From contig CAIQUS010000160.1 in NCBI GenBank assembly GCA_903875045.1, positions 17-64,016 of the forward strand: a stretch of 64,000 nucleotides of DNA. Direction: 5' to 3'. Source of the stretch: an uncultured Bacteroidales bacterium. Its GTDB lineage: Bacteria > Bacteroidota > Bacteroidia > Bacteroidales > FEN-979. Positions within the stretch are counted from its first letter, which is position 1. Every line of letters starts with the position of its first letter. Positions 1 to 64,000 of the stretch are shown piece after piece. The position numbers were made by a program, and so were the translations under genes. The notes below the pieces were generated by a model. It was given only the letters and a program-made list of their open reading frames with translations, had not been told where the DNA came from and did no database searches.

Positions 1-118
1 AAAATACGGTTGATATCGTCTAGATGGCGAATAAAAACAGGACAACAAGCCTGAAAATTGTTAATAACCCTTGGATTTAAAAAACAGGGGGTGAATAGTT
101 ACGGCTGTTTTAGAATTG

Positions 119-126
119 TATATTTG
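119..126 (+). promoter_or_regulatory. Candidate Bacteroidota -7 promoter box TATATTTG (TAnnTTTG) embedded in inverted repeat ATTGTATA-tttg-TATACAAT (115..134)
   Basis: Exact match to the TAnnTTTG consensus about 74 nt upstream of the ATG at 200. The 8-bp arms were read directly from the sequence. Confidence 0.3.
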
Positions 127-199
127 TATACAATCTAAATAAAAATAACGCGGTTACCGAAAAGCGAACAGAGTAGGTATTAAAAATGGAGGCTTTAAC

Positions 200-2440
200 A
201 TGAATTATTCGTTAAAAGGAAATCTCAGGGGTTTTTATTGCGGGGATTATTCTGACTTTCTCCGGCATGTAAAAATCCGGGCATATACTGTTGATGCGGG
301 GGCAAACCTTGCAGCATTGGCAGTGTCACGCGAAAAAGAATCATTTCATCAACGAACACCGGATGAATTGAAATCACTTTCGAACCGGCTATTGGTTGAA
401 ACTATCACCGATGAATCCGGGAATTTCACCCTCGAATTTTCGGACAAGGTTAAATATGAAGGAGGTGCATTCGATATTGATTTTGAAATCGGCACAGATT
501 GGGCGAAGACGCTTCTTGGGCCTGACAGAAAATCGCCGAAAACAACAGGTCCGTTTCAATTTCACATCACTACGCTGCAGCCACTTTGGAAAACGAGTCA
601 AAAAAACGAAAACGACAGAAGGCTTTCAGCTTATTGGGAATATGCGATTTCCAATAAATTCTGGTGCTGGATACTTAAACTTTTCGGACTCTATGTCATT
701 TGCGGAAAAGTAAAGGATTGCAAAAATGATACTGCCGTTTCCGGTGTTAAAGTTTTTGCTTATGATGTAGACCTTATTCAGGATGATTACCTGGGATTTG
801 GCGTCACCGATACGGAGGGAAATGTTAAAATTTATTACTCGGAAGCCGATTTCAGTAAAACAATATTCAACTGGCTCAATGTGGAGTGGCCTGCCGGTCC
901 GGATTTATATTTCAGGATCGAAGCAGGTGATGGCACCGTCTTACTCAATGAAAATCGTCAGCGCGGTCATGATCGCGATCGTACAAATGCGTCGAATTGT
1001 TTCTGCATCGATTTCTGTGTCGAATGTCCGAAAGGTTCATTGGTTTGCGGACTCACTGACCCGACCGGTTGTATCAACAGCAATATGAAACTTCTGGATG
1101 ACAAATATATAGCCATCATTGGAACGGCCAGTGGTTGTGGAATGTCAAAGTATGACATCCAACTTCTTTGGAATGGCACCGATGATGTTTCTTCCGGTGC
1201 AATTGTTTATTCAAACAACAGTGGTAATCCTGATCCGGCCCTGTCGCATGGAGCACATGGTGTGATGAATGCAAACCTGGGATTTATCAATCTGAAGAAA
1301 GCCATTGAAAATGCCGGCAGTAACCTGATTACTGCGGCTACATTTGTTGTAAAACTAACTGTTCACAGTGCAAATGGAAGTGTTTGTACTGCATCTATCT
1401 CTTTCTCAATCGATGTGGGCGAAGTATATATTAAAAGCGTCGGCGGACGCATTGCCCATGATGTGACCGATCCGGATGAACAGCTTAGGGTAGCTGATGC
1501 TGCCGGGGCCGACCTGGGGGCAATTGGAGGATACGCAGGTATTTGGGGTGCAGCAAGAGTATACGGATGTGCAAATCAAAAGATCAGCAATTATGGGATT
1601 TACGCGATCAAAGATAATTTTGCATCCGTACAACCCGACAACGGAACTGCCTTCGATCCATTGCTGAATGGTTATGCGGCCATTTGTTATGTCGATTATA
1701 ATGCAGGGTTTGGCACTTTTACGCCCGACCAGCTCCGGCAATGGAATATTCTCAAAGGGCCGGGTTCATTGATCTCCAACAACGGTTTTTATCCTTACGA
1801 TAATGTTCTGACCATACCCTGGATGGGAGGTTCATTAACCATCCATGTTCCAGAAGCACTGGTTGCCGGCATGTATTGGCCTACTGCCGCAAGCGGGAAA
1901 TATACCCTGCTGCTGAAGGTTGTGGATACACTGGGTTATACATATTATGATACCCAGCGTGTTTGGGTTGATAATGAACCCATTGCAGCCGTAATCACTG
2001 ATATCGGCAACCTGCCGCCATGCGCTGATCTTTATACCAAAGATGTAGATGGCGCGTTTAAAGTGGTAAATATCAATGGAACAGCATTCGATCCATTGAT
2101 CATAGCAGGTGACCTCACCAATCCGAGCGATAATTTCAACCAATACAGGATTACGATTCAAAAGCAAGGGTCGCCGCCCGAGGAGATTTACAATTCATCC
2201 ACTCCGGTTCCGGCCAGGTCAGGACCAGCGTCCACCAACCTGTTTAGTTTCGATCTCACCTGGTTAAATACAACGGCGCATACGCCCGGCGTTCATGACA
2301 ATAAACTCCTACCGGGAGAATCATGTGCATTTGTATTCCGGCTCTGGGTATCTGATAAAACAATGTTGAACAATGCTACCGACGTTCATCATTTAGAATA
2401 TGACTTCCCGGTGAAGATCATTAACAGCAATCAACCGTAG
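200..2440 (+). CDS. Hypothetical 746-aa protein with two transthyretin/carboxypeptidase-regulatory-like beta-sandwich segments
   Basis: Long ORF with an ATG start and no signal peptide or TM segment at the N-terminus. Segments GNLRGFY..VKIRAY..DESGNFTLEF and ICGKVKD..GVKVFAYD..TDTEGNVKIYY resemble CarboxypepD_reg-type folds. No catalytic motif recognised. Confidence 0.6.
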   Translation: MNYSLKGNLRGFYCGDYSDFLRHVKIRAYTVDAGANLAALAVSREKESFHQRTPDELKSLSNRLLVETITDESGNFTLEFSDKVKYEGGAFDIDFEIGTDWAKTLLGPDRKSPKTTGPFQFHITTLQPLWKTSQKNENDRRLSAYWEYAISNKFWCWILKLFGLYVICGKVKDCKNDTAVSGVKVFAYDVDLIQDDYLGFGVTDTEGNVKIYYSEADFSKTIFNWLNVEWPAGPDLYFRIEAGDGTVLLNENRQRGHDRDRTNASNCFCIDFCVECPKGSLVCGLTDPTGCINSNMKLLDDKYIAIIGTASGCGMSKYDIQLLWNGTDDVSSGAIVYSNNSGNPDPALSHGAHGVMNANLGFINLKKAIENAGSNLITAATFVVKLTVHSANGSVCTASISFSIDVGEVYIKSVGGRIAHDVTDPDEQLRVADAAGADLGAIGGYAGIWGAARVYGCANQKISNYGIYAIKDNFASVQPDNGTAFDPLLNGYAAICYVDYNAGFGTFTPDQLRQWNILKGPGSLISNNGFYPYDNVLTIPWMGGSLTIHVPEALVAGMYWPTAASGKYTLLLKVVDTLGYTYYDTQRVWVDNEPIAAVITDIGNLPPCADLYTKDVDGAFKVVNINGTAFDPLIIAGDLTNPSDNFNQYRITIQKQGSPPEEIYNSSTPVPARSGPASTNLFSFDLTWLNTTAHTPGVHDNKLLPGESCAFVFRLWVSDKTMLNNATDVHHLEYDFPVKIINSNQP

Positions 2441-2469
2441 GTTTGCCGGCGGCTGCCTGAGGTTTTTTA

Positions 2470-2504
2470 AAAAGGCATATCTTCACCCCGAAGATGTGCC
2501 TTTT
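2470..2504. terminator. Bidirectional rho-independent-type hairpin between convergent genes
   Basis: AAAGGCATATCTTC-acccc-GAAGATGTGCCTTT forms a 13-14 bp stem with one mismatch. It is flanked by A-run/T-run and sits between the stop at 2440 (+) and the stop at 2539 (-). Confidence 0.6.
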
Positions 2505-2538
2505 GCTATTAAAACCGCCTCACACCTGGTTAAAACGT

Positions 2539-3063
2539 TTAAATGTCCTCCTTGTCGTACCATCCGGCGTACATGTTGTAATTTCGTGAAATCCGGTTCA
2601 CCTGACCTTCCAGTAAAGATTGATCGATATCTTTTATTTTTCGGGCCGGCAGGCCAGCCCAGACAGAACCAGATTCAACGACTGTGCCTTCGGTAATCAG
2701 CGCCCCTGCACCCACAATCGAATTACTGTGGATCACAGCTCCGTCCATCACAATGGCACCCATGCCGATCAGTACATTGTCGTGGATGGTACAACCGTGG
2801 ATGATGGCATTGTGCGCAATGGAAACATTATTCCCGATGTTTACCGGGGCTTTTTGATAGGTACAGTGGATGATCGCGCCATCCTGGATGTTCACATTGT
2901 TGCCGATGCGGATGGAATGTACATCCCCGCGTACTACCGCATTGAACCATACGCTGCAGTTGTCACCCATCACCACATCGCCGGTAAGGGTGGCGTTGTC
3001 GGCAAGAAAACAATTCGCGCCCATTTTAGGCAGGATGCCTTTTACTGATTTAATTAAAGCCAT
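2539..3063 (-). CDS. Gamma-carbonic-anhydrase-family / left-handed beta-helix (hexapeptide repeat) protein
   Basis: 174 aa with repeated hexapeptide pattern (GDNCSVWFNAVVRGD, IGNNVNIQDGAIIH, IGNNVSIAHNAIIHG, VLIGMGAIVMDG) typical of the YrdA/PaaY-like family. Confidence 0.85.
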   Translation of the reverse strand: MALIKSVKGILPKMGANCFLADNATLTGDVVMGDNCSVWFNAVVRGDVHSIRIGNNVNIQDGAIIHCTYQKAPVNIGNNVSIAHNAIIHGCTIHDNVLIGMGAIVMDGAVIHSNSIVGAGALITEGTVVESGSVWAGLPARKIKDIDQSLLEGQVNRISRNYNMYAGWYDKEDI

Positions 3064-3088
3064 TGTTCATGTGGTTTAATGGTGAATG

Positions 3089-4660
3089 TCACCGGGGGCT
3101 TGTTCTGGGATAATCAAGCGAATAATGCAATCCCCTGCTCTCCTGTCGGCGGTGAGCGGCTTTGATGATAAGGTAGCCGATGTTGATCAGGTTACGCAAT
3201 TCGCAAAGCCGGGGGGTGAGAATTGACTTGCTGTAAAGGTCTTCCGATTCGCGGTAAAGCAGTTCAAGCCGGTCGAATGCACGTTGCAAACGGAGGTTTG
3301 ACCGAACAATGCCAACATAACTGCTCATGATGGACTGAAGTTCTTTCAACGACTGGGTAATCAGTACCATCTCCTCATTGAGTACCATGCCCTCTGCATT
3401 CCAGTCGGGAACTTCATTGCAGAAAGCAATATTTTTAAACTGAGAGATGGCTTCAGCGCTGGCCCTGTGAGAGAATACGAGTGATTCGAGCAGGGAGTTT
3501 GAGGCAAGCCGGTTGGCACCGTGCAAACCTGTTGAAGAGCATTCACCGGAGGCATAGAGGTTCAGGATGGAACTACGCCCGAACTCATCCACTTTTATGC
3601 CTCCACAGGTATAATGTGCAGCGGGAACGACCGGGATCATATCTTTGCTGATGTCAACGCCGATGGAAAGGCATTTGGCATAAATGGTCGGGAAGTGGTT
3701 GATGAGTTCGTTTTTGTTCAGGTGCCTGCAATCGAGGAAAAGGTAGTCTTCGCCGCTTAGCTTCAGCTCATTGTCAATGGCCCGTGCAACGATGTCGCGG
3801 GGGGCCAGCGAAAGTCGGGGGTCGTACTTATGCATAAACTCCTTCCCGTCGCGTGTTTTCAACATGGCACCAAAACCACGCATGGCTTCTGTGATCAGAA
3901 AGGCAGGTTTTTCCTCCGGATGATAAAGTGCTGTCGGGTGAAACTGGATAAATTCCATGTTCTCTACGGCTCCCTTTGCGCGGTAGACCATTGCGATGCC
4001 ATCGCCGGTTGAGATGAGCGGATTGGTGGTGTTGTTATAAACGTTTCCGGCACCTCCTGTGGCGATCAGTGTAACTTTCGATAAAATGGTATCGACCAGC
4101 CGGGTTCTTGGGTTCATTACAAAGGCGCCAAAACAGGTTATTCCTTCGGTTCGGCTGTTCACCTCTACCCCGAGATGGTGCTGTGTGATAATGTCGATGG
4201 TGAAATGATTCTCAAGGATCTCAATGTTAGGGTGTTTCTTCACCTGTTCGAGCAACTTGTTTTCTATTTCCCGTCCGGTACTGTCTTTGTGATGCAATAC
4301 CCGGTATTCTGAATGTCCGCCCTCCTTGGCAAGATCGTAACGTCCGGTGATGGTCTTATCGAATTTGGTGCCCCATTTAATCAGCTCCCTGATCCGTTCA
4401 GTTGATTCATTGATGGTAAACCTTACAACATCTTCATTGCACAATCCATCACCTGCAATGATGGTATCCTGGATATGTTTCTCAAATGAATCCGGAGTAT
4501 ACATTACGGCGGCGATGCCCCCCTGGGCCCAGCTGGTGGCGGTATCGTCCATTTTAGATTTCGTGACGATGCATACTTTTCCATGTTTTGCCACTTTTAT
4601 GGCAAAAGTAAGTCCGGCAATACCTGATCCAATGACCAGGAAATCAACATTTTTTCTCAT
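3089..4660 (-). CDS. nadB: L-aspartate oxidase
   Basis: 523 aa. N-terminal FAD fold DFLVIGSGIAGL, then SWAQGGIAAV, HYTCGGI and GANRLASNSLLE, matching the fumarate reductase/succinate dehydrogenase flavoprotein family at NadB length. Confidence 0.9.
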   Translation of the reverse strand: MRKNVDFLVIGSGIAGLTFAIKVAKHGKVCIVTKSKMDDTATSWAQGGIAAVMYTPDSFEKHIQDTIIAGDGLCNEDVVRFTINESTERIRELIKWGTKFDKTITGRYDLAKEGGHSEYRVLHHKDSTGREIENKLLEQVKKHPNIEILENHFTIDIITQHHLGVEVNSRTEGITCFGAFVMNPRTRLVDTILSKVTLIATGGAGNVYNNTTNPLISTGDGIAMVYRAKGAVENMEFIQFHPTALYHPEEKPAFLITEAMRGFGAMLKTRDGKEFMHKYDPRLSLAPRDIVARAIDNELKLSGEDYLFLDCRHLNKNELINHFPTIYAKCLSIGVDISKDMIPVVPAAHYTCGGIKVDEFGRSSILNLYASGECSSTGLHGANRLASNSLLESLVFSHRASAEAISQFKNIAFCNEVPDWNAEGMVLNEEMVLITQSLKELQSIMSSYVGIVRSNLRLQRAFDRLELLYRESEDLYSKSILTPRLCELRNLINIGYLIIKAAHRRQESRGLHYSLDYPRTSPR

Positions 4661-4669
4661 GATGGAATT

Positions 4670-5932
4670 TTACAGGTCGAGCAATAATTTGATAGGATCC
4701 AATCCTTCGGTAAGCATTTTAGCTGGATCCTCAACCAGTTCCTTTACTTTGACAAGGAAACTGACCGATTCGCGACCATCAATCACCCGGTGGTCATACG
4801 AAAGCGCTACGTACATCATGGGGGCAATGACTACCTGGCCATTAACCGCGATGGGCCGTTCCTGTATCTTGTGCATGCCAAGTATGGCGCTTTGCGGAGG
4901 ATTTAAAATAGGGGTCGACATCATGGAACCGAACACACCGCCGTTGGTGATGGTAAATGTGCCACCTTTCATATCGTCGATGGAAATTTTATTGTCGCGG
5001 GCTTTACCTGCAAGCTCTTTGATTTTCAACTCAATTTCAGCAATGCTCATCATCTCGGCATTGCGCAACACCGGTACAACAAGTCCCTTTGGAGCGCTTA
5101 CGGCAATGCCTATGTCAGCATACCTGGGGATAATCAAATCCTCTCCGTCGAGAAAAGAGTTGACTTGCGGAAATTCTTTAAGGGCAATGGTCACAGCCTT
5201 GGTGAAAAATGACATCAGTCCGACGCCAACGCCAAACCTTTCTTTGAAAGCAGTGCTGTATTTGTCCTTTATTTTCAGTGCAGACTGCATATTGATCTCA
5301 TTGAAAGTGGTCAGCATGGCAGTTTGGTTCTTCACCGAAACCAGTCGTTCTGCGAGTTTCAACCTCAAGGTGGTCATTTTTTTTCGGTCCACCTCCCTGG
5401 TTCCGGCAAATGAAACGGTTGTTGTTGCCTCCTTTTTCCGGTTGATAAAAGATTCAATGTCCTTTCGGGTTATTTTTTTCCCGGGAAATGCCAGGGTCAG
5501 ATCGCCCGGACTAACCTGTTTTTCTTCGGCAATTTTCCGTGCGAGGGGAGAGGCGTGGAGGCTGGCAGAAGAGTGGGCAAGTGGACTGGTGGGCAAGTGG
5601 GCAGGTGGGGGAGTGGCCGGATTTTGGAGGGAAGCATCCACTGGTTCCTGGGATTTGGGATTTGAGATTTGGGATTTGGGATTTGGGCCTTTCCCGGTTT
5701 GCGGGGTAATTACGGCTATAACCGCACCAACCGCCACGGTTTCACCCTCTGTTGCCATGATTTTGATTACACCGTCTTCGGGAGTGGTTACCGGGAAAGA
5801 GGCTTTGTCGGAATCGATTTCAACGATTTCCTGGTCTTTTTCAACAGTTTCACCATCAGCTACCAGCCATTTTGCCAGTTGCACCTGGGTAATGGATTCG
5901 CCTGGACTTGGAACTTTTATTTCAATTGCCAT
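4670..5932 (-). CDS. sucB: Dihydrolipoyllysine-residue succinyltransferase, E2 of 2-oxoglutarate dehydrogenase
   Basis: Lipoyl domain with the EIDSDKAS lipoyl-lysine motif, a Pro/Ala/Ser linker, the E3-binding segment [10 protein letters not shown], and a catalytic C-terminus with [10 protein letters not shown]. Lies directly downstream of sucA. Confidence 0.9.
5572..5619. repeat. Six tandem 8-nt units (RGTGGNNN) inside the sucB linker-coding region
   Basis: Plus-strand reading is agtgggca agtggact ggtgggca agtgggca ggtggggg agtggccg. It encodes part of [16 protein letters not shown] on the minus strand and belongs to the same word family as the intergenic array at 53010..53065. Confidence 0.85.
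5650..5687. repeat. Five tandem 7-nt units (GGGATTT) inside the sucB linker-coding region
   Basis: gggattt gggattt gagattt gggattt gggattt ggg. The minus strand AAATCCC units encode [13 protein letters not shown], the same word as in the intergenic array at 37068..37102. Confidence 0.9.
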
Positions 5933-5980
5933 TGGCCTTTATTATTATTAAAATTATAAAGAAACTATGAATAATCTTTG

Positions 5981-8776
5981 TTAAACAATCTGAAACTCAT
6001 GTTCGGCGCAATGCAGTCTGCACGAGCCGTTTGCATGTTCGCAGGTGCATTTTCCCAGCGCCTTTTCCACGATGAGTTTTTGCTGGATCTTATGGAGGCG
6101 TGAGGAACCTGTTGCCGGGCTGCCACTGGCCGGCCGGGCAGTGTGATGCAGGAATGGCATGGCAAAGTGCTGGTCAAAAACCATATTCTGCGTGATAAAT
6201 TTCCATGCGCCCATGTTCACAGGTTCTTCCTGTACCCATTCCCAGTGTTTGGTGTGGGAATATTTGGCGAAAATCTGTTGAAGTTGCTGCAAGGGAAGTG
6301 GATAAAGCTGTTCAAGCCGGATAATGGCTACATCTTCCTTTTGCTGCTTCTCCCTCTCTTCCAGAATGTCGTAATAAACCTTGCCTGAACAAAGTACCAC
6401 CCGTTGGATCTTTGAAGGGTCAACCGTTGCATCATCAATAACTTCGTGAAATCCGCCGGTGGTAAACTCTTCAACTGATGAAACACAACGTGGATGGCGG
6501 AGCAGGCTTTTGGGGGTAAATACCACAAGCGGTTTACGGAATGGCCAGTAGAGCTGTCGGCGCAATACATGAAAAAAATTGGCCGGGGTGGAACAGTTCA
6601 CGATCTGCATATTGTGATGGCCGCACAAAGAAAGAAATCGTTCAATCCTTGCCGAAGAGTGCTCCGGTCCCTGGCCTTCATAACCATGGGGCAACAGCAA
6701 TACAGCACCATTCATCACTTTCCATTTGTCTTCTGCACTGCTGATATACTGATCGATCACAATCTGGGCCCCATTGTTGAAGTCACCAAACTGCGCTTCC
6801 CAAACTGTTAAAGCGTTGGGGGTGGAATAGGCATAGCCATATTCAAAGCCAAGCACGCCATATTCCGATAACAGTGAATTGTAAATGCTCAGTTTAGCCT
6901 GGCTTGCTGAAATATGTTCCAGCGGGATGAATTTCTCCTCCGAATCTTCTACCGTGAGCACGGCATGGCGGTGGCTGAAAGTGCCGCGCTGCACATCCTG
7001 TCCGCTCAGCCTTACCGGATGGCCTTCTGTGAGGAGGGAACCGTAGGCGATCAGTTCGCCCATGGCCCAGTCAAGTTTGTCAGCTTCGAGCATGGCTTTC
7101 CGGTCATCCTGCATTTTGATGATTTTCCGGAAAAATATTTTCCCTTCTGGCAATGCAGTTAGTTTACGGGCAATTTCACGCAAGGTCGATTCTGAAATGG
7201 CCGTTACGGGGGAAGTTTGAAAATCGGCAGGAGTGGCTTTTCGCAAACCGTCCCATTGTTTTCCAAGGAAGGATGAAATGTCGCCCTTGATGATGGTTTT
7301 CGCTTCATCGAAGCCATAATCAAGTTTGGTGTTGATTTCAGATTTAATTCCTGCAACATCAATGGATGAAAGTGTGGCTTCCTCTTCAAGCTTTTTCAGG
7401 TAGATCTCCAGCGGATCAGGGTGTTGCTCGATTATTTTATAAAGGATTGGCTGGGTAAACCGGGGTTCGTCACTTTCGTTATGCCCGTATTTTCTGTATC
7501 CGAGGAGGTCGATGAAAATATCTTTATGAAATTTAGCCCTGAATTCCATGGCAAGCCTGACAGTGTATACCACTGCCTCGACATCATCGGCATTCACATG
7601 GAAAATGGGTGACTGAATGGTCTTTGCCACATCGGTGCAATACACACTCGACCGGCCATCGAGGTAATTGGTGGTAAACCCGATCTGGTTGTTTACCACC
7701 AGATGAATGGTCCCTCCTGTCTTGTAACCTTCCAGATCGGCCATCTGGATAAGTTCATAGATAATGCCCTGCCCCGAAATGGAGGCATCACCATGGATGA
7801 GGATCGCAGCAACTTTGTCATTGTTCCCGCCATGGGCATGGTCAATTTTGGCCCTGGAAATGCCTTCAACCACCGGATCAACGGTTTCGAGATGTGATGG
7901 ATTGGGAGCCAGGGTGAGATGTACTTTTTTCCCGGTATGTGAAATGATCTCATTTGAGTACCCCAGGTGGTATTTCACATCGCCAAGCAGGTCATCATCC
8001 TCATACTCTTTCCCTTCAAATTCAGAGAAAATTTGTGTGAAAGGTTTGTGCATGATGTTCCCAAGTACGTTCAACCGTCCGCGATGGGCCATGCCAAGCA
8101 CAAACTCATCGATGCCAAGGTCGGCACCTTGTTGGATCACTGCTTCCAGTGCCGGGATCAGCGATTCAACTCCTTCAAGTGAAAAGCTTTTCTGCCCCGG
8201 GAATTTCTTATGGATGAATTTTTCAAAGAGAACACCTTCGGCTAATTTACGGAGGATAATCGTTTTATCGTCGAGTGAAAAGGAAGGGGTGTTTTGCCGG
8301 GGCTCCATTTTCTCCTTAAACCATTCAACAATTTCCGGTCTCCTGATGTAGTGGTACTCAACCCCAACCGACTGACAATAGGTTTTTTGTAAATGGGAAA
8401 CGATTTCCGACAGTTTTGCACTTCCCAGGCCAAGCTCTTTTCCCGCCTGAAATGTTTTCTGCAAATCGTCCTGGGCAAGTCCGAAATTTTCAATATCCAG
8501 CGTGGGTGAATATTTACGGCGGGTTCGCACCGGATTGGTTTTGGTAAACAAGTGCCCCCTTGAACGGTATCCATTGATCAGGTTGATCACCTTAAATTCA
8601 TTGGGGACTACATACGCATTGCCCTGGTCGGTCTTGAAATTTGTCTGGCAAAATTCAAAACCTTCAAAAAACTTTTGCCAGCTCTCATCAACAGAGGCTG
8701 GATCCTGTTTGTATTCTTCGTATAACCCATCTATGACAGAGTGGTCGGGTTGATTCAAATAGTTGAATTTATCCAT
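5981..8776 (-). CDS. sucA: 2-oxoglutarate dehydrogenase E1 component
   Basis: 931 aa, colinear with SucA/OdhA: N-terminal YLNQPDHSVIDGLYEEYKQDP, RGHLFTKTNP, a TPP-binding region GDASISGQG, and HGYEGQGPEHSSARIERFL. Confidence 0.92.
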   Translation of the reverse strand: MDKFNYLNQPDHSVIDGLYEEYKQDPASVDESWQKFFEGFEFCQTNFKTDQGNAYVVPNEFKVINLINGYRSRGHLFTKTNPVRTRRKYSPTLDIENFGLAQDDLQKTFQAGKELGLGSAKLSEIVSHLQKTYCQSVGVEYHYIRRPEIVEWFKEKMEPRQNTPSFSLDDKTIILRKLAEGVLFEKFIHKKFPGQKSFSLEGVESLIPALEAVIQQGADLGIDEFVLGMAHRGRLNVLGNIMHKPFTQIFSEFEGKEYEDDDLLGDVKYHLGYSNEIISHTGKKVHLTLAPNPSHLETVDPVVEGISRAKIDHAHGGNNDKVAAILIHGDASISGQGIIYELIQMADLEGYKTGGTIHLVVNNQIGFTTNYLDGRSSVYCTDVAKTIQSPIFHVNADDVEAVVYTVRLAMEFRAKFHKDIFIDLLGYRKYGHNESDEPRFTQPILYKIIEQHPDPLEIYLKKLEEEATLSSIDVAGIKSEINTKLDYGFDEAKTIIKGDISSFLGKQWDGLRKATPADFQTSPVTAISESTLREIARKLTALPEGKIFFRKIIKMQDDRKAMLEADKLDWAMGELIAYGSLLTEGHPVRLSGQDVQRGTFSHRHAVLTVEDSEEKFIPLEHISASQAKLSIYNSLLSEYGVLGFEYGYAYSTPNALTVWEAQFGDFNNGAQIVIDQYISSAEDKWKVMNGAVLLLPHGYEGQGPEHSSARIERFLSLCGHHNMQIVNCSTPANFFHVLRRQLYWPFRKPLVVFTPKSLLRHPRCVSSVEEFTTGGFHEVIDDATVDPSKIQRVVLCSGKVYYDILEEREKQQKEDVAIIRLEQLYPLPLQQLQQIFAKYSHTKHWEWVQEEPVNMGAWKFITQNMVFDQHFAMPFLHHTARPASGSPATGSSRLHKIQQKLIVEKALGKCTCEHANGSCRLHCAEHEFQIV

Positions 8777-8800
8777 TTCCTGGGATTATCATTTCAGCGT

Positions 8801-8808
8801 CAAATATA
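8801..8808 (-). promoter_or_regulatory. Candidate -7 box TATATTTG for sucA-sucB(-nadB)
   Basis: The plus-strand text caaatata is TATATTTG on the minus strand, 25 nt upstream of the sucA ATG (8776). Confidence 0.35.
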
Positions 8809-8864
8809 CTCATAATTGAATAATTGAGAATGTGATGCAATAGAGAAACCGTTTAAATTATCTG

Positions 8865-8872
8865 TATTTTTG
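8865..8872 (+). promoter_or_regulatory. Candidate -7 box TATTTTTG for the M20 peptidase gene
   Basis: Matches TAnnTTTG 58 nt upstream of the ATG at 8930. Confidence 0.3.
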
Positions 8873-8929
8873 CACCAAAGTTGGATGTTAATTTCATTAC
8901 ATAAATTATTCACTCGAAAAACTATACAC

Positions 8930-10315
8930 ATGGAACACGTTAAACTATACATTGATGAGCACAAAGACAGGTTTTTAGAGGAACTCTTTGGATTGATCCG
9001 GATACCATCCATCAGTTCGTCTGTTGAACATAAGGAGGACATGATCAAGGCAGCTGAATATTGGAAGAAATCGCTTCGTGAGGCCGGTTGTGACAGAAGT
9101 GAACTTTTTTCCACAGATGGGAATCCGATTGTATTTGGTGAGAAAATCATTGACCCATCATTACCAACCGTTTTGGTTTATGGCCATTATGATGTAATGC
9201 CTGTTGATCCGGTTGAATTGTGGGAATCCAAGCCTTTCAAACCGGAAGTGCGCAATGGCAGGATTTATGCCCGCGGTGCCGATGATGATAAAGGGCAGGC
9301 ATTTATGCATGCGAAAGCTTTTGAACTGATGGTTCGCACCAATACCCTGCCATGTAATGTCAAATTCATGATTGAGGGTGAAGAGGAAGTGGGCTCCATG
9401 AACATCGCCCCTTTTTGCCTCAGGCACAAAGAGATGCTGAAATCGGATATCATCCTGGTTTCCGATACCAGTATGATTGCACTGAACACGCCATCCATTA
9501 CGGTTGGTCTCCGCGGACTGGCCTACATGCAGGTAGAGGTAACAGGACCCGGTTTTGATCTTCATTCCGGAATATTTGGTGGTGCCGTGGCAAATCCGAT
9601 CAATGCGCTCACTAAAATGATCGCTTCGCTCACCGATGAAAATGGCCGCATCACCATCCCGGGATTTTATGATGATGTGATTGAAATCTCCCGTCATGAA
9701 CGTGATGAGATGGCCAAAGCCCCGTTTGATGAGGTAAAATACAAGAAAAATCTGAATGTGGAGGAATTGTATGGAGAAGCCGGCTTCACAACCAAGGAGC
9801 GAACCGGCATCCGTCCCACACTCGATGTGAACGGTATTTGGGGTGGCTATACCTCTGAAGGGACAAAAACAGTGCTCCCGGCCAAGGCTTATGCCAAAAT
9901 TTCCATGAGGCTCGTCCCGGATCAGGATTTCGTTAAAATCGGTGAACTTTTTGAAAAACATTTTAGAACCATTGCACCCAACACGGTGAAAGTTAATGTG
10001 CAAACCCTCCATGGCGGACAAGCTTATGTATCGCCAATCGACACAATTGGTTACAAGGCTGCAAGCAAAGCCATCGAAACCGTTCTGGGTAAAAAGCCGA
10101 TTCCCGTGCGTAGCGGCGGTAGCATTCCGATCATCCCTCAATTTGAGGAAATTCTTGGCGTCAAAACTATTTTATTGGGATTTGGCCTTGAATCGGATGC
10201 TTGTCATTCCCCCAATGAGAATTATCCACTTGATAACTTTTACAAAGGAATTGAGACCATCCCTTATTTCTACAAATTTTTTACCGGGATGTGGAAGGAG
10301 AAACAACAATCCTGA
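8930..10315 (+). CDS. M20-family dipeptidase / metallopeptidase (ArgE/DapE/CPG2 family)
   Basis: VLVYGHYDVMPVD, ARGADDDKGQ and MIEGEEEVGS are metal-ligand motifs of peptidase M20. I prefer the start at MEHVKLY (8930) over the ORF-track start at 8870, which lies inside the promoter region. Confidence 0.85.
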   Translation: MEHVKLYIDEHKDRFLEELFGLIRIPSISSSVEHKEDMIKAAEYWKKSLREAGCDRSELFSTDGNPIVFGEKIIDPSLPTVLVYGHYDVMPVDPVELWESKPFKPEVRNGRIYARGADDDKGQAFMHAKAFELMVRTNTLPCNVKFMIEGEEEVGSMNIAPFCLRHKEMLKSDIILVSDTSMIALNTPSITVGLRGLAYMQVEVTGPGFDLHSGIFGGAVANPINALTKMIASLTDENGRITIPGFYDDVIEISRHERDEMAKAPFDEVKYKKNLNVEELYGEAGFTTKERTGIRPTLDVNGIWGGYTSEGTKTVLPAKAYAKISMRLVPDQDFVKIGELFEKHFRTIAPNTVKVNVQTLHGGQAYVSPIDTIGYKAASKAIETVLGKKPIPVRSGGSIPIIPQFEEILGVKTILLGFGLESDACHSPNENYPLDNFYKGIETIPYFYKFFTGMWKEKQQS

Positions 10316-10327
10316 TCATGATCTTGG

Positions 10328-10555
10328 GTGCCATTCTTATATCTAAATGAAAATACACGGGGTTGTAAAATTTTGACCATGAACTTAACCGAACAATACA
10401 TCCAGACCTCTCTGCCAATTAAATCAGAGTTGATAAAAATATTTTCAAAGGAATACCCGAAAGTGATTTTTGATATTGGTGCCTGCGATGGGATTGACTC
10501 CGTTAGATACAGCCGCTTGTTTGAAAGTTCAACGGTTGAATATTCCGAAAAATAA
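10328..10555 (+). pseudogene. N-terminal fragment of an FkbM-family SAM-dependent methyltransferase
   Basis: KVIFDIGACDGIDSVRYSRLF is the motif-I (DIGAxxG) region of Methyltransf_21/FkbM. The frame stops right where the FEP motif is expected, and the remainder of the domain resumes at 14153. Confidence 0.6.
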
Positions 10556-10601
10556 CTGTTTCGTCCCGATTATTGACGCAATTCAGAATGACTTATTTTT
10601 T

Positions 10602-10632
10602 TTGTCGCAAATAGTTACTAAATTTGCGACAA
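10602..10632. promoter_or_regulatory. Perfect 11-bp inverted repeat TTGTCGCAAAT-n9-ATTTGCGACAA overlapping a TAAATTTG -7 box (10619..10626); candidate AbiEi autoregulatory operator/promoter
   Basis: Arms read directly at 10602-10612 and 10622-10632. The -7 box ends 22 nt before the abiEi ATG (10649). Confidence 0.5.
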
Positions 10633-10648
10633 GATAAAAACAAACATA

Positions 10649-11245
10649 ATGTCAAATAGTATTGAATATCAGTTATTAGAAAAGACAAAGCGAAGCCATA
10701 GAGGTACACTTTTCTTCGTGGAAAGTTTTTCCAAAATAGCCAACACTAAAGCCGTAAACAAAGCTTTAGAACGCTTAGTAATATCGGGTGAATTAGAGCG
10801 AGTTGCCACAGGTATTTATGTTCGCCCTGTTATAGATGATTACATTGGAAAAGTATTGCCCAGCATTGAAGAAATTGCCGTTGCCATTGCCAAAAGAGAC
10901 AGAGCTACGATAGTTCCAACCGGCAGCTATGCATTGTATAAATTGGGATTGACAACGCAAGTACCATTGAATATTGTTTTTTATTCCGATACTTCGGCAA
11001 GGAAAATTAAAATCGGGAAACAAACAATTACGTTTAAAAAAGCAAGTTCTAAAAACTTGTCTTTCATTGGCAAAATCAGCACATTGGCAATTCAGGCGTT
11101 ACGGACAATTGGTAAAGACCAAACAACAGCCGAAGAAATATTACAAATAAAGAAGATTTTGAAAAATGAAAACCCAAAACACCTGCAACACGATTTGCAA
11201 TTAGCACCTGTTTGGATTAGAAAATTGATTGCAACCAATGAATAA
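10649..11245 (+). CDS. abiEi: AbiEi-family type IV toxin-antitoxin antitoxin (winged-helix transcriptional regulator)
   Basis: 198 aa. It overlaps the downstream nucleotidyltransferase toxin gene by 17 nt. The N-terminal region (AVNKALERLVISGELERVATGIYVRP) is typical of AbiEi/DUF6088-type antitoxins. Confidence 0.7.
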   Translation: MSNSIEYQLLEKTKRSHRGTLFFVESFSKIANTKAVNKALERLVISGELERVATGIYVRPVIDDYIGKVLPSIEEIAVAIAKRDRATIVPTGSYALYKLGLTTQVPLNIVFYSDTSARKIKIGKQTITFKKASSKNLSFIGKISTLAIQALRTIGKDQTTAEEILQIKKILKNENPKHLQHDLQLAPVWIRKLIATNE

Positions 11246-12257
11246 GTCTATATATTTACAAGAATGGTTTCGGTTGCCCGATGAAACCAAAGTCAGATTA
11301 TTTTCTGAAACAAGCCGACAAATCGGCTTACCATCTTCATCAGCCTCAGAAAAAGATTGGTGGATAGTGCATACTTTGGCGGCAATTTTTTCAATGGAAT
11401 GTGCAAGTGCTCTCATTTTTAAAGGTGGGACATCATTGAGCAAAGGTTGGAATGTGATACAACGTTTTTCGGAAGACATTGACTTGGCGTTGGACAGAGA
11501 ATTTCTTGGTTTCACAGGTGAGTTATCTAAACAAGACATTAAAAAACTAAGAAGGAAATCATATCAGTTTATTTCGGAAGTGTTTACGGAAGAATTGAAA
11601 AATAAATTTGCACAATTGGGTTTTAAAAATATAACTGTCAAAGCCCGTGAAGTAGAAAATCACGACCAAGACCCTTTAATTATTGAAATTTATTACAACA
11701 AACTAACAGAAAAAGATACTTACTTAAAACCGGGTGTTTTGGTCGAAGTAGGCAGTCGTTCATTGAAAGAACCATTTACACAAAGAACTTTTGGTACATT
11801 CGTTTCGGAAGTTTACACAGACAATCCTTTTACGGACAAACAGATTTCTATTCCTGTTGTAAATCCCGAGCGAACATTTTTAGAAAAGATATTTTTGTTA
11901 CACGAAGAATTTCAAAAACCGTCAGATAAAATACGGGTTGAACGCCTTAGCCGACACCTTTACGATATTGAAAAATTGAACCAAACTGAATATGCAAAAA
12001 TTGCATTACAAGACGCTGAACTATACAATACTATCGTAAGACATCGAAGTAAGTTCACAGCTATTTCGGGTATTGACTACTCAAAACACAATCCTGCAAA
12101 CATAAGCATTGTTCCACCCGACACAATCATAAAAAAGTGGGAAGCAGACTACAAAGAAATGAAAGGAAGTATGCTTTACGGACAAGTTTTAAACTTTGAC
12201 GAACTCATAAACCGACTGACTGAATTACAAAAACGAATAAACAAAATCCAACACTAA
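11229..12257 (+). CDS. abiEii: AbiEii/AbiGii-family nucleotidyltransferase toxin (DUF1814)
   Basis: 342 aa with LIFKGGTSLSKGW....RFSEDIDL, the GS-x-DxD nucleotidyltransferase core of the AbiEii family. Paired with abiEi upstream. Confidence 0.8.
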   Translation: MQPMNKSIYLQEWFRLPDETKVRLFSETSRQIGLPSSSASEKDWWIVHTLAAIFSMECASALIFKGGTSLSKGWNVIQRFSEDIDLALDREFLGFTGELSKQDIKKLRRKSYQFISEVFTEELKNKFAQLGFKNITVKAREVENHDQDPLIIEIYYNKLTEKDTYLKPGVLVEVGSRSLKEPFTQRTFGTFVSEVYTDNPFTDKQISIPVVNPERTFLEKIFLLHEEFQKPSDKIRVERLSRHLYDIEKLNQTEYAKIALQDAELYNTIVRHRSKFTAISGIDYSKHNPANISIVPPDTIIKKWEADYKEMKGSMLYGQVLNFDELINRLTELQKRINKIQH

Positions 12258-12377
12258 ACGAACAAACAACAACAAATGAGAAAATAAGAACGAAGGCATA
12301 CACAGTACCCCCGGTCCCTCCCTTTTCAAGGGACGGGTTGGGGGTGGGTAGATTGACGGCCAACGTTGTTTAAAAAC

Positions 12378-14054
12378 TTAGAAGTCCCTAACGCAGCGGG
12401 CTGAGAAGGCATGCGCCTTGTTGGTGTTGTTGTACATGTAACAGGTACCACCGAAGAAGGTCAAGTCCCAACCGGATATGGCATCGACTTGGTTACTACT
12501 CCAGTAGTAGCCGGCAGTGCCTCGATTGTAAATCAAGCCATCGCTGTAGATCAGGTATCCGGCAGCATGGAGTTTTAGTGGAGAGCCGAAAGGGCCATTC
12601 CAGTCTGTCCAATTGCCACTGGCATCAACGTTAGTCCACTCCGTGCTGGTTGGAATGCGCCAGCCGGTGCCAAGTTCAATGGTGCATGGGTCGTTGGCGG
12701 TTATCCAGTTTGAACTTTCGCTAATGCTGCTAATCCACGTGGTACCGGGTATTCTTGAACTGATATATTGATACCCCTGCTTGCGGTTAAACTGGAAGTA
12801 CCAGCCTGCAGAAGCTTCAGTGGCATCAGAAACCACAGTACCCTGCTGGCTTGCGCCAAGGCTTCTGGTGATCCAGCACTTGGTAAGTTCGCCTGGCATA
12901 TTGTTAACCGTGCCATAAGTTACAGTTTTATCAACCGGAGCTACGCCGCCGGCAGCTAAATGATTGATAGTGATTGAAGCACCACAAGAAAAAGGACAAC
13001 CGGAGGTTGATTCTGTCAGTATTGCTGGTGCTGAGTTTCCACACGAACCATAAGCCCAAACATATCTTGAATAATTCGTGCTGCACGTCAGCCCGGTTTC
13101 AGCAATCTGCAAACTTGTTCCCATTTCCACCGCATTGGCAAAATTATTGGAAACACTCCATTTGTAGCCCGTGGCTCCCGTAACTGGATTCCATTTCCAT
13201 ACAATCTGAGTCGCTGATGGAATTTGGGTGCCGGCAGTCGGAGGCTCAGGGTTGTGCAATGTTGTTTGTGTCAGGATGGACGGAGCCGAACTTCCACAAC
13301 CATTATATGCCCACAAATATCTTGTATATGGGGTGTAACAGGTCATACCAGTTTCAGTTTTAGTTATTACAAGCCCTATATCAGTTGCAGTTCCAAAATC
13401 ATCGATAGTATTCCATTTATACCCTGTTGCACCAATGGATGTGTTCCAGTTCCAGGTGATCTGATTGGCTGTAGGAACATGAATACCTGGTATAGGTGAT
13501 GAAGGAAATGATAAAGTTGATTGTGTCAGGATTGTTGGGACTGAAGTGCCGCAATCAGAATATGCCCATATATACCTTGTCAACAAAGTATTACAGGTAA
13601 GTCCTGTTTCAGTCATTGATGTTACCATTCCTATGTCAGAGGAAGTCGTGTAATTATTCAAAGTATTCCACTTAAAGCCACTGGTACCAAGGCTTGTGCT
13701 CCAATTCCATGTTATTTGGCTTGGCATCGCGAAATGGGTTCCGGCAATCGGTGCCACTGAGGAACAGGGGGCATAAGTTCTCCAGGCACCGTTAGAGTAA
13801 ACACTAATGGCTCCGTTTATGCCACAGTCCGTACAAAACACCATCAAACCTTCTGCTGGACTTACAATGGCATTGCGCTGTTCAAATGATAACCGGGGAA
13901 TTAAAACCCCTTTGTTGGCAGATTTGACATCGAGCATTGCCGATGCAGCAGGGAGGTTGTTATCTTCGTTGATACTTACCTGTGCGAATAGGTAAAAAGA
14001 CGGGAGAGTTAAGAAAAATCCCAGCACGATAAAAAATTTGTAAAGGGTTTTCAT
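12378..14054 (-). CDS. Secreted FISUMP-domain protein (Fibrobacter succinogenes major paralogous domain) with three FN3-like repeats
   Basis: Signal peptide MKTLYKFFIVLGFFLTLPSFYLFAQ (start moved to M17 of the ORF). Three 85-aa repeats follow. The C-terminal WRIPTSTEWTNV...LKLHAAGY...GYYWSS...AFSARCVRD is typical of TIGR02145-type domains. Confidence 0.8.
   Translation of the reverse strand: MKTLYKFFIVLGFFLTLPSFYLFAQVSINEDNNLPAASAMLDVKSANKGVLIPRLSFEQRNAIVSPAEGLMVFCTDCGINGAISVYSNGAWRTYAPCSSVAPIAGTHFAMPSQITWNWSTSLGTSGFKWNTLNNYTTSSDIGMVTSMTETGLTCNTLLTRYIWAYSDCGTSVPTILTQSTLSFPSSPIPGIHVPTANQITWNWNTSIGATGYKWNTIDDFGTATDIGLVITKTETGMTCYTPYTRYLWAYNGCGSSAPSILTQTTLHNPEPPTAGTQIPSATQIVWKWNPVTGATGYKWSVSNNFANAVEMGTSLQIAETGLTCSTNYSRYVWAYGSCGNSAPAILTESTSGCPFSCGASITINHLAAGGVAPVDKTVTYGTVNNMPGELTKCWITRSLGASQQGTVVSDATEASAGWYFQFNRKQGYQYISSRIPGTTWISSISESSNWITANDPCTIELGTGWRIPTSTEWTNVDASGNWTDWNGPFGSPLKLHAAGYLIYSDGLIYNRGTAGYYWSSNQVDAISGWDLTFFGGTCYMYNNTNKAHAFSARCVRDF
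13005..13757 (-). repeat. Three tandem ~255-bp coding repeats (85-aa FN3-like modules)
   Basis: QITWNWSTSLGTSGFKWNT..., QITWNWNTSIGATGYKWNT... and QIVWKWNPVTGATGYKWSV... recur with an exact 85-residue period (I130, I215, I300 of the ORF-track translation). Confidence 0.8.
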
Positions 14055-14152
14055 AGGATTACGTTTTATAGTTGCAAGGGTAAAATTAAACAAAATAATC
14101 ATATAAATGGCAATCCAACATAATATTTCCTGAATTATTTTCTCGAAGGATC

Positions 14153-14824
14153 ATGGTTCATTCATTTGAACCATTGCCACACAACCATCAGCAATGTCTT
14201 GAGAATTTTGCAAAATATTCAAACGGGAAAATAGTAGCTCACCAGATAGCCCTGAGCGACAAAAACGGATTTGCAACTTTTTTTGTCTCTTCCGGAAATC
14301 CTGAAGGGGCCAACAAGGAGGAATGGGATTTTGGCAACAAGTCAAGTTCATTGTATCCTCCTGATCCGACCTTTAAAAAGGCTGAATGGTTGGCATTCAA
14401 TGAACAAATTGAGGTGAAAACTCAAACGATCGCCTCCTTTTGTAAAGAAAATGCGATCAATAAAATTGATTTCATCCATCTTGATGTACAAGGAGCCGAA
14501 TTGGATGTGTTAAAAGGTGCAGGGGCTTTTCTCAATACCGTGTGTGGTATCTGGCTTGAAGTTGAAAACGTTTCAATGTATCAGGGACAGCCGCTTAAAA
14601 ATGAAATTGAGACTTTTATGAAGAGAGCAAATTTCTTTAAAGCAAAGGATATGGCTTTTGATGATTATGGAGATCAGTTGTATCTGAATGCATCATTCTA
14701 CTCCAGATACAAATGGTTTGTGGTAAAAAACATTGCAATCAGCCGACTCATAACCTTATACACAACGATCATCCCTTTAGAACTGCGCAGAATCCTCAAG
14801 CTAAAGCAAAGACTAAGTAGTTGA
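14153..14824 (+). pseudogene. C-terminal ~220-aa fragment of the FkbM-family methyltransferase
   Basis: It begins MVHSFEPLPHNHQQCLENF (the post-motif-I FEP motif), followed by ALSDKNGFATFFVS and IDFIHLDVQGAELDVLKGA, typical of FkbM. The frame is open back to 14108 without a plausible N-terminus. Confidence 0.65.
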
Positions 14825-14852
14825 TATGTTTTCCGTTACTTTGGTTTCAGGA

Positions 14853-16607
14853 TTAATTCCTGATGAGTTTAACCGAGGTGGTTCCTTTGGGGCCGGATTT
14901 TTGTACCAGGTAGATTCCTTTGGGCCAGGCAGAAACGTCAATCGCTCCGGGGTTGCACCCTTGATAGTAAGTTTGTCCAAAATTATTGACGATCAAAATT
15001 TTTGAGTCAAAATCAGCTGGGTCCCCGACATGGATTAGTAACCTGTTTTGACATGGATTTGGTGATATGCCAAAGGTTGATGCTTCATTAAGGGCAATTC
15101 CCATCGGTGTAAAATTGAACATCAATGGAGAAGAAAAGGAACCTGGCATAAATCCGTTATCAATTGTTTGGACGCTGAAATAGTATGTTCCTGTCGGGAT
15201 GCCGGAAATAACCCAGCTGGTGTCGGAACTGGCATTTCCTGGGGCAGTCACCGCACGGTTGCCGGTAAATCGTGATGCCAGCGGGGATAAAACATCATGC
15301 GAATCTGGCATGGTTCCCATACAGATGTTATAGGTTAGCGCATTCTTCGGGGTTTGTGCATCAGAGGCACTGCTCCAGTGTAAAATTGCCTTGTCCGCTT
15401 CCATGGTTACCTCAAGCCCCTGTGGTGGTGTTGGCGGTGTGTTCTGGGTGAAAACCCCAATATTGCCGAGGTTGTTGAGAAAAAGTTCTGTTTTCGGGGT
15501 TTCGTAAGCATCAAGCCCGGTAAAAAGAAGATCCGTGTATCCATCGTTGTTGTAATCACCCCAGGTCACTCCTCCAAGCTTGTACCCGGGAAGCAATGTG
15601 CTGACATCCGCAAAGGTCACGTTACCGGTATTTTTCAATAATCGTGTAACGGCTGCACCACCGCAGCCGGAGATGGTGCCCATCAATACAATGTCTGCCA
15701 AACCATCTCCGTCAAAATCACCAAGATCAATGGAAGGGTTCAGCAGGTTGGCTGAATTATTGTCGAATTTGGTAAAATGATCGTAACCATCGTTTTGATA
15801 TATAAGAAAATATCCGTCTACATATAAATCCATCCCGGCAATTACCAGATCCTGATCGCCATCGTTATCGAGATCTGCCCATTTGGCTTGTCCGCCATAT
15901 AGTCCGACAAATGGCTCGGGGGCGACGGTAACTTCGGAAAACACCCCATGATTGTTTTTATACAGTTTCGTTACCATTCCTCCACCGGTGTTTCCACAAA
16001 CCATTACATCCGATTGCCCGTCGTTGTTGTAGTCGTTCCAGCAGCACATGGTGGTCTCTATGGCGGGTAGTGGGGCATTGATGTTGATAAACTGTCCGCT
16101 GCCGTTGTTTCTGAAGATTCCGGCCATCGAACTTCCGGCCAGCAGGATATCCAGGTTGCCGTCATTGTCGAGATCGCCCCATGAAGCCTGTCCATCCATC
16201 ACACCGGGCAGGTTGATACCTGAATCGGTAAAGATGCCATTGTTGTTTTTAAATATGATCGTATGTGGATTCCCCAGGCTTTCAATGCCGGTAACCAGCA
16301 AATCCAGGTCGTTGTCATTGTCGTAATCACCCCATTCCACTGAACCAAAATGCAAGGGTAGGAGGTTGGCCTGCAGGTCGGTGAAAGTTCCATTATCGTT
16401 TCTGAAAATTTTCGTAACCGGGCTGTTTCCTTCCGCACCGCTCAGCGCAAGGTCGAGATCGCCATCGTGGTCGAAATCGCCCCAGGCACAGGCACTGTAG
16501 GCGAGTTGCGGGAGTATGATGTTTGCAGGAGAGAAAGGTGGTTGCTGTGCTTGTGACCTGATCAGAAAGACCAGGATTAACAGAATCGATATAGAAAGAA
16601 ATTTCAT
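14853..16607 (-). CDS. FG-GAP/VCBS-repeat protein with T9SS type-A C-terminal sorting domain
   Basis: Signal peptide MKFLSISILLILVFLIRSQA. It has many WGDxDNDGxLD FG-GAP repeats and a C-terminal ISPNPCQNRLLI...KGIYLVQ...VKLIRN Por-secretion tail. Confidence 0.8.
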   Translation of the reverse strand: MKFLSISILLILVFLIRSQAQQPPFSPANIILPQLAYSACAWGDFDHDGDLDLALSGAEGNSPVTKIFRNDNGTFTDLQANLLPLHFGSVEWGDYDNDNDLDLLVTGIESLGNPHTIIFKNNNGIFTDSGINLPGVMDGQASWGDLDNDGNLDILLAGSSMAGIFRNNGSGQFININAPLPAIETTMCCWNDYNNDGQSDVMVCGNTGGGMVTKLYKNNHGVFSEVTVAPEPFVGLYGGQAKWADLDNDGDQDLVIAGMDLYVDGYFLIYQNDGYDHFTKFDNNSANLLNPSIDLGDFDGDGLADIVLMGTISGCGGAAVTRLLKNTGNVTFADVSTLLPGYKLGGVTWGDYNNDGYTDLLFTGLDAYETPKTELFLNNLGNIGVFTQNTPPTPPQGLEVTMEADKAILHWSSASDAQTPKNALTYNICMGTMPDSHDVLSPLASRFTGNRAVTAPGNASSDTSWVISGIPTGTYYFSVQTIDNGFMPGSFSSPLMFNFTPMGIALNEASTFGISPNPCQNRLLIHVGDPADFDSKILIVNNFGQTYYQGCNPGAIDVSAWPKGIYLVQKSGPKGTTSVKLIRN

Positions 16608-16609
16608 TT

Positions 16610-18712
16610 CTATTGTTGTTTTTTAAAATTCTCACTTCCGGTATCCAGGAACTTTACAAAAGCGTCAATGTTCAGGTCGTATGCCTTGGGCGAAGTAAGC
16701 AGGTTGCCACTCGTATCGAGCAGAACGTAGTAAGGTTGCGAATTGACATTGAACCTTGTTATCTGAAGATCAGCAAATATTTTTCCAATCGTTTTTTTAA
16801 CTTTCTTGTCATATTTCGAGGTAACCCACTCGCTTTCCGGAAGTTCAGTTTTGTCGTCGACATAAAGGGCCGTAACGATATAATTCTCACGCATCCGTTT
16901 GAGTACTTTGGGGTCAGACCACACATTGGCCTCCATTTCGCGGCAGTTCACGCATCCATGGCCGGTAAAGTCAATAAAAATCGGTTTGTTCTCTTTTTTG
17001 GCACATGCCAGCGCCTGTTTATAATCAAAATAGCCATCCAATCCGTGGGGAAGTTTCAGGAATTCGGCATATTTTGGTTTGTCGCATAAAGCATTGGCGG
17101 GCTGTACCCCGCCTCCGCCGGCATTGATAGCTCCAACTTCTTTCTGAACAATGGCATTCAGATCGAAATCCTGATAGGTGGCGGGAGGAAGGTATCCTGA
17201 AAGCGCTTTCAGCGGGGCGCCCCACATTCCGGGGACCATATATACCACAAAACTGAACACAACAATAGCCATGATAATCCTGGGCACACTGATAAATGGT
17301 AAATCTGAATCATGGTTGAATTTCAATTTTCCGATCAGGTACATGCCCATCAGGAAAAAGATAACGATCCAGAATGCAAGGTAAACTTCGCGGTCGAGTA
17401 TATGCCAGTGATATGTCTGGTCGGCGATGCTGAGAAACTTCAGTCCCAGCGCCAACTCCAGAAATCCCAGGACTACTTTCACAGCATTGAGCCATCCGCC
17501 TGATTTCGGGAGACCGGAGAGCCATGATGGGAAGAATGCGAACAGGCCGAAAGGAAGGGCGAATGCCAGTGAAAACCCCAGCATCCCGATGATCGGCATT
17601 AACAACGCGCCGCCTGCAGATTTTACCAGGATGGCACCGACGATGGGACCTGTACAGGAAAATGATACGAGTACAAGTGTAAACGCCATAAAGAAAGCCC
17701 CTGAATAGCCGCCTTTGTCGGCCTGCTTGTCGGCTTTATTAACAATCCAGCTGGGAAGGGTAATTTCGAACATCCCAAGGAAGGATGCGGCAAAAACCAT
17801 GAAAATCAGAAAGAAAAATACGTTTGGAATCCAGTGTGTACTGAGGAAATTGGCAAAGTTGGCACCGAGAGTCACCGCCACCAGGGTTCCGATAACCGTA
17901 TAGATAACGACAATTGACAACCCATACACGATGGCTTCGAGCCTGGCTTTGCGTTTGCTCGTGGTATCATGCATGAAGAAGGTTACTGTCATGGGGATCA
18001 TGGGGAATACACAGGGGGTTATGATGGCAGCAAGTCCGGCAAGGAATGATATGAGGAAAAACCACAGTAGCGATTGATCGGCGGCTTTGTCTGCATCAGT
18101 TTCACCCAGTTTGGTCTGTTCAATTTTTTTTGCTGCTGAATCGGCTTTGGCAGTTACCAATGCTACATTTTTTAATGAATCCTGCTGAGCAACGGTAGGT
18201 GAAGCCGCTGCTGATGCTGTTGAAACGGGGGCAACTGCATTGGGATTCCCTTTAATGGCAAATTCAAATTCCACATCATTCGGAGGCAAACATTGCTTGT
18301 CGTCACAGCACATAAAGTTTAAAACGCCTTTCAACACAAAGTCTTTCTGACCAAGGATCTTGATTTTCTGTTTGAAAACGGCTTTGTCGGCAAAGAACTT
18401 GAGAACCATATCGAAATTTGGATCATTCTCCAGGATAGGTTTCTGCTCCTGTACCTTGCCGACACGTTCATAGCTCTGACTTTTAGTAAAACTGAATGAT
18501 GTGGGAATCGGGGCTCCATTCGGGCCGCCTTGTGGAACGTCCTGGGAATAAAGATGCCAGTGCTTGTCAATTTTTGCAATCAAGAGGAGAGTTGCCTCTT
18601 CCGGCGATGTTTGTTCGACTTTGAAGTCCCATTTTACCGGATCCAGAATTTGTGAAAAGGAGAACAATGGCAGCATGAGTAGTGCCAGAAGGCTGAAAAT
18701 GACTTTTTTCAT
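16610..18712 (-). CDS. dsbD: DsbD-family thiol:disulfide interchange protein / protein-disulfide reductase
   Basis: Signal peptide MKKVIFSLLALLMLPLFSFSQ (M18 of the ORF). Multi-TM CcdA-like core with ITPCVFPMIP, and a C-terminal thioredoxin fold FIDFTGHGCVNCREME. Confidence 0.85.
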   Translation of the reverse strand: MKKVIFSLLALLMLPLFSFSQILDPVKWDFKVEQTSPEEATLLLIAKIDKHWHLYSQDVPQGGPNGAPIPTSFSFTKSQSYERVGKVQEQKPILENDPNFDMVLKFFADKAVFKQKIKILGQKDFVLKGVLNFMCCDDKQCLPPNDVEFEFAIKGNPNAVAPVSTASAAASPTVAQQDSLKNVALVTAKADSAAKKIEQTKLGETDADKAADQSLLWFFLISFLAGLAAIITPCVFPMIPMTVTFFMHDTTSKRKARLEAIVYGLSIVVIYTVIGTLVAVTLGANFANFLSTHWIPNVFFFLIFMVFAASFLGMFEITLPSWIVNKADKQADKGGYSGAFFMAFTLVLVSFSCTGPIVGAILVKSAGGALLMPIIGMLGFSLAFALPFGLFAFFPSWLSGLPKSGGWLNAVKVVLGFLELALGLKFLSIADQTYHWHILDREVYLAFWIVIFFLMGMYLIGKLKFNHDSDLPFISVPRIIMAIVVFSFVVYMVPGMWGAPLKALSGYLPPATYQDFDLNAIVQKEVGAINAGGGGVQPANALCDKPKYAEFLKLPHGLDGYFDYKQALACAKKENKPIFIDFTGHGCVNCREMEANVWSDPKVLKRMRENYIVTALYVDDKTELPESEWVTSKYDKKVKKTIGKIFADLQITRFNVNSQPYYVLLDTSGNLLTSPKAYDLNIDAFVKFLDTGSENFKKQQ

Positions 18713-18732
18713 TTGCAATTGATTTTGAATGA

Positions 18733-18740
18733 CAAATTTA
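18733..18740 (-). promoter_or_regulatory. Candidate -7 box TAAATTTG for dsbD
   Basis: The plus-strand text caaattta lies 20 nt upstream of the ATG at 18712, which supports that start. Confidence 0.4.
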
Positions 18741-18777
18741 GGGAAAATCGTGACGCGTGACAAAAAAAACTAACGTT

Positions 18778-18868
18778 GTCACGTGTCACGCCTCACATGC
18801 CACGCGTCACGCGTCACCCGTCACCCGTCACGCGTCACCCGTCACGCATCACCCGTCACTTGTCACGA
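18778..18868. repeat. Thirteen tandem heptamers (GTCACSC family)
   Basis: gtcacgt gtcacgc ctcacat gccacgc gtcacgc gtcaccc gtcaccc gtcacgc gtcaccc gtcacgc atcaccc gtcactt gtcacga. The array overlaps the last codons and stop (18849) of tilS. The inverted partner GTGACGCGTGACA at 18750..18762 can pair with 18777..18789. Confidence 0.9.
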
Positions 18869-20189
18869 CACATACTACCTCCCTCGTTGCCGACGTCACC
18901 CGATACCTGTGATCAATCCGATGACCAATAATCCACATAATATCGTTGCCGGAGCAGAGAAACCATGCTTGTTCTTTTTCTTTCAGTGAAAACTTCTGAT
19001 CGATAAAAAAATCACTCACTTTTTTCTTTTTCTTCATCCCGAACGGGAAAAAGGCATCGCCATGTTGCCATTTTCTTAATGTAAGTGGAAACTGAAGTTT
19101 ACCGGCGTCGAAACTGGCAATATTACTGCTTACCGGAATTTTATAATTTATAACATCGCTGATTCGTTCAAAATCAAGTCTGACAGGTTTGCTCATCCTC
19201 TTTTTTTTTGCAAACAACCCTATTTTAAATGACTTATCTTGCGTCTTTGGTTCAAGCAGGCTGAGGATCAGCCTCTGTCTGTCTTTCATCAAACGGTGGG
19301 TAGCAGAGAAGATTGTTTTACTGGTTTCTTTATCAAGGCAACCAAGGATGTTTGCCACCTGGGTTTCATTGAACCCATAAGGTGACAATAAAGCCCATGC
19401 ATACGGTTCAACAGGCTCTGATTTTAAAAGGTGCTGAATGTCAATAAACTGGTCTTTCCCATCAGTTGTTATTGCATCACGGCACCAGGTTTTCATGACC
19501 TGATTTCCAACCTGTTCAAATGCACTGATCCGGCTGATGCTGGCAGTTAATCCCCGGGTAAATTCAGGATTGATGTTGCAAAGGAGTGGAATTAATTCAT
19601 GCCTGATTTTATTTCTCAGGTACTTTGTTTCATTGTTCGTATGATCCGTACGATAATTTATTTGATGATGTGTGGCATATTCTTCAATATCTTTCCGGAA
19701 AGCGAACATCAAGGGTCTGATAACGGCGCCGTTTTTTACAGGAATCCCATGAAGCCCGGCAATGCCTGTTCCACGGATCAGGTTGATCAGAAATGTTTCT
19801 GCCTGGTCATCCTGGTGATGCGCAGTGGCCACATAAGCAAACCCATGGTCGCGCCTGATCTTTTCAAACCAGGAATACCGTAAATCCCTTGCGGCCATCT
19901 GGATTGAAGTGCCCTGCTGTGAAGCTATGGATGATGTGTCGAATTTTTCAGTAAAAAATGGTACCTTCAGTTGTTTTGCAAGTCGTTTAACAAAATCTTC
20001 ATCCTCATCACTCTCTTTGCCACGAAGACAAAAGTTGCAGTGTGCAATGGCAAACCGGTATTTCGCCTGGTTAAACAAATGTGCCATCACAGTGGAGTCA
20101 ATCCCTCCACTGACTGCCAGAAGGATATGATCTTCTCCCGAGAAAATGCCTTTTGATTGGATGAACTTTATTAAACTCCTGGGATTCAT
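18849..20189 (-). CDS. tilS: tRNA(Ile)-lysidine synthase
   Basis: 446 aa. PP-loop LLAVSGGIDSTVM followed by the TilS substrate-binding and C-terminal domains (ATAHHQDDQAETFLINLIRGTG). Confidence 0.9.
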   Translation of the reverse strand: MNPRSLIKFIQSKGIFSGEDHILLAVSGGIDSTVMAHLFNQAKYRFAIAHCNFCLRGKESDEDEDFVKRLAKQLKVPFFTEKFDTSSIASQQGTSIQMAARDLRYSWFEKIRRDHGFAYVATAHHQDDQAETFLINLIRGTGIAGLHGIPVKNGAVIRPLMFAFRKDIEEYATHHQINYRTDHTNNETKYLRNKIRHELIPLLCNINPEFTRGLTASISRISAFEQVGNQVMKTWCRDAITTDGKDQFIDIQHLLKSEPVEPYAWALLSPYGFNETQVANILGCLDKETSKTIFSATHRLMKDRQRLILSLLEPKTQDKSFKIGLFAKKKRMSKPVRLDFERISDVINYKIPVSSNIASFDAGKLQFPLTLRKWQHGDAFFPFGMKKKKKVSDFFIDQKFSLKEKEQAWFLCSGNDIMWIIGHRIDHRYRVTSATREVVCVVTSDG

Positions 20190-20214
20190 GTTGCAAAATT
20201 ACACTGAAAAATGA

Positions 20215-20222
20215 TATCTTTG
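20215..20222 (+). promoter_or_regulatory. Candidate -7 box TATCTTTG for the sensor kinase gene
   Basis: TAnnTTTG match 20 nt upstream of the ATG at 20243. Confidence 0.35.
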
Positions 20223-20242
20223 GACGGTTGTAAATATCAAGA

Positions 20243-21997
20243 ATGATCTGGCAAGTTACCTATATTACCTGGATTCACGTGATTACCGCAATCATCAGCC
20301 TTCAACTGGTGTTTACTGTATACAACATGCGACAGATCAGGGGCAGGATACCATTTTTATGGATGATGGCGCTATCGGCTTTTTGGTCGCTGATCCTGAC
20401 TTTTGAATCTGCTACCCCAAATATTGCCGAAAAAGTAATACTGTCGGAATTTGAGTACTTTGCCAACATGGTAATTCCGATTATGTTTCTGCGCTTCATC
20501 CTTTCTTATGATCTTGATCATTCTGTCCGGTTGAAACGGTATTTTCTACTATTCTGGATAATCCCGGTAATTACAGTGGTACTGGTTTTTACACATAAGT
20601 TGCATTCGTTGATATGGACAGGTTTCTCCTGGAGCCCGGCGGGCCATAATATTCTTATTTACCACCATGGGTTTGCTTTTTATGTTGCGATGGCTTATTC
20701 ATTGGGAATAATTTTCCTTGGTAATATCCTGCTGATCCGCTTTATCCGGAAAAGACCCGGATATTATCAATCAAAAGGTTGGGTTTTACTTTCAGGTTCA
20801 CTTTTTGCATTGCTTACCGGATTGGTTTACACACTTGGGTTGAGTCCCGTTGAAGGATTGGATATATCACCGATGGGAACATTGATTGCCGGGCTGATCT
20901 TCTTCCGGGGTATTGCCCGTGATCAACTTTTTGACCTTATTCCATTCAGCCATCAGTTGATGATTGAAAAATTGAAAGATGGGGTGATCGTACTCGACAG
21001 CAGAGACTTCATCATGGATATCAGTCCGGTGGCATCAAAAGCACTTCAAATAGAAAGAGAAGTTACAGGACATAAATTCACGGAGGTCCTGCCGGTTTTT
21101 CTTCCAATTGTTGAGGAAACCTCGAAAGACCAGGAATTCCGTAAGGAAATTGAGATTAAATCACCTGCCGTCGGATGGTTTGAGGTTACCAGGTATCCGC
21201 TCAGCAGATCAGAGACTAAATTTCTTGGCAGTTTGTTGATCCTGCATGACATAAACCATCGGAAGGATACAGAGATGCAATTGCGCAAACTGGCAGAGGA
21301 GCTCACCGAACTCAACAGGATGAAAGACCGTATTTATTCCATTATCAGCCACGACTTAAGAAACCCGTTTAATACCATTCTGGGTTTTTCTCAACTTTTA
21401 TCTGAATCGTATGATGAATTTTCTGAATCAGAACGCAGGAATTTTGCCGATAATATCCTGAATGCGTCAAAAAGTGCATTCAACCTGCTTGAGAATTTGC
21501 TCGAGTGGTCGCTGATGCAGCTTGGAAAATACGACTTTGTGCCTCAGCAGTTAATTCTTGACCATCAGGTAGATGAATCCTTTACCCTTATCAGGCCCAT
21601 GGCCTCCGGCAAAAAAATTGAACTCATCAATGCTGTTCCCCCGGGCCTATGCGTATTTGCCGATCGTAATATGGTCGCTGCGATATTGCGAAATCTGATT
21701 TCAAATGCAGTGAAATTCACGCCGGTTGGCGGGTGTATTGAGGTTTCATCTTCTTTGGACCATGACTGGGTCGAAGTAGTTATTGCCGACAATGGCATTG
21801 GTATGACTGCCCAGGTGATAGCCGACCTTTTCAGCTACTCAAAAATGCAAACCAAACAGGGTACTTCCAGCGAGAAAGGAACCGGGCTGGGGTTGCTCCT
21901 TGTCCGTGATTTTGTTCAAAAACACCAGGGATCCATTCGTGTAACCAGTGAACCCGGAAAAGGGAGCCGGTTTATCTTTACACTTCCGGTGAAGTAA
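20243..21997 (+). CDS. Sensor histidine kinase with N-terminal 7-TM domain, PAS, HisKA and HATPase_c
   Basis: About seven predicted TM helices in the first 220 aa. H-box ISHDLRNPFN, N-box LRNLISNAVKF, G-boxes DNGIGM and GTGLGL. Confidence 0.85.
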   Translation: MIWQVTYITWIHVITAIISLQLVFTVYNMRQIRGRIPFLWMMALSAFWSLILTFESATPNIAEKVILSEFEYFANMVIPIMFLRFILSYDLDHSVRLKRYFLLFWIIPVITVVLVFTHKLHSLIWTGFSWSPAGHNILIYHHGFAFYVAMAYSLGIIFLGNILLIRFIRKRPGYYQSKGWVLLSGSLFALLTGLVYTLGLSPVEGLDISPMGTLIAGLIFFRGIARDQLFDLIPFSHQLMIEKLKDGVIVLDSRDFIMDISPVASKALQIEREVTGHKFTEVLPVFLPIVEETSKDQEFRKEIEIKSPAVGWFEVTRYPLSRSETKFLGSLLILHDINHRKDTEMQLRKLAEELTELNRMKDRIYSIISHDLRNPFNTILGFSQLLSESYDEFSESERRNFADNILNASKSAFNLLENLLEWSLMQLGKYDFVPQQLILDHQVDESFTLIRPMASGKKIELINAVPPGLCVFADRNMVAAILRNLISNAVKFTPVGGCIEVSSSLDHDWVEVVIADNGIGMTAQVIADLFSYSKMQTKQGTSSEKGTGLGLLLVRDFVQKHQGSIRVTSEPGKGSRFIFTLPVK

Positions 21998-22062
21998 TTG
22001 CGGATATAACCAGGTCACTGTCAAGCCATTTTTCTATCATGGATTTCTTTGGCGTTCGCTGG

Positions 22063-22494
22063 TTAAAGGTATTCCGGAAAGTGATTGTGCATGATCTCAT
22101 GAATCAGGTCCAGTGTTAATGGTTTATGAAGATAATCAATACGTTCCTTCCTCGTTTCCAATTTTCTTTTATCAGCAGGGTTTACAGAAGTCGTTAGCAT
22201 TATAACGACGATTCTGTTTTTCAGCTCAGCATCAAGTTTGTCATATTCCTCAAGAAATGACCATCCATCCATAACCGGCATATTGATATCCAGTAAGATA
22301 AGTTCAGGAGGCAACTCCTGCCCCTGAATCATCCCTGCCTTACTTCTGGTTAGGAGGAAATCAAGTGCCTCTTCACCATCCGTGGCTATTTCTATTTGGT
22401 CAGTAACGCCTGATTCTTTCAGAACCATTGTATGAAGATAATTGTCGGCTTCATTGTCGTCGACAAGTAGCACGCAGTTTAGCCTTTTCTTCAT
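22063..22494 (-). CDS. Single-domain response regulator (CheY-like receiver)
   Basis: 143 aa with LLVDDNEADN, the phospho-acceptor context LILLDINMP, and conserved ML(T)TS and K residues. Immediately downstream of the 1108-aa kinase. Confidence 0.85.
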   Translation of the reverse strand: MKKRLNCVLLVDDNEADNYLHTMVLKESGVTDQIEIATDGEEALDFLLTRSKAGMIQGQELPPELILLDINMPVMDGWSFLEEYDKLDAELKNRIVVIMLTTSVNPADKRKLETRKERIDYLHKPLTLDLIHEIMHNHFPEYL

Positions 22495-22500
22495 CTCTTT

Positions 22501-25500
22501 CTATCGTTTTGGGATTGTAAACATAAAAGTACTCCCAACACCTGGCGTCGAGTCCACCCAAATTCTTCCATGATGCAATTCAACAATCTTTTTGCAGTGA
22601 GCAAGTCCGATTCCGGTTCCAGGATATTCTTTTTGTCGATGCATTCGCTTGAAAATGATAAAAACCTTTTCCTTGTCCTGCCCTTTTATCCCGGTGCCGT
22701 TATCCACAATGCTGAACAGCCATTCTTTTTCCTGGTTTTCCACTGTGATCGTTATTTCGGGCCGAACATCCTTTTTCCTGAAATTTATCGCGTTGTAAAT
22801 CAGGTTCTGGAATAAAAGCCTCAATTCGGTTGCAAAGCCATTTACTGCCGGTAATGAGTGGACGGTAATAGCCGCATTCGAACCAATAATGGCATCTGAC
22901 AAATCAAGAAGAACTTCGTTAACAAGTTTATTGCAATCGACTAAGGACCGCACACTCTCTTTTCCCAATAAAGCGTATTCAAGCAAACCCGTTACCAAAG
23001 TACTCATCCGGTTGGCCGAGCCGGAAATGAACCCGAGGTATTTCTCTCCCACCTCGTCCAGTTTCCCACCATAATCTTTCAGCATCAGGTTGGTGAAGTT
23101 GTTAAGTGTACGTAAAGGTTCCTGAAGGTCGTGGGAGGCGATGTAGGTGAATTGTTCAATTTCACTCAAATGAAATTTAAGTTCTTTGTTTTTTGTTTCA
23201 AGCTGGTTTGTTCGTTCAGCAATGCGGTTTTCAAGGGTTTCATTAAGATTGCGTATCACTTCTTCTACCTGTTTTTGCGCGGTAACATCCAGGCACAATC
23301 CAATCATCCTTACCGGTTTGTCATTTACATAAGTGGTATGGCCGGTTGACCTTATCCACCGGATTTCATTACCGGGAAGTATAATGCGGTAGTCATTCAA
23401 CAGGGCAGTACGATTTTCAATTGCTTCCTGGATTTTCCTTGAAGCCATTTCAAGATCGTCAGGATGCAGTGCTTTAGTCCAGGGTTCAAATCCTGCGATG
23501 GTATTTTCCGGTAACCCAAATACCTTAAGAAATTCATCCGACCAAAAGAAACTGTTTTTCGAAATATCCCATTCCCATGAACCTGAGTTGCTTACTTCCA
23601 GGGACATTTTCAACCTGGCTTCATTTTTTTCTGCCTTTTCTTTTGCCAGCCTTAGTTCATCCTCTACCAGGTTCCTTTCTAATTCACCGGCGGCGCGAAT
23701 TGAGACCAGTTTCAACACCTCTTCAGCAAAAGCAGCATTATTCATCGGTTTTTGCCCGATGACCGCGATGAGTCCGATAGGTTTGCTTTCGAAGCTCCAC
23801 AGGGTAGTGCCAATATAGCTTTGTGCTTTTAGTTCCTGAAGTGCTTCATCATGAGGAAATAACTGGCATACATTTTCAGGAAAACAACAAACAGTTTTTC
23901 CAACTACGTCACCACAGGGGGTTTGTTTCAACGTGTAGGAAACATTGGCATCAAATTTACCCTCGTTATAAATCGCAACTGTTTGTGCTGTAAGACTATC
24001 ACCCTCAAGTTTGTCGATGCAAATGTATTCCGCACCCAGAATTTCAGACAGGTATTTCGCCAGGGATTCAAAGAAACTTTCTCCCGAGCCTGAATAGCCT
24101 TCAGTGATCAGGAACTTATGGACATTTTCAAGCCGCCTGCGTTCGGTGATATCTTCAACTTTTCCGAGCAGGTGTGTTGCATGACCATGTTCATCGCGAA
24201 AAGTTTCAGCTAGCGCGTGGATAATCCTGATATTTCCAGCTTTATTAATTACCCGGTATTCAAGATCATAAGGCCGTATTCCTTTTAATGCATCAGCAAA
24301 AACGGAAAGGACATGTTCACGATCATCAGGATGGACTAAATTTTCGACAAAATATTTGAAAACCAACGCTCTCGGCATCTCCGGATCAACATCGAATATC
24401 CGGAACATGTTGTCCGACCAGTTTGCAGTATCTGTTGCAACATAATAATCCCAGCTTCCTGTTTTTCCTAAACGTTCAGCTTCGGAAAGATTTTTTTCGT
24501 TTTTTATTAACTTTTCCTGAATTTTTTTTCGTTCAGTGATATCAATCGATGTGCTCAGGATCCTGTCAAAACCCCCGTTCTCGTCATTCAGTGCCTTGTC
24601 AAATATGAGAAATGTTCTTTGATCACCTTGCATCCAAAACGAATCCTCGTATTCCCTCTGCCCTCCGGAATCCATCAGCAGGCGGTTAGATTCAATATAT
24701 TTCTGTGCCTGTTCCTGAGGAATTAAATCAGATATCGATTGTCCGACAATCTTATCCTGGGGCAATCCTAACTTATTTGCGGCTGTTGGATTGACCATCT
24801 GGTAAATCCCTTCTCTGTCGATAACAAGTATCCCCACCAGTGAATTCTCGAAAAGATTACGGTATTGCTCTTTTTGTATTTTTAAGGTTTTTTCTGTCTT
24901 GATAAGTTCAGAAATGTCGAGGATGATGGTAACGAAATAGTCGACCTGTGAATCGGGATGCCGCACACATTGCACAGCAATATTGGTATCAATGGTTTGA
25001 CCATTTTTATGGATGAAGCGCTTGTATACCGTGTAACCATCTGATTGGTTCAACATGACCCGGTTGAATTGCACAAGGTCTGCTTCAATATCATCGGGAT
25101 GGGTTAATTCAACCCAGTTTGTCTTCATCAACTCGGGTTTGGTGTATCCAAGCATGTTGCAAAGAGCCTGGTTTACATCAATCCAGCCTTTAGCGGGGGA
25201 GCTAATGGCACGTCCGGTATAGGGCAGTTCAAAGTAACTGCGGAACCGTTGTTCGCTGTCGAAGAGCTTTTTCTGTGCCAGTTGACTTTCGGTAATGTCA
25301 ATAATTGCCACATGGCACTTTTCATTAATTCCGTTTCGGATACCAGTCAGTTGAGCACTCCTCAGCAAACTGCTGTTGCTGACAAAAAAATCAACGGTAC
25401 AGGTTTGGCAGGTTTTGCTTTTAAATACATTCTCAAGAAAATGATTGAAGCCCTCTCTTTTAGCCTCACTGAGAAAAAAACCAAATCGGAGATTCAGTAA

Positions 25501-25827
25501 TTTGGATTGTTCTTTTCCAAACAACAAAGAAGTGATATGGTTCATCGCCAGGATGGTACCGTCGGCGGAGAGTGTCATTAAACCGAAGGGCGAATGATCA
25601 TAAAACTCAGCGTACCTGTCATTGGCAGCCCTTGCTTCCTCCAAAGCATGACGAAGTTCTTCATTCTGAAGTTCCAGTTCGATCCTGGAAACTTCCAGCT
25701 CGTGAATGAGTTTCGCTACGTCAATGTCAGATAGCGGCAAACCGGTTGTTGACGTTGTTCCTTTCAACAGCGCTTCTGCTTTTTGGCGGAGGGAACCGGA
25801 ATCTGCTTTATGTTTGGAGCTTTTCAT
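22501..25827 (-). CDS. Multi-PAS/GAF hybrid-type sensor histidine kinase
   Basis: 1108 aa. N-terminal coiled coil, several PAS/PAC repeats (WSDNMFRIFD, FFWSDEFLKVFG), a GAF-like segment, H-box ASHDLQEPLR, and an ATPase domain DNGTGI..GTGIGL. Confidence 0.85.
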   Translation of the reverse strand: MKSSKHKADSGSLRQKAEALLKGTTSTTGLPLSDIDVAKLIHELEVSRIELELQNEELRHALEEARAANDRYAEFYDHSPFGLMTLSADGTILAMNHITSLLFGKEQSKLLNLRFGFFLSEAKREGFNHFLENVFKSKTCQTCTVDFFVSNSSLLRSAQLTGIRNGINEKCHVAIIDITESQLAQKKLFDSEQRFRSYFELPYTGRAISSPAKGWIDVNQALCNMLGYTKPELMKTNWVELTHPDDIEADLVQFNRVMLNQSDGYTVYKRFIHKNGQTIDTNIAVQCVRHPDSQVDYFVTIILDISELIKTEKTLKIQKEQYRNLFENSLVGILVIDREGIYQMVNPTAANKLGLPQDKIVGQSISDLIPQEQAQKYIESNRLLMDSGGQREYEDSFWMQGDQRTFLIFDKALNDENGGFDRILSTSIDITERKKIQEKLIKNEKNLSEAERLGKTGSWDYYVATDTANWSDNMFRIFDVDPEMPRALVFKYFVENLVHPDDREHVLSVFADALKGIRPYDLEYRVINKAGNIRIIHALAETFRDEHGHATHLLGKVEDITERRRLENVHKFLITEGYSGSGESFFESLAKYLSEILGAEYICIDKLEGDSLTAQTVAIYNEGKFDANVSYTLKQTPCGDVVGKTVCCFPENVCQLFPHDEALQELKAQSYIGTTLWSFESKPIGLIAVIGQKPMNNAAFAEEVLKLVSIRAAGELERNLVEDELRLAKEKAEKNEARLKMSLEVSNSGSWEWDISKNSFFWSDEFLKVFGLPENTIAGFEPWTKALHPDDLEMASRKIQEAIENRTALLNDYRIILPGNEIRWIRSTGHTTYVNDKPVRMIGLCLDVTAQKQVEEVIRNLNETLENRIAERTNQLETKNKELKFHLSEIEQFTYIASHDLQEPLRTLNNFTNLMLKDYGGKLDEVGEKYLGFISGSANRMSTLVTGLLEYALLGKESVRSLVDCNKLVNEVLLDLSDAIIGSNAAITVHSLPAVNGFATELRLLFQNLIYNAINFRKKDVRPEITITVENQEKEWLFSIVDNGTGIKGQDKEKVFIIFKRMHRQKEYPGTGIGLAHCKKIVELHHGRIWVDSTPGVGSTFMFTIPKR

Positions 25828-25936
25828 TATCTTTTCAAAGATAGGTCGGTTTTCTTGATATTATCCGATTGGTTGAAAAAATAATTGGCGTCCTGTTTCT
25901 GCGCTAGCTTTATTGTATATAAGGTTAAGATTCCTG

Positions 25937-26974
25937 TTAAATCTCCCAGGTATCCCCCGAATTCAGTAAATCATCCACATTTTTGATCTTCGAGGTTTCC
26001 TTTGCGTATTTAATCTGTTCTTCCACAAGGTCATCATACGTGGGATACATGGCCGAACGGATGACACCAAAAACCATCGGGAAGTGAGGCGGAGCCAGTT
26101 TAGCGAGCATAAGCTGGATGCCGGGATCCTGGTTGTACTGGTCATGAACAAGGATATCATCAACGGTGATCCCGTTTTTCCCTATTTCAGCTACCTCAAG
26201 CATGGTGTCTTTGAGGATCAGCCCCTTGTCATTGTTTTTACCGAAAACCATCGGTGCGCCGTTCTTCAGGATGAGCATATTCTCATCTTTCACCTCTTTG
26301 CCGGTAACAGGCGCATGTGCTTTGTCGGCGAAAATGATGCAATTTTCCATGATTTCGGTAACAGATGTTCCATCGTGTTTGGCAGCTTCAAACATACATT
26401 CTGTCATCAGGGTAATGTTGTTATCAGGAACGCGGGCAAAGAAGGTGCCTTGTGCGCCCATTACCAGTTCCCCGATATTGAAAGGATGTTCAATGGTTCC
26501 CATGGGGGAGGTTTTGGTTACTTTTCCCATGGGGGTGGTTGGCGAAAACTGACCTTTGGTCAATCCGTAGATTTGATTGTTAAAAAGCAGGATGTTGATG
26601 TCAACGTTGCGGCGGATCACATGGATGAAATGGTTGCCACCGATCGCGAGTGAATCTCCATCGCCGGTAACAGTCCAAACGCTTAAACGCGGGTTGGCAA
26701 TTTTTACACCGGTGGAAATTGCAGCTGCACGTCCGTGAATGCCATGAATTCCATAAGTGTTTACATAATAGGGAAATCGCGATGAACACCCAATGCCTGA
26801 AACCATACAGAAATTCTCTTTACGGTAACCGATCTTTGGGAACACACGTTCCACAGCAGCGAGAATGGCATGACCACCGCATCCCGGGCACCATTTAACC
26901 ATCTGATCGCTTTCAAAATCTGCTTTGCTGAGTTGAACATTCGTGCGTTCAACTGTCATATTTACGAATTCCAT
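25937..26974 (-). CDS. korB: 2-oxoacid:ferredoxin oxidoreductase beta subunit (KorB type, TPP-binding)
   Basis: WCPGCGGHAIL, GIGCSSRFPYY and the TPP motif GDGDSLAIGGNH. Paired with the fused alpha/gamma subunit upstream. 2-oxoglutarate specificity is inferred from architecture only. Confidence 0.8.
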   Translation of the reverse strand: MEFVNMTVERTNVQLSKADFESDQMVKWCPGCGGHAILAAVERVFPKIGYRKENFCMVSGIGCSSRFPYYVNTYGIHGIHGRAAAISTGVKIANPRLSVWTVTGDGDSLAIGGNHFIHVIRRNVDINILLFNNQIYGLTKGQFSPTTPMGKVTKTSPMGTIEHPFNIGELVMGAQGTFFARVPDNNITLMTECMFEAAKHDGTSVTEIMENCIIFADKAHAPVTGKEVKDENMLILKNGAPMVFGKNNDKGLILKDTMLEVAEIGKNGITVDDILVHDQYNQDPGIQLMLAKLAPPHFPMVFGVIRSAMYPTYDDLVEEQIKYAKETSKIKNVDDLLNSGDTWEI

Positions 26975-26975
26975 C

Positions 26976-28826
26976 TTATTTTTCCTCCAAAAGTTGATTA
27001 AACTTATCAGTTAACTCATTGATCATGAAAGGTAAACCCTGAACTTTATTGAACTGGGAAATGTTGGGCATCGGAAACTTCATGCGGAGGTAATTTACAA
27101 ATTGCCCGCTGTTTAGTTCACAAACCACAATTTTCTTAAAGCCTTTCAATACCTTATCCGTATTTTTCGGTAGTGGCATGATGTAATGGAAATGGGCATG
27201 ACTGACATTTTTGCCCTCTTTTTGCATCTGGCTTACTGCTGAGTGAACAGCGCCATACGTACCGCCCCAGCTGACAACAAGCAAGTCGCCTTCGGCAGGA
27301 CCTTCAATTTCCTGTTCAGGGATGAAGTTTGCTACCAATTCAACCTTTTGTGCACGGTTGTTTGTCATGATCTGGTGATTCATCGGATCTGTGGAAACAG
27401 TTCCAATTATATTTTCTTTCTCAAGGCCGCCAATCCTGTGACGAAGGCCTTCTGTTCCCGGGAGGGCCCATTGACGCACGAGTGTTTCCGGATCTCTTTT
27501 GTAAGGTTTGTAATCAGGATCATTTGCTTCAGCAATGGGTGGGTTAATTTCGGGCATATCTGCCATCTTCGGAATACGGAACAAGGTGGAACCAAATCCA
27601 AGATAGCCATCAGTTAGTAAAATCGCCGGTGTCATGTGTTCCATCGACAACTTCGCAATCTCATAAGCATAGTAAAAGCAATTTTCGGAGGTTGAAGCGG
27701 CGATGACGATCACCGGACATTCGCCATTTCTGCCAAACAAGGCCTGATATAAATCGCTTTGCTCCGATTTGGTAGGTAACCCTGTTGAAGGTCCGCCACG
27801 CTGAACATTGACAATTACCAAAGGCAATTCAGTGATCACTGCAAGTCCGATGGCTTCGCTCTTCAGTGAAAGCCCTGGGCCTGATGTGGTAGTACAGGCC
27901 AGCGAACCAGTAAAAGCTGCACCGATCGCGGAACAAATTCCTGCAATTTCATCCTCTGCCTGGAAAACTTTTGCACCAAGTGATTTATGCTTTGCAAGTT
28001 CCATCAGGATTTCTGTGGCCGGGGTGATGGGATAAGACCCAAGAAACAGCGGGCGCCCAGATTTCTCTGCGGCTGCTAGCAATCCCCATGCGGTGGCAAC
28101 GTTTCCTGTAATGTTACGATACCGTCCTTTTTGCATATTTGCAGGGGATACCTGAATCACCGATTCAAGGGCTTCAATGGTGTCGGCATAATTGTATCCG
28201 GCCTGAAGAACGATTTTATTTATCTGGATAAGTTCAGGCTTTTTCTTGAATTTGTCTTCAAAATATTTGAAGGAAGGTTTGAGGTCACGATTAAAAATAT
28301 AATAAAGCATGCCCAGGGCAAACATGTTTTTACTGCGTTCGGCAATCTTATTGTCAACACCAAGATCCTTCAGGCTCTCCTTCGTAAGCGTGGTAATTGG
28401 AGCCTTGATCATGTTGAAGCTATCAAGTGAATTGTCGGTAAACGGGTTGTTTTTGTAACCTGCCTTTTCGATGGTTTTCTCATCGTAAGCATCGGTGTCG
28501 GTAAGAATGGTAGCCCCCTTCTTGGCCCATTTCAGGTTTGATTTGAGGGAAGCAGGGTTCATCGCCACCAGGACGTCAACCAGATCTCCGGTCGTGAAAA
28601 TTTTCGAACTGCCCATGTGTACCTGAAATCCGGATACGCCGGCTACAGTATTCTGCGGGGCACGGATTTCAGCAGGAAAATCAGGAAATGTGGCAAGGTC
28701 ATTTCCAACGAGGGCAGCAACATCCGAGAACATGCTGCCGGTGAGTTGCATGCCATCACCGGAATCACCGACAAACTTTACCACTACCTCTTCCCGTTCA
28801 ATAACGGGTCTTTTTTTCTTGGCCAT
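26976..28826 (-). CDS. korA: 2-oxoacid:ferredoxin oxidoreductase alpha subunit (KorA type, fused gamma+alpha)
   Basis: 616 aa with an N-terminal gamma-like domain (GDSGDGMQLTG) followed by an alpha domain (GSYPITPATEIL, QAEDEIAGI). Confidence 0.8.
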   Translation of the reverse strand: MAKKKRPVIEREEVVVKFVGDSGDGMQLTGSMFSDVAALVGNDLATFPDFPAEIRAPQNTVAGVSGFQVHMGSSKIFTTGDLVDVLVAMNPASLKSNLKWAKKGATILTDTDAYDEKTIEKAGYKNNPFTDNSLDSFNMIKAPITTLTKESLKDLGVDNKIAERSKNMFALGMLYYIFNRDLKPSFKYFEDKFKKKPELIQINKIVLQAGYNYADTIEALESVIQVSPANMQKGRYRNITGNVATAWGLLAAAEKSGRPLFLGSYPITPATEILMELAKHKSLGAKVFQAEDEIAGICSAIGAAFTGSLACTTTSGPGLSLKSEAIGLAVITELPLVIVNVQRGGPSTGLPTKSEQSDLYQALFGRNGECPVIVIAASTSENCFYYAYEIAKLSMEHMTPAILLTDGYLGFGSTLFRIPKMADMPEINPPIAEANDPDYKPYKRDPETLVRQWALPGTEGLRHRIGGLEKENIIGTVSTDPMNHQIMTNNRAQKVELVANFIPEQEIEGPAEGDLLVVSWGGTYGAVHSAVSQMQKEGKNVSHAHFHYIMPLPKNTDKVLKGFKKIVVCELNSGQFVNYLRMKFPMPNISQFNKVQGLPFMINELTDKFNQLLEEK

Positions 28827-28848
28827 AGCTTCATTGAGTTTAAGAGCG

Positions 28849-28856
28849 CAAAGTTA
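28849..28856 (-). promoter_or_regulatory. Candidate -7 box TAACTTTG for korAB
   Basis: The plus-strand text caaagtta lies 23 nt upstream of the korA ATG (28826). Confidence 0.35.
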
Positions 28857-28942
28857 CTGAATAAACTCAAAAGGCAAAGGGCAAAACTCAAATCTTCATT
28901 GGAAAAAATAACAATGCAGGATTCAATATCATGGAAAATAAT

Positions 28943-28950
28943 TATCTTTG
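28943..28950 (+). promoter_or_regulatory. Candidate -7 box TATCTTTG for the ferredoxin gene
   Basis: TAnnTTTG match 58 nt upstream of the ATG at 29009, divergent from korAB. Confidence 0.3.
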
Positions 28951-29008
28951 CCATGAAATTCGCTTTATTAACTCGTCCTGAAAATTAGGGACATAAACTC
29001 AATAGGTC

Positions 29009-29176
29009 ATGGCTTATAAAATTAATGATGATTGCACTGCTTGTGGTACCTGCATCGATGAATGTCCGGTAGAAGCTATTTCTGAAGGTGATATCTATAA
29101 AATTGATCCCGAAGCATGCACAGATTGCGGCGCTTGCGCTGATGTTTGTCCGGTTGAAGCAATCCATCCTGAGTAA
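29009..29176 (+). CDS. 2x[4Fe-4S] clostridial-type ferredoxin, 55 aa (missed by the ORF track)
   Basis: Hand translation gives MAYKINDDCTACGTCIDECPVEAISEGDIYKIDPEACTDCGACADVCPVEAIHPE. It contains two CxxCxxCxxxCP motifs and is followed by a strong terminator. Confidence 0.9.
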   Translation: MAYKINDDCTACGTCIDECPVEAISEGDIYKIDPEACTDCGACADVCPVEAIHPE

Positions 29177-29191
29177 TCAGGATCGATCATT

Positions 29192-29235
29192 ACAAAACAA
29201 AAGGGGCAACTTTTTGATTGCCCCTTTTGTTTTGT
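29192..29235. terminator. Bidirectional intrinsic terminator hairpin
   Basis: Perfect 18-bp stem ACAAAACAAAAGGGGCAA / TTGCCCCTTTTGTTTTGT with an 8-nt loop, between the convergent ferredoxin (+) and lpxH (-) genes. Confidence 0.8.
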
Positions 29236-29252
29236 TCGAAATGCTTTCCTTG

Positions 29253-30011
29253 TCAACCGAATGTTTTTAACTCCAGTTTGTCCCCGTCAAAAACTGCGTA
29301 GGTAAAATGGGTGATCCAATCCCCCAGTACTAACTGAATTGCAGCATCGGTAATCCGGGTTTCATGTGGAAAATGGTAATGCCCGTAAATCAGGTAATTC
29401 AAATCCGGATGTTGTATCATCAGTTCATTCGAATGGACAGTGATACGTTGTTGAATAAGTTTAAGGTTAATATCCTGCACTTTTTTTTCCTTCTCCATGC
29501 CGGCGCTGCGGCTTTTTCGAGACCAGAAAAGGGCCATCCTGATACCGATGTCGGGATGTAATTGACGGAACAGCCACTGGTTGATCCGATTTGCAAATAC
29601 TTTCTTGATGAATTTGTACCCATGATCGCCGGGACCTAATCCGTCACCATGTGCCAGATAGAATTGTTTGCCATTGAATTCCCGGAATTCCGGGTCGCGA
29701 TGAAGCTGAATGTTCAACTCCTCCGTTAAATAATCAAAAGCCCACATATCATGGTTCCCGCGAAATAAATGAACGGGAATACCTGAGTCGGTGATCTCGG
29801 CAAGTTTACCCAGAAGCCGTGCATAGCCGCGCGGGATTGCTGTTTTATATTCAAACCAGAAATCAAACAGGTCTCCCATCAGATAAATCTCCGCGGCGTC
29901 AGTGCGTGCCATTTCAAGCCAGGAGACCAGTTTTTTTTCCCGGATAAGGCTTGTCGCATGATCCGGGCTCCCCAGGTGAAAGTCAGAGGCAAAATAAACT
30001 TTTTGGTGCAT
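29253..30011 (-). CDS. lpxH: UDP-2,3-diacylglucosamine diphosphatase (calcineurin-like metallophosphoesterase)
   Basis: MHQKVYFASDFHLG, YLMGDLFDFW, GNHD and LAHGDG are phosphoesterase motifs arranged as in LpxH. Start placed at M7 of the ORF. Confidence 0.75.
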   Translation of the reverse strand: MHQKVYFASDFHLGSPDHATSLIREKKLVSWLEMARTDAAEIYLMGDLFDFWFEYKTAIPRGYARLLGKLAEITDSGIPVHLFRGNHDMWAFDYLTEELNIQLHRDPEFREFNGKQFYLAHGDGLGPGDHGYKFIKKVFANRINQWLFRQLHPDIGIRMALFWSRKSRSAGMEKEKKVQDINLKLIQQRITVHSNELMIQHPDLNYLIYGHYHFPHETRITDAAIQLVLGDWITHFTYAVFDGDKLELKTFG

Positions 30012-30067
30012 GGATGAAATTTGTGGCAATTTAGGAAAAAAAGCAATGCTGTTTTTATCCCGGGATG

Positions 30068-30802
30068 CTATTTTGTAACCGATGATTTACGGTTTTGTTC
30101 AACTACCCGCTGATGATGAAACTTCACGTGTTTGTTTTCTGGGAATTTCCTGAACAGTGCCGAATCTAATTTTTTATAATATCCGAAATCCTCTTCGGGA
30201 CTGAGTACAGGGCTCATGCCAAAAGCGTAGTTTAATACGATGAGTGAAGCAAGAGAACCAGGATAAGAATCAATAAATGCCATCTCATAACTGCGCTGAT
30301 TTTCCCAGATGGTTTTAAAGATTGTGTCAAGCTTTTGGGTATATTGATAGTAATCAGAACTATCCTGATGCTCTGCTATCAGCATTTCAAGCAAATCGAC
30401 CATCAACTCATTTTGCCTGGTATAACGAAAAAAATCATTTAACAACTTGGTTTCCCGGGGGCCTTCAAGAAAGACCTGGTCGGGGAAACTATGGGCACTG
30501 CCTGTCAGGGTAACTTTGTCACCAGCATCTAACATCATGACAAGGACCTTGCCTGTTTCGGACTTGAGCAGCCAGAAACCCGGTTCCGGAGTAACAGGAC
30601 GAAAGTCGAATTTTCCACTTTGGCCAAGTACAATGGAGTCGATAGGACGAATCTCATGGGTGTCCATCTCCTGAAGTGTCAGCTTTGTACCGGCGGCATC
30701 AGACAGATTGCCCTCGATCACAGCCATATCTCCATGTCGTTGCTGACAAGAATTAATAAACAAAATGAGGACAATAACCCAAAAGATGTTGTTTTTTTTC
30801 AT
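30068..30802 (-). CDS. Hypothetical lipoprotein (DUF4369-like N-terminal domain)
   Basis: Signal/lipobox MKKNNIFWVIVLILFINSC. The N-terminal AVIEGNLSDAAGTKLTLQE...GKFDF resembles DUF4369. No thioredoxin domain follows. Confidence 0.55.
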   Translation of the reverse strand: MKKNNIFWVIVLILFINSCQQRHGDMAVIEGNLSDAAGTKLTLQEMDTHEIRPIDSIVLGQSGKFDFRPVTPEPGFWLLKSETGKVLVMMLDAGDKVTLTGSAHSFPDQVFLEGPRETKLLNDFFRYTRQNELMVDLLEMLIAEHQDSSDYYQYTQKLDTIFKTIWENQRSYEMAFIDSYPGSLASLIVLNYAFGMSPVLSPEEDFGYYKKLDSALFRKFPENKHVKFHHQRVVEQNRKSSVTK

Positions 30803-30803
30803 G

Positions 30804-30867
30804 CTTTACCTGTTCACCAGTTTACTCGTTTACCCGTTTACCCGTTCACCCGTTCACCCGTTCACCA
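30804..30867. repeat. Eight tandem 8-nt units (GTTYACYN; GGTGAACG on the minus strand)
   Basis: ctttacct gttcacca gtttactc gtttaccc gtttaccc gttcaccc gttcaccc gttcacca. The array starts 2 nt from the start codon at 30802. Confidence 0.9.
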
Positions 30868-30876
30868 ACTTCCCCA

Positions 30877-30884
30877 CAAAATTA
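30877..30884 (-). promoter_or_regulatory. Candidate -7 box TAATTTTG upstream of the repeat array and the lipoprotein gene
   Basis: The plus-strand text is caaaatta. If used, almost the whole 5' leader of the 30802 gene would be the 8-mer array. Confidence 0.3.
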
Positions 30885-30895
30885 ACTGAATTATC

Positions 30896-31624
30896 TCAAC
30901 CGGCAATCTGTATTGATTCTTCTCCCATCATTGGCTTGCCTTTAAAACGCAACAAGAGGTTTACAATGGTTACTACATCTTTCTGGCAATACTTAACAAT
31001 GCGTTGAAGATCATTTTCTTGCCAGTATACTCGTCCAACATCACTACCATTGATGTCATCTTTGGGAGAGGAAATGCCGAAAACCGTTGCAAGGAGCTCC
31101 AGAGAGGTATAATGCTTATAGTCTCCGAATTTCCACAATTCCATGGTGTCGATATGATTTACTTCCCAGGGCTTTTTACCAGATAGGTTGAGTATGGAAG
31201 GTACTTCCAATCCGTTGATCAGGATCCGGCGGATGAGGTAGGGATAGTCGAATTCTTTCCCATTGTGTGCACATAAATACAAGATACTCTTTTCCTTGGA
31301 TTTGACCAGCATATCACAAAAGCTGATGAGAATTTCTTTTTCATCATCCCCGGAAAAAGATTTTATCCAGAGTGTTCCGTTTCTTAAAATCCCGGTTGAA
31401 ATGCATACAATCTTTCCGAATTCAGCATATATCCCTGCCCGGCAGTAAAGTGTATCCGAACGCTGTGAATCTTCCGAACTGAATTTGTCTGTTCGTGAAA
31501 GCTGATCAGCCTTCTTTTCCCAAAGCGCCGCAATATTCGACGGAAGCTGATTGCTGGTCGAATATTGCGGCACTGTTTCTATGTCGAGGAAAAGAATCTT
31601 TTCTATATCATAGTTTTCAAGCAT
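30896..31624 (-). CDS. 3'-5' exonuclease, RNase H-like fold (PolB-exonuclease-related)
   Basis: ILFLDIETVP (ExoI DxE) and AHNGKEFDYPYL (ExoII-like), typical of the predicted 3'-5' exonuclease family related to family-B polymerase exonuclease domains. Confidence 0.7.
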   Translation of the reverse strand: MLENYDIEKILFLDIETVPQYSTSNQLPSNIAALWEKKADQLSRTDKFSSEDSQRSDTLYCRAGIYAEFGKIVCISTGILRNGTLWIKSFSGDDEKEILISFCDMLVKSKEKSILYLCAHNGKEFDYPYLIRRILINGLEVPSILNLSGKKPWEVNHIDTMELWKFGDYKHYTSLELLATVFGISSPKDDINGSDVGRVYWQENDLQRIVKYCQKDVVTIVNLLLRFKGKPMMGEESIQIAG

Positions 31625-31702
31625 GGTGTGGTTTTTTTAGTTCAAATGTTTATCCGGAAAAAACTAAAAGGTTACCGCATTGTTGAAAACTATTTCAGAT
31701 TT

Positions 31703-32245
31703 TTATCTTTTTCTATGGAGAAATGGCTTGGGGCGTGCATCAAAAACCACTTGTTGTTGTGGCGAAAGGATATTTCTCAACGCCTGATCATGGCGGATCA
31801 TCTCTTTCAGGATTCCTGTTTCAATTTTACCCAATTCTTCAGCCACCTGATCTGCTGTTTTGGCATCGAAAGACGGGGAGGTGAGAACTGTTTGAAGCCT
31901 CGCTTTCTTCTCCCTGACCTGGTTGTGCAGAGGTGTCATCATTTTTATATGATCCAGGCCGGCCAGATGAATCTTTTCCTGTTGCTCAGGGGTGATGTCG
32001 GGCAGGTTAAGTGGAGGAGGAAGTTGTGAATCAGGAAGATCCGTTGCTGGCGGAATTGGGGGAGGCGGGGGTGGCGGCGGAGGTGGTGTACCGGGCGCTC
32101 CCGGCAGGAGTAGTGTTGTCTGCTCCTGGTTTGCTCCCTGGAGGTGGTTTGATTTATTTGGCTTCTGGGCAAACAGGGTTGTGGTTAACATGCTGAGTAA
32201 ACAGGTTATCACGATTCCTTTTACGATCATTCTGTTGGTTTTCAT
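31703..32245 (-). CDS. Periplasmic Spy/CpxP-like (LTxxQ-type) protein with a run of 10 prolines
   Basis: Signal peptide, then GTPPPPPPPPPPIPP (codons read from DNA). The C-terminal helical region with LSPQQQ is typical of heavy-metal-sensor/CpxP-family proteins. Confidence 0.55.
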   Translation of the reverse strand: MKTNRMIVKGIVITCLLSMLTTTLFAQKPNKSNHLQGANQEQTTLLLPGAPGTPPPPPPPPPPIPPATDLPDSQLPPPLNLPDITPEQQEKIHLAGLDHIKMMTPLHNQVREKKARLQTVLTSPSFDAKTADQVAEELGKIETGILKEMIRHDQALRNILSPQQQVVFDARPKPFLHRKR

Positions 32246-32300
32246 GGTATCTGGTTTTAATTGTTATTTGAATATCAAATTATTGTCATTGACAGAGAAA

Positions 32301-32807
32301 TTATGGCTTTGTAACCTTTGGTGGTGGCGGTGGTGGAGGCGGTGGCCCTGGTGGCTCCGGAAGCGGCATCACACGTTCAAGAGCTTTTCGGAAAACCTGA
32401 TGAAATTTCATCTTCTGGTCCTCTGAAAGAAGTTGCCGGAGTTGCCTGAAATGTTCAAAGGTGAGGATTTCCATTTGCTTACGTACACTGGCAATCGAGT
32501 CTGCAAGGATTGACATGGCAAGGGTATCATGGCCAGGAAGAAAAACAGCTTCGAAAAAACGGTCATGCAGAATTCTGTCTTGTTCCTGTAAGTTTGTTAG
32601 TTTTAAGCGGTGCTCTTCACGGAGTTTACCGAAATTGTCCTGTTGACTGGGTGTGAGAGTCAGCTCACGGATAAGAAATTCGGCTGACTGACCGCGATCA
32701 GGGATGTTCCCTGCTCGTGGCTTGCCGAACCAAAGAAAAGTGAGGGTTCCGAGGTTCAGAAGAACCAGGATAATTATTACAACTTTATAAAATTGTGTAG
32801 TTTGCAT
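32301..32807 (-). CDS. Membrane-anchored Spy/CpxP-like protein with a C-terminal poly-proline tract
   Basis: N-terminal TM VVIIILVLLNLGTLTFLWF, LTLTPSQQDNFGKLREEH (LTxxQ) and LSEDQK, with C-terminal PEPPGPPPPPPPPPK. Confidence 0.55.
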   Translation of the reverse strand: MQTTQFYKVVIIILVLLNLGTLTFLWFGKPRAGNIPDRGQSAEFLIRELTLTPSQQDNFGKLREEHRLKLTNLQEQDRILHDRFFEAVFLPGHDTLAMSILADSIASVRKQMEILTFEHFRQLRQLLSEDQKMKFHQVFRKALERVMPLPEPPGPPPPPPPPPKVTKP

Positions 32808-32811
32808 CGGA

Positions 32812-33108
32812 TCAGAGGTTAATGGGTTTCAGATATGAAAGATAATCGTTGGCAACGGCAACAGGTATTGCCTGGGTGAGGCTTTGAGAATTCTGATAAT
32901 AAATAGCGCCAAAGATATTTAATGCGATGAGTACAATGATACTTGCTGCAACTGACCAGTAAAAGGAACGCCTAGGCAAGATCGTTGTGTTTTCAAATGG
33001 AACCATCCTTGTCTGGATTTTCTGCAACAGATCGGAAGAAGCTGTTGCACGCTCGATCCCGTCAAGGGAGTTTATTGTTTCATTTATCCAGGTTTCTTTT
33101 GCTTTCAT
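32812..33108 (-). CDS. Small single-pass membrane protein, putative anti-sigma factor
   Basis: 98 aa with one TM (YWSVAASIIVLIALNIFGAIYY). It lies directly downstream of the ECF sigma gene. The call rests on position only. Confidence 0.4.
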   Translation of the reverse strand: MKAKETWINETINSLDGIERATASSDLLQKIQTRMVPFENTTILPRRSFYWSVAASIIVLIALNIFGAIYYQNSQSLTQAIPVAVANDYLSYLKPINL

Positions 33109-33143
33109 GTTATTTGGATGTTAGCAGTGTTAAAATCCTGCGG

Positions 33144-33722
33144 TTAACGCTCATTTTTTTCATAATAATCAGATAAAAGCCCTTGCAACTTCCTCCGGGC
33201 ACGGACGATCAGCGACTCAACAGAAGAAACTGTGGTATCCATGATCCCTGCAATTTCCAATTGTGCAAGACCTTCCACCTTATGAAGGATGAAGGCTGTT
33301 CGCTGATTAACAGGGAGCTGCGAAATTGCCTTGAAAAGAATGGCCGCTCGTTCTTTGTTTTCCAATTTGATCCCGGGATGATAAAAAGGGGTATCAGCTG
33401 CAATATTCAGTTGATCTTCCTTACCGAACAGACTAAGGAGGATTCCCGACCTTTTCCCGCGCCGGGCTGTACGGATATGTTCCAATGATTTCTGCACCGT
33501 GATGCGGTAAATCCAGGTAGAAAGGCTGCTGTCGCCTCTGAAACCGGACACCGAGCGGAATATTTCAATAAAAACTTCCTGAGTAACATCTTCAGCATTC
33601 TCAGGGTTTTGAAGGAATCCGATGGCGGTGTTGAACACACGGTCGCGATACTGGTCAACCAGTTCGCGGAAACTTTGTTCATCTCCTGCTCTGAGTTTAA
33701 TGATTACCTCCGGTGAAATCAT
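33144..33722 (-). CDS. ECF-type RNA polymerase sigma-70 factor
   Basis: Region 2 (FRELVDQYRDRVFNTAIGFL..AEDVTQEVF) and a region 4 HTH (LPVNQRTAFILHKVEGLAQLEIAGIM). Confidence 0.85.
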   Translation of the reverse strand: MISPEVIIKLRAGDEQSFRELVDQYRDRVFNTAIGFLQNPENAEDVTQEVFIEIFRSVSGFRGDSSLSTWIYRITVQKSLEHIRTARRGKRSGILLSLFGKEDQLNIAADTPFYHPGIKLENKERAAILFKAISQLPVNQRTAFILHKVEGLAQLEIAGIMDTTVSSVESLIVRARRKLQGLLSDYYEKNER

Positions 33723-33844
33723 TCTGCTGTTTATAAGATGAGATGCTTTTAAATTATTTTTCCTGCGGTCATGGACCGTGAAAGTTGTCCCGGCTCCGGT
33801 ATTCCTGCCTGTGAGAGATGCCTTTGTATGGATAATGACCCGGA

Positions 33845-34540
33845 TTAAGGTTTAACCGCCCGCAGGATATGCCTTTTCCCTGGTGGACCAGCCAATTTTT
33901 CGGTTTGAAGGCCGGCTGCACGTAAAGCGCGGACAACAATGCCTTTCACCGAATAAGTTACCAGAATGCCTCCACGGGTTAAACCATTACCAAGGTTTTG
34001 GAATATTCCGTCGGTCCATAGTTCAGGTTGGGCATCAGGACCGAATGCATCGAAATAGATCAGGTTGAACATACTTATCGAAGGAAGATATGATTCGAGT
34101 TCACATTGAATTTTATGAAGTGTGAAGTCAGGAGAAATCATCGAAGGCTTGTCCCAACCCGCAAGGTGCAGGTTGTTGAAAGTATTGGTAAAGTCATCTG
34201 GACTGAATAAAAGAGGGTAATTTAGCGACTGCCAGCAATTTTTGTCCAATGGAAATGCTTCAATAGTTGTGTAATGTACTTTAATCCCTCTTTTTTCAGC
34301 TTCAATAAGGGTAAGAAGGGCATTGAGGCCTGTTCCAAAACCAATCTCTAAAATATGGAGAATTTCCATTTGCTGAGGCAGATGGGGATGAAGCCGGTCA
34401 ATCGCATAAATGAACCCTGCATCAATGAAGATATGCCGGGATTCCTGTAAGGCACCATGCGTTGAATGGTAATGCTGGTTCAGATCACGCCGGAAAAGCG
34501 TATCAGATCCATCGGACGTTCTGAATTTCTCCGGGTCCAT
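33845..34540 (-). CDS. mnmD: tRNA 5-methylaminomethyl-2-thiouridine methyltransferase, MnmD/MnmC-C-type (DUF752)
   Basis: SAM motif ILEIGFGTGLN and YFDAFGPDAQPELW, characteristic of the MnmC methyltransferase domain as a stand-alone protein. Confidence 0.7.
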   Translation of the reverse strand: MDPEKFRTSDGSDTLFRRDLNQHYHSTHGALQESRHIFIDAGFIYAIDRLHPHLPQQMEILHILEIGFGTGLNALLTLIEAEKRGIKVHYTTIEAFPLDKNCWQSLNYPLLFSPDDFTNTFNNLHLAGWDKPSMISPDFTLHKIQCELESYLPSISMFNLIYFDAFGPDAQPELWTDGIFQNLGNGLTRGGILVTYSVKGIVVRALRAAGLQTEKLAGPPGKRHILRAVKP

Positions 34541-34557
34541 GATTACGGTTCACCCGC

Positions 34558-36960
34558 CTACCATATCCTGGGGTATTTATTCGGGCTGTATTCATGCATC
34601 ATCTCATACACCGTTTCAAAGACATCTTCGGCGTTGGGGTTTGAGAAGTAATCGCCATCGTTGGTATATGCCGGGCGATGGTCGTTGGCGGTGAGGGTTC
34701 GTGGCTCGGCATCGAGGTAACGGTAACCCCCTTGCTCCTCCATCACTTTTTGCATCATAAATGCAGTTGCGCCACCCCCGCCATCTTCATCGAAAAAGAG
34801 GATTTTGTTGGTCTTTTTCAATGATTTCAGGATCTCATGATTGATGTCGAAGGGGAGGAGGGTTTGCACATCAATGAGTTCAACGGAAATGCCAAAATCA
34901 GCAATCTGTGGAAGCGCTTCCTGCGCTATTTTTACGCAGGAGCCATAAGTAACGATGGTGATATCGGAACCTTCATGCAAAACCTCAGGAACACCAAGCG
35001 GAATGCGGTAGTTTCCAATGTTGGCCGGCATCTGTTCTTTGAGCCTGTAACCATTCAAAGGTTCGATGACCAAACCTGCGTCATCAGAAGCCATCATGGT
35101 GTTGTAGAAGCCTGCCGCCTGGGTCATGTTGCGCGGTACCATAACGTAAATTCCACGAATGGAGTTGATTACCATGCTGAGTGGGGATCCGGAATGCCAG
35201 ATCCCAACAAGCCTGTGACCACGTGTACTGATGATCAGAGGGGCTTTTTGCCCGCCAACTGTGCGGTAATGGGTTGTGGCCAGGTCGTCGCTCATCACCT
35301 GCAAACCATAGAGCAGATAGTCAAAATATTGTATTTCAGCGATAGGACGTAATCCACGCAACGCCATGCCCAGCCCCTGACCGATGATGGTAGCTTCACG
35401 GATACCTGTATCGGAAACACGGGTTTCCCCATATTTAACCTGCATTCCCTCCAATGTTTGGTTTACACCGCCGATTTTACCAACGTCTTCACCAAAAATA
35501 AGAGCCAATGGATTGGATTTAAACAGAATATCATAATTGGCGTTGAGTACTTCACGACCTGTAACTACCGGGGAATTGTCGTTGAAAACGGGCGGAATAC
35601 CTGTTACTTTGAGGGCGCTGTGTTCCGATTCGCTGTAAAGGTGAGAGCTATACCTGGCAACATTGAGTTTTCGTTGTTCAGCCATCCATACATCGAGGTC
35701 GGCTTTCATTGGAGCCTTCATGCTGCATGAAGTGCATACATCACGCATGATTTTTTTTGCAGCGGAAATAATATCTTTCCTGATTGGTTCGGCAATCGCT
35801 TCGAGATCGGCAACGATCTTGTCGATCCGGGCCTGTTTCTTACATGGGCAGTGGGTTGTTTTCACTACATTGATCAAGTGTTCACGTTCAGCTTTGAAGG
35901 GTGCAAGAAAGGCTTTCCATCCTTTGTCGCGTGCACTTTTGGCAACTTTTACCGCTTCTGCTTCAATGGCATCCAACTCTTCAACAGTAGCAATTTTTTC
36001 ATCAAGGATCCACCTACGCATCCTGGGGATACAATCATGATCTTTTTCCCAGGCAAGTCTTTCGGCCGATTTGTAACGTTCGTGTGAGCCGGAGGTTGAA
36101 TGCCCTTGTGGCTGAGTGAGTTCTCTCACATGAAAAACAACAGGGACCATCTCGTTCCTGCATACAGCCATTCCCTCTTCATACATATCATACAAAGCTG
36201 CATAATCCCATCCCATGCATGAATAGAGACGGATCCCGGGTTTTTTATCATCAGCAACGAAACCTTTCAGTAATTCGGAGATATCCTCCTTGGTTGTCTG
36301 ATATTTCTGTGGAACGGAAATGCCATAACCGTCGTCCCAGATTGACAGTGCAATAGGAACCTGCAATACGCCTGCAGCATTGATGGTTTCAAAAAAGTGG
36401 CCCTCTGATGTCGATGCATCACCTATGGTTCCAATCGCAATTTCATTTCCCCTGATGGTGAATTTTTTTGCTGCATCCCACATATCCGGACTGTTTCGAA
36501 AAACCTTGGATGCCAGGGCCAGACCAAGCAAACGTGGCATTTGTCCTGCGGTTGGGGAAATATCCCCTGAGGAGTTTTTCTGTTTTGTCAAGTCCTTCCA
36601 TTCGCCTTTGTCATCCAGGCTCCTTGTGGCAAAATGAGAATTCATCAAACGTCCGCCGTTGTCTGGGTTTCGCGAAATATCGGTATCTCCGTACAACTGG
36701 GCAAAAAATATGTCAAGATTTGAAAGCCCTGCAGCCATCATAAAGGTTTGGTCGCGATAATACCCCGAACGCCAGTCGCCATCCTGAAAAAACTTCGCTT
36801 TAACGATTTGAGGAATCTCCTTCCCATCGCCAAAAAGCCCAAAATTGGCTTTGCCGCCCAAAACCTCACGTCGGCCGATTAAACTCACCTGACGGCTCTC
36901 ATTTGCAAGTTTGTAATCCTTTAAAACCTCTTCTTTGCTGAATTTGCGTTTTTTTGACAT
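34558..36960 (-). CDS. Fused alpha/beta E1 component of a TPP-dependent 2-oxoacid dehydrogenase
   Basis: 800 aa. The N-terminal half is E1-alpha-like (GDASTSEGHFFE TPP region) and the C-terminal half is transketolase-pyrimidine E1-beta-like (FGEDVG..GGV, DTGIREATIIG). Confidence 0.8.
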   Translation of the reverse strand: MSKKRKFSKEEVLKDYKLANESRQVSLIGRREVLGGKANFGLFGDGKEIPQIVKAKFFQDGDWRSGYYRDQTFMMAAGLSNLDIFFAQLYGDTDISRNPDNGGRLMNSHFATRSLDDKGEWKDLTKQKNSSGDISPTAGQMPRLLGLALASKVFRNSPDMWDAAKKFTIRGNEIAIGTIGDASTSEGHFFETINAAGVLQVPIALSIWDDGYGISVPQKYQTTKEDISELLKGFVADDKKPGIRLYSCMGWDYAALYDMYEEGMAVCRNEMVPVVFHVRELTQPQGHSTSGSHERYKSAERLAWEKDHDCIPRMRRWILDEKIATVEELDAIEAEAVKVAKSARDKGWKAFLAPFKAEREHLINVVKTTHCPCKKQARIDKIVADLEAIAEPIRKDIISAAKKIMRDVCTSCSMKAPMKADLDVWMAEQRKLNVARYSSHLYSESEHSALKVTGIPPVFNDNSPVVTGREVLNANYDILFKSNPLALIFGEDVGKIGGVNQTLEGMQVKYGETRVSDTGIREATIIGQGLGMALRGLRPIAEIQYFDYLLYGLQVMSDDLATTHYRTVGGQKAPLIISTRGHRLVGIWHSGSPLSMVINSIRGIYVMVPRNMTQAAGFYNTMMASDDAGLVIEPLNGYRLKEQMPANIGNYRIPLGVPEVLHEGSDITIVTYGSCVKIAQEALPQIADFGISVELIDVQTLLPFDINHEILKSLKKTNKILFFDEDGGGGATAFMMQKVMEEQGGYRYLDAEPRTLTANDHRPAYTNDGDYFSNPNAEDVFETVYEMMHEYSPNKYPRIW

Positions 36961-36992
36961 TGGTTGAATGGTTAATTAGAAGAATAATATTT

Positions 36993-37040
36993 GGTGAACA
37001 GGTAAACAGGTGAACAGGTGAACAGGTAAACAGGTAAACG
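36993..37040. repeat. Six tandem 8-nt units (GGTRAACA)
   Basis: ggtgaaca ggtaaaca ggtgaaca ggtgaaca ggtaaaca ggtaaacg. This is the reverse complement of the word at 30804..30867. Confidence 0.9.
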
Positions 37041-37067
37041 GGTTTGGTTTTACATCAATTGTCATTC

Positions 37068-37102
37068 TAAATCGTAAATCCCAAATCCTAATTCGTAAAT
37101 CA
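37068..37102. repeat. Five tandem 7-nt units (TAAATCN family)
   Basis: taaatcg taaatcc caaatcc taattcg taaatca. The array abuts the rubrerythrin stop codon (37103) and uses the same AAATCCC word as the sucB linker repeat. Confidence 0.8.
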
Positions 37103-37681
37103 TCAATAGTTCTCCTGTACCACCTCAAAATACCCCACCGGGTGATTGCAAACCGGACAATTTTGCAATGCTTTTATCCCATAATGAATGTATCCGCATT
37201 TACGGCATACCCAATAGGTTTTTTCATCTTTTTCGAAAACACGATTTTTTTCGAGGTTGTTCAGCAGTTTCCGATAGCGTTTTTCATGGTGTTCTTCCAC
37301 AGTGGCGATTAGTTTGAATGCCATGGATGCTTTTGAAAAACCCTCCTCGGCGGCGATTTTGCTGAATTCGGGATAGAGTTCGGTCCACTCTTCATGTTCC
37401 CCGTCAGCGGCTGATTTCAGGTTTTCGGAAGTGGTCCCGATCACACCTGCAGGATAGGTTGCGGTGATTTCAACCGGGCCACCTTCGAGAAAAGAAAAAA
37501 AGATTTTTGCGTGGCTTTCCTCATTCAGTGCAGTTTCTGCGAAAAAGTCAGAGATTTGCTCAAAGCCTTCTTTTTTTGCCTGTTTGGCGTAAAAAGTGTA
37601 GCGATTTTTTGCCTGCGATTCCCCTGCAAATGCTTTCAGCAGGTTTTTCTCGGTTTTTGTTCCTTTGATGCTATTTTCCAT
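37103..37681 (-). CDS. rbr: Rubrerythrin
   Basis: 192 aa with a di-iron four-helix bundle (EESHAKIF, EEHHEKRY) and a C-terminal rubredoxin-like CRKCG...CPVC. Confidence 0.9.
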   Translation of the reverse strand: MENSIKGTKTEKNLLKAFAGESQAKNRYTFYAKQAKKEGFEQISDFFAETALNEESHAKIFFSFLEGGPVEITATYPAGVIGTTSENLKSAADGEHEEWTELYPEFSKIAAEEGFSKASMAFKLIATVEEHHEKRYRKLLNNLEKNRVFEKDEKTYWVCRKCGYIHYGIKALQNCPVCNHPVGYFEVVQENY

Positions 37682-37706
37682 AGTTGTACAGATTATTTTG
37701 GAGTAT

Positions 37707-37714
37707 CAAAGGTA
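37707..37714 (-). promoter_or_regulatory. Candidate -7 box TACCTTTG for rubrerythrin
   Basis: The plus-strand text caaaggta lies 26 nt upstream of the ATG at 37681. Confidence 0.35.
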
Positions 37715-37763
37715 CACCAAAAAATCGAGATTGGAAATTGGAAAATTCAAAACTGAAAACCTG

Positions 37764-37922
37764 CTATCGCATTTTTACATAATCGTCCTTTCCAACGCCA
37801 CAAATCGGGCATACCCAATCATCCGGGATATCTTCAAAGGCGGTTCCTGGTGCAATTCCCGAGTCGGGATCACCAATAGCAGGGTCATAAACATGACCGC
37901 AAACAGTGCATTTATATTTCAT
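37764..37922 (-). CDS. Rubredoxin, 52 aa (missed by the ORF track)
   Basis: Hand translation gives [52 protein letters not shown]. CxxCG and CPxCG motifs are present. It starts 6 nt after the gpx stop. Confidence 0.9.
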
Positions 37923-37927
37923 ACTTG

Positions 37928-38473
37928 TTATTTCTCAATCCAGTTGATAATTTTTTCATCGAAAGGTTTGTCGCCAGGGGCGGCAAAACCCACAACTTCG
38001 CCTTGTTCATTGATCATGAATTTCTGGAAGTTCCATTTTACCGGGGCATCCAAAATGCCATTCTGATCTTTCGATGTCAGCCAACTGTACAGCGGGTCTA
38101 TGTCTTTTCCTTTTACAGAGATTTTGGCCATCATTGGAAACGTGACCTGATACTTGCTTGTGCAGAATTCTTTGATTTCAGCATTTGTTCCTGGCTCCTG
38201 ACTTAAAAAATTGTTGGCCGGAAAACCTATGATCACAAAATTTTTGTCGCTGTATTTTTTATACAGTTCTTCGAGTTGCGCATATTGTGGAGTGTAACCG
38301 CATTTGGATGCCACATTGACCACCAAAACCTTCTTTCCTTTTAAGGTTGAAAAATCGAATGGCTGTTCATCAATGGTCGTAGCTTTAAAGTCGTAAATTG
38401 TTTTTTTATTTTGTGCACTGGTCATGGCCGTTATTGCGAGGAAGGTTAACATAAAAAGCAATGTTCTCATCAT
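37928..38473 (-). CDS. gpx: Glutathione peroxidase (Cys-type), secreted
   Basis: [28 protein letters not shown] and WNFQKF are GPx signature motifs. There is an N-terminal signal peptide, and the peroxidatic residue is Cys (TGC), not Sec. Confidence 0.9.
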
Positions 38474-38511
38474 AAATTGTTTGGTTTTAAATTGATTGTA
38501 TAAACTGGCTG

Positions 38512-38519
38512 CAAAGATA
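38512..38519 (-). promoter_or_regulatory. Candidate -7 box TATCTTTG for gpx-rubredoxin
   Basis: The plus-strand text caaagata lies 39 nt upstream of the ATG at 38473. Confidence 0.3.
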
Positions 38520-38644
38520 CAAAAATGCTGAGTTGTTTGGAAATGTTCTAAATAATAAATTTTGTAGAAAAATAATATTATTATTTACTTCGATTAAATT
38601 CTTATCTTTATAGTTTCAGTTTTTAGTGAAGCCAGGGTTTTATT

Positions 38645-39223
38645 ATGCGGCAGTTTTTTTTCTATTGTAGATCAGCATTAATTCTTGCGGGAGGATTTTT
38701 TTTTGCATGCAGCAATTCCGACTCACCTCCGGGCTTAAATCCGGGAATAAATAACAACAATATGTCAAACAAAATTGAAATTGGGAGCAAGGCCCCTGAT
38801 TTTTCATTGCCGGATCAACGTGGAAACAGGGTGAACCTGAGCGATTATCTTGGGAAATCGAACATGGTGATTTATTTTTATCCAAAAGATGAATCGTATG
38901 GCTGCACAAAGGAAGCGTGTAGTTTTAGGGATAATTATGAGGTTTTTAAGAAATCCGGCGCAGTGGTGATTGGAATATCTTCCGATGACATTGCCTCCCA
39001 TCAGGCATTTGCAGCAAATCATAAACTGCCATTCCTCCTTCTTTCCGACAAAGATAAAACGGTTGCCGAAAAATATGGCGTGGGTAAATCTCTGGGAATT
39101 TTACCTGGTCGTGTTACCTTTGTGATCGACAAAAAAGGCATTGTCAGGCTGATGTTTTCTTCTCAGCTCAATTTTGAAAAACATGTCAGCGAATCACTGG
39201 ATATATTGAAGAAAATTGAGTGA
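38645..39223 (+). CDS. bcp: Peroxiredoxin, Bcp/PrxQ type, with lipoprotein-like signal
   Basis: FYPKDESYGCTKEAC active-site context and AVVIGISSDD. The N-terminal hydrophobic segment ends in ...FFFACS. Confidence 0.85.
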   Translation: MRQFFFYCRSALILAGGFFFACSNSDSPPGLNPGINNNNMSNKIEIGSKAPDFSLPDQRGNRVNLSDYLGKSNMVIYFYPKDESYGCTKEACSFRDNYEVFKKSGAVVIGISSDDIASHQAFAANHKLPFLLLSDKDKTVAEKYGVGKSLGILPGRVTFVIDKKGIVRLMFSSQLNFEKHVSESLDILKKIE

Positions 39224-39238
39224 TGAAAGACAAATGGG

Positions 39239-39688
39239 TCAGAAAATAAATTTTTTGTCTTTTTTCAGGTCGTTTTCTATCCCTTCAGGGGTTAACAAAT
39301 CTTTTTTCTCTTTAGGGTAAAATGAATCAGGCAGTAGTTGAATGTGCATGCTGAGCAGTAAATGGTCCATGATAATCAGCAGGAGGGTCCCGACAAATGG
39401 CAAAGGAATAAGCATTACCGGGACGATAACACCCGAACTCCTTAATATGTCAACTGTATGCTTTTTGAATTTCTTTTTCTCCTCCCGGGTAATATTTTCC
39501 TTTTTGATGAACTTCGTAAGAATGGTGAAGGTTTCTTTGGTTTCAAACGCTTCAGTTTTTATACCGGTTGAATACCTGTCGGCCTCACCCAGGAACATTC
39601 TTGCATAACCTGCAATCAGTTCCTTCACGCGTGGCAGCGTAAATAGTCTTAAAAAATAGCTAATGATCTTCTTACGCAGCGAATTCAT
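39239..39688 (-). CDS. Hypothetical membrane protein
   Basis: 149 aa with one clear hydrophobic segment (VIVPVMLIPLPFVGTLLLIIMDHLLL). No family recognised. Confidence 0.5.
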   Translation of the reverse strand: MNSLRKKIISYFLRLFTLPRVKELIAGYARMFLGEADRYSTGIKTEAFETKETFTILTKFIKKENITREEKKKFKKHTVDILRSSGVIVPVMLIPLPFVGTLLLIIMDHLLLSMHIQLLPDSFYPKEKKDLLTPEGIENDLKKDKKFIF

Positions 39689-39725
39689 AATTCGATATTC
39701 ATAATTCGGTATTCGATATTCATTC
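39684..39725. repeat. Six tandem 7-nt units (TTCRNTA)
   Basis: ttcataa ttcgata ttcataa ttcggta ttcgata ttcattc. The array spans the entire spacer from the stop of the Pmp3-like gene (39724) to the start codon of the 149-aa gene (39688). Confidence 0.85.
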
Positions 39726-39879
39726 AGCTCCTTCGCATGTTAAACACAATCGCTGCAATGACCCCCGGGATCCAGCCGCAGCAGGTAAGAATGAATACAA
39801 GGAGTATGGCACCACATCCCCTGTCGAGAACAGCCAGAGGTGGAAAGATGATGCAAATGATTGCTCTGAGGATTCCCAT
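39724..39879 (-). CDS. YqaE/Pmp3-family small hydrophobic proteolipid, 51 aa (missed by the ORF track)
   Basis: Hand translation gives MGILRAIICIIFPPLAVLDRGCGAILLVFILTCCGWIPGVIAAIVFNMRRS. The FPPLAV...GWIPG pattern is typical of UPF0057. Confidence 0.7.
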   Translation of the reverse strand: MGILRAIICIIFPPLAVLDRGCGAILLVFILTCCGWIPGVIAAIVFNMRRS

Positions 39880-40179
39880 AACGATAAAACTTTCAGTCAA
39901 AGGTAGGTAAAATGAAATTGTTTATACCAAGAAAGGTTAATCTGGTTCATTCATATAAATCCAAAAGGCCAAAATGTTTCAAATTTAATAGTATTTATAA
40001 AAAAATCTCGTCGGTGATGATTGATGAAGGGGTTGTTAGAAATTGTAACTTTATGCCCACGATTGCATGATTAATCCTGTAAGGTATTTCTTTCGACGGA
40101 TTGATTTTTAGAATCACAAATGAAAATGTCAAAGGACAAAATTGCAAACCAGGAGTTTTAAAATATGTCATCAAAATAA

Positions 40180-40875
40180 ATGAAAACATTTCACAGCGAC
40201 ATCTCAAATCTTGAATTCCCTGTTTCCGAAAGAATATCAGGGAAGTCCATCAGACTCTCAATTTTAGATTTAATTCAAAAGGATCATCCGCAATTTTCTA
40301 CTGATAAATATTTATCGATCAGCGAATTAAATACCTATCGGGAACAGTATATCGAAGGTTTTCTGAAAAAGCAAGTTGGCAGCCTGAATGATTTAGACCA
40401 GACCGTACTGGAGTCGTTAAAAGGTAAAACCACACTGACAGACAAATTAGATGCGGAGGATATTCATGCAATGACGTTTGGCCAAAGAATCGCTGACCAG
40501 GTGGCCGCATTTGGCGGTAGTTGGACGTTCATTATTTCTTTTGCCGTGTTCCTTTTAATCTGGATTTGCGTCAATGTATATTGGTTGGGAAACCGGGGAT
40601 TTGATCCTTATCCATTCATACTGTTGAACTTAATCTTATCGAGTTTAGCAGCCATCCAGGCACCGGTCATCATGATGAGTCAAAATCGTCAGGAGGAAAA
40701 AGACAGAGAACGTGGTAAAAAGGATTATATGATTAACCTTAAATCGGAACTTGAAATCAGGATGTTACATGAAAAAATTGATCATTTGATTGTGAACGAA
40801 CAACAGGAAGTGCTGGAGATTCATAAAGTACAGATAGAGATGATGAATGATATCATCAGACGGCTTGAAAAATAG
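40180..40875 (+). CDS. DUF1003-domain membrane protein
   Basis: FGQRIADQVAAFGGSWTFIISF, DPYPFILLNLILSSLAAIQAPVIMMSQNRQ and KDRERGKKDY form the characteristic DUF1003 core. Confidence 0.75.
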   Translation: MKTFHSDISNLEFPVSERISGKSIRLSILDLIQKDHPQFSTDKYLSISELNTYREQYIEGFLKKQVGSLNDLDQTVLESLKGKTTLTDKLDAEDIHAMTFGQRIADQVAAFGGSWTFIISFAVFLLIWICVNVYWLGNRGFDPYPFILLNLILSSLAAIQAPVIMMSQNRQEEKDRERGKKDYMINLKSELEIRMLHEKIDHLIVNEQQEVLEIHKVQIEMMNDIIRRLEK

Positions 40876-40890
40876 TGATATTGGCCCGGG

Positions 40891-41685
40891 TTAATTTTGG
40901 TATAATTCTTTTGCTCCCCATTTTTCAAAGACCCCCAATCCAAATAGTGCAAAATCATATTTCACAGGGTCTTTGGGATCAAGCAGTCGTAAATTCGCAT
41001 CCAGTTCCAGTAATGCCCTGGCATCATTTTGCTTTCTTGTAAGCAGCCCCAGTATTCTTGCGACATTTCCGGAATGAACATCCAGGGGGCAGGAAAGTTT
41101 TGATGGTGAAATGGATGACCATAAACCAAAGTCCACGCCAGTATTGTCTTTTCGAATCATCCACCTTAAGAACATGTTGATTTTTTTAGCCGCTGACCCT
41201 TTAAATGGGTCTGAAATGTGTTTTACAGTTCTTTGGCAATGTGGTGTTTCGAAAAACACCTTATAAAGTTGGTGAATAGCTGGTTGTAGTGATTCATTGG
41301 TTTGATATAGATCAAATACACCTTCCAGCCCCTGCTTATGAATATATATGTGTTGTAACGCCTTGATAAAATGAATAAAATCAACTGAATTAAAAGTACG
41401 GTGCACAAAACCCGCCAATTTGTCCAGATGATAATCTTCATGATTCATGATGAAATCATAAGGAGAATCACTCATCATCTCCATCATACGATGTCCACTG
41501 GTCAGAATCATTTTTCGGTTACCCCAGGCAATAGAGGCAACAAGGAATCCCGCAACCTCAATATCTTCTTTTAAGGTATACCGATGCGGTAAGCTTATTG
41601 GGTCTGTTTCAATAAAGCCAATGGTATTGTATTGGATTACCTTTGCTTCCAGAAAATCTTTCAGCTCATCACCACTCAAATCCAC
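40891..41685 (-). CDS. TIGR02757/DUF2400-family protein (uncharacterised)
   Basis: 264 aa with a GTG start overlapping the OFOR gamma stop by 1 nt (TAGTG). The family assignment is from memory of the conserved N-terminus (ETDPISLPHRY) and the CPLDVH motif. Confidence 0.6.
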   Translation of the reverse strand: MDLSGDELKDFLEAKVIQYNTIGFIETDPISLPHRYTLKEDIEVAGFLVASIAWGNRKMILTSGHRMMEMMSDSPYDFIMNHEDYHLDKLAGFVHRTFNSVDFIHFIKALQHIYIHKQGLEGVFDLYQTNESLQPAIHQLYKVFFETPHCQRTVKHISDPFKGSAAKKINMFLRWMIRKDNTGVDFGLWSSISPSKLSCPLDVHSGNVARILGLLTRKQNDARALLELDANLRLLDPKDPVKYDFALFGLGVFEKWGAKELYQN

Positions 41686-42239
41686 TAATTTAATACATGC
41701 ACAGCTGTGAGCAAATCTTTCCCGATCTCAATGGCTTTTTCATTTTCCGGGATGAGCGTATGGTGGCGGGCAGGAAGCGATTTTTCCAATCCTTTGTGGA
41801 TGTATTCCGGGGCGACCAATGGCTTTAGCTTGAGGAAGCCTCCAAGTACGATCATGTTGAAAATTTTAGAAAGGCCCCTTTTCCCGGCTTCATCGGCTGC
41901 CTCAATCGAATAGATATTGATATCCTTTCGTTCGGGAAACCGTGTAAGGCCGTTAGGATCGTAAATGAGCAATCCGCCCGGTTTGACGGTTTTTTCAAAT
42001 TTATCCATCGATTGCTGGTTCAGAATGATGGCTGTATCGTAGGAGTTCAGGATTGGGGAACTGATGCGTTCATCACTGATGATCACTGTAACATTGGCGG
42101 TTCCGCCCCGCATTTCAGGGCCATACGATGGCATCCAGCTGACCTCTTTATTTTGCATCACTCCGGAATAGGCCAGAATCTTACCCATGGAGAGGACACC
42201 CTGTCCGCCAAAACCTGCAATTATGATTTCTTCTGTCAT
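41685..42239 (-). CDS. 2-oxoacid:ferredoxin oxidoreductase gamma subunit
   Basis: 184 aa with IIIAGFGGQGVLSMG and GPEMRGG, typical of POR/VOR/KOR gamma. Confidence 0.85.
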   Translation of the reverse strand: MTEEIIIAGFGGQGVLSMGKILAYSGVMQNKEVSWMPSYGPEMRGGTANVTVIISDERISSPILNSYDTAIILNQQSMDKFEKTVKPGGLLIYDPNGLTRFPERKDINIYSIEAADEAGKRGLSKIFNMIVLGGFLKLKPLVAPEYIHKGLEKSLPARHHTLIPENEKAIEIGKDLLTAVHVLN

Positions 42240-42241
42240 AT

Positions 42242-42290
42242 AATTTGAATAACGAATATTGAAAAAGGAATTTTGAAGGTTGAAGGGATT
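42242..42290. repeat. Degenerate 7-nt periodic tract (ANNNNGA x7) in the beta-gamma intercistronic spacer
   Basis: aatttga ataacga atattga aaaagga attttga aggttga agggatt. This is weaker than the other arrays. Confidence 0.45.
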
Positions 42291-43103
42291 TTATTCTTTA
42301 ACAGGTGCTTCTTTTTTTTCGATAAGTTTTCCGTCTACCTTAATATCTCCAAGCTCATAGAACGGGAACATATTCTCTTCCATCCACTTATTGGATTGGA
42401 CTGGCGTCATTTTCCAGCCTGAATTGCAATTGGAAACGATTTCAATAAAGCACAATCCTTTGTTTTCCTTTTGAAGTTCAAAGGCCTTTCTGAGGGCTTT
42501 TTTTGTTTTCCGAACATGGCTTGGCGTATGAACTGCCTGGCGGGTAACATAATATACCCCCGGAAGATGTGAGATCAGTTCTGTGATTTTCAGCGGGTGA
42601 CCCATTGTAGGTACATCGCGGCCATACGGAGAGGTGGAGGAACGCATTCCGGGAAGGGTTGTGGGGGCCATCTGGCCACCGGTCATCCCGTAAATGCCAT
42701 TGTTGATAAAGATAATGGTGATATTTTCGCCACGGTTACAGGCATGAATTGTTTCAGCCGTACCAATGGCAGCGAGGTCACCATCGCCCTGGTATGTAAA
42801 CACGAAATGGTTTGGCCACATCCTTTTGATAGCTGTTGCCAGCGCAGGTGCGCGTCCGTGAGCAGCGCCGATCATATCGATATCGAGAAAATCGTATGCC
42901 AGTACAGAACAGCCAACCGGTGAAACACCGATGGTTTTATCCTGTATGTCCATTTCCTCGATGACTTCCATCAACATGCGGTGTGCTGTACCATGACCGC
43001 AGCCAGGACAGTAACTAAGGGGCCGGTCGACAAGCAGGTCGGTCCTTTTATAGACGATATTTTCCGGTTTTCGTATTTCGGTTTTTGCGAATTGTTCTTC
43101 CAT
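42291..43103 (-). CDS. 2-oxoacid:ferredoxin oxidoreductase beta subunit (TPP-binding)
   Basis: YCPGCGHGTAH, GCSVLAY and the TPP motif GDGDLAAIGTAE. Confidence 0.85.
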   Translation of the reverse strand: MEEQFAKTEIRKPENIVYKRTDLLVDRPLSYCPGCGHGTAHRMLMEVIEEMDIQDKTIGVSPVGCSVLAYDFLDIDMIGAAHGRAPALATAIKRMWPNHFVFTYQGDGDLAAIGTAETIHACNRGENITIIFINNGIYGMTGGQMAPTTLPGMRSSTSPYGRDVPTMGHPLKITELISHLPGVYYVTRQAVHTPSHVRKTKKALRKAFELQKENKGLCFIEIVSNCNSGWKMTPVQSNKWMEENMFPFYELGDIKVDGKLIEKKEAPVKE

Positions 43104-43105
43104 GA

Positions 43106-44188
43106 TTAACCTCCGATAATATTTTGTTCAAGGGCCCTCACAACTTCATCCGGTGATGGGATGATGCCGCCAAACCGGCCGAAATGTTCAATTTTAACTT
43201 TGCAGCCTACCGAAAGTTTAACATCTTCGATCATCTGGCCTGCATTCATTTCAACTACTAAAATTCCCTTTACGCGGTTTCCGACATTTGAAACCTGCAT
43301 GGCAGGGAAGGGGAAGAGGGTAATCGGGCGGAAAAGCCCGACTTTGATTCCTTTGGCACGTGCAAGGTCGGTGGCTTTCTGGCAAATCCGTGCAGAAAGT
43401 CCGAAAGCGACAAAAAGGTAATCAGCATCTTCACACTGGATTTCCTCATAAAGCACTTCGTTTTGCTCCATCACCTTATATTTAGCCTGGAGTTTCAGGT
43501 TCACACGTTCTTGTCCGGCCGGATCAAGGTCGAGGGAGGTAATAATGTTATGTGTACGGGTTTTTGGCCGGCCGTTGGAGGCCCATGGACATTGTTTAAC
43601 GACCTCGTCATCTGAACGACGGGGAATATGGTCGAACAATACCACCTTTTCCATCATCTGACCAATGGCACCATCAGAGAGGATCATGACAGGAGTGCGG
43701 TATTCAAAGGCTTTATCAAAACCAAGTTTGACATGGTCGCACATCTCCTGAACGGAAGCGGGTGCGAGCACCAGCATCTTATAATCGCCATGACCACCGC
43801 CTTTTACTGCCTGAAAGTAGTCGGCCTGAGATGGTTGAATAGTCCCCAATCCAGGGCCGCCACGTACAATGTTGACGATTAAAGCCGGCAGTTCGGCGCC
43901 AGCCATGTAACTTATGCCTTCCTGCATGAGGCTGATCCCGGGGCTGGAAGATGAGGTCATTACCATTTTTCCGGTGCCGGCACCTCCATAAATCATATTT
44001 ACGGCAGCAACTTCACTTTCAGCCTGAAGAACTACCATGCCAGTCCGCTCGAATGGCTTTTCGGCCATCAGGTATTCCATTACTTCAGACTGTGGTGTGA
44101 TCGGGTATCCGAAATATCCATCGCAGCCCGCACGGATGGCGGCTTCCGCCACAGCTTCGTTGCCCTTCATTAATCTAAGTTCACCCAT
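43106..44188 (-). CDS. 2-oxoacid:ferredoxin oxidoreductase alpha subunit
   Basis: Start placed at MGELRLMKGNEAVAEAAIRAGC (M37 of the ORF). GYPITPQSE and QAESEVAAVNM motifs are present. Confidence 0.85.
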   Translation of the reverse strand: MGELRLMKGNEAVAEAAIRAGCDGYFGYPITPQSEVMEYLMAEKPFERTGMVVLQAESEVAAVNMIYGGAGTGKMVMTSSSSPGISLMQEGISYMAGAELPALIVNIVRGGPGLGTIQPSQADYFQAVKGGGHGDYKMLVLAPASVQEMCDHVKLGFDKAFEYRTPVMILSDGAIGQMMEKVVLFDHIPRRSDDEVVKQCPWASNGRPKTRTHNIITSLDLDPAGQERVNLKLQAKYKVMEQNEVLYEEIQCEDADYLFVAFGLSARICQKATDLARAKGIKVGLFRPITLFPFPAMQVSNVGNRVKGILVVEMNAGQMIEDVKLSVGCKVKIEHFGRFGGIIPSPDEVVRALEQNIIGG

Positions 44189-44210
44189 TTGAGTATCTTT
44201 TTTTTGATTT

Positions 44211-44441
44211 TTATTCAGTTGCAACTTTAGCCCGGTATACGGTGATAACCCCATCGGGGCATACAAGAGCGCAGTTGGTACAGCCCGTACAATCATCGTT
44301 CACTTTCATGGCGAAACGATATCCTTTGCTGTTCACTTCCTTCGACATCGCGATCACCGTGAACGGGCAGGCAGCAAGACATACTTCACAGCCTTTGCAG
44401 CGTTCGGTGTTGATCAGGATATCACCTTTAATTTTTGCCAT
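44211..44441 (-). CDS. 2-oxoacid:ferredoxin oxidoreductase delta subunit (2x[4Fe-4S] ferredoxin)
   Basis: 76 aa with CKGCEVCLAACP and CTGCTNCALVCP. Confidence 0.85.
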   Translation of the reverse strand: MAKIKGDILINTERCKGCEVCLAACPFTVIAMSKEVNSKGYRFAMKVNDDCTGCTNCALVCPDGVITVYRAKVATE

Positions 44442-44561
44442 ATAAAAGGGGTTGAATTGTTAATGTATTCACAGGGCGAAAGTACGAAAATTAGTTTGAA
44501 CCGGCGGACAGCTTACCAGGTGAAATTGGCTATATTATCCTAATTTAGAATTGGTATAAGT

Positions 44562-45878
44562 TTAGTGGTTTTCTTTGAACCTCCTCAACCGTTCTTCCAA
44601 TACAGGAAACTGTTCTCTTTTTACAAGAGAAACACAAGCCCGGATTCCTTCCGTGCGTTCGCTGCCAGTGATGCTGAGTGCAATGGCACTGATCCCATAA
44701 TACATCAGTTCCTGGAGCAGATCTTCTCCTGAAAAACCAGGATAGGCAAAAGTGAAATAGAAACCATCGGCAATAGGTTCGTCCTCGTCTTTGTCATAGA
44801 CGAAAATGAAGCCATTGTCGCTGAATATTTTTTTCATGATTTTTGCCTTGGCACCATATTCCTTGACCACCTCAACAAAGTCAAAAGTGCCATCATTTGC
44901 GGCTTTCAGCATGGCAGCAAGGGCATATTGCGTTGAATGGGCAGTGCCGGCACTCAATGCGTAAACTGTTCCGTATATCAGTGCCCTGCCAACAAGATCG
45001 GTGGAGTAATACCTGAGCAGGTCGGGTGCCTGGAGGTTAAAAAGTTTATTGGATAAAATCATAAGCCCGATGCGCTGACCTGCATAGCTGAAGGCCTTCG
45101 AACTTGAAATAAGCAATAAGAAATTATCGGTGTATTTTGCAACAGTAGGCTGGTAGGGAGGCTGACCAGGCTTCGAATAATCCTTCCGGAAATCCATGGC
45201 AATATATGCCAGGTCCTCGATAATGATCACATCATATTTGTTGGCAAGTTCGCCTATGATCCTGAGTTCTTTGTCAGTAAAACATATCCACGAGGGATTG
45301 TTCGGGTTGGAATACAGAACTGAATGAATATTCCCTTTGGAAAAATAGCTTTCGAGTTTATCTCGGAGTTTGTCACCACGGTAATTGTACACATCGAAGG
45401 TGTCAAATTTCTGCCCAAGTACTCTGTGCTGCTGGTGATGTACCGGAAATCCCGGGTCGATAAATAAGGTGGTATCTTTTTCACGATGGATTTTAGAAAA
45501 AGTAAGAAATGCTGCAAATCCTCCCTGCATGCTGCCTACCGTGGGAATACAATTTGCAGCGTCAACTTCAATGTCGAGGAAAAGTTTGACAAATCGTGCG
45601 GCCTCCTTTTTCAGAACAGGGGTTCCTTCGATTTCCGGATAAACAGCCGCTACACCCCTTTGCAGCGCTTCGATTTCGGCTTGTACTCCGATGGAAGTTG
45701 CCGGAAGCCCCGGAATCCCCATTTCCATGCGGATGAATTTTTCTCCTGTTTCCGTCTCAATTCCATTGATCAAACGTTTTATTTCACGGATAGTTGCTTT
45801 GCCAATGTTCCTGATTTTGCTTTCCAGGATATGTCGTTGTACAACTTCGTAGCTGATTGGGGTGTCTTTCATGAGCAA
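44562..45878 (-). CDS. Class I/II pyridoxal-phosphate-dependent aminotransferase
   Basis: 438 aa with NPNNPS and the PLP-lysine motif SSSKAFSYAGQRIG. Confidence 0.85.
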   Translation of the reverse strand: MLMKDTPISYEVVQRHILESKIRNIGKATIREIKRLINGIETETGEKFIRMEMGIPGLPATSIGVQAEIEALQRGVAAVYPEIEGTPVLKKEAARFVKLFLDIEVDAANCIPTVGSMQGGFAAFLTFSKIHREKDTTLFIDPGFPVHHQQHRVLGQKFDTFDVYNYRGDKLRDKLESYFSKGNIHSVLYSNPNNPSWICFTDKELRIIGELANKYDVIIIEDLAYIAMDFRKDYSKPGQPPYQPTVAKYTDNFLLLISSSKAFSYAGQRIGLMILSNKLFNLQAPDLLRYYSTDLVGRALIYGTVYALSAGTAHSTQYALAAMLKAANDGTFDFVEVVKEYGAKAKIMKKIFSDNGFIFVYDKDEDEPIADGFYFTFAYPGFSGEDLLQELMYYGISAIALSITGSERTEGIRACVSLVKREQFPVLEERLRRFKENH

Positions 45879-46009
45879 ACGGTGTATAGCGGGTTAGTGT
45901 GCAGAATTACAGGCAACAAAATTGAATAAAATTTTTCAACAATCCAACGGTTTAGAGAAGGTTATAAAAAAAAACTATCGGACTGTTTTTGCAAATAATT
46001 ATTTGCTAA

Positions 46010-48286
46010 TTACCGCACTAAAAACAGATTGCCTGTTAACGTCGAATTCTCAGGAGGTGCAAGTGATGATTGGTAAACAATTATGTAAACATAGGTGCCT
46101 TCAGGGCAGGGCCTGCCCTTATAAGTTCCATCCCACCCTGTTCCGGCGCGATGGGAGGTGAACAGCAACTCACCGTTGCGGCTGTATATATTCATACTGA
46201 ATTCCCTGATATTATTCGATACCGGCCGGAAAATATCATTCAATCCATTGCCATCAGGTGTGAAAGCACTGGGTACCCAGATCACGATTTCGCATGCCCT
46301 GCCGGTTTTAACAAACACCAGTGAACTGTCGGAATTTTTACAGCCATGAATATCTGTATAGCGATATACGATTAAATGACTCCCCGGTCCCCTGGCAACA
46401 GGATCGAAATTTTCCTGAACAGAGCCATTGATGCTGTATTCACCTCCTTGCGGAGTTCCTCCGTTTAACTGGAATGCAGGCTCGTTGAAACAAACAGAAT
46501 CAAACCCTGCAAAGCTCACCTGCGGAGCAGGAAAGAAGTTGACAGGTAATACAGATGCCGACCCTTCGCCACAATACTGATTATAGCCTGAAACAGACAG
46601 GGTTCCGGAAGTTGCCGCGGAGGCATAACTGACATTGGCAACCGTGTCGTGGCTATTGATGGTAGCTCCGGTTCCGGAATAGGTCCAGTTGAAAGTGGTT
46701 GAATTGGGTTCACTCCTGGTTGTGTAAGTCCTTGAAATACCTCCCGCGCAAAAAGAGGGGTCGCCAATGATCATTGCGGGCTTGGCAGGCGAACGTTTGA
46801 TAATAAAATCAACTGGAGAGGCTGTTGAACTGGCAACATACCACCATGAATTTATGGTATTGGTGTCGCCATCAGAAATGTCCCAAAGGTGGCAACCCTG
46901 GATATCTTTGCATCCGTTGAAGTTGGAGGTACCGTAAGGCAAAAGGCTGTCATCCCAATAAATATCCGGCTTTGGCCCGGGAGGGCGTATTACTTCCACT
47001 TTGTAACCGTAATCATTGTATTCAATGTCGTAAATGGGCAAATGGGTTATGCCATGGATAAACCTGATGATTGCACTTGCAGGGGCACCGTTTGGAAGGG
47101 GTTGTCCTAGTCCGTCGATCCCATTCCAGTGAATGATGTTATAGCCATTACCACCGGGATTAGCGAGTACATTGGCCGTGATTTTCACATCCCGCGGGTC
47201 GGCCCCGGGGGTGGGGTCAACTTCGATCAGTACTTCTATAATTCCGTCTTGTGTTACCTGAATACCCAGGTCGACTGAGCCTGATGCGCAATTGTTTGTT
47301 GCCGTTATAGGCAGGTTTATGCCGGGTTTTGCTTTTCCGGTCGGGAAAATGACACTGTCAGGGTCAGATAAAAATATTTTGTATTGAGGATAGGTGTGAA
47401 AACCTGTACTTGATTGCCTGTCGAGGGCAATGTTTCCCGTATTGAAGCAACCTGTTTTATTGCTTGAGATGGAAAATGTTCCTCCGACAAACCCGTTACA
47501 ATTGATGCTGGTTACAATACTGTCGTCTGAAAGGATGAACATTGTTCCATAAAACCGGTTGGAGGTTGGCGGAGCCTGAACCATTCCACAATTAAACTGC
47601 CAGGCTTTCGACCAAACCCGCCCGGGGATCGGCTCGTTCGCACTATTTACGACGGTTATGTCAAAATAATCAAAGGTGACATAGCTTGCATAAGTATAAA
47701 AGCTACCCTGGTCGGGGGGATAAAAAAATTCAAGGGAGTAATTGCCGGGCATGGAAGGGGTGTGCAGTTTTGGACTATATCCCCCGGAAGAAGGAAAAGG
47801 CCCGGCAACGGCCTGAGTATATGACTGAATGAATCCTGCCCCGGATGTGGGTACAGGACTCGGATTGATGACGATGTTACCGGCCGGATCTCTTAACTGG
47901 TAGGTTACAACAGCAAGAGAATCAATCATGGTAATTTTGCCCAATCCGAAATAGAACTTTTCTGTGAGATCGGCAATATAAATATTGATCCTGAATTCGG
48001 GCGCTGCATTGAAAAAGCCGAAATCATTCCGTGATTTATCAATACACAGGGTGCCTTTTCTTCCGGCAAATGGAACAATCTGCCTGGTGCCTTCCGAATA
48101 GCAAACAAAGGGCAGTACAATCAGGAATAGGATGTGAAACAAAAAATTAAAACGGGGTTTCACTCCCGGTATAGCATGTGATTCCCATGGATTCGAACTG
48201 GTGAGCGATTTTATTAAGTTCATCTTTTTCAGGAATTTTAAAATCGGTCGTGTAATATTTTTTGCCAAGAAGACTGTATTTCTCAC
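46010..48286 (-). CDS. Large secreted protein with T9SS type-B (CHU_C / gliding-motility) C-terminal sorting domain
   Basis: The C-terminal PSAFTPDGNGLNDIF...NIYSRNGELLF...GWDGTY.G...EGTYVYII matches the type-B domain. The start is uncertain: the ORF overlaps the activase gene, and MNLIKS (48223) or GTG (48163) before the signal-like FLFHILFLIVLPFVCYS are alternatives. Confidence 0.75.
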   Translation of the reverse strand: MRNTVFLAKNITRPILKFLKKMNLIKSLTSSNPWESHAIPGVKPRFNFLFHILFLIVLPFVCYSEGTRQIVPFAGRKGTLCIDKSRNDFGFFNAAPEFRINIYIADLTEKFYFGLGKITMIDSLAVVTYQLRDPAGNIVINPSPVPTSGAGFIQSYTQAVAGPFPSSGGYSPKLHTPSMPGNYSLEFFYPPDQGSFYTYASYVTFDYFDITVVNSANEPIPGRVWSKAWQFNCGMVQAPPTSNRFYGTMFILSDDSIVTSINCNGFVGGTFSISSNKTGCFNTGNIALDRQSSTGFHTYPQYKIFLSDPDSVIFPTGKAKPGINLPITATNNCASGSVDLGIQVTQDGIIEVLIEVDPTPGADPRDVKITANVLANPGGNGYNIIHWNGIDGLGQPLPNGAPASAIIRFIHGITHLPIYDIEYNDYGYKVEVIRPPGPKPDIYWDDSLLPYGTSNFNGCKDIQGCHLWDISDGDTNTINSWWYVASSTASPVDFIIKRSPAKPAMIIGDPSFCAGGISRTYTTRSEPNSTTFNWTYSGTGATINSHDTVANVSYASAATSGTLSVSGYNQYCGEGSASVLPVNFFPAPQVSFAGFDSVCFNEPAFQLNGGTPQGGEYSINGSVQENFDPVARGPGSHLIVYRYTDIHGCKNSDSSLVFVKTGRACEIVIWVPSAFTPDGNGLNDIFRPVSNNIREFSMNIYSRNGELLFTSHRAGTGWDGTYKGRPCPEGTYVYIIVYQSSLAPPENSTLTGNLFLVR

Positions 48287-49142
48287 GGCCCAGATGATGC
48301 AGAGGGAGGATGTTTATCTCATGGCGTCCGGTCGACAGAATAAACCGGGCGGTTGAACGGATATTTTCAGCATCATCATTAAACCCGGGAACAACCGGCA
48401 ATCTGAAGATTATGCGGCCCGGAAATTCATTGGCGAGGCGACGGGCGTTTTCGAGGATACGCGCGACAGGTGAATGGGCAACAGTGTGGTCAGGCGGAAT
48501 AGTGGATAAACAGATTGGTGAACCTGCGATTTTGTGACTACCTGACGCATTCATTATTTTTAAATCATAGAATATCCAGTCGATGTATGGCAATGATTTT
48601 TCATAATTTTCCCATGGAACATTGCCACATGTTTCAACTGCAGTATGGATATATGCACCATAGCAGCGTTTTAAAAGATGATGAGCAAATTCAGGTTGAG
48701 TAAAGGGTTCGCCACCGGTGAGTGTTATGCCACCGCCTTCACCCCAGTATTGGCGGTCGCGATTGACTGTGGTATACAAGTCTTCAACCGAAAGTTCATA
48801 ACCTCCGCGGTTTAGCGCCCCCGAACAACAGGATTTTACACAATCGAGGGTTCTGCAAGTCGCACAAATTTTCCGATCGAAAGTCAATAGGGGGTGATCA
48901 TCCATCTTTGAAATTGAAATGGCTGAAAATGGACAAGCGTCCACACAAAGTCCATCGAAGGTGCATTTGGATTCCCGGTATAAAGGTTCGGGGAAAAAGG
49001 AAATTCCTTCCGGATTGGAACACCAGGCACATTCAAGGGAACAGCCTTTGAAAAATATCAAAGTCCTGCAACCAGGGCCATCATGCACGGAGAATCCCTG
49101 GATGTCGAAAATATATCCCTTGATTATTTTTGGTTGTACCAT
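48147..49142 (-). CDS. hpdA: Glycyl-radical enzyme activase (radical SAM, with extra ferredoxin-like Fe-S domain)
   Basis: GFSVHDGPGCRTLIFFKGCSLECAWCSNPE (CxxxCxxC), an inserted CTFDGLCVDACP and CATCRTLDCVKSCC clusters, and GGEPF. Confidence 0.85.
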   Translation of the reverse strand: MVQPKIIKGYIFDIQGFSVHDGPGCRTLIFFKGCSLECAWCSNPEGISFFPEPLYRESKCTFDGLCVDACPFSAISISKMDDHPLLTFDRKICATCRTLDCVKSCCSGALNRGGYELSVEDLYTTVNRDRQYWGEGGGITLTGGEPFTQPEFAHHLLKRCYGAYIHTAVETCGNVPWENYEKSLPYIDWIFYDLKIMNASGSHKIAGSPICLSTIPPDHTVAHSPVARILENARRLANEFPGRIIFRLPVVPGFNDDAENIRSTARFILSTGRHEINILPLHHLGREKYSLLGKKYYTTDFKIPEKDELNKIAHQFESMGITCYTGSETPF

Positions 49143-49390
49143 TGAAAATCAGCACATTTAGCAGCGATCAGGTCGGGATAGGCCAGTGTGTTCCCCATAC
49201 ATTTGCCAAGAAAATCCTTTTCAGGGGTGTAGTTTGAGCAAAATTTGCATTTCGCGATTTTTTCAACCTTTGCGCATAACGGATCATCGGGACCGATTCG
49301 TTCTTTACTCAGTTTACACATCCCGCTGAAAACATCCACCGGCAGATAATATTTACAATCTTTACATGATAGTCCATCCATAATTGACAT
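49124..49390 (-). CDS. hpdC: Eight-cysteine small (gamma) subunit of an HPAD-type glycyl-radical decarboxylase
   Basis: 88 aa from the first ATG (the ORF-track start at 49399 is TTG). It has two copies of CxxC-x12-C-x13/14-C, sits between the GRE and the activase, and overlaps the activase start by 19 nt. Confidence 0.7.
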   Translation of the reverse strand: MSIMDGLSCKDCKYYLPVDVFSGMCKLSKERIGPDDPLCAKVEKIAKCKFCSNYTPEKDFLGKCMGNTLAYPDLIAAKCADFQWYNQK

Positions 49391-49455
49391 ATATTTCAAC
49401 TTTTTTCAATACCGCATCAATTTTGCGGAAGTCCGGTTTTCAGTATTCAATTCTT

Positions 49456-52125
49456 CTAAACCTCCTCATATTCAGTTCTGGATATTACCTCATCCTGAAT
49501 CTGTTTCCCGAGTTCCACCCAGTATTGTGTAAACCCGGCAACACGTACAAGCAAGCTCCTGAATTTATCCGGTTCCGCCTGAGCCTGTTTGAGCATGCGT
49601 GAGTCGACGATGTTGAATTGGACATGAAAACCGCCTTTACGCAGATAAGCACGGATAAGTTCCAGAAATTTCCGTGACCCTTCACGGCCTTTAACCACCG
49701 AAGGATGAATCTTCATATTGAGCTGTGAATTTTGTGACTGGGCATGATTCCAGCAGGTTGCTGAGTTGAAAAGGGCATAGGGCCCGTTTTTATCAGTTCC
49801 GGGATAGGCTGAAACAGAGCCGTCAGAGAATGTTGTGCCACTCAAACGCCCGTCGGGACTGGCCAGGGTTACAGCCCCCATGGGACCATGGGTGGAAACA
49901 GATATCTGACAGGCGTACATTGGCTGATCGTAAAGTGAGCGGTAGTTGTGCGCCATGTCACAAAACCAATCTTCCCACTCTTTCAGAATGTTATCCACAA
50001 AGGGATTGTCATTGCCAAATTTCGGAGCATCAAGGCTTTGCCTGTGGATTTTTTTCCAATTAGGATAATCATCAGTTGGAACCTGATCGATCAGTGAATA
50101 GGAACCGGTTTCCTGTGCTGTTTTATAACCGAAGTTTGCCAGGATTGCAGAACGGTACTCGTGCAGGGTATAGTTATTATCTGTAAAGACATTCTTTTTC
50201 AAGGAACCCAGAGAATTCACGAGATTGGTAGTACCACAACTTTCGATGTTAAATGTTGTGTTGTAGCGACAGCCCATCTGCCCGATGTCCTTGCCTTTTG
50301 CCAGACAATCGGGTTTCAGCATTGAATTTATAAGTGATGGTGAAATCTTTCGCCAGGCATCATGTTGAATGTTGTTTGTAAGTGTAAGCACATGACAAGC
50401 CCGGCTGAAATAATCTTTAAAACCTTGCCAGAGTTCATCATACGTTTCCAGTTTGAATCCATGAGAAGGGAAAATCCGCTGACCAGTGCGCATGTCCATG
50501 CCATCGAACAACACAACTTCAAGCAATTTCGGGAGGTTCAGAAAATGTACCCCAACACTGGTTGCCGGAGCCGAACCGCCCGGTATCCAATGAATTTCAT
50601 TGTCGAGTTCAAGCGGCATCCAACTGCCGGGTGATGTTTCAAGGCAACCACCGATGGCCCATGCCCTGGCCTCCTCCAGGTTCATACCTTCATGTGCATA
50701 GTTTCCAAGTAAAAATTCCATGGCCACCTGATTGTTAACCCAGGCTGGATAACCGGTACCTATTTTGGTGCACTCCACACCCTTGAGCAGGAACTCTTCC
50801 GGGAGTTTTTCATCATACAAAAGCGATAGGGTAGGTTGGGGGGTGTCGCATGTGATCCCGGCCTCAAGGATAAGCATTTCGAGCTCGTTGGCTGCTGACG
50901 TACCGTCCTTGAGCAAGCCGCCAAGGCAGAGGTTGTTAAATGTATTGCCCGAAAGTACGCCTCCCACAACACCCATCGAGGCAAAACAATCAATCTCGGT
51001 GAATTTGATGCGCATGCACTCAAGCAGTTCAAGACTTTTTTCGCGATCGATCACACCATTTTTCATGTCACGTTGCCAGAATGGATAGAGTACCTGTCCG
51101 ACGCGGCCTGGCGACAATCCAGATATGGCATCTTCGTTCAACACGGCAACATGAAAGAGCCAAAGCATCTGCAATGCATCATGAAATGAACGGGGTGGTT
51201 TGGAGGAGATCCAATGCAGCCTTTCGGCCATCTCAAGGTATTCGGTTTTTTGCTGAGGTTCTTTTTCAATGGAGGCGAGTAAAAGTGCTTCATCTGCGTA
51301 ATTAATGATCCACGCTTTGATACCTTCCAGCATCAGAATGACGGCCTTGTAAAAATAGAGCCTGTCCATATCAGGATAACCGGCCACATCTGCAATGCCA
51401 TCTTCGCAATTTTGAATAATCCCGTCGATGCCGAATTGCAGCGGGTAATAATAGTTCATGACCTCACGTCCCTGGGGAAGGGTATACCCGGAGTCGAACA
51501 TGCAGATAACCGAGCGCATCAGTGCCTCTTTTTCCTTGTACCCGGGTACGAGTTGTTCATATTTATGGCCAACATCATCAACCGATTTGTCTTTCCATTT
51601 TTTTGCTACTTCAAGCATGGCAGGCATTTCCTCAACCCGAAGTCCGAATTTTCCAGCAATGGAAAGTACCTTCCCTACACTTTTTGTAACATTTCCTCCA
51701 CCTTTGCCCATGGTGGTAAAGGTATCGGCAGTAAGTTTTCCTGATTCCTGGGCTTCCTGGTACAGTTTGTTTTCGGCAGCCATGAAAAACGCTTCAGACA
51801 GCCATGGCATCGGAAAGGATCCGCGGAGGTAACTGGATTTACCCATACACAAAAGTTCCCCGGGATAAATTACCGGGGTCAGGTGTTGAAAACCAGCTTT
51901 TAACGCCTCGGCACGGCGAATAATCGGGATTTCGCCCTCCATCTCCTCCCATCGGCGGGTGTACCAATAGGGGAATTCCATTGAAACCGAAGATTTGGTT
52001 TCAAAATATAGTTCACGGGCTGAATTTGCCCTGGGAGTTGGCTGCCGTTTCCCTTCACGGGAGGCGACCTGTGCCCCCGGCTCGCCGCCGTAATAATTTA
52101 TTTGATTTTGCGCATCGGTAAGCAT
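49456..52125 (-). CDS. hpdB: Glycyl-radical enzyme large subunit, 4-hydroxyphenylacetate decarboxylase type
   Basis: C-terminal glycyl-radical motif LVRVAGFTQY and thiyl loop AIGGCLETSPG. The first ATG is at 52125 (the ORF-track start at 52146 is TTG). Key residues are colinear with HPAD (see findings). Confidence 0.85.
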   Translation of the reverse strand: MLTDAQNQINYYGGEPGAQVASREGKRQPTPRANSARELYFETKSSVSMEFPYWYTRRWEEMEGEIPIIRRAEALKAGFQHLTPVIYPGELLCMGKSSYLRGSFPMPWLSEAFFMAAENKLYQEAQESGKLTADTFTTMGKGGGNVTKSVGKVLSIAGKFGLRVEEMPAMLEVAKKWKDKSVDDVGHKYEQLVPGYKEKEALMRSVICMFDSGYTLPQGREVMNYYYPLQFGIDGIIQNCEDGIADVAGYPDMDRLYFYKAVILMLEGIKAWIINYADEALLLASIEKEPQQKTEYLEMAERLHWISSKPPRSFHDALQMLWLFHVAVLNEDAISGLSPGRVGQVLYPFWQRDMKNGVIDREKSLELLECMRIKFTEIDCFASMGVVGGVLSGNTFNNLCLGGLLKDGTSAANELEMLILEAGITCDTPQPTLSLLYDEKLPEEFLLKGVECTKIGTGYPAWVNNQVAMEFLLGNYAHEGMNLEEARAWAIGGCLETSPGSWMPLELDNEIHWIPGGSAPATSVGVHFLNLPKLLEVVLFDGMDMRTGQRIFPSHGFKLETYDELWQGFKDYFSRACHVLTLTNNIQHDAWRKISPSLINSMLKPDCLAKGKDIGQMGCRYNTTFNIESCGTTNLVNSLGSLKKNVFTDNNYTLHEYRSAILANFGYKTAQETGSYSLIDQVPTDDYPNWKKIHRQSLDAPKFGNDNPFVDNILKEWEDWFCDMAHNYRSLYDQPMYACQISVSTHGPMGAVTLASPDGRLSGTTFSDGSVSAYPGTDKNGPYALFNSATCWNHAQSQNSQLNMKIHPSVVKGREGSRKFLELIRAYLRKGGFHVQFNIVDSRMLKQAQAEPDKFRSLLVRVAGFTQYWVELGKQIQDEVISRTEYEEV

Positions 52126-52159
52126 GGTATGTTCATTTTGGATCAACAGATTTTGAATC

Positions 52160-52167
52160 CAAAGTTA
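52160..52167 (-). promoter_or_regulatory. Candidate -7 box TAACTTTG for hpdBCA
   Basis: The plus-strand text caaagtta lies 34 nt upstream of the ATG at 52125. This would give the operon its own promoter downstream of the membrane-protein gene. Confidence 0.35.
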
Positions 52168-52227
52168 ACGATTCATTTCTTACCAGTTACAAAAGAGAGA
52201 CGAAATTTTATGGTCAATGTTCCTTGT

Positions 52228-52941
52228 TCAGAGTCGTTTCATTTCCATCAGGCTTGCCAAAGAAAGCAACACCCCAAGAATCACGCTGTAAAAAGCAGCG
52301 ACGAGGATGCGGGAGCCTTCAGGAAGCATAAAATTAAGGGTTTGGGCAGGGATCCAGAAAACAGGGATGGTAATTTTTATAACAAAGTTCCAGAAAGTGA
52401 GCCAGTCACCTTCTTTAATGTATTGGCCCACGGGTATCGGGGTGAAAAAACCTTTTAAAGTTCCGCCGGTATTCATAATGTGCATATCCGTGATACGATG
52501 AAATCCCATGAATACAGGTGCGAAAAAAAAATTCAGGGTAGCACTCACACTAAAGGCAGAAAGCAGTTTTAACCAGCTGAACCCGGACTGTCGTAAAATA
52601 TCAGCCGGATGGGCTGTGGGAAAATTTAATCCCAAAGATTTCAACATCAGCGGTGCCCCTTCCCCGAAAATCACGAAGGCAACTTTAATGGTAATACCCA
52701 GAAAACCCCAAACGAGGGCACGGGGGAGTAATCCAAACCCTTTTTTATTGTAGTACCCGGTTCTCAGCCGTAATCCCAGGCATTCGCCAAATGTAGCCAG
52801 GATTGCGAACTTGATAAAGCTTAGTAAATATGCATGCTCTGAATTCAATTCCAGGTAAGCTCTGTATACTGGCGGAAAAATAAAAAAAGGGAGCAGGAAC
52901 ATAAGGATCACCCCCAAAACTATAATGTCACTTTTTTTCAT
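52228..52941 (-). CDS. Uncharacterised polytopic membrane protein (about 6 TM)
   Basis: 237 aa, hydrophobic throughout (IIVLGVILMFLLPFFIF, FAILATFGECLGL, ALVWGFLGITIKVAFVIF, LLSAFSVSATLNFFFAPVFMGF, ITIPVFWIPAQTLNFML, VAAFYSVILGVLLSLASL). No family recognised. Confidence 0.55.
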   Translation of the reverse strand: MKKSDIIVLGVILMFLLPFFIFPPVYRAYLELNSEHAYLLSFIKFAILATFGECLGLRLRTGYYNKKGFGLLPRALVWGFLGITIKVAFVIFGEGAPLMLKSLGLNFPTAHPADILRQSGFSWLKLLSAFSVSATLNFFFAPVFMGFHRITDMHIMNTGGTLKGFFTPIPVGQYIKEGDWLTFWNFVIKITIPVFWIPAQTLNFMLPEGSRILVAAFYSVILGVLLSLASLMEMKRL

Positions 52942-52989
52942 ATAAACAGGTGCTCCTTGAAACCGGTCAGGTAGTGTTTAACAACTTGC

Positions 52990-52997
52990 AAAAGTAG
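52990..52997 (-). promoter_or_regulatory. Candidate -7 box TACTTTTG for the membrane-protein gene
   Basis: The plus-strand text caaaagta lies 48 nt upstream of the ATG at 52941. The 8-mer array begins 13 nt further upstream. Confidence 0.3.
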
Positions 52998-53009
52998 GGA
53001 ATTTATTGG

Positions 53010-53065
53010 GTAAACTGGTAAACGAGTGGACGAGTGACCGAGTGGACAGGTGGACAGGTGGAAAG
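53010..53065. repeat. Seven tandem 8-nt units (RGTRNACN: GGTAAAC/AGTGGAC/GGTGGAC)
   Basis: ggtaaact ggtaaacg agtggacg agtgaccg agtggaca ggtggaca ggtggaaa. Confidence 0.9.
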
Positions 53066-53078
53066 ACCGGTGTGGAGA

Positions 53079-53639
53079 TTAATTAAACGTTGGGTCGGCC
53101 GGGAAGTTAGCCCAAATGGCATAATCCTGACCCATATTTTTAAGATAATTGCTCCAGAGAGTTTCGGGATGGTCGTTAATTATTTCGTTGACGGATGTTT
53201 GCGAAAGAACCCACGATTTTTCTTTTAACTCACGGTCTAACTGATTCGGTGACCACCCTGAGTAGCCGACAAAAAACCGGATTTCCCTTGGCAACATTAC
53301 TTTACTTTTAAGCATTTCCCTGATAGTTTCAAGATTGCCCCCCCAATAAAGTCCCTGCATAATAGGCAAACTTTGATCAATGTCATCGCGGGTATGGATA
53401 AAAAAGATGCTGTTGGTTTTGACCGGGCCACCAAGATAAACGGGAAGGTTATATCCGGAAAAACCTTTGATAATATCTTTCAAACGGGCTTCAATCGGTT
53501 TGTTGACAATGACTCCGAATGTGCCTTCTTCATTATGTTCTGCCAACAAAATTACCGATTGTCTGAAGTAGAAATCGCGCAGCGATGGCTCAGAGATCAG
53601 GATGCTGCCCTGTTTTGGCTTTGTGCGTGGTTTTTCCAT
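53079..53639 (-). CDS. YqgE/AlgH-family protein (UPF0301)
   Basis: 186 aa with GSILISEPSL.D..F.QSVILL.EHNEEG.FG.I.NKP and GGPV....FF.H. Confidence 0.8.
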   Translation of the reverse strand: MEKPRTKPKQGSILISEPSLRDFYFRQSVILLAEHNEEGTFGVIVNKPIEARLKDIIKGFSGYNLPVYLGGPVKTNSIFFIHTRDDIDQSLPIMQGLYWGGNLETIREMLKSKVMLPREIRFFVGYSGWSPNQLDRELKEKSWVLSQTSVNEIINDHPETLWSNYLKNMGQDYAIWANFPADPTFN

Positions 53640-53658
53640 GGTGTTCTTACAATTTTAG

Positions 53659-53666
53659 TACTTTTG
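53659..53666 (+). promoter_or_regulatory. Candidate -7 box TACTTTTG for the murL-like/murD-like pair
   Basis: TAnnTTTG match 34 nt upstream of the ATG at 53701. Confidence 0.35.
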
Positions 53667-53700
53667 CGTTGGTCGCAATCGACAAATATAATACCATTTT

Positions 53701-55089
53701 ATGGCAAGGTCAAGCAGGCAGTCAATTTTTGTTCAATTACGAGAACAGTTTCCATTTTTTATCTTTGAAAAACAGGAGTATACGCTGACTGCCCGTGGCC
53801 TCGATATCAGGTTCACTTTTAACCTTGCTGATCAGTACCAATTTCACCCGACGCTTTTTATACCAAGGAAATCCTGTTTCCTTGCCGATGAAAAAATTGC
53901 AGATCATCTCGACTGCATCGTCTTCAACCTGGGGATGATCGAACTGATCAGTTATTGGAAGGCGACTTGTTCCCCAAAGATTATCATCCGGCCTTTTATC
54001 CTGAATGCCGAACAGTTGATATGGTGGAAAAAGCTCTATTTCCATGGATTGGGCGAATTTTTTTATCTGAATGGACTTGATGTAACAGCAGACAGTTTTA
54101 TGCAACTGGAGGTTGTCTCAACAAATCAATTGGTTGAGAAAAAAATGTTCCTTGAAAATTCCGTGATTATTCCGGTTGGCGGTGGCAAGGATTCAGCGGT
54201 GACCCTTGAATTGCTCGGATCGCTGCCAGACAGCATTCCCTTGATCATGAATCCAAGGGACGCCAGTCTGGAAACAATTGTTGCAAAGGGTTTTAAATCT
54301 GATCAGTTCATCGAAATCAAACGCACTATTGATCCTGTATTGCTGAAATTGAATGAGCTTGGTTTTTTAAACGGACATACGCCTTTTTCTGCCATGCTCG
54401 CTTTTGTCACGGTGCTTTCTGCCATCGTGACAGGTCGCAGGCATATCGCCCTTTCGAATGAGTCAAGCGCGAATGAGGCTACCATCGGGGGTACCCAAAT
54501 TAATCATCAATATTCAAAGTCGTTTCAATTTGAATCGGATTTTCGTAAATATGTGAACCGATGGATCAGTAAAGATATTAACTATTTTAGTTTTCTCCGC
54601 CCGCTGAATGAGTTGCAGATCGCCTGCCTGTTTTCCGGATTTCCTCGTTATCATGCAGCATTTAAAAGCTGTAATGCAGGAAGTAAAACCGACTCCTGGT
54701 GCGGTGTTTGTGCAAAATGTCTTTTTACGTACATTATTTTATCCCCTTTTCTGAAAGAAGGTCAGCTTAAGATGATTTTTGGAAAAAATCTGCTTGCAGA
54801 AGAATCCTTGAAAAATATTTTCGATCAGCTTACGGGGTTGGCCGATGAAAAACCTTTTGATTGCGTGGGAACCATCCGGGAGGTAAACCTGGCGCTTTGT
54901 AAAACGATCAGGCAGTTGGACTCAAATGAACTTCCTTGTCTGTTAGAATATTATAAGAATTCCCAAGCTTATTCCACCTATAACAGGATTGATTTTTCCT
55001 TCGAATTGGCACATATATCGACTGAACATTACCTCCTACCTGTATTTATGAAAATATTGGATGAAAGGGTTAAACACAACTTATGGTAA
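53701..55089 (+). CDS. PP-loop-like ATP-utilising protein, candidate MurL (UDP-MurNAc-L-Ala-L-Glu epimerase)
   Basis: 462 aa with an internal IIPVGGGKDSAVT (SGGxDS-like PP-loop), NGHTPFS, and the C-terminal Cys pair WCGVCAKC. It overlaps the MurD-like gene by 7 nt. The MurL assignment is an inference from gene pairing. Confidence 0.5.
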   Translation: MARSSRQSIFVQLREQFPFFIFEKQEYTLTARGLDIRFTFNLADQYQFHPTLFIPRKSCFLADEKIADHLDCIVFNLGMIELISYWKATCSPKIIIRPFILNAEQLIWWKKLYFHGLGEFFYLNGLDVTADSFMQLEVVSTNQLVEKKMFLENSVIIPVGGGKDSAVTLELLGSLPDSIPLIMNPRDASLETIVAKGFKSDQFIEIKRTIDPVLLKLNELGFLNGHTPFSAMLAFVTVLSAIVTGRRHIALSNESSANEATIGGTQINHQYSKSFQFESDFRKYVNRWISKDINYFSFLRPLNELQIACLFSGFPRYHAAFKSCNAGSKTDSWCGVCAKCLFTYIILSPFLKEGQLKMIFGKNLLAEESLKNIFDQLTGLADEKPFDCVGTIREVNLALCKTIRQLDSNELPCLLEYYKNSQAYSTYNRIDFSFELAHISTEHYLLPVFMKILDERVKHNLW

Positions 55090-56516
55090 ATCTGATTCGT
55101 GAACGGTTCACAAATAAATCGATTGTAATTCTCGGATTTGGAAGGGAAGGGCAATCGACCTATCTGCTTTTGCGAAAAATTTTCCCGGACAAACAACTTG
55201 CCATTGCCGATATGAGCGATGGTGTTCATGAAAACCCATTGATTCAGCACGATGATTGTTTGCACTTCATCACGGGAGCAGGGTATCTCAACCATCTGGT
55301 TAAGTATGACGTGATTTTTCGGTCCCCGGGAATTCCGATCTGGCAACTGATTGGTCCGGATGATGAATCAGCTTCTTCAGAAACCAAACAAGCTGCCGAT
55401 TTCCACATTCCCAGGAAAAAGATTACCTCGCAAACCGAAATTTTTCTGGAATGCTATTCAAAACAAGTGATTGGCGTCACCGGAACAAAAGGTAAAAGCA
55501 CCACCTCAAGTTTGATTCACCATATTTTTAAAACTGCCGGGAAAGATGTACTTCTGGCCGGAAACATCGGTAATCCTGTATTTCATTTCATTGACCTCAT
55601 TACCACGTCTACTTCGATTGTTTTTGAGCTTTCGTCACATCAGCTTGAATTACTGAAAATCGCTCCGCATATTTCTGTTCTGCTTAATCTTTACGAAGAA
55701 CATCTGGATGCCTACGAAAGTTATGATACCTATCAGCAGGCCAAAATAAATATCACAAAATATCAGCAACCTGGTGATTTCCTTGTTTTTAATTCTGATG
55801 ATCATCTGGTTGATAAGCTTGTGAAACCATTTTTGGGTCTTCGTAAACCCTTTCCATTTTCAGTCCAGGATCAGCCTCAACCTGGTGGATTTATAGATGA
55901 TGGGGCTATTTGTTTTGCAGATGAAAACCGGGTTGTTCCGGTATGGAAAATTCACCAGGACCGTTTCCTCCGCGGGGAGCATAACCTGAAAAATATTCTT
56001 GCCGCTGTGAATGTTTGCATGATTTGTGGCATTGAACCTGAAATGATCGAAGATGGTATCGCCACTTTTAAGGGGTTGGAACACAGGTTGGAGTATGTGG
56101 GCGAATTTGGCAATATTCACTTCTATAATGATTCGATTGCCACAATTCCCGAAGCCTGTATGGAGGCAATAAAGGCCATCCCTAACGTAGATACGCTTAT
56201 TGCCGGAGGCTTTGACCGTGGTATCAATTATGAAGGGTTGGCTGAATTTCTTTGCAGGTCGTCTGTAAGGAATTTCATTCTTCTGGGAGCCGCCGGGAAA
56301 AGGATCATGGAGCATCTGACTTTGATTAATCATGCGGAAAAAAAAATATTTCATATAAACCGTTTCGACGATTTTAAAACCATTGCGCTGCGGGAAACCC
56401 GTGCCGGTTATGCTTGTCTTCTATCACCTGCTGCAGCCAGCTATGATGAATTTAAAAATTTTGAAGAACGGGGAAAGAGGTTTAGGGAACTGGTAAAAAG
56501 CGAAAAAGCGAAATAG
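55083..56516 (+). CDS. murD: MurD-family UDP-N-acetylmuramoyl-L-alanine--glutamate ligase (possible L-Glu-specific MurD2)
   Basis: N-terminal Rossmann VILGFGREGQS, P-loop GVTGTKGKSTT, LNLYEEHLD and a C-terminal Mur ligase domain. It is not flanked by mraY/ftsW. Confidence 0.8.
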   Translation: MVNLIRERFTNKSIVILGFGREGQSTYLLLRKIFPDKQLAIADMSDGVHENPLIQHDDCLHFITGAGYLNHLVKYDVIFRSPGIPIWQLIGPDDESASSETKQAADFHIPRKKITSQTEIFLECYSKQVIGVTGTKGKSTTSSLIHHIFKTAGKDVLLAGNIGNPVFHFIDLITTSTSIVFELSSHQLELLKIAPHISVLLNLYEEHLDAYESYDTYQQAKINITKYQQPGDFLVFNSDDHLVDKLVKPFLGLRKPFPFSVQDQPQPGGFIDDGAICFADENRVVPVWKIHQDRFLRGEHNLKNILAAVNVCMICGIEPEMIEDGIATFKGLEHRLEYVGEFGNIHFYNDSIATIPEACMEAIKAIPNVDTLIAGGFDRGINYEGLAEFLCRSSVRNFILLGAAGKRIMEHLTLINHAEKKIFHINRFDDFKTIALRETRAGYACLLSPAAASYDEFKNFEERGKRFRELVKSEKAK

Positions 56517-56534
56517 CCAAAAAGCGAAAAATGA
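56495..56534. repeat. Five tandem 8-nt units (AAAAAGCG)
   Basis: aaaaagcg aaaaagcg aaatagcc aaaaagcg aaaaatga. The array contains the murD-like stop (TAG 56514-56516) and the next gene's ATG (56531). Confidence 0.85.
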
Positions 56535-57478
56535 AAAAAATATTAAACCTGCTGCTGGTTTTAGTGATGTTTGCGAACCATGTTTTTGCACAGCAGACTG
56601 ATTACAATACCATCGTGAACCGTTATATACTGAAATACAGGGATATTGCAGTCAAGGAAATGAAGGAGTACCGGATTCCGGCAAGCATCACCCTGGCACA
56701 GGGAATTTTGGAATCCAATGCGGGCCGTAGTCCGCTTGCTGTTGAGGCAAATAACCATTTTGGCATAAAATGTCATAAGGGATGGACAGGTAAAACATTT
56801 TACAAGGATGATGAAACAAAGAATGAATGTTTCAGAAAATATGGCAGTCCTGTTGAGTCATTCCGCGATCATTCATGGTTTCTGACCCAGCGCGACCGGT
56901 ATAAGGGTTTGTTCAGTTTGGAAATTACCGATTACAAAGGTTGGGCAAACGGCTTAAAATCGGCAGGTTATGCAACTAATCCTTCTTACGCACAATTGCT
57001 GATCAAGACAATTGAGACTTTCGATCTTTACCGTTTCGACCAGGCTGAATTTATTGTTGCATCGGGCGACAGTTCTGATGTTGCGACGCCGCCGGAAGAA
57101 AAGGCATGGTTAAACAGGTTTGTGGTGAAATCTACGGGACCAGCCAACCGCAATATTTACGAAAACAACAGGTTGCAAATGATTATTGCCAGACAGGACG
57201 ATAATCTGTATGTGATCGCACGTGATTTTAATTTATCCGTAAGTAAGCTGCTTAAATACAATGATTTACCAAAGCCGACTTCGTTGAATCCCGGCCAGAT
57301 TGTGTATCTTGAGGCAAAGAGACGAAAAGGGGCCATTGAAAGTCATAAGCTACAGGCAGGGGAGTCTTTATATGTCATTTCTCAACTTTATGGCATCAGG
57401 TTGAAATCTCTTCTTAAACGCAATGATCTGCACATAGGTAGTGAACCCAAAAAGGGAACTATTTTACGGCTTAGGTAG
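56531..57478 (+). CDS. Glucosaminidase-domain peptidoglycan hydrolase with two LysM domains
   Basis: Signal peptide. IPASITLAQGILESNAGRSPLA..NNHFGIK (mannosyl-glycoprotein endo-beta-N-acetylglucosaminidase domain). Two LysM repeats (YVIARDFNLSVSKLLKYNDL, YVISQLYGIRLKSLLKRNDL). Confidence 0.8.
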   Translation: MKKILNLLLVLVMFANHVFAQQTDYNTIVNRYILKYRDIAVKEMKEYRIPASITLAQGILESNAGRSPLAVEANNHFGIKCHKGWTGKTFYKDDETKNECFRKYGSPVESFRDHSWFLTQRDRYKGLFSLEITDYKGWANGLKSAGYATNPSYAQLLIKTIETFDLYRFDQAEFIVASGDSSDVATPPEEKAWLNRFVVKSTGPANRNIYENNRLQMIIARQDDNLYVIARDFNLSVSKLLKYNDLPKPTSLNPGQIVYLEAKRRKGAIESHKLQAGESLYVISQLYGIRLKSLLKRNDLHIGSEPKKGTILRLR

Positions 57479-60202
57479 ACGGTAGTTTTTTAGAAATTTG
57501 CCTGCGCCGACCACTAAATTCAACTGAGCATCATTCTCGAGAAAGCCCACATCGAAAGGTGTATTGCCGCGAATGCCCGATTCAAGCTCCCGATATCCAT
57601 GGTCATCAAACATAAATAATTCATTGGTTTCCGGAACCACGTACCCGATCATGGTTTTACCGTCACTTCGATGTAAAAGGAAGGGTGGATTGCTGATTTC
57701 ACGACGAAACGCATAAGAATATACCAGTTTATAATTGCGGTTGTAATAATAGAGATTGTTCTTGTCTGAAAAGATAAATTCGGGCTGGCTGTTTCCGGTA
57801 ATATCTTCATAGAAAAACCGGTGTTCCGGTGAGAAAATATTTACAGTAACCTCTGTTGTTTTGCCTTTTTCATGAATGAAAATAATTTTGCCATCAGGTC
57901 CTGTTGTGATGAATGGCCCTTTTTTGTTGGTTTTATTGATATGAAATCCTGATAAAGGTGCATGAGTGAATTTTGGCCCCGGGGAGATTTGGGGGTCACC
58001 ATTCCGGTTGAGGATCATGGTGTTTCCGGTAATTCCTGAAATCAGGATATAATCTTTCATTCCTATTGTAAAACAGGAAACCGGCTTGGATACTTCTTCT
58101 TTCAGGTTTGGGCGCTTCCAGCCATAAACCGACATCCCATCCAGGTTAAAGCAGTAAACCCTGTTGTCCTGGAATGCAACAATAATATGATAATCGCCAT
58201 TGTGGTCCCAATCGATTGCCGTTATTCCATTCGTTGCATGCAGTGGAAAACGCATCGGGAACTTTTCAGCAAACCTGCCATCTGCATGAAGCATATAAAG
58301 ATGCGTGTCGGTATTAAAAAGGAGGAAGAGCGAATCACTCCCTTTAAGTTTAACAGGATAGATTTCGCCCATGATTTTACCCATGATGTGAAGTTTCCAG
58401 GCAATGTGTCCCTGTGATGTTACCAGATAGAGGTTATTGGAAATATCGGTTGCCACAACAGCAGGATTTCCTGACGTAGTTGTGGGGATGATTTGCGGGT
58501 GTCCTGTTATGGTTGTGTCGAGACTTGCCTGCCATTGTAATGGACCTTCTTTTCCAAGATTTGGGTCATATCGTAAAAAAATACTTGAATAAAACTGGCC
58601 ATCGGCATTGCCATATTGAAACGCAACAGATTCAAATTTCCGGATACTATCCATCATGGGGTTCAACTGGTCAGAAAGGTCCTGGCTCATCATCCCTTTC
58701 AATGTATGGATAGCATTACGTGTATTGAAATAGGAAAAAACATTGGATTTGTCGGACAAATTCGCTTCAAAATCGATGAAGACATTGTTGTTTGCCAGTG
58801 TAGCTTTTTCTGAAACCGCTTCGATAATTGGTTCAAGGTCTTTAGGTTGTCTGGCAAAGACGATATAGTCATCAAGAAATGTAAAAGAATTGGCCTCGAA
58901 TTTCCCGAATAATTCACCGAAAAGTGCCGGAATGAAAGCAGGAAGGGTCAGTCTGTAAATTTTGTGTCCCTTGAATTGTACGGAATCATATTTGATCCCT
59001 AAAGTATCCGCAAGAGCAAAAAGTGAAGTGGCTGTAAGCAAGGTGTCGCGTGTATTGAAAGCGGTAAACCCAATTTCGGCTGATGATTTTGGGTCCTGCA
59101 AAACAAAGACGCACCCTTCATTGCCCATCCATGGTAAAAAATATTCACTGACGTTCAATTGGTAGCGGTCGATAAGGGAAATTACATCATTTTGTCCGCC
59201 TGCAAAGTTTTCATCACGTTGCAGCCGATTCTGAAATCTTTGGCAGAAACGTGAGGGATCGCTCCACCCGTATGCTGTAAAATAGAGTGCATTCTCGGGA
59301 ATGATTGCAGCGATCTTCTTTTTCTGGGGTTTTTGATCTGTGAAAAGAGAGAGGAAATGCTGGCTGCTGTCAGATGCCACGGTAATGCCGTTAAACAACA
59401 ATTCATCTTTTTTAATGATAAGGTCGAGCCCGCTCCAGTCGGCAAAATTGGAAAATTTCACCAGGTCTGGCAGTGTCTCCTCCCGGGTAATTTTCGATAG
59501 CACAAGTGAAAAAAAACGGTAATTAATAAAAATGTTGGCATCAACTTTTTTTCCTGCAGTGGCCTGGACTTTCCGAAAACCCGATGAAGCAGCCATTGGT
59601 GTATTGAGTGAGAGACGATCGATGGCCCTTTTTACGAGATCGGCGTGGAAACTCCCCATGAACACCCCTTTTAACACGGCAAAGTAAAATGCCTCCCGGC
59701 TGCCCCCTGATTGAATGCGGTGCAAGCTAGTAGTTGAATAAGGGGTTTCTGTAAGAATTGCTTTCCCGGAGTTGATTTCGTTTATAAATTCGAGAATGTA
59801 CGATTCAGGGTCCCGGCCTGACACCGAAGCCAGGTACAAGGCTCCGAAATTATTTCTGCCACTCAGTGTTATGGAAATCAATATATTGTACTGTTGAAAA
59901 ATTTTATTGATTTTGTCGTTTTTCCGGCTTGTTGAATCGACATAGTGCAGTTCATTTTTTACAGGATTGATTCCCGGGAAACGCGCTAATGCTTTCCAAA
60001 GGAGGTTCGACCTGTTAAGTTCTTCGAGAAGGTTACCTGCTTTATTAAGTTGGATGATGAGTGCTGTATTTCCCGGAATAGCATTAAACGGTGATTCAGA
60101 TGGTCGCTGGAATTTATTGTAGATGGTGTAGCCCAGCCAGGAAAAACCGGTCAAGGCTACAAGCATTGAAAGGACAATCAGAATGCTTCGGAAATTTCTC
60201 AT
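57464..60202 (-). CDS. Large N-terminally anchored hypothetical protein with a beta-propeller-like C-terminal half
   Basis: Start placed at MRNFRSILIVLSMLVALTGFSWLGY (M25 of the ORF). No catalytic motif found. The 3' end overlaps the convergent LysM gene by 15 nt. Confidence 0.6.
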   Translation of the reverse strand: MRNFRSILIVLSMLVALTGFSWLGYTIYNKFQRPSESPFNAIPGNTALIIQLNKAGNLLEELNRSNLLWKALARFPGINPVKNELHYVDSTSRKNDKINKIFQQYNILISITLSGRNNFGALYLASVSGRDPESYILEFINEINSGKAILTETPYSTTSLHRIQSGGSREAFYFAVLKGVFMGSFHADLVKRAIDRLSLNTPMAASSGFRKVQATAGKKVDANIFINYRFFSLVLSKITREETLPDLVKFSNFADWSGLDLIIKKDELLFNGITVASDSSQHFLSLFTDQKPQKKKIAAIIPENALYFTAYGWSDPSRFCQRFQNRLQRDENFAGGQNDVISLIDRYQLNVSEYFLPWMGNEGCVFVLQDPKSSAEIGFTAFNTRDTLLTATSLFALADTLGIKYDSVQFKGHKIYRLTLPAFIPALFGELFGKFEANSFTFLDDYIVFARQPKDLEPIIEAVSEKATLANNNVFIDFEANLSDKSNVFSYFNTRNAIHTLKGMMSQDLSDQLNPMMDSIRKFESVAFQYGNADGQFYSSIFLRYDPNLGKEGPLQWQASLDTTITGHPQIIPTTTSGNPAVVATDISNNLYLVTSQGHIAWKLHIMGKIMGEIYPVKLKGSDSLFLLFNTDTHLYMLHADGRFAEKFPMRFPLHATNGITAIDWDHNGDYHIIVAFQDNRVYCFNLDGMSVYGWKRPNLKEEVSKPVSCFTIGMKDYILISGITGNTMILNRNGDPQISPGPKFTHAPLSGFHINKTNKKGPFITTGPDGKIIFIHEKGKTTEVTVNIFSPEHRFFYEDITGNSQPEFIFSDKNNLYYYNRNYKLVYSYAFRREISNPPFLLHRSDGKTMIGYVVPETNELFMFDDHGYRELESGIRGNTPFDVGFLENDAQLNLVVGAGKFLKNYRLPKP

Positions 60203-60322
60203 TGATGGTTTTCCTTTGAAAAAACCGCAGCAAAGGTATGGGTAAGAAAGAAACTCCTGCAAAAAAGTTATCAATACTGCAAGGAGGAATTGTTAATTAC
60301 GTTAAAGTTATAAATGGTGTTT

Positions 60323-61780
60323 CTAACGCGTCAAAATGAGTTTGAAGGTTTCTGAATAATCATCGGCAATAACTTTAACAAAATAAAGTCCCTGAGCCCT
60401 GTCAAACAGTCTGCATTCGTGTTTTTTTTCACCGGTGATATTTTCAATGAGCAACCTGTCACCAAATATGTCGAAAATTTCAAACTTTAAGCTGGAGAAT
60501 TCTTTTTCGCTCTTTTGTTCAATGGTAAATTTGCCATTGGTGGGGTTAGGGTAGAGTTTAAAGAAAGATTTTGATGAGGTGATGGAAGGTTCATCCTTAC
60601 CGGGAACCGCTGATATAAATGAAGATGCTTTCAGTGCGCAGTGTTCAGAAAGAGAGATGGACCCATGCATGTATCCTCCTGGTTCAACCGTAACCCCATG
60701 CAGATATTTTATATTTTGCCATGCGATCATGGTTGCACTGCTGCCATCATGAACAGTGTAGGTAGTACCCCCGGCGACGTTTATTATTTGAGTTGCATTA
60801 TAACATTTGGATATTCCCGGGTTAACATTTCCAGATACGGCAATGGTTTGAGGTACATTAACAGTTACCATCACATCCAACCTGTTTGTACTCTCACAGC
60901 CAGATAACGTCTGGCTGGCATAGTAATGAGAGTAACTGTCTAATAACTTGGTAATTGATAGCGCAGGGCCTCCGGAAGCATCGGCATACCATTTAATGGC
61001 AGTGCCAGTTGCAGCCAAATTGCCTACAGTTGCACCTGTAGAAAAAAATTGAATTGTATCTCCAGTCGGAGTAGCAGTTTTTGGCACAATAATTACATTG
61101 GCTGATGGCAATGAGATACATCCTGAACCATTAGAATATTTGAAGCTGTATGTTCCAACCGAAAGATTTGATATTGTTGTACTTGTTCCTGTTCCAATGA
61201 CACTACTTCCGTTGGGAACCCGGATAAGTGTCCATGTACCCGGGGCAGGCAAATTATTCAAAACCACACTTCCTGTTAAATCAGAGCAGGTGGGTTGAGT
61301 AATTGTGCCAATGACGGGGGGCATGGTTGCAGTTCCATCCACCCAGTTTACGGAATATTCAGCGTTATTTTCATCCCAGATATCTTTCGAAGTAGGACTG
61401 TTTGACCATGAAATATTTCCAGGACAGGTTTTTTTTACTATGAAATTCAGCGTAAATATGGTCCTGGGAGTTGTAAAGAAGGCTGATGGGGAGCAGGAGA
61501 ACACAATTTTTGTCATCATCCCCTGAGGAAAAGCATTTATCAAAAAACCAGAGTTTGGGTTAATATTGGTGGTGCTTACATAGGTCAATGATGCAGTGTC
61601 AAATTCGATGGTAAACTGATACCCGGATACATTCTGGCCGAAGTTTGTCAATTTGACCGGAATCGAGACACTGGCTCCCACAATTGGACTAAAGGTGGTC
61701 TCAATGGTTGCAGTTTGGGCAAATAAATTCACCGACAGGTTGAAAACCAAAACAGACAGGAGTAAATTTTTAACGCACAT
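60323..61780 (-). CDS. T9SS type-A cargo protein with an N-terminal cohesin-like domain
   Basis: Signal peptide MCVKNLLLSVLVFNLSVNLFAQ. VSIPVKLTNFGQNVSGYQFTIEFD is cohesin-like. The C-terminal FKLYPNPTNGKFTI...GLYFVKV...FKLILTR is a sorting domain. Confidence 0.7.
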   Translation of the reverse strand: MCVKNLLLSVLVFNLSVNLFAQTATIETTFSPIVGASVSIPVKLTNFGQNVSGYQFTIEFDTASLTYVSTTNINPNSGFLINAFPQGMMTKIVFSCSPSAFFTTPRTIFTLNFIVKKTCPGNISWSNSPTSKDIWDENNAEYSVNWVDGTATMPPVIGTITQPTCSDLTGSVVLNNLPAPGTWTLIRVPNGSSVIGTGTSTTISNLSVGTYSFKYSNGSGCISLPSANVIIVPKTATPTGDTIQFFSTGATVGNLAATGTAIKWYADASGGPALSITKLLDSYSHYYASQTLSGCESTNRLDVMVTVNVPQTIAVSGNVNPGISKCYNATQIINVAGGTTYTVHDGSSATMIAWQNIKYLHGVTVEPGGYMHGSISLSEHCALKASSFISAVPGKDEPSITSSKSFFKLYPNPTNGKFTIEQKSEKEFSSLKFEIFDIFGDRLLIENITGEKKHECRLFDRAQGLYFVKVIADDYSETFKLILTR

Positions 61781-62029
61781 AATGATCGTTATTTAAGATG
61801 GTTTAATTCGAAGGACTCTTTAAATATCCTTCGCGATCGATTGAAAGTTTTTGAACCAACATGGTCATTTCGAAAAATTATTTAAAGATACATCAAATTT
61901 GGCAATTTAATTCATAAAAGTGAAAAATATTTTTAAATCGAACTATCACTGACCTATCTGTAAAACATTGTTAACATAATAACCAAAACCGACTAATCAA
62001 TTAAAAGGGCTGCCACCTCTACAAACATA

Positions 62030-63901
62030 CTAAGGTGTTAAAAGGAGTTTAAAGGTTTCAATATAATCATTGGTGTGAACTGTCACAAAATAAAGACCTT
62101 TTGGGATATCCGACAGGCTGAATTCATGCTTTCGCTCTCCGGTAATTTCTGCTGAAATCAGTCTCTTACCATGCATTCCGAAAATTTCAACCTTCCATTT
62201 GTGATCTGAATATCCTTCCGGTTGTTCAATAGTGAATTTCCCGGTTGTTGGGTTGGGGTAGAGTTTAATGGATGATTTATTTGATTGAAAAGGATACTGG
62301 TATTCCTCATTTACATCTGTTAAAATTGAAGAAGTTTTCAGGCCGCAATGATCGATTGTTGAAATATAACCACGCATGTGTCCGGCATTTTTAATCCAGG
62401 TTCCAGGTAAAAAGATGATGTTTTGCCCTGCAATCAGGGTGGCATTTCCCCCGATCTGAACATTGAAGGTTGTTGCACCGCCGGCCACAGTGATGGTTTG
62501 GGTGGCATTGTAGCAAGTGGTTACATTCGAGCCAACGTTTCCTGTAACAGTAAGAATTGGGGGGATATTTACAGTTACGGTTACATCAAATCTGGCTGTA
62601 CTCTCGCAACCGTTCACAGTTTGGCTGGCAAAATAATGGTTGTTGTTTACCAGGATCGTTGAAGGGGACAGTGGTACTCCTCCAGTGGAAAATGAGTACC
62701 ATTGAATGTTGATCCCGGTTGCAATTAAATTAGCAACAGTTGCACCTGTGTAAAAGAGTTGGAATGGATTGCCGGTAGGAGCAGGTGTAACCGGTTGAAC
62801 ATTGATCACAATATTGGCAGAGGAAGCAGAAACACATCCGGATGAATTGGTTACTTTATAGGTATAGGTGCCCGCGGTAAGTCCCGTAATTGTTTTACTT
62901 GTGCCTGTTCCAGTTGTTGTCGTTCCTCCGGGAGTCCTTGTCAATGTCCATGTTCCCGATGCAGGTAACCCATTTAAAATTACACTACCCGTTGAAAGGA
63001 TACAACTTGGATGCGTAATGTTTCCAACAACAGGTGCAGTAACATTGCAGTTGCATCCGGTCCTGTATGCTGCAACAACTGCTTTAATTTGTCGCAGGGT
63101 ATATGCATTATCGCCATCAGTTGAATGTCCTGTGGGAACTCCCTGGTAGGATATCCCGGGATTTGAAAAATATGCTAACCTTGTATGGGTTATTCCATCC
63201 GGGAAATAAGATCCGGATTCATAAGTCATTACTGAACAGTATTTGGCATTGGAAGATCCAGTCCATCGCCAACCCGCTGAATAAGAAAATAATCCCGGCC
63301 CTGGCTGAACATTTTGCAACTTGTGATGATGACAACCCATGTTGTGCCCAATTTCATGAACGGTCGTATATGTCCAACTGGCCTGTTGTACCCTGGTTAA
63401 TGAAAATGCATAAGCCGGTAAACCTAAGGTTGTATTTAACAGCCATCCAAGCCCTCCTGTAAAGTCGGTTTGTTCCAGTAATACAACAACATCGGCACAA
63501 TAGGTGTTTCTCCAGGTATGAACTTCGTCCATGATGCCGTCACCATTGTTGGTCAGGTTATATAAATCGTTGTTGTTATTCAGTTCCGTATAAGTTACCT
63601 GTGCAGAATAGACAAGCTTAATGGTCATGAGGGTATTGCTGTTATCGAGTGCTAACTGTGCTTTGACCATTAACAAACTGATGGTGTTGTTGATACTTGT
63701 TTCATTTGCACTCGCCCATGCGGCTGCCGCAGGTGTGTACACAATCATTAACGTTACAGTGTCCTGAATGAGCGGGACATCAGGTAATGTAGTTGAATCA
63801 CCTGTAATATTTGTGTTGTTGGTTGCTGATTTCATTGCCGGTGGTGTCATGGTTGGGACATCCTCTTTTGGTACTTGTTTTGATTTGTCGTAACTATTCA
63901 C
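62030..63901 (-). CDS. Metzincin (reprolysin/M12B-like) zinc metalloprotease with T9SS type-A sorting domain; N-terminus possibly truncated
   Basis: HEIGHNMGCHH fits HExxHxxGxxH. The C-terminal IKLYPNPTTGKFTI...GLYFVTV...FKLLLTP is a sorting domain. The ORF-track start is GTG with no signal peptide, and an in-frame TAG lies one codon upstream. Confidence 0.7.
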   Translation of the reverse strand: MNSYDKSKQVPKEDVPTMTPPAMKSATNNTNITGDSTTLPDVPLIQDTVTLMIVYTPAAAAWASANETSINNTISLLMVKAQLALDNSNTLMTIKLVYSAQVTYTELNNNNDLYNLTNNGDGIMDEVHTWRNTYCADVVVLLEQTDFTGGLGWLLNTTLGLPAYAFSLTRVQQASWTYTTVHEIGHNMGCHHHKLQNVQPGPGLFSYSAGWRWTGSSNAKYCSVMTYESGSYFPDGITHTRLAYFSNPGISYQGVPTGHSTDGDNAYTLRQIKAVVAAYRTGCNCNVTAPVVGNITHPSCILSTGSVILNGLPASGTWTLTRTPGGTTTTGTGTSKTITGLTAGTYTYKVTNSSGCVSASSANIVINVQPVTPAPTGNPFQLFYTGATVANLIATGINIQWYSFSTGGVPLSPSTILVNNNHYFASQTVNGCESTARFDVTVTVNIPPILTVTGNVGSNVTTCYNATQTITVAGGATTFNVQIGGNATLIAGQNIIFLPGTWIKNAGHMRGYISTIDHCGLKTSSILTDVNEEYQYPFQSNKSSIKLYPNPTTGKFTIEQPEGYSDHKWKVEIFGMHGKRLISAEITGERKHEFSLSDIPKGLYFVTVHTNDYIETFKLLLTP

Positions 63902-64000
63902 CCCCTACAAATGTAGGGCATTAATTTGGGAGAGAGAATGCAAAGGATTCAGATTATTTTTAATCGCAGTGTCAATAATCGATCGCAGGATTGCAAAAGA

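Follow-up and report, generated by a model that had tools for sequence, protein, structure and literature searches.

A candidate MurD2/MurL route to the D-glutamate of peptidoglycan in an uncultured Bacteroidales bacterium

Introduction

An overlapping gene pair in an uncultured lake Bacteroidales bacterium very probably encodes, judging from its sequence, a MurD2/MurL alternative route to the D-Glu of peptidoglycan, and this would be the sole such route in the organism. The pair lies in a 64,000-nucleotide stretch of contig CAIQUS010000160.1 (assembly GCA_903875045.1), referred to herein as the window. The MurD2/MurL pathway itself was described earlier (Feng et al. 2017; reviews: PMC8788868 and PMC5808125). 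Its published distribution comprises Gamma- and Alphaproteobacteria and rare actinobacteria, Bacteroidota not being listed in the reviews, which also describe MurL as having no known domains (PMC8788868, PMC5808125). The literature presents the route as confined to relatively few genera, and advocates MurD2/MurL as a target for narrow-spectrum antibiotics directed at Xanthomonas, Xylella and Stenotrophomonas (PMC8788868).

We show herein that the window protein is homologous to MurL, that the adjoining ligase carries the residues reported to set a preference for L-Glu, and that murI (the glutamate racemase gene) was not found over cut-off in any MurL-positive genome of the set compared. In the dcw cluster of the same genome, the place of murD is taken by a stand-alone C-terminal domain of 182 amino acids (hereafter the stub), which is under purifying selection.

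Results

The gene pair and its neighbours

The murL candidate (53701..55089, + strand) encodes a protein of 462 amino acids, and the MurD2-type ligase gene that follows it (55083..56516, + strand) encodes one of 477. The two genes share seven nucleotides, ATGGTAA (55083..55089, + strand), in which the murL stop codon falls within the murD2 start, an arrangement that suggests translational coupling. The initial annotation had reported this overlap, a GGGKDS motif in the first protein, GVTGTKGKSTT in the second and a location away from the dcw cluster. All of these were found again: GGGKDS occupies residues 160-165 of the 462-residue protein, GVTGTKGKSTT is present in the ligase, and the dcw cluster is on another contig (C59). 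Among the best 80 related loci, murL is directly followed by murD2 in 60 and joined to it as a single fused ORF in 10, and MurL-ligase fusions were found in both gene orders.

Upstream of murL, and divergent from it, lies a gene of the AlgH/YqgE family (53079..53639, - strand; Pfam PF02622 (DUF179), E = 2e-45). This gene is a conserved divergent neighbour, adjoining murL in 54 of 70 named loci and in 14 of 15 relatives. TAnnTTTG is the -7 promoter consensus of Bacteroidota, and a promoter-like match to it, by pattern only, is TACTTTTG (53659..53666, + strand), which sits in the 61-nt spacer common to the two genes, 35 nt 5' of the murL ATG. A scan for sigma-70 promoters and terminators gave a result no better than shuffled sequence. 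On the other side, a glucosaminidase gene with LysM (56531-57478, + strand) starts 14 nt 3' of the ligase gene, and an octamer array, (AAAAAGCG)n (56495..56534, + strand), takes in the codon at which murD2 stops (56514-56516) and the one at which this next gene starts (56531). Both flanking genes had been named in the initial annotation and are indeed present; the glucosaminidase, however, is an incidental neighbour, found conserved at just 6 of the 62 related loci, and was rejected as a functional partner.

The 462-residue protein is a MurL homologue

The proposed kinship with MurL, initially drawn from architecture and context, was substantiated by profile comparison. The NCBIfam MurL model, NF041275, matches the window protein with E = 4.4e-76 and 256 bits over model positions 10-392 of 447, and the matches of its relatives span positions 4-445. 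This score is far below the equivalog cut-off of 700 bits, which was reached by none of 45 relatives. Under NCBI's rule, the protein is therefore, by its sequence, a MurL homologue and not a certified equivalog. Its NCBI label, "hypothetical protein", is explained by a score below the cut-off of a model that was built on Xanthomonadales. The JGI annotation calls close homologues a MurL-type epimerase, and precomputed matches for MurL exist in PF26298 and PF26299. A search of MurL against a Pfam copy without these two families, first with an E-value limit of 0.01 and then with one of 10, returned no useful or PP-loop family match, and a PDB sequence search returned chance-level matches only. 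The MurL protein family comprises 2,669 clusters at 50% identity.

In an alignment of homologues, the residues P158-x-GGGKDS165 are invariant, and MurL also contains a cluster of cysteines (C324, C334-x2-C337-x2-C340). The AF2 model of MurL (pLDDT 93.1, pTM 0.92) found its best Foldseek match in 9y02_B of the QatB-QatC complex (prob 1.0), followed among others by argininosuccinate synthetases (4nzp, prob 0.98), the TM-scores being low throughout (0.2-0.4). In keeping with the PP-loop idea of the initial annotation, the model thus points to a core of PP-loop type, which would be compatible with adenylation. Like the QueC-like PP-loop ATP pyrophosphatases (9y02_B) and argininosuccinate synthetase, MurL has an SGGxDS-like loop (GGGKDS), a predicted nucleotide alpha-hydrolase core and, presumably, AMP-yielding chemistry; it differs from them in having two additional domains, one N-terminal (beta/alpha) and one C-terminal (helical). 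The C-x9-C-x2-C-x2-C cluster may resemble the zinc site of QueC. The resemblance to QatC appears to be at the level of fold only, because a PADLOC scan of MurL found nothing. The reaction that characterises MurL depends on ATP and Mg2+, runs solely in the L-to-D direction on the nucleotide-dipeptide and releases AMP. A PP-loop-type fold would also fit the published ATP-to-AMP stoichiometry (PMC8788868).

The window protein shares with Xanthomonas MurL homology over about 380 residues, a length of about 450-460 amino acids, an adjoining MurD-type ligase, and a host without murI and D-amino-acid aminotransferase (DAAT). It differs in falling short of the profile cut-off, in its host, and in the PP-loop-type core and cysteine cluster that its model displays.

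The ligase carries the signature of an L-Glu ligase

Two residues of Xanthomonas MurD2, Glu197 and Arg358, correspond to D182 and K348 of E. coli MurD, and their double mutation switches the enzyme to D-Glu (PMC8788868). The window ligase has Glu206 and Arg379 at these two positions, which favours the L-Glu reading of the initial annotation. It also has Ile at the position of E. coli K319 and Tyr at that of L416. A K319T substitution has been published to make E. coli MurD accept L-Glu, a finding with which the Ile is consistent. Wherever the position was covered, the MurL-linked ligases carry Glu at D182 (81/81), Ile at K319 (79/79) and Arg at K348 (79/79); the L416 position is Tyr wherever covered in the 81 ligases, in contrast to F(W) in canonical MurDs. 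The canonical MurDs compared, 11 from the same order, uniformly have Asp/Lys/Lys at D182/K319/K348, and none of them has the Glu/Ile/Arg signature.

Correspondence with the positions of Xanthomonas MurD2 was established via the numbering of E. coli MurD, using the residues that the review names. The window ligase resembles Xanthomonas MurD2 in family, in linkage to murL and in the Glu and Arg, and differs from it in the additional, uniform Ile at K319. Four positions are discussed for the Xanthomonas enzyme, and the window ligase agrees with it at the two that decide function, but not at Pro433 and Phe435, where the MurL-linked ligases have Ala/Ser and Tyr. The latter two do not appear decisive, since the P433A and F435L mutants kept their stereospecificity unchanged (PMC8788868).

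Alternatively, the ligase might be an ordinary D-Glu-adding MurD that moved out of the dcw cluster, its partner being a new type of free-glutamate racemase, some other supplier of D-Glu, or unrelated. The ligase does score above the cut-off of the murD equivalog model TIGR01087 (299.8 bits; cut-off 212), is the only full-length murD of its genome, and has in common with canonical MurD the three-domain fold and every general catalytic residue of Mur ligases (equivalents of K115, N138, E157, H183 and K198 in the alignment). Yet it has E, I, R and Y, respectively, where the canonical enzyme has D182, K319, K348 and L416; its gene lies away from the dcw cluster, and in the tree the MurL-linked ligases group in a clade of their own (100/99 support). 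The C-terminal domain of the window ligase is only about 32% identical to those of the order's canonical MurDs. In Xanthomonas, moreover, XOO_1319 did not act as a glutamate racemase and the activity of XOO_1320 towards D-Glu was extremely low (PMC8788868), and the MurL-ligase fusions argue for a shared substrate chain. We consider an ordinary MurD, with or without a racemase beside it, very unlikely, and favour an L-Glu ligase paired with MurL. The best PDB sequence match of the ligase is 3LK7 (E = 1e-53).

Other D-Glu routes and the distribution of the pair

The window genome is 99.1% complete. The initial annotation had envisaged a bypass of glutamate racemase, and a search of this genome yielded no murI or racemase-family candidate, no DAAT over cut-off and no second full-length murD, the murD slot of the dcw cluster being occupied by the 182-residue domain only. 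The MurE of that cluster is of the D-Glu/mDAP type (628 bits), and the genome also encodes a MurG-MurC fusion of 870 amino acids.

Across the window's order, murI exceeded its cut-off in 0 of 95 MurL-positive genomes, compared with 14 of 16 MurL-negative ones. The mutual exclusion gives a Fisher p of 3e-6 at genus level, a value that overstates independence on account of kinship among species. One scan counted at least 595 species-level genomes with the MurL-murD2 route. A Bacteroidales or Bacteroidota label applies to nearly all of these and to 78 of the best 80 loci, and metagenome-assembled genomes labelled Draconibacterium and Marinifilum were among the matches. The route is present in many families within the window's order and in 0 of 393 genomes sampled outside it. 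The extension of the pathway to a Bacteroidota lineage, as initially suggested, therefore holds for many families of this order; Bacteroidota in general are not characterised by the route. The order also includes a genome, G450, in which the stub was found and MurL, MurD2 and murI were not detected.

The distribution also bears on whether the pair could be a redundant or conditional route, used in salvage or under stress, with another enzyme ligating the bulk of the D-Glu, which would be taken up or made by an unrecognised racemase. An apparently intact canonical murD (Asp/Lys/Lys), without murI, was found in 24 of 50 named MurL-positive genomes and in 5 relatives, and such an enzyme, if active, would need D-Glu; some MurL-positive genomes also give weak matches to the Asp/Glu-racemase family (31-47 bits). 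The window genome, however, offers neither a full-length canonical murD nor a racemase-family candidate, in its stub domains 1 and 2 are missing and the P-loop with them, and the absence of murI over cut-off from all 95 genomes is what replacement, not redundancy, predicts. A subsidiary role for the pair is, in our estimate, highly improbable; replacement of the racemase route by MurD2/MurL is preferred.

A MurD C-terminal domain in the dcw cluster

The stub lies between mraY and ftsW in the window genome and in all 26 other loci examined. Its family comprises 436 protein clusters, and among those listed nearly all members are exactly 182 amino acids long. In the tree, it nests inside the canonical murD clade of the order; its identity to canonical MurD is 48%, compared with 29% to MurD2, and a derivation from MurD2 was rejected on both grounds. 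A split MurD with its N-terminal half encoded elsewhere is likewise unsupported, as all other murD-model matches fall in full-length Mur-type ORFs (458-878 amino acids), those on C59 being MurE and the MurG-MurC fusion.

With its N-terminal and central domains missing, the D-Glu-binding Lys348 position variable and the HN ATP-binding motif degraded in the genus, the 182-codon ORF might be taken for a decaying remnant, or for an open spacer serving mraY-ftsW translational coupling, with no function as a protein. The stub is nonetheless under purifying selection. Its median dN/dS is 0.094 (0.042 for mraY and 0.041 for ftsW), and the 182-codon core is free of indels in 20 of 21 species; the remaining one has a single gap codon. 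On these grounds we rejected the idea of a pseudogene or mere spacer. The 33 invariant columns take in the EHRLE, FINDS and LLSP..SFD motifs, and the ORF is retained where MraY identity has dropped to 45-56%. Together with the uniform length of the listed members, these features make a remnant or spacer quite improbable, and we prefer a functional protein domain.

Either the stub domain or an entire murD is retained by nearly all MurL-positive Bacteroidales, and this suggests that the domain has a second role apart from catalysis. Tentatively, and as a possibility that we rate at somewhat less than even, we propose that it connects FtsW with MraY or with the cytoplasmic Mur ligases, in the manner of an adaptor or scaffold. 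The conserved N-terminal helix of the stub looks like a partner-binding segment. Natural MurD-FtsW and MurG-MurC chimeras have been described, and MurD binds MurE-MurF at about 0.8 uM (PMC10214165). The window genome has its own MurG-MurC fusion, and its stub gene lies directly upstream of ftsW, the two partners being those that the MurD-FtsW chimeras join; unlike the chimeras, the stub consists of a single MurD domain (domain 3) and is unfused.

Discussion

From the homology, the signature and the linkage described above, we infer the following activities. The MurD2-type ligase (55083-56516) would add L-Glu, not D-Glu, to UDP-MurNAc-L-Ala in an ATP-driven reaction. MurL (53701-55089) would then adenylate the alpha-carboxylate of the terminal L-Glu, converting ATP to AMP; the activated residue would be epimerised and the adenylate subsequently hydrolysed, and the product could be extended by the ordinary MurE of the dcw cluster. 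Because free D-Glu would never be made in such a pathway, glutamate racemase would have been lost.

The murD of the dcw cluster would have lost its catalytic job under these circumstances and then been cut back to its C-terminal domain. After the takeover by MurD2/MurL and the loss of murI, lineages may either have kept the whole canonical murD or trimmed it to the 182-residue domain 3, the trimming perhaps reusing a pre-existing in-frame Met codon. With lower confidence, we infer that the domain so retained may act without catalysis, as a partner or scaffold for the Mur/FtsW machinery.

The route would be the sole source of peptidoglycan D-Glu for the whole genus and for many further families among the uncultured Bacteroidales, gut and rumen lineages included. 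With at least 595 species-level genomes and 2,669 MurL clusters, the argument for MurD2/MurL as a narrow-spectrum target is weakened. Many genes now annotated as D-glutamate ligases are probably L-glutamate ligases, and many "hypothetical" proteins are probably MurL. The orphan tail domain of MurD may in itself represent a natural separation-of-function allele, which makes testable the long-suspected structural roles of Mur ligases in complex with the division machinery.

The probable murL-murD2 gene pair and its surroundings

The two open reading frames read from the window lie as initially annotated: murL (53701-55089, plus strand) encodes a 462-aa protein with GGGKDS at residues 160-165, and murD2 (55083-56516, plus strand) encodes a 477-aa MurD-type ligase containing GVTGTKGKSTT, with ATGGTAA common to the murL stop and the ligase start. 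The flanking genes are also those claimed. A divergent AlgH/YqgE (DUF179) gene is located upstream of murL (53079-53639, minus strand), and a glucosaminidase-LysM gene begins 14 nt downstream of the ligase. At 60 of 80 related loci murD2 comes straight after murL, and at 10 of the 80 the two are fused. An AlgH-like gene divergently adjoins murL in 54 of the 70 named loci with room for it and in 14 of 15 relatives, an arrangement that holds across deep divergence, and the 61-nt interval is possibly a control region common to both genes. The LysM glucosaminidase is found at just 6 of 62 related loci, and so the neighboring peptidoglycan enzyme, originally offered as meaningful context, is a local coincidence. 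A match to TAnnTTTG, the Bacteroidota -7 promoter consensus, occurs 35 nt upstream of murL as a pattern match only; a generic promoter and terminator scan gave nothing informative. An (AAAAAGCG)n octamer array (56495-56534) encodes the ligase C-terminal residues KSEKAK, includes the TAG stop of the ligase, and reaches the glucosaminidase start codon, ATG; if an octamer unit were gained or lost, the ends of both genes would change.

Homology and predicted fold of MurL

No match to the 462-aa protein was found in a local copy of Pfam. Against the NCBIfam MurL model NF041275, it scored 256 bits (E = 4.4e-76, model positions 10-392 of 447), which bears out the suspected homology to MurL at a score below the 700-bit equivalog cut-off. 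Because the model is tuned to Xanthomonadales, close relatives are labelled "hypothetical" by NCBI; several close relatives are named UDP-N-acetyl-alpha-D-muramoyl-L-alanyl-L-glutamate epimerase by JGI. An exhaustive MurL search gave 2,669 representative clusters with an E-value limit of 0.001, of which 1,214 remain at a limit of 1e-30. Many matches are ~900 aa long, and all four that were checked are MurL-MurD fusions, with both orders seen. In one 1247-aa protein (P0124), MurL and a MurD-type ligase are fused to a third domain, an M20-type amidohydrolase/carboxypeptidase.

Twenty diverse MurL members share the invariant motifs P158-x-GGGKDS165, N253-E254-x-S256, and N268-H-Q-Y271-x-K273, as well as cysteines C324, C334, C337, C340, C388, and C90; the C-x9-C-x2-C-x2-C cluster presumably resembles the zinc site of QueC. 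The best PDB match of the AlphaFold model (pLDDT 93.1, pTM 0.92) is chain B of the QatB-QatC anti-phage complex (prob 1.0, E = 3e-4), which we take to be the QueC-like QatC, and several argininosuccinate synthetases were also matched (prob 0.5-0.98, ~170 columns). Because of these structural matches, the MurL core is likely to be a PP-loop ATP-pyrophosphatase fold. No sequence-level PP-loop match was found and structural TM-scores were low, so the adenylating PP-loop fold of the initial annotation is graded as likely, not proven. Published MurL needs one ATP and releases AMP, and its authors hypothesised adenylation (PMC8788868, PMC5808125); the modelled core would fit both the requirement and the hypothesis. 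Speculatively, an activated N-acylated C-terminal residue might form an oxazolone-type or enolisable intermediate, with acid/base catalysis by the two cysteines outside the cluster (C90, C388) or by His and Lys residues that are conserved.

An L-Glu signature in the ligase

At 299.8 bits, the ligase exceeds the 212-bit equivalog cut-off for murD. Residues were mapped via E. coli murD numbering, confirmed on the fetched sequence, in an alignment of E. coli murD, MurL-linked ligases, and canonical MurDs of the order; Xanthomonas residues were taken from a review. D182/K348/A414/L416 of E. coli MurD are E197/R358/P433/F435 in Xanthomonas MurD2, where the double mutant E197D/R358K switches fully to D-Glu, and P433A and F435L have no effect (PMC8788868). 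The K319T mutant of E. coli MurD accepts L-Glu (PMC8788868). In all 81 MurL-linked ligases the D182 position is Glu; wherever the other positions are covered, K319 is replaced by Ile (79/79), K348 by Arg (79/79), and L416 by Tyr (78/78); canonical MurDs of the order carry Asp/Lys/Lys/Phe or Trp at D182/K319/K348/L416 (11/11). The decisive residues of the window ligase are Glu206 and Arg379, and the MurL-linked ligases form their own clade in a C-terminal-region tree (support 100/99). Its sequence places the window ligase in the MurD2 (L-Glu) class.

D-Glu supply and exclusion of murI

The window's genome (5.96 Mb, 99.1% complete) has lost murI, the D-amino-acid aminotransferase, and a catalytic murD. 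The glutamate racemase model TIGR00067 had no match, without even a first-look candidate; no aminotransferase exceeded the cut-off (best match 36.6 bits); and no second full-length murD was found, the slot in the dcw cluster being held by a 182-aa C-terminal fragment. MurE is of the normal D-Glu/meso-DAP type (628 bits), and therefore D-Glu is needed.

In a sample of 401 genomes drawn evenly from the phylum, MurL was found only in the window's own. Among 60 relatives, it is present in 35 of 36 members of the genus, the lone exception being 63% complete, and in 9 of the order's 24 other families. With the window's genome included (61 genomes), murI scored over the cut-off in 0 of 45 MurL-positive and 14 of 16 MurL-negative genomes; the count was likewise 0 in 50 further named MurL-positive genomes. 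Thus the two genes are mutually exclusive (Fisher's exact test at the genus level, p = 3e-6, an upper limit to the significance given the relatedness of the lineages).

A one-genome-per-species scan detected a MurL relative in at least 595 species. Among the best 80, every label is Bacteroidales or Bacteroidota save one "uncultured bacterium" and two Lachnospiraceae; these 80 include Lentimicrobiaceae, Marinilabiliales, Marinifilum- and Draconibacterium-labelled MAGs, and the rumen/gut lineages Candidatus Onthomorpha, Colimorpha, and Limimorpha. MurL was described from some Gamma- and Alphaproteobacteria and rare actinobacteria only (PMC8788868), with low-similarity orthologues in cyanobacteria, one fungus, and one amoeba (PMC5808125). 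Our literature search for the MurD2/MurL route in Bacteroidota found no report; the proposed extension of the pathway to this lineage is supported. The two Lachnospiraceae-labelled MAGs (G506 and G508, loci L145 and L149) contain a MurL with 46% identity to that of the window and a MurD2-type ligase as the sole murD, with neither murI nor the dcw fragment; either the genes were transferred to Firmicutes or the bins are mislabelled.

An orphan MurD tail domain in the dcw cluster

The dcw cluster was found on another contig (C59), in agreement with the initial placement of the pair outside it. Its order is ftsI, murE, mraY, a 182-aa ORF, ftsW, a murG-murC fusion, an unannotated 267-aa ORF in the ftsQ position, ftsA, and ftsZ. 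The fusion (870 aa, L009:6661-9273, minus strand) matches TIGR01133 over residues 2-366 and TIGR01082 over residues 411-860, and recurs in at least one other genus member (G408, 844-aa open frame); other families have a separate murC. This chimera type is concentrated in Actinobacteria (PMC10214165).

The 182-aa ORF (L009:10494-11042, minus strand) is a stand-alone MurD C-terminal domain in the murD slot of the mraY/ftsW interval. It starts 5 nt past the mraY stop and matches the murD model at positions 270-440 only (154.6 bits). This stub lies between mraY and ftsW in all 26 other fragment loci examined. Its 182-codon core is indel-free in 20 of 21 species, with one gap codon in the remaining species, and its median dN/dS of 0.094 (mraY, 0.042; ftsW, 0.041) indicates purifying selection. 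A length-restricted search gave 436 stub clusters, nearly all of those listed being exactly 182 aa, with the label D-glutamate ligase at JGI and hypothetical at NCBI. Conserved motifs of the stub are EHRLE, FINDSKS, NSTW, PxxWIxGG, and LLSPACxSFDLF. The residue at the site of Lys348, which binds D-Glu, varies, and the HN ATP motif further upstream is degraded in the genus. The model has a confident domain-3 fold (residues 46-182) and an N-terminal 45-residue helix of low confidence, yet strongly conserved; such low confidence is expected where a segment needs a partner.

In the tree, stubs nest in the canonical murD clade of the order, adjoining full-length copies from MurL-positive genomes, and the C-domain is 48% identical to canonical MurD versus 29% to MurD2. 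Precisely at the stub start, Met occurs in all ten genuine Bacteroidales canonical MurDs (L040-L050 alignment), and thus the truncation reused an existing in-frame ATG. From its sequence, the internal Met of full-length Bacteroidales murD might already be used as a start. This residue is Leu in E. coli and Lys or Asn in the two MurL-linked ligases shown. MurD binds MurE-MurF at ~0.8 uM, and natural MurD-FtsW chimeras exist (PMC10214165); our preferred guess is that the stub is a scaffold or adaptor.

murD states among relatives

Relatives display three murD states: MurL-negative genomes with a single canonical murD (390-430 bits), MurL-positive genomes with a full canonical murD, and MurL-positive genomes with the C-terminal fragment only, as in the window's genus. 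A full canonical murD is retained in the dcw cluster of 24 of the 50 named MurL-positive genomes and of five relatives, all without murI; in the five copies aligned (L040-L044), no catalytic or D-Glu-binding residue is missing. Such genomes either salvage D-Glu or keep the protein for a non-catalytic reason; an unrecognised D-Glu source or a salvage role is possible there. Of 16 genomes first taken as having MurD2 only, 12 possess a diverged stand-alone fragment (179-197 aa), and only four lack it: the two MAGs labelled Lachnospiraceae, another labelled Marinifilum, and one MAG of 1.6 Mb. Among MurL-positive Bacteroidales without a full canonical murD, nearly all have the stub.

Another genome of the order (G450, 98% complete) has murE, mraY, a diverged 190-aa MurD C-domain between mraY and ftsW (L158, G450:C4:296000-303000, 3489-4061, plus strand), ftsW, and murG; neither MurL nor murI was detected in it, nor any full-length murD of the MurD2 or canonical type. 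In G410 (7% contamination), a full-length murD on a 1725-bp contig (L045, G410:C284) falls outside the Bacteroidales canonical clade and accompanies the usual stub; this copy is probably contamination.

Taken together, homology, signature residues, linkage and fusion, and mutual exclusion with murI support the L-Glu route as the reading of this pair. The pathway itself is known, with no literature report from this phylum; the orphan tail domain of MurD, which is conserved, is more novel than the pair.
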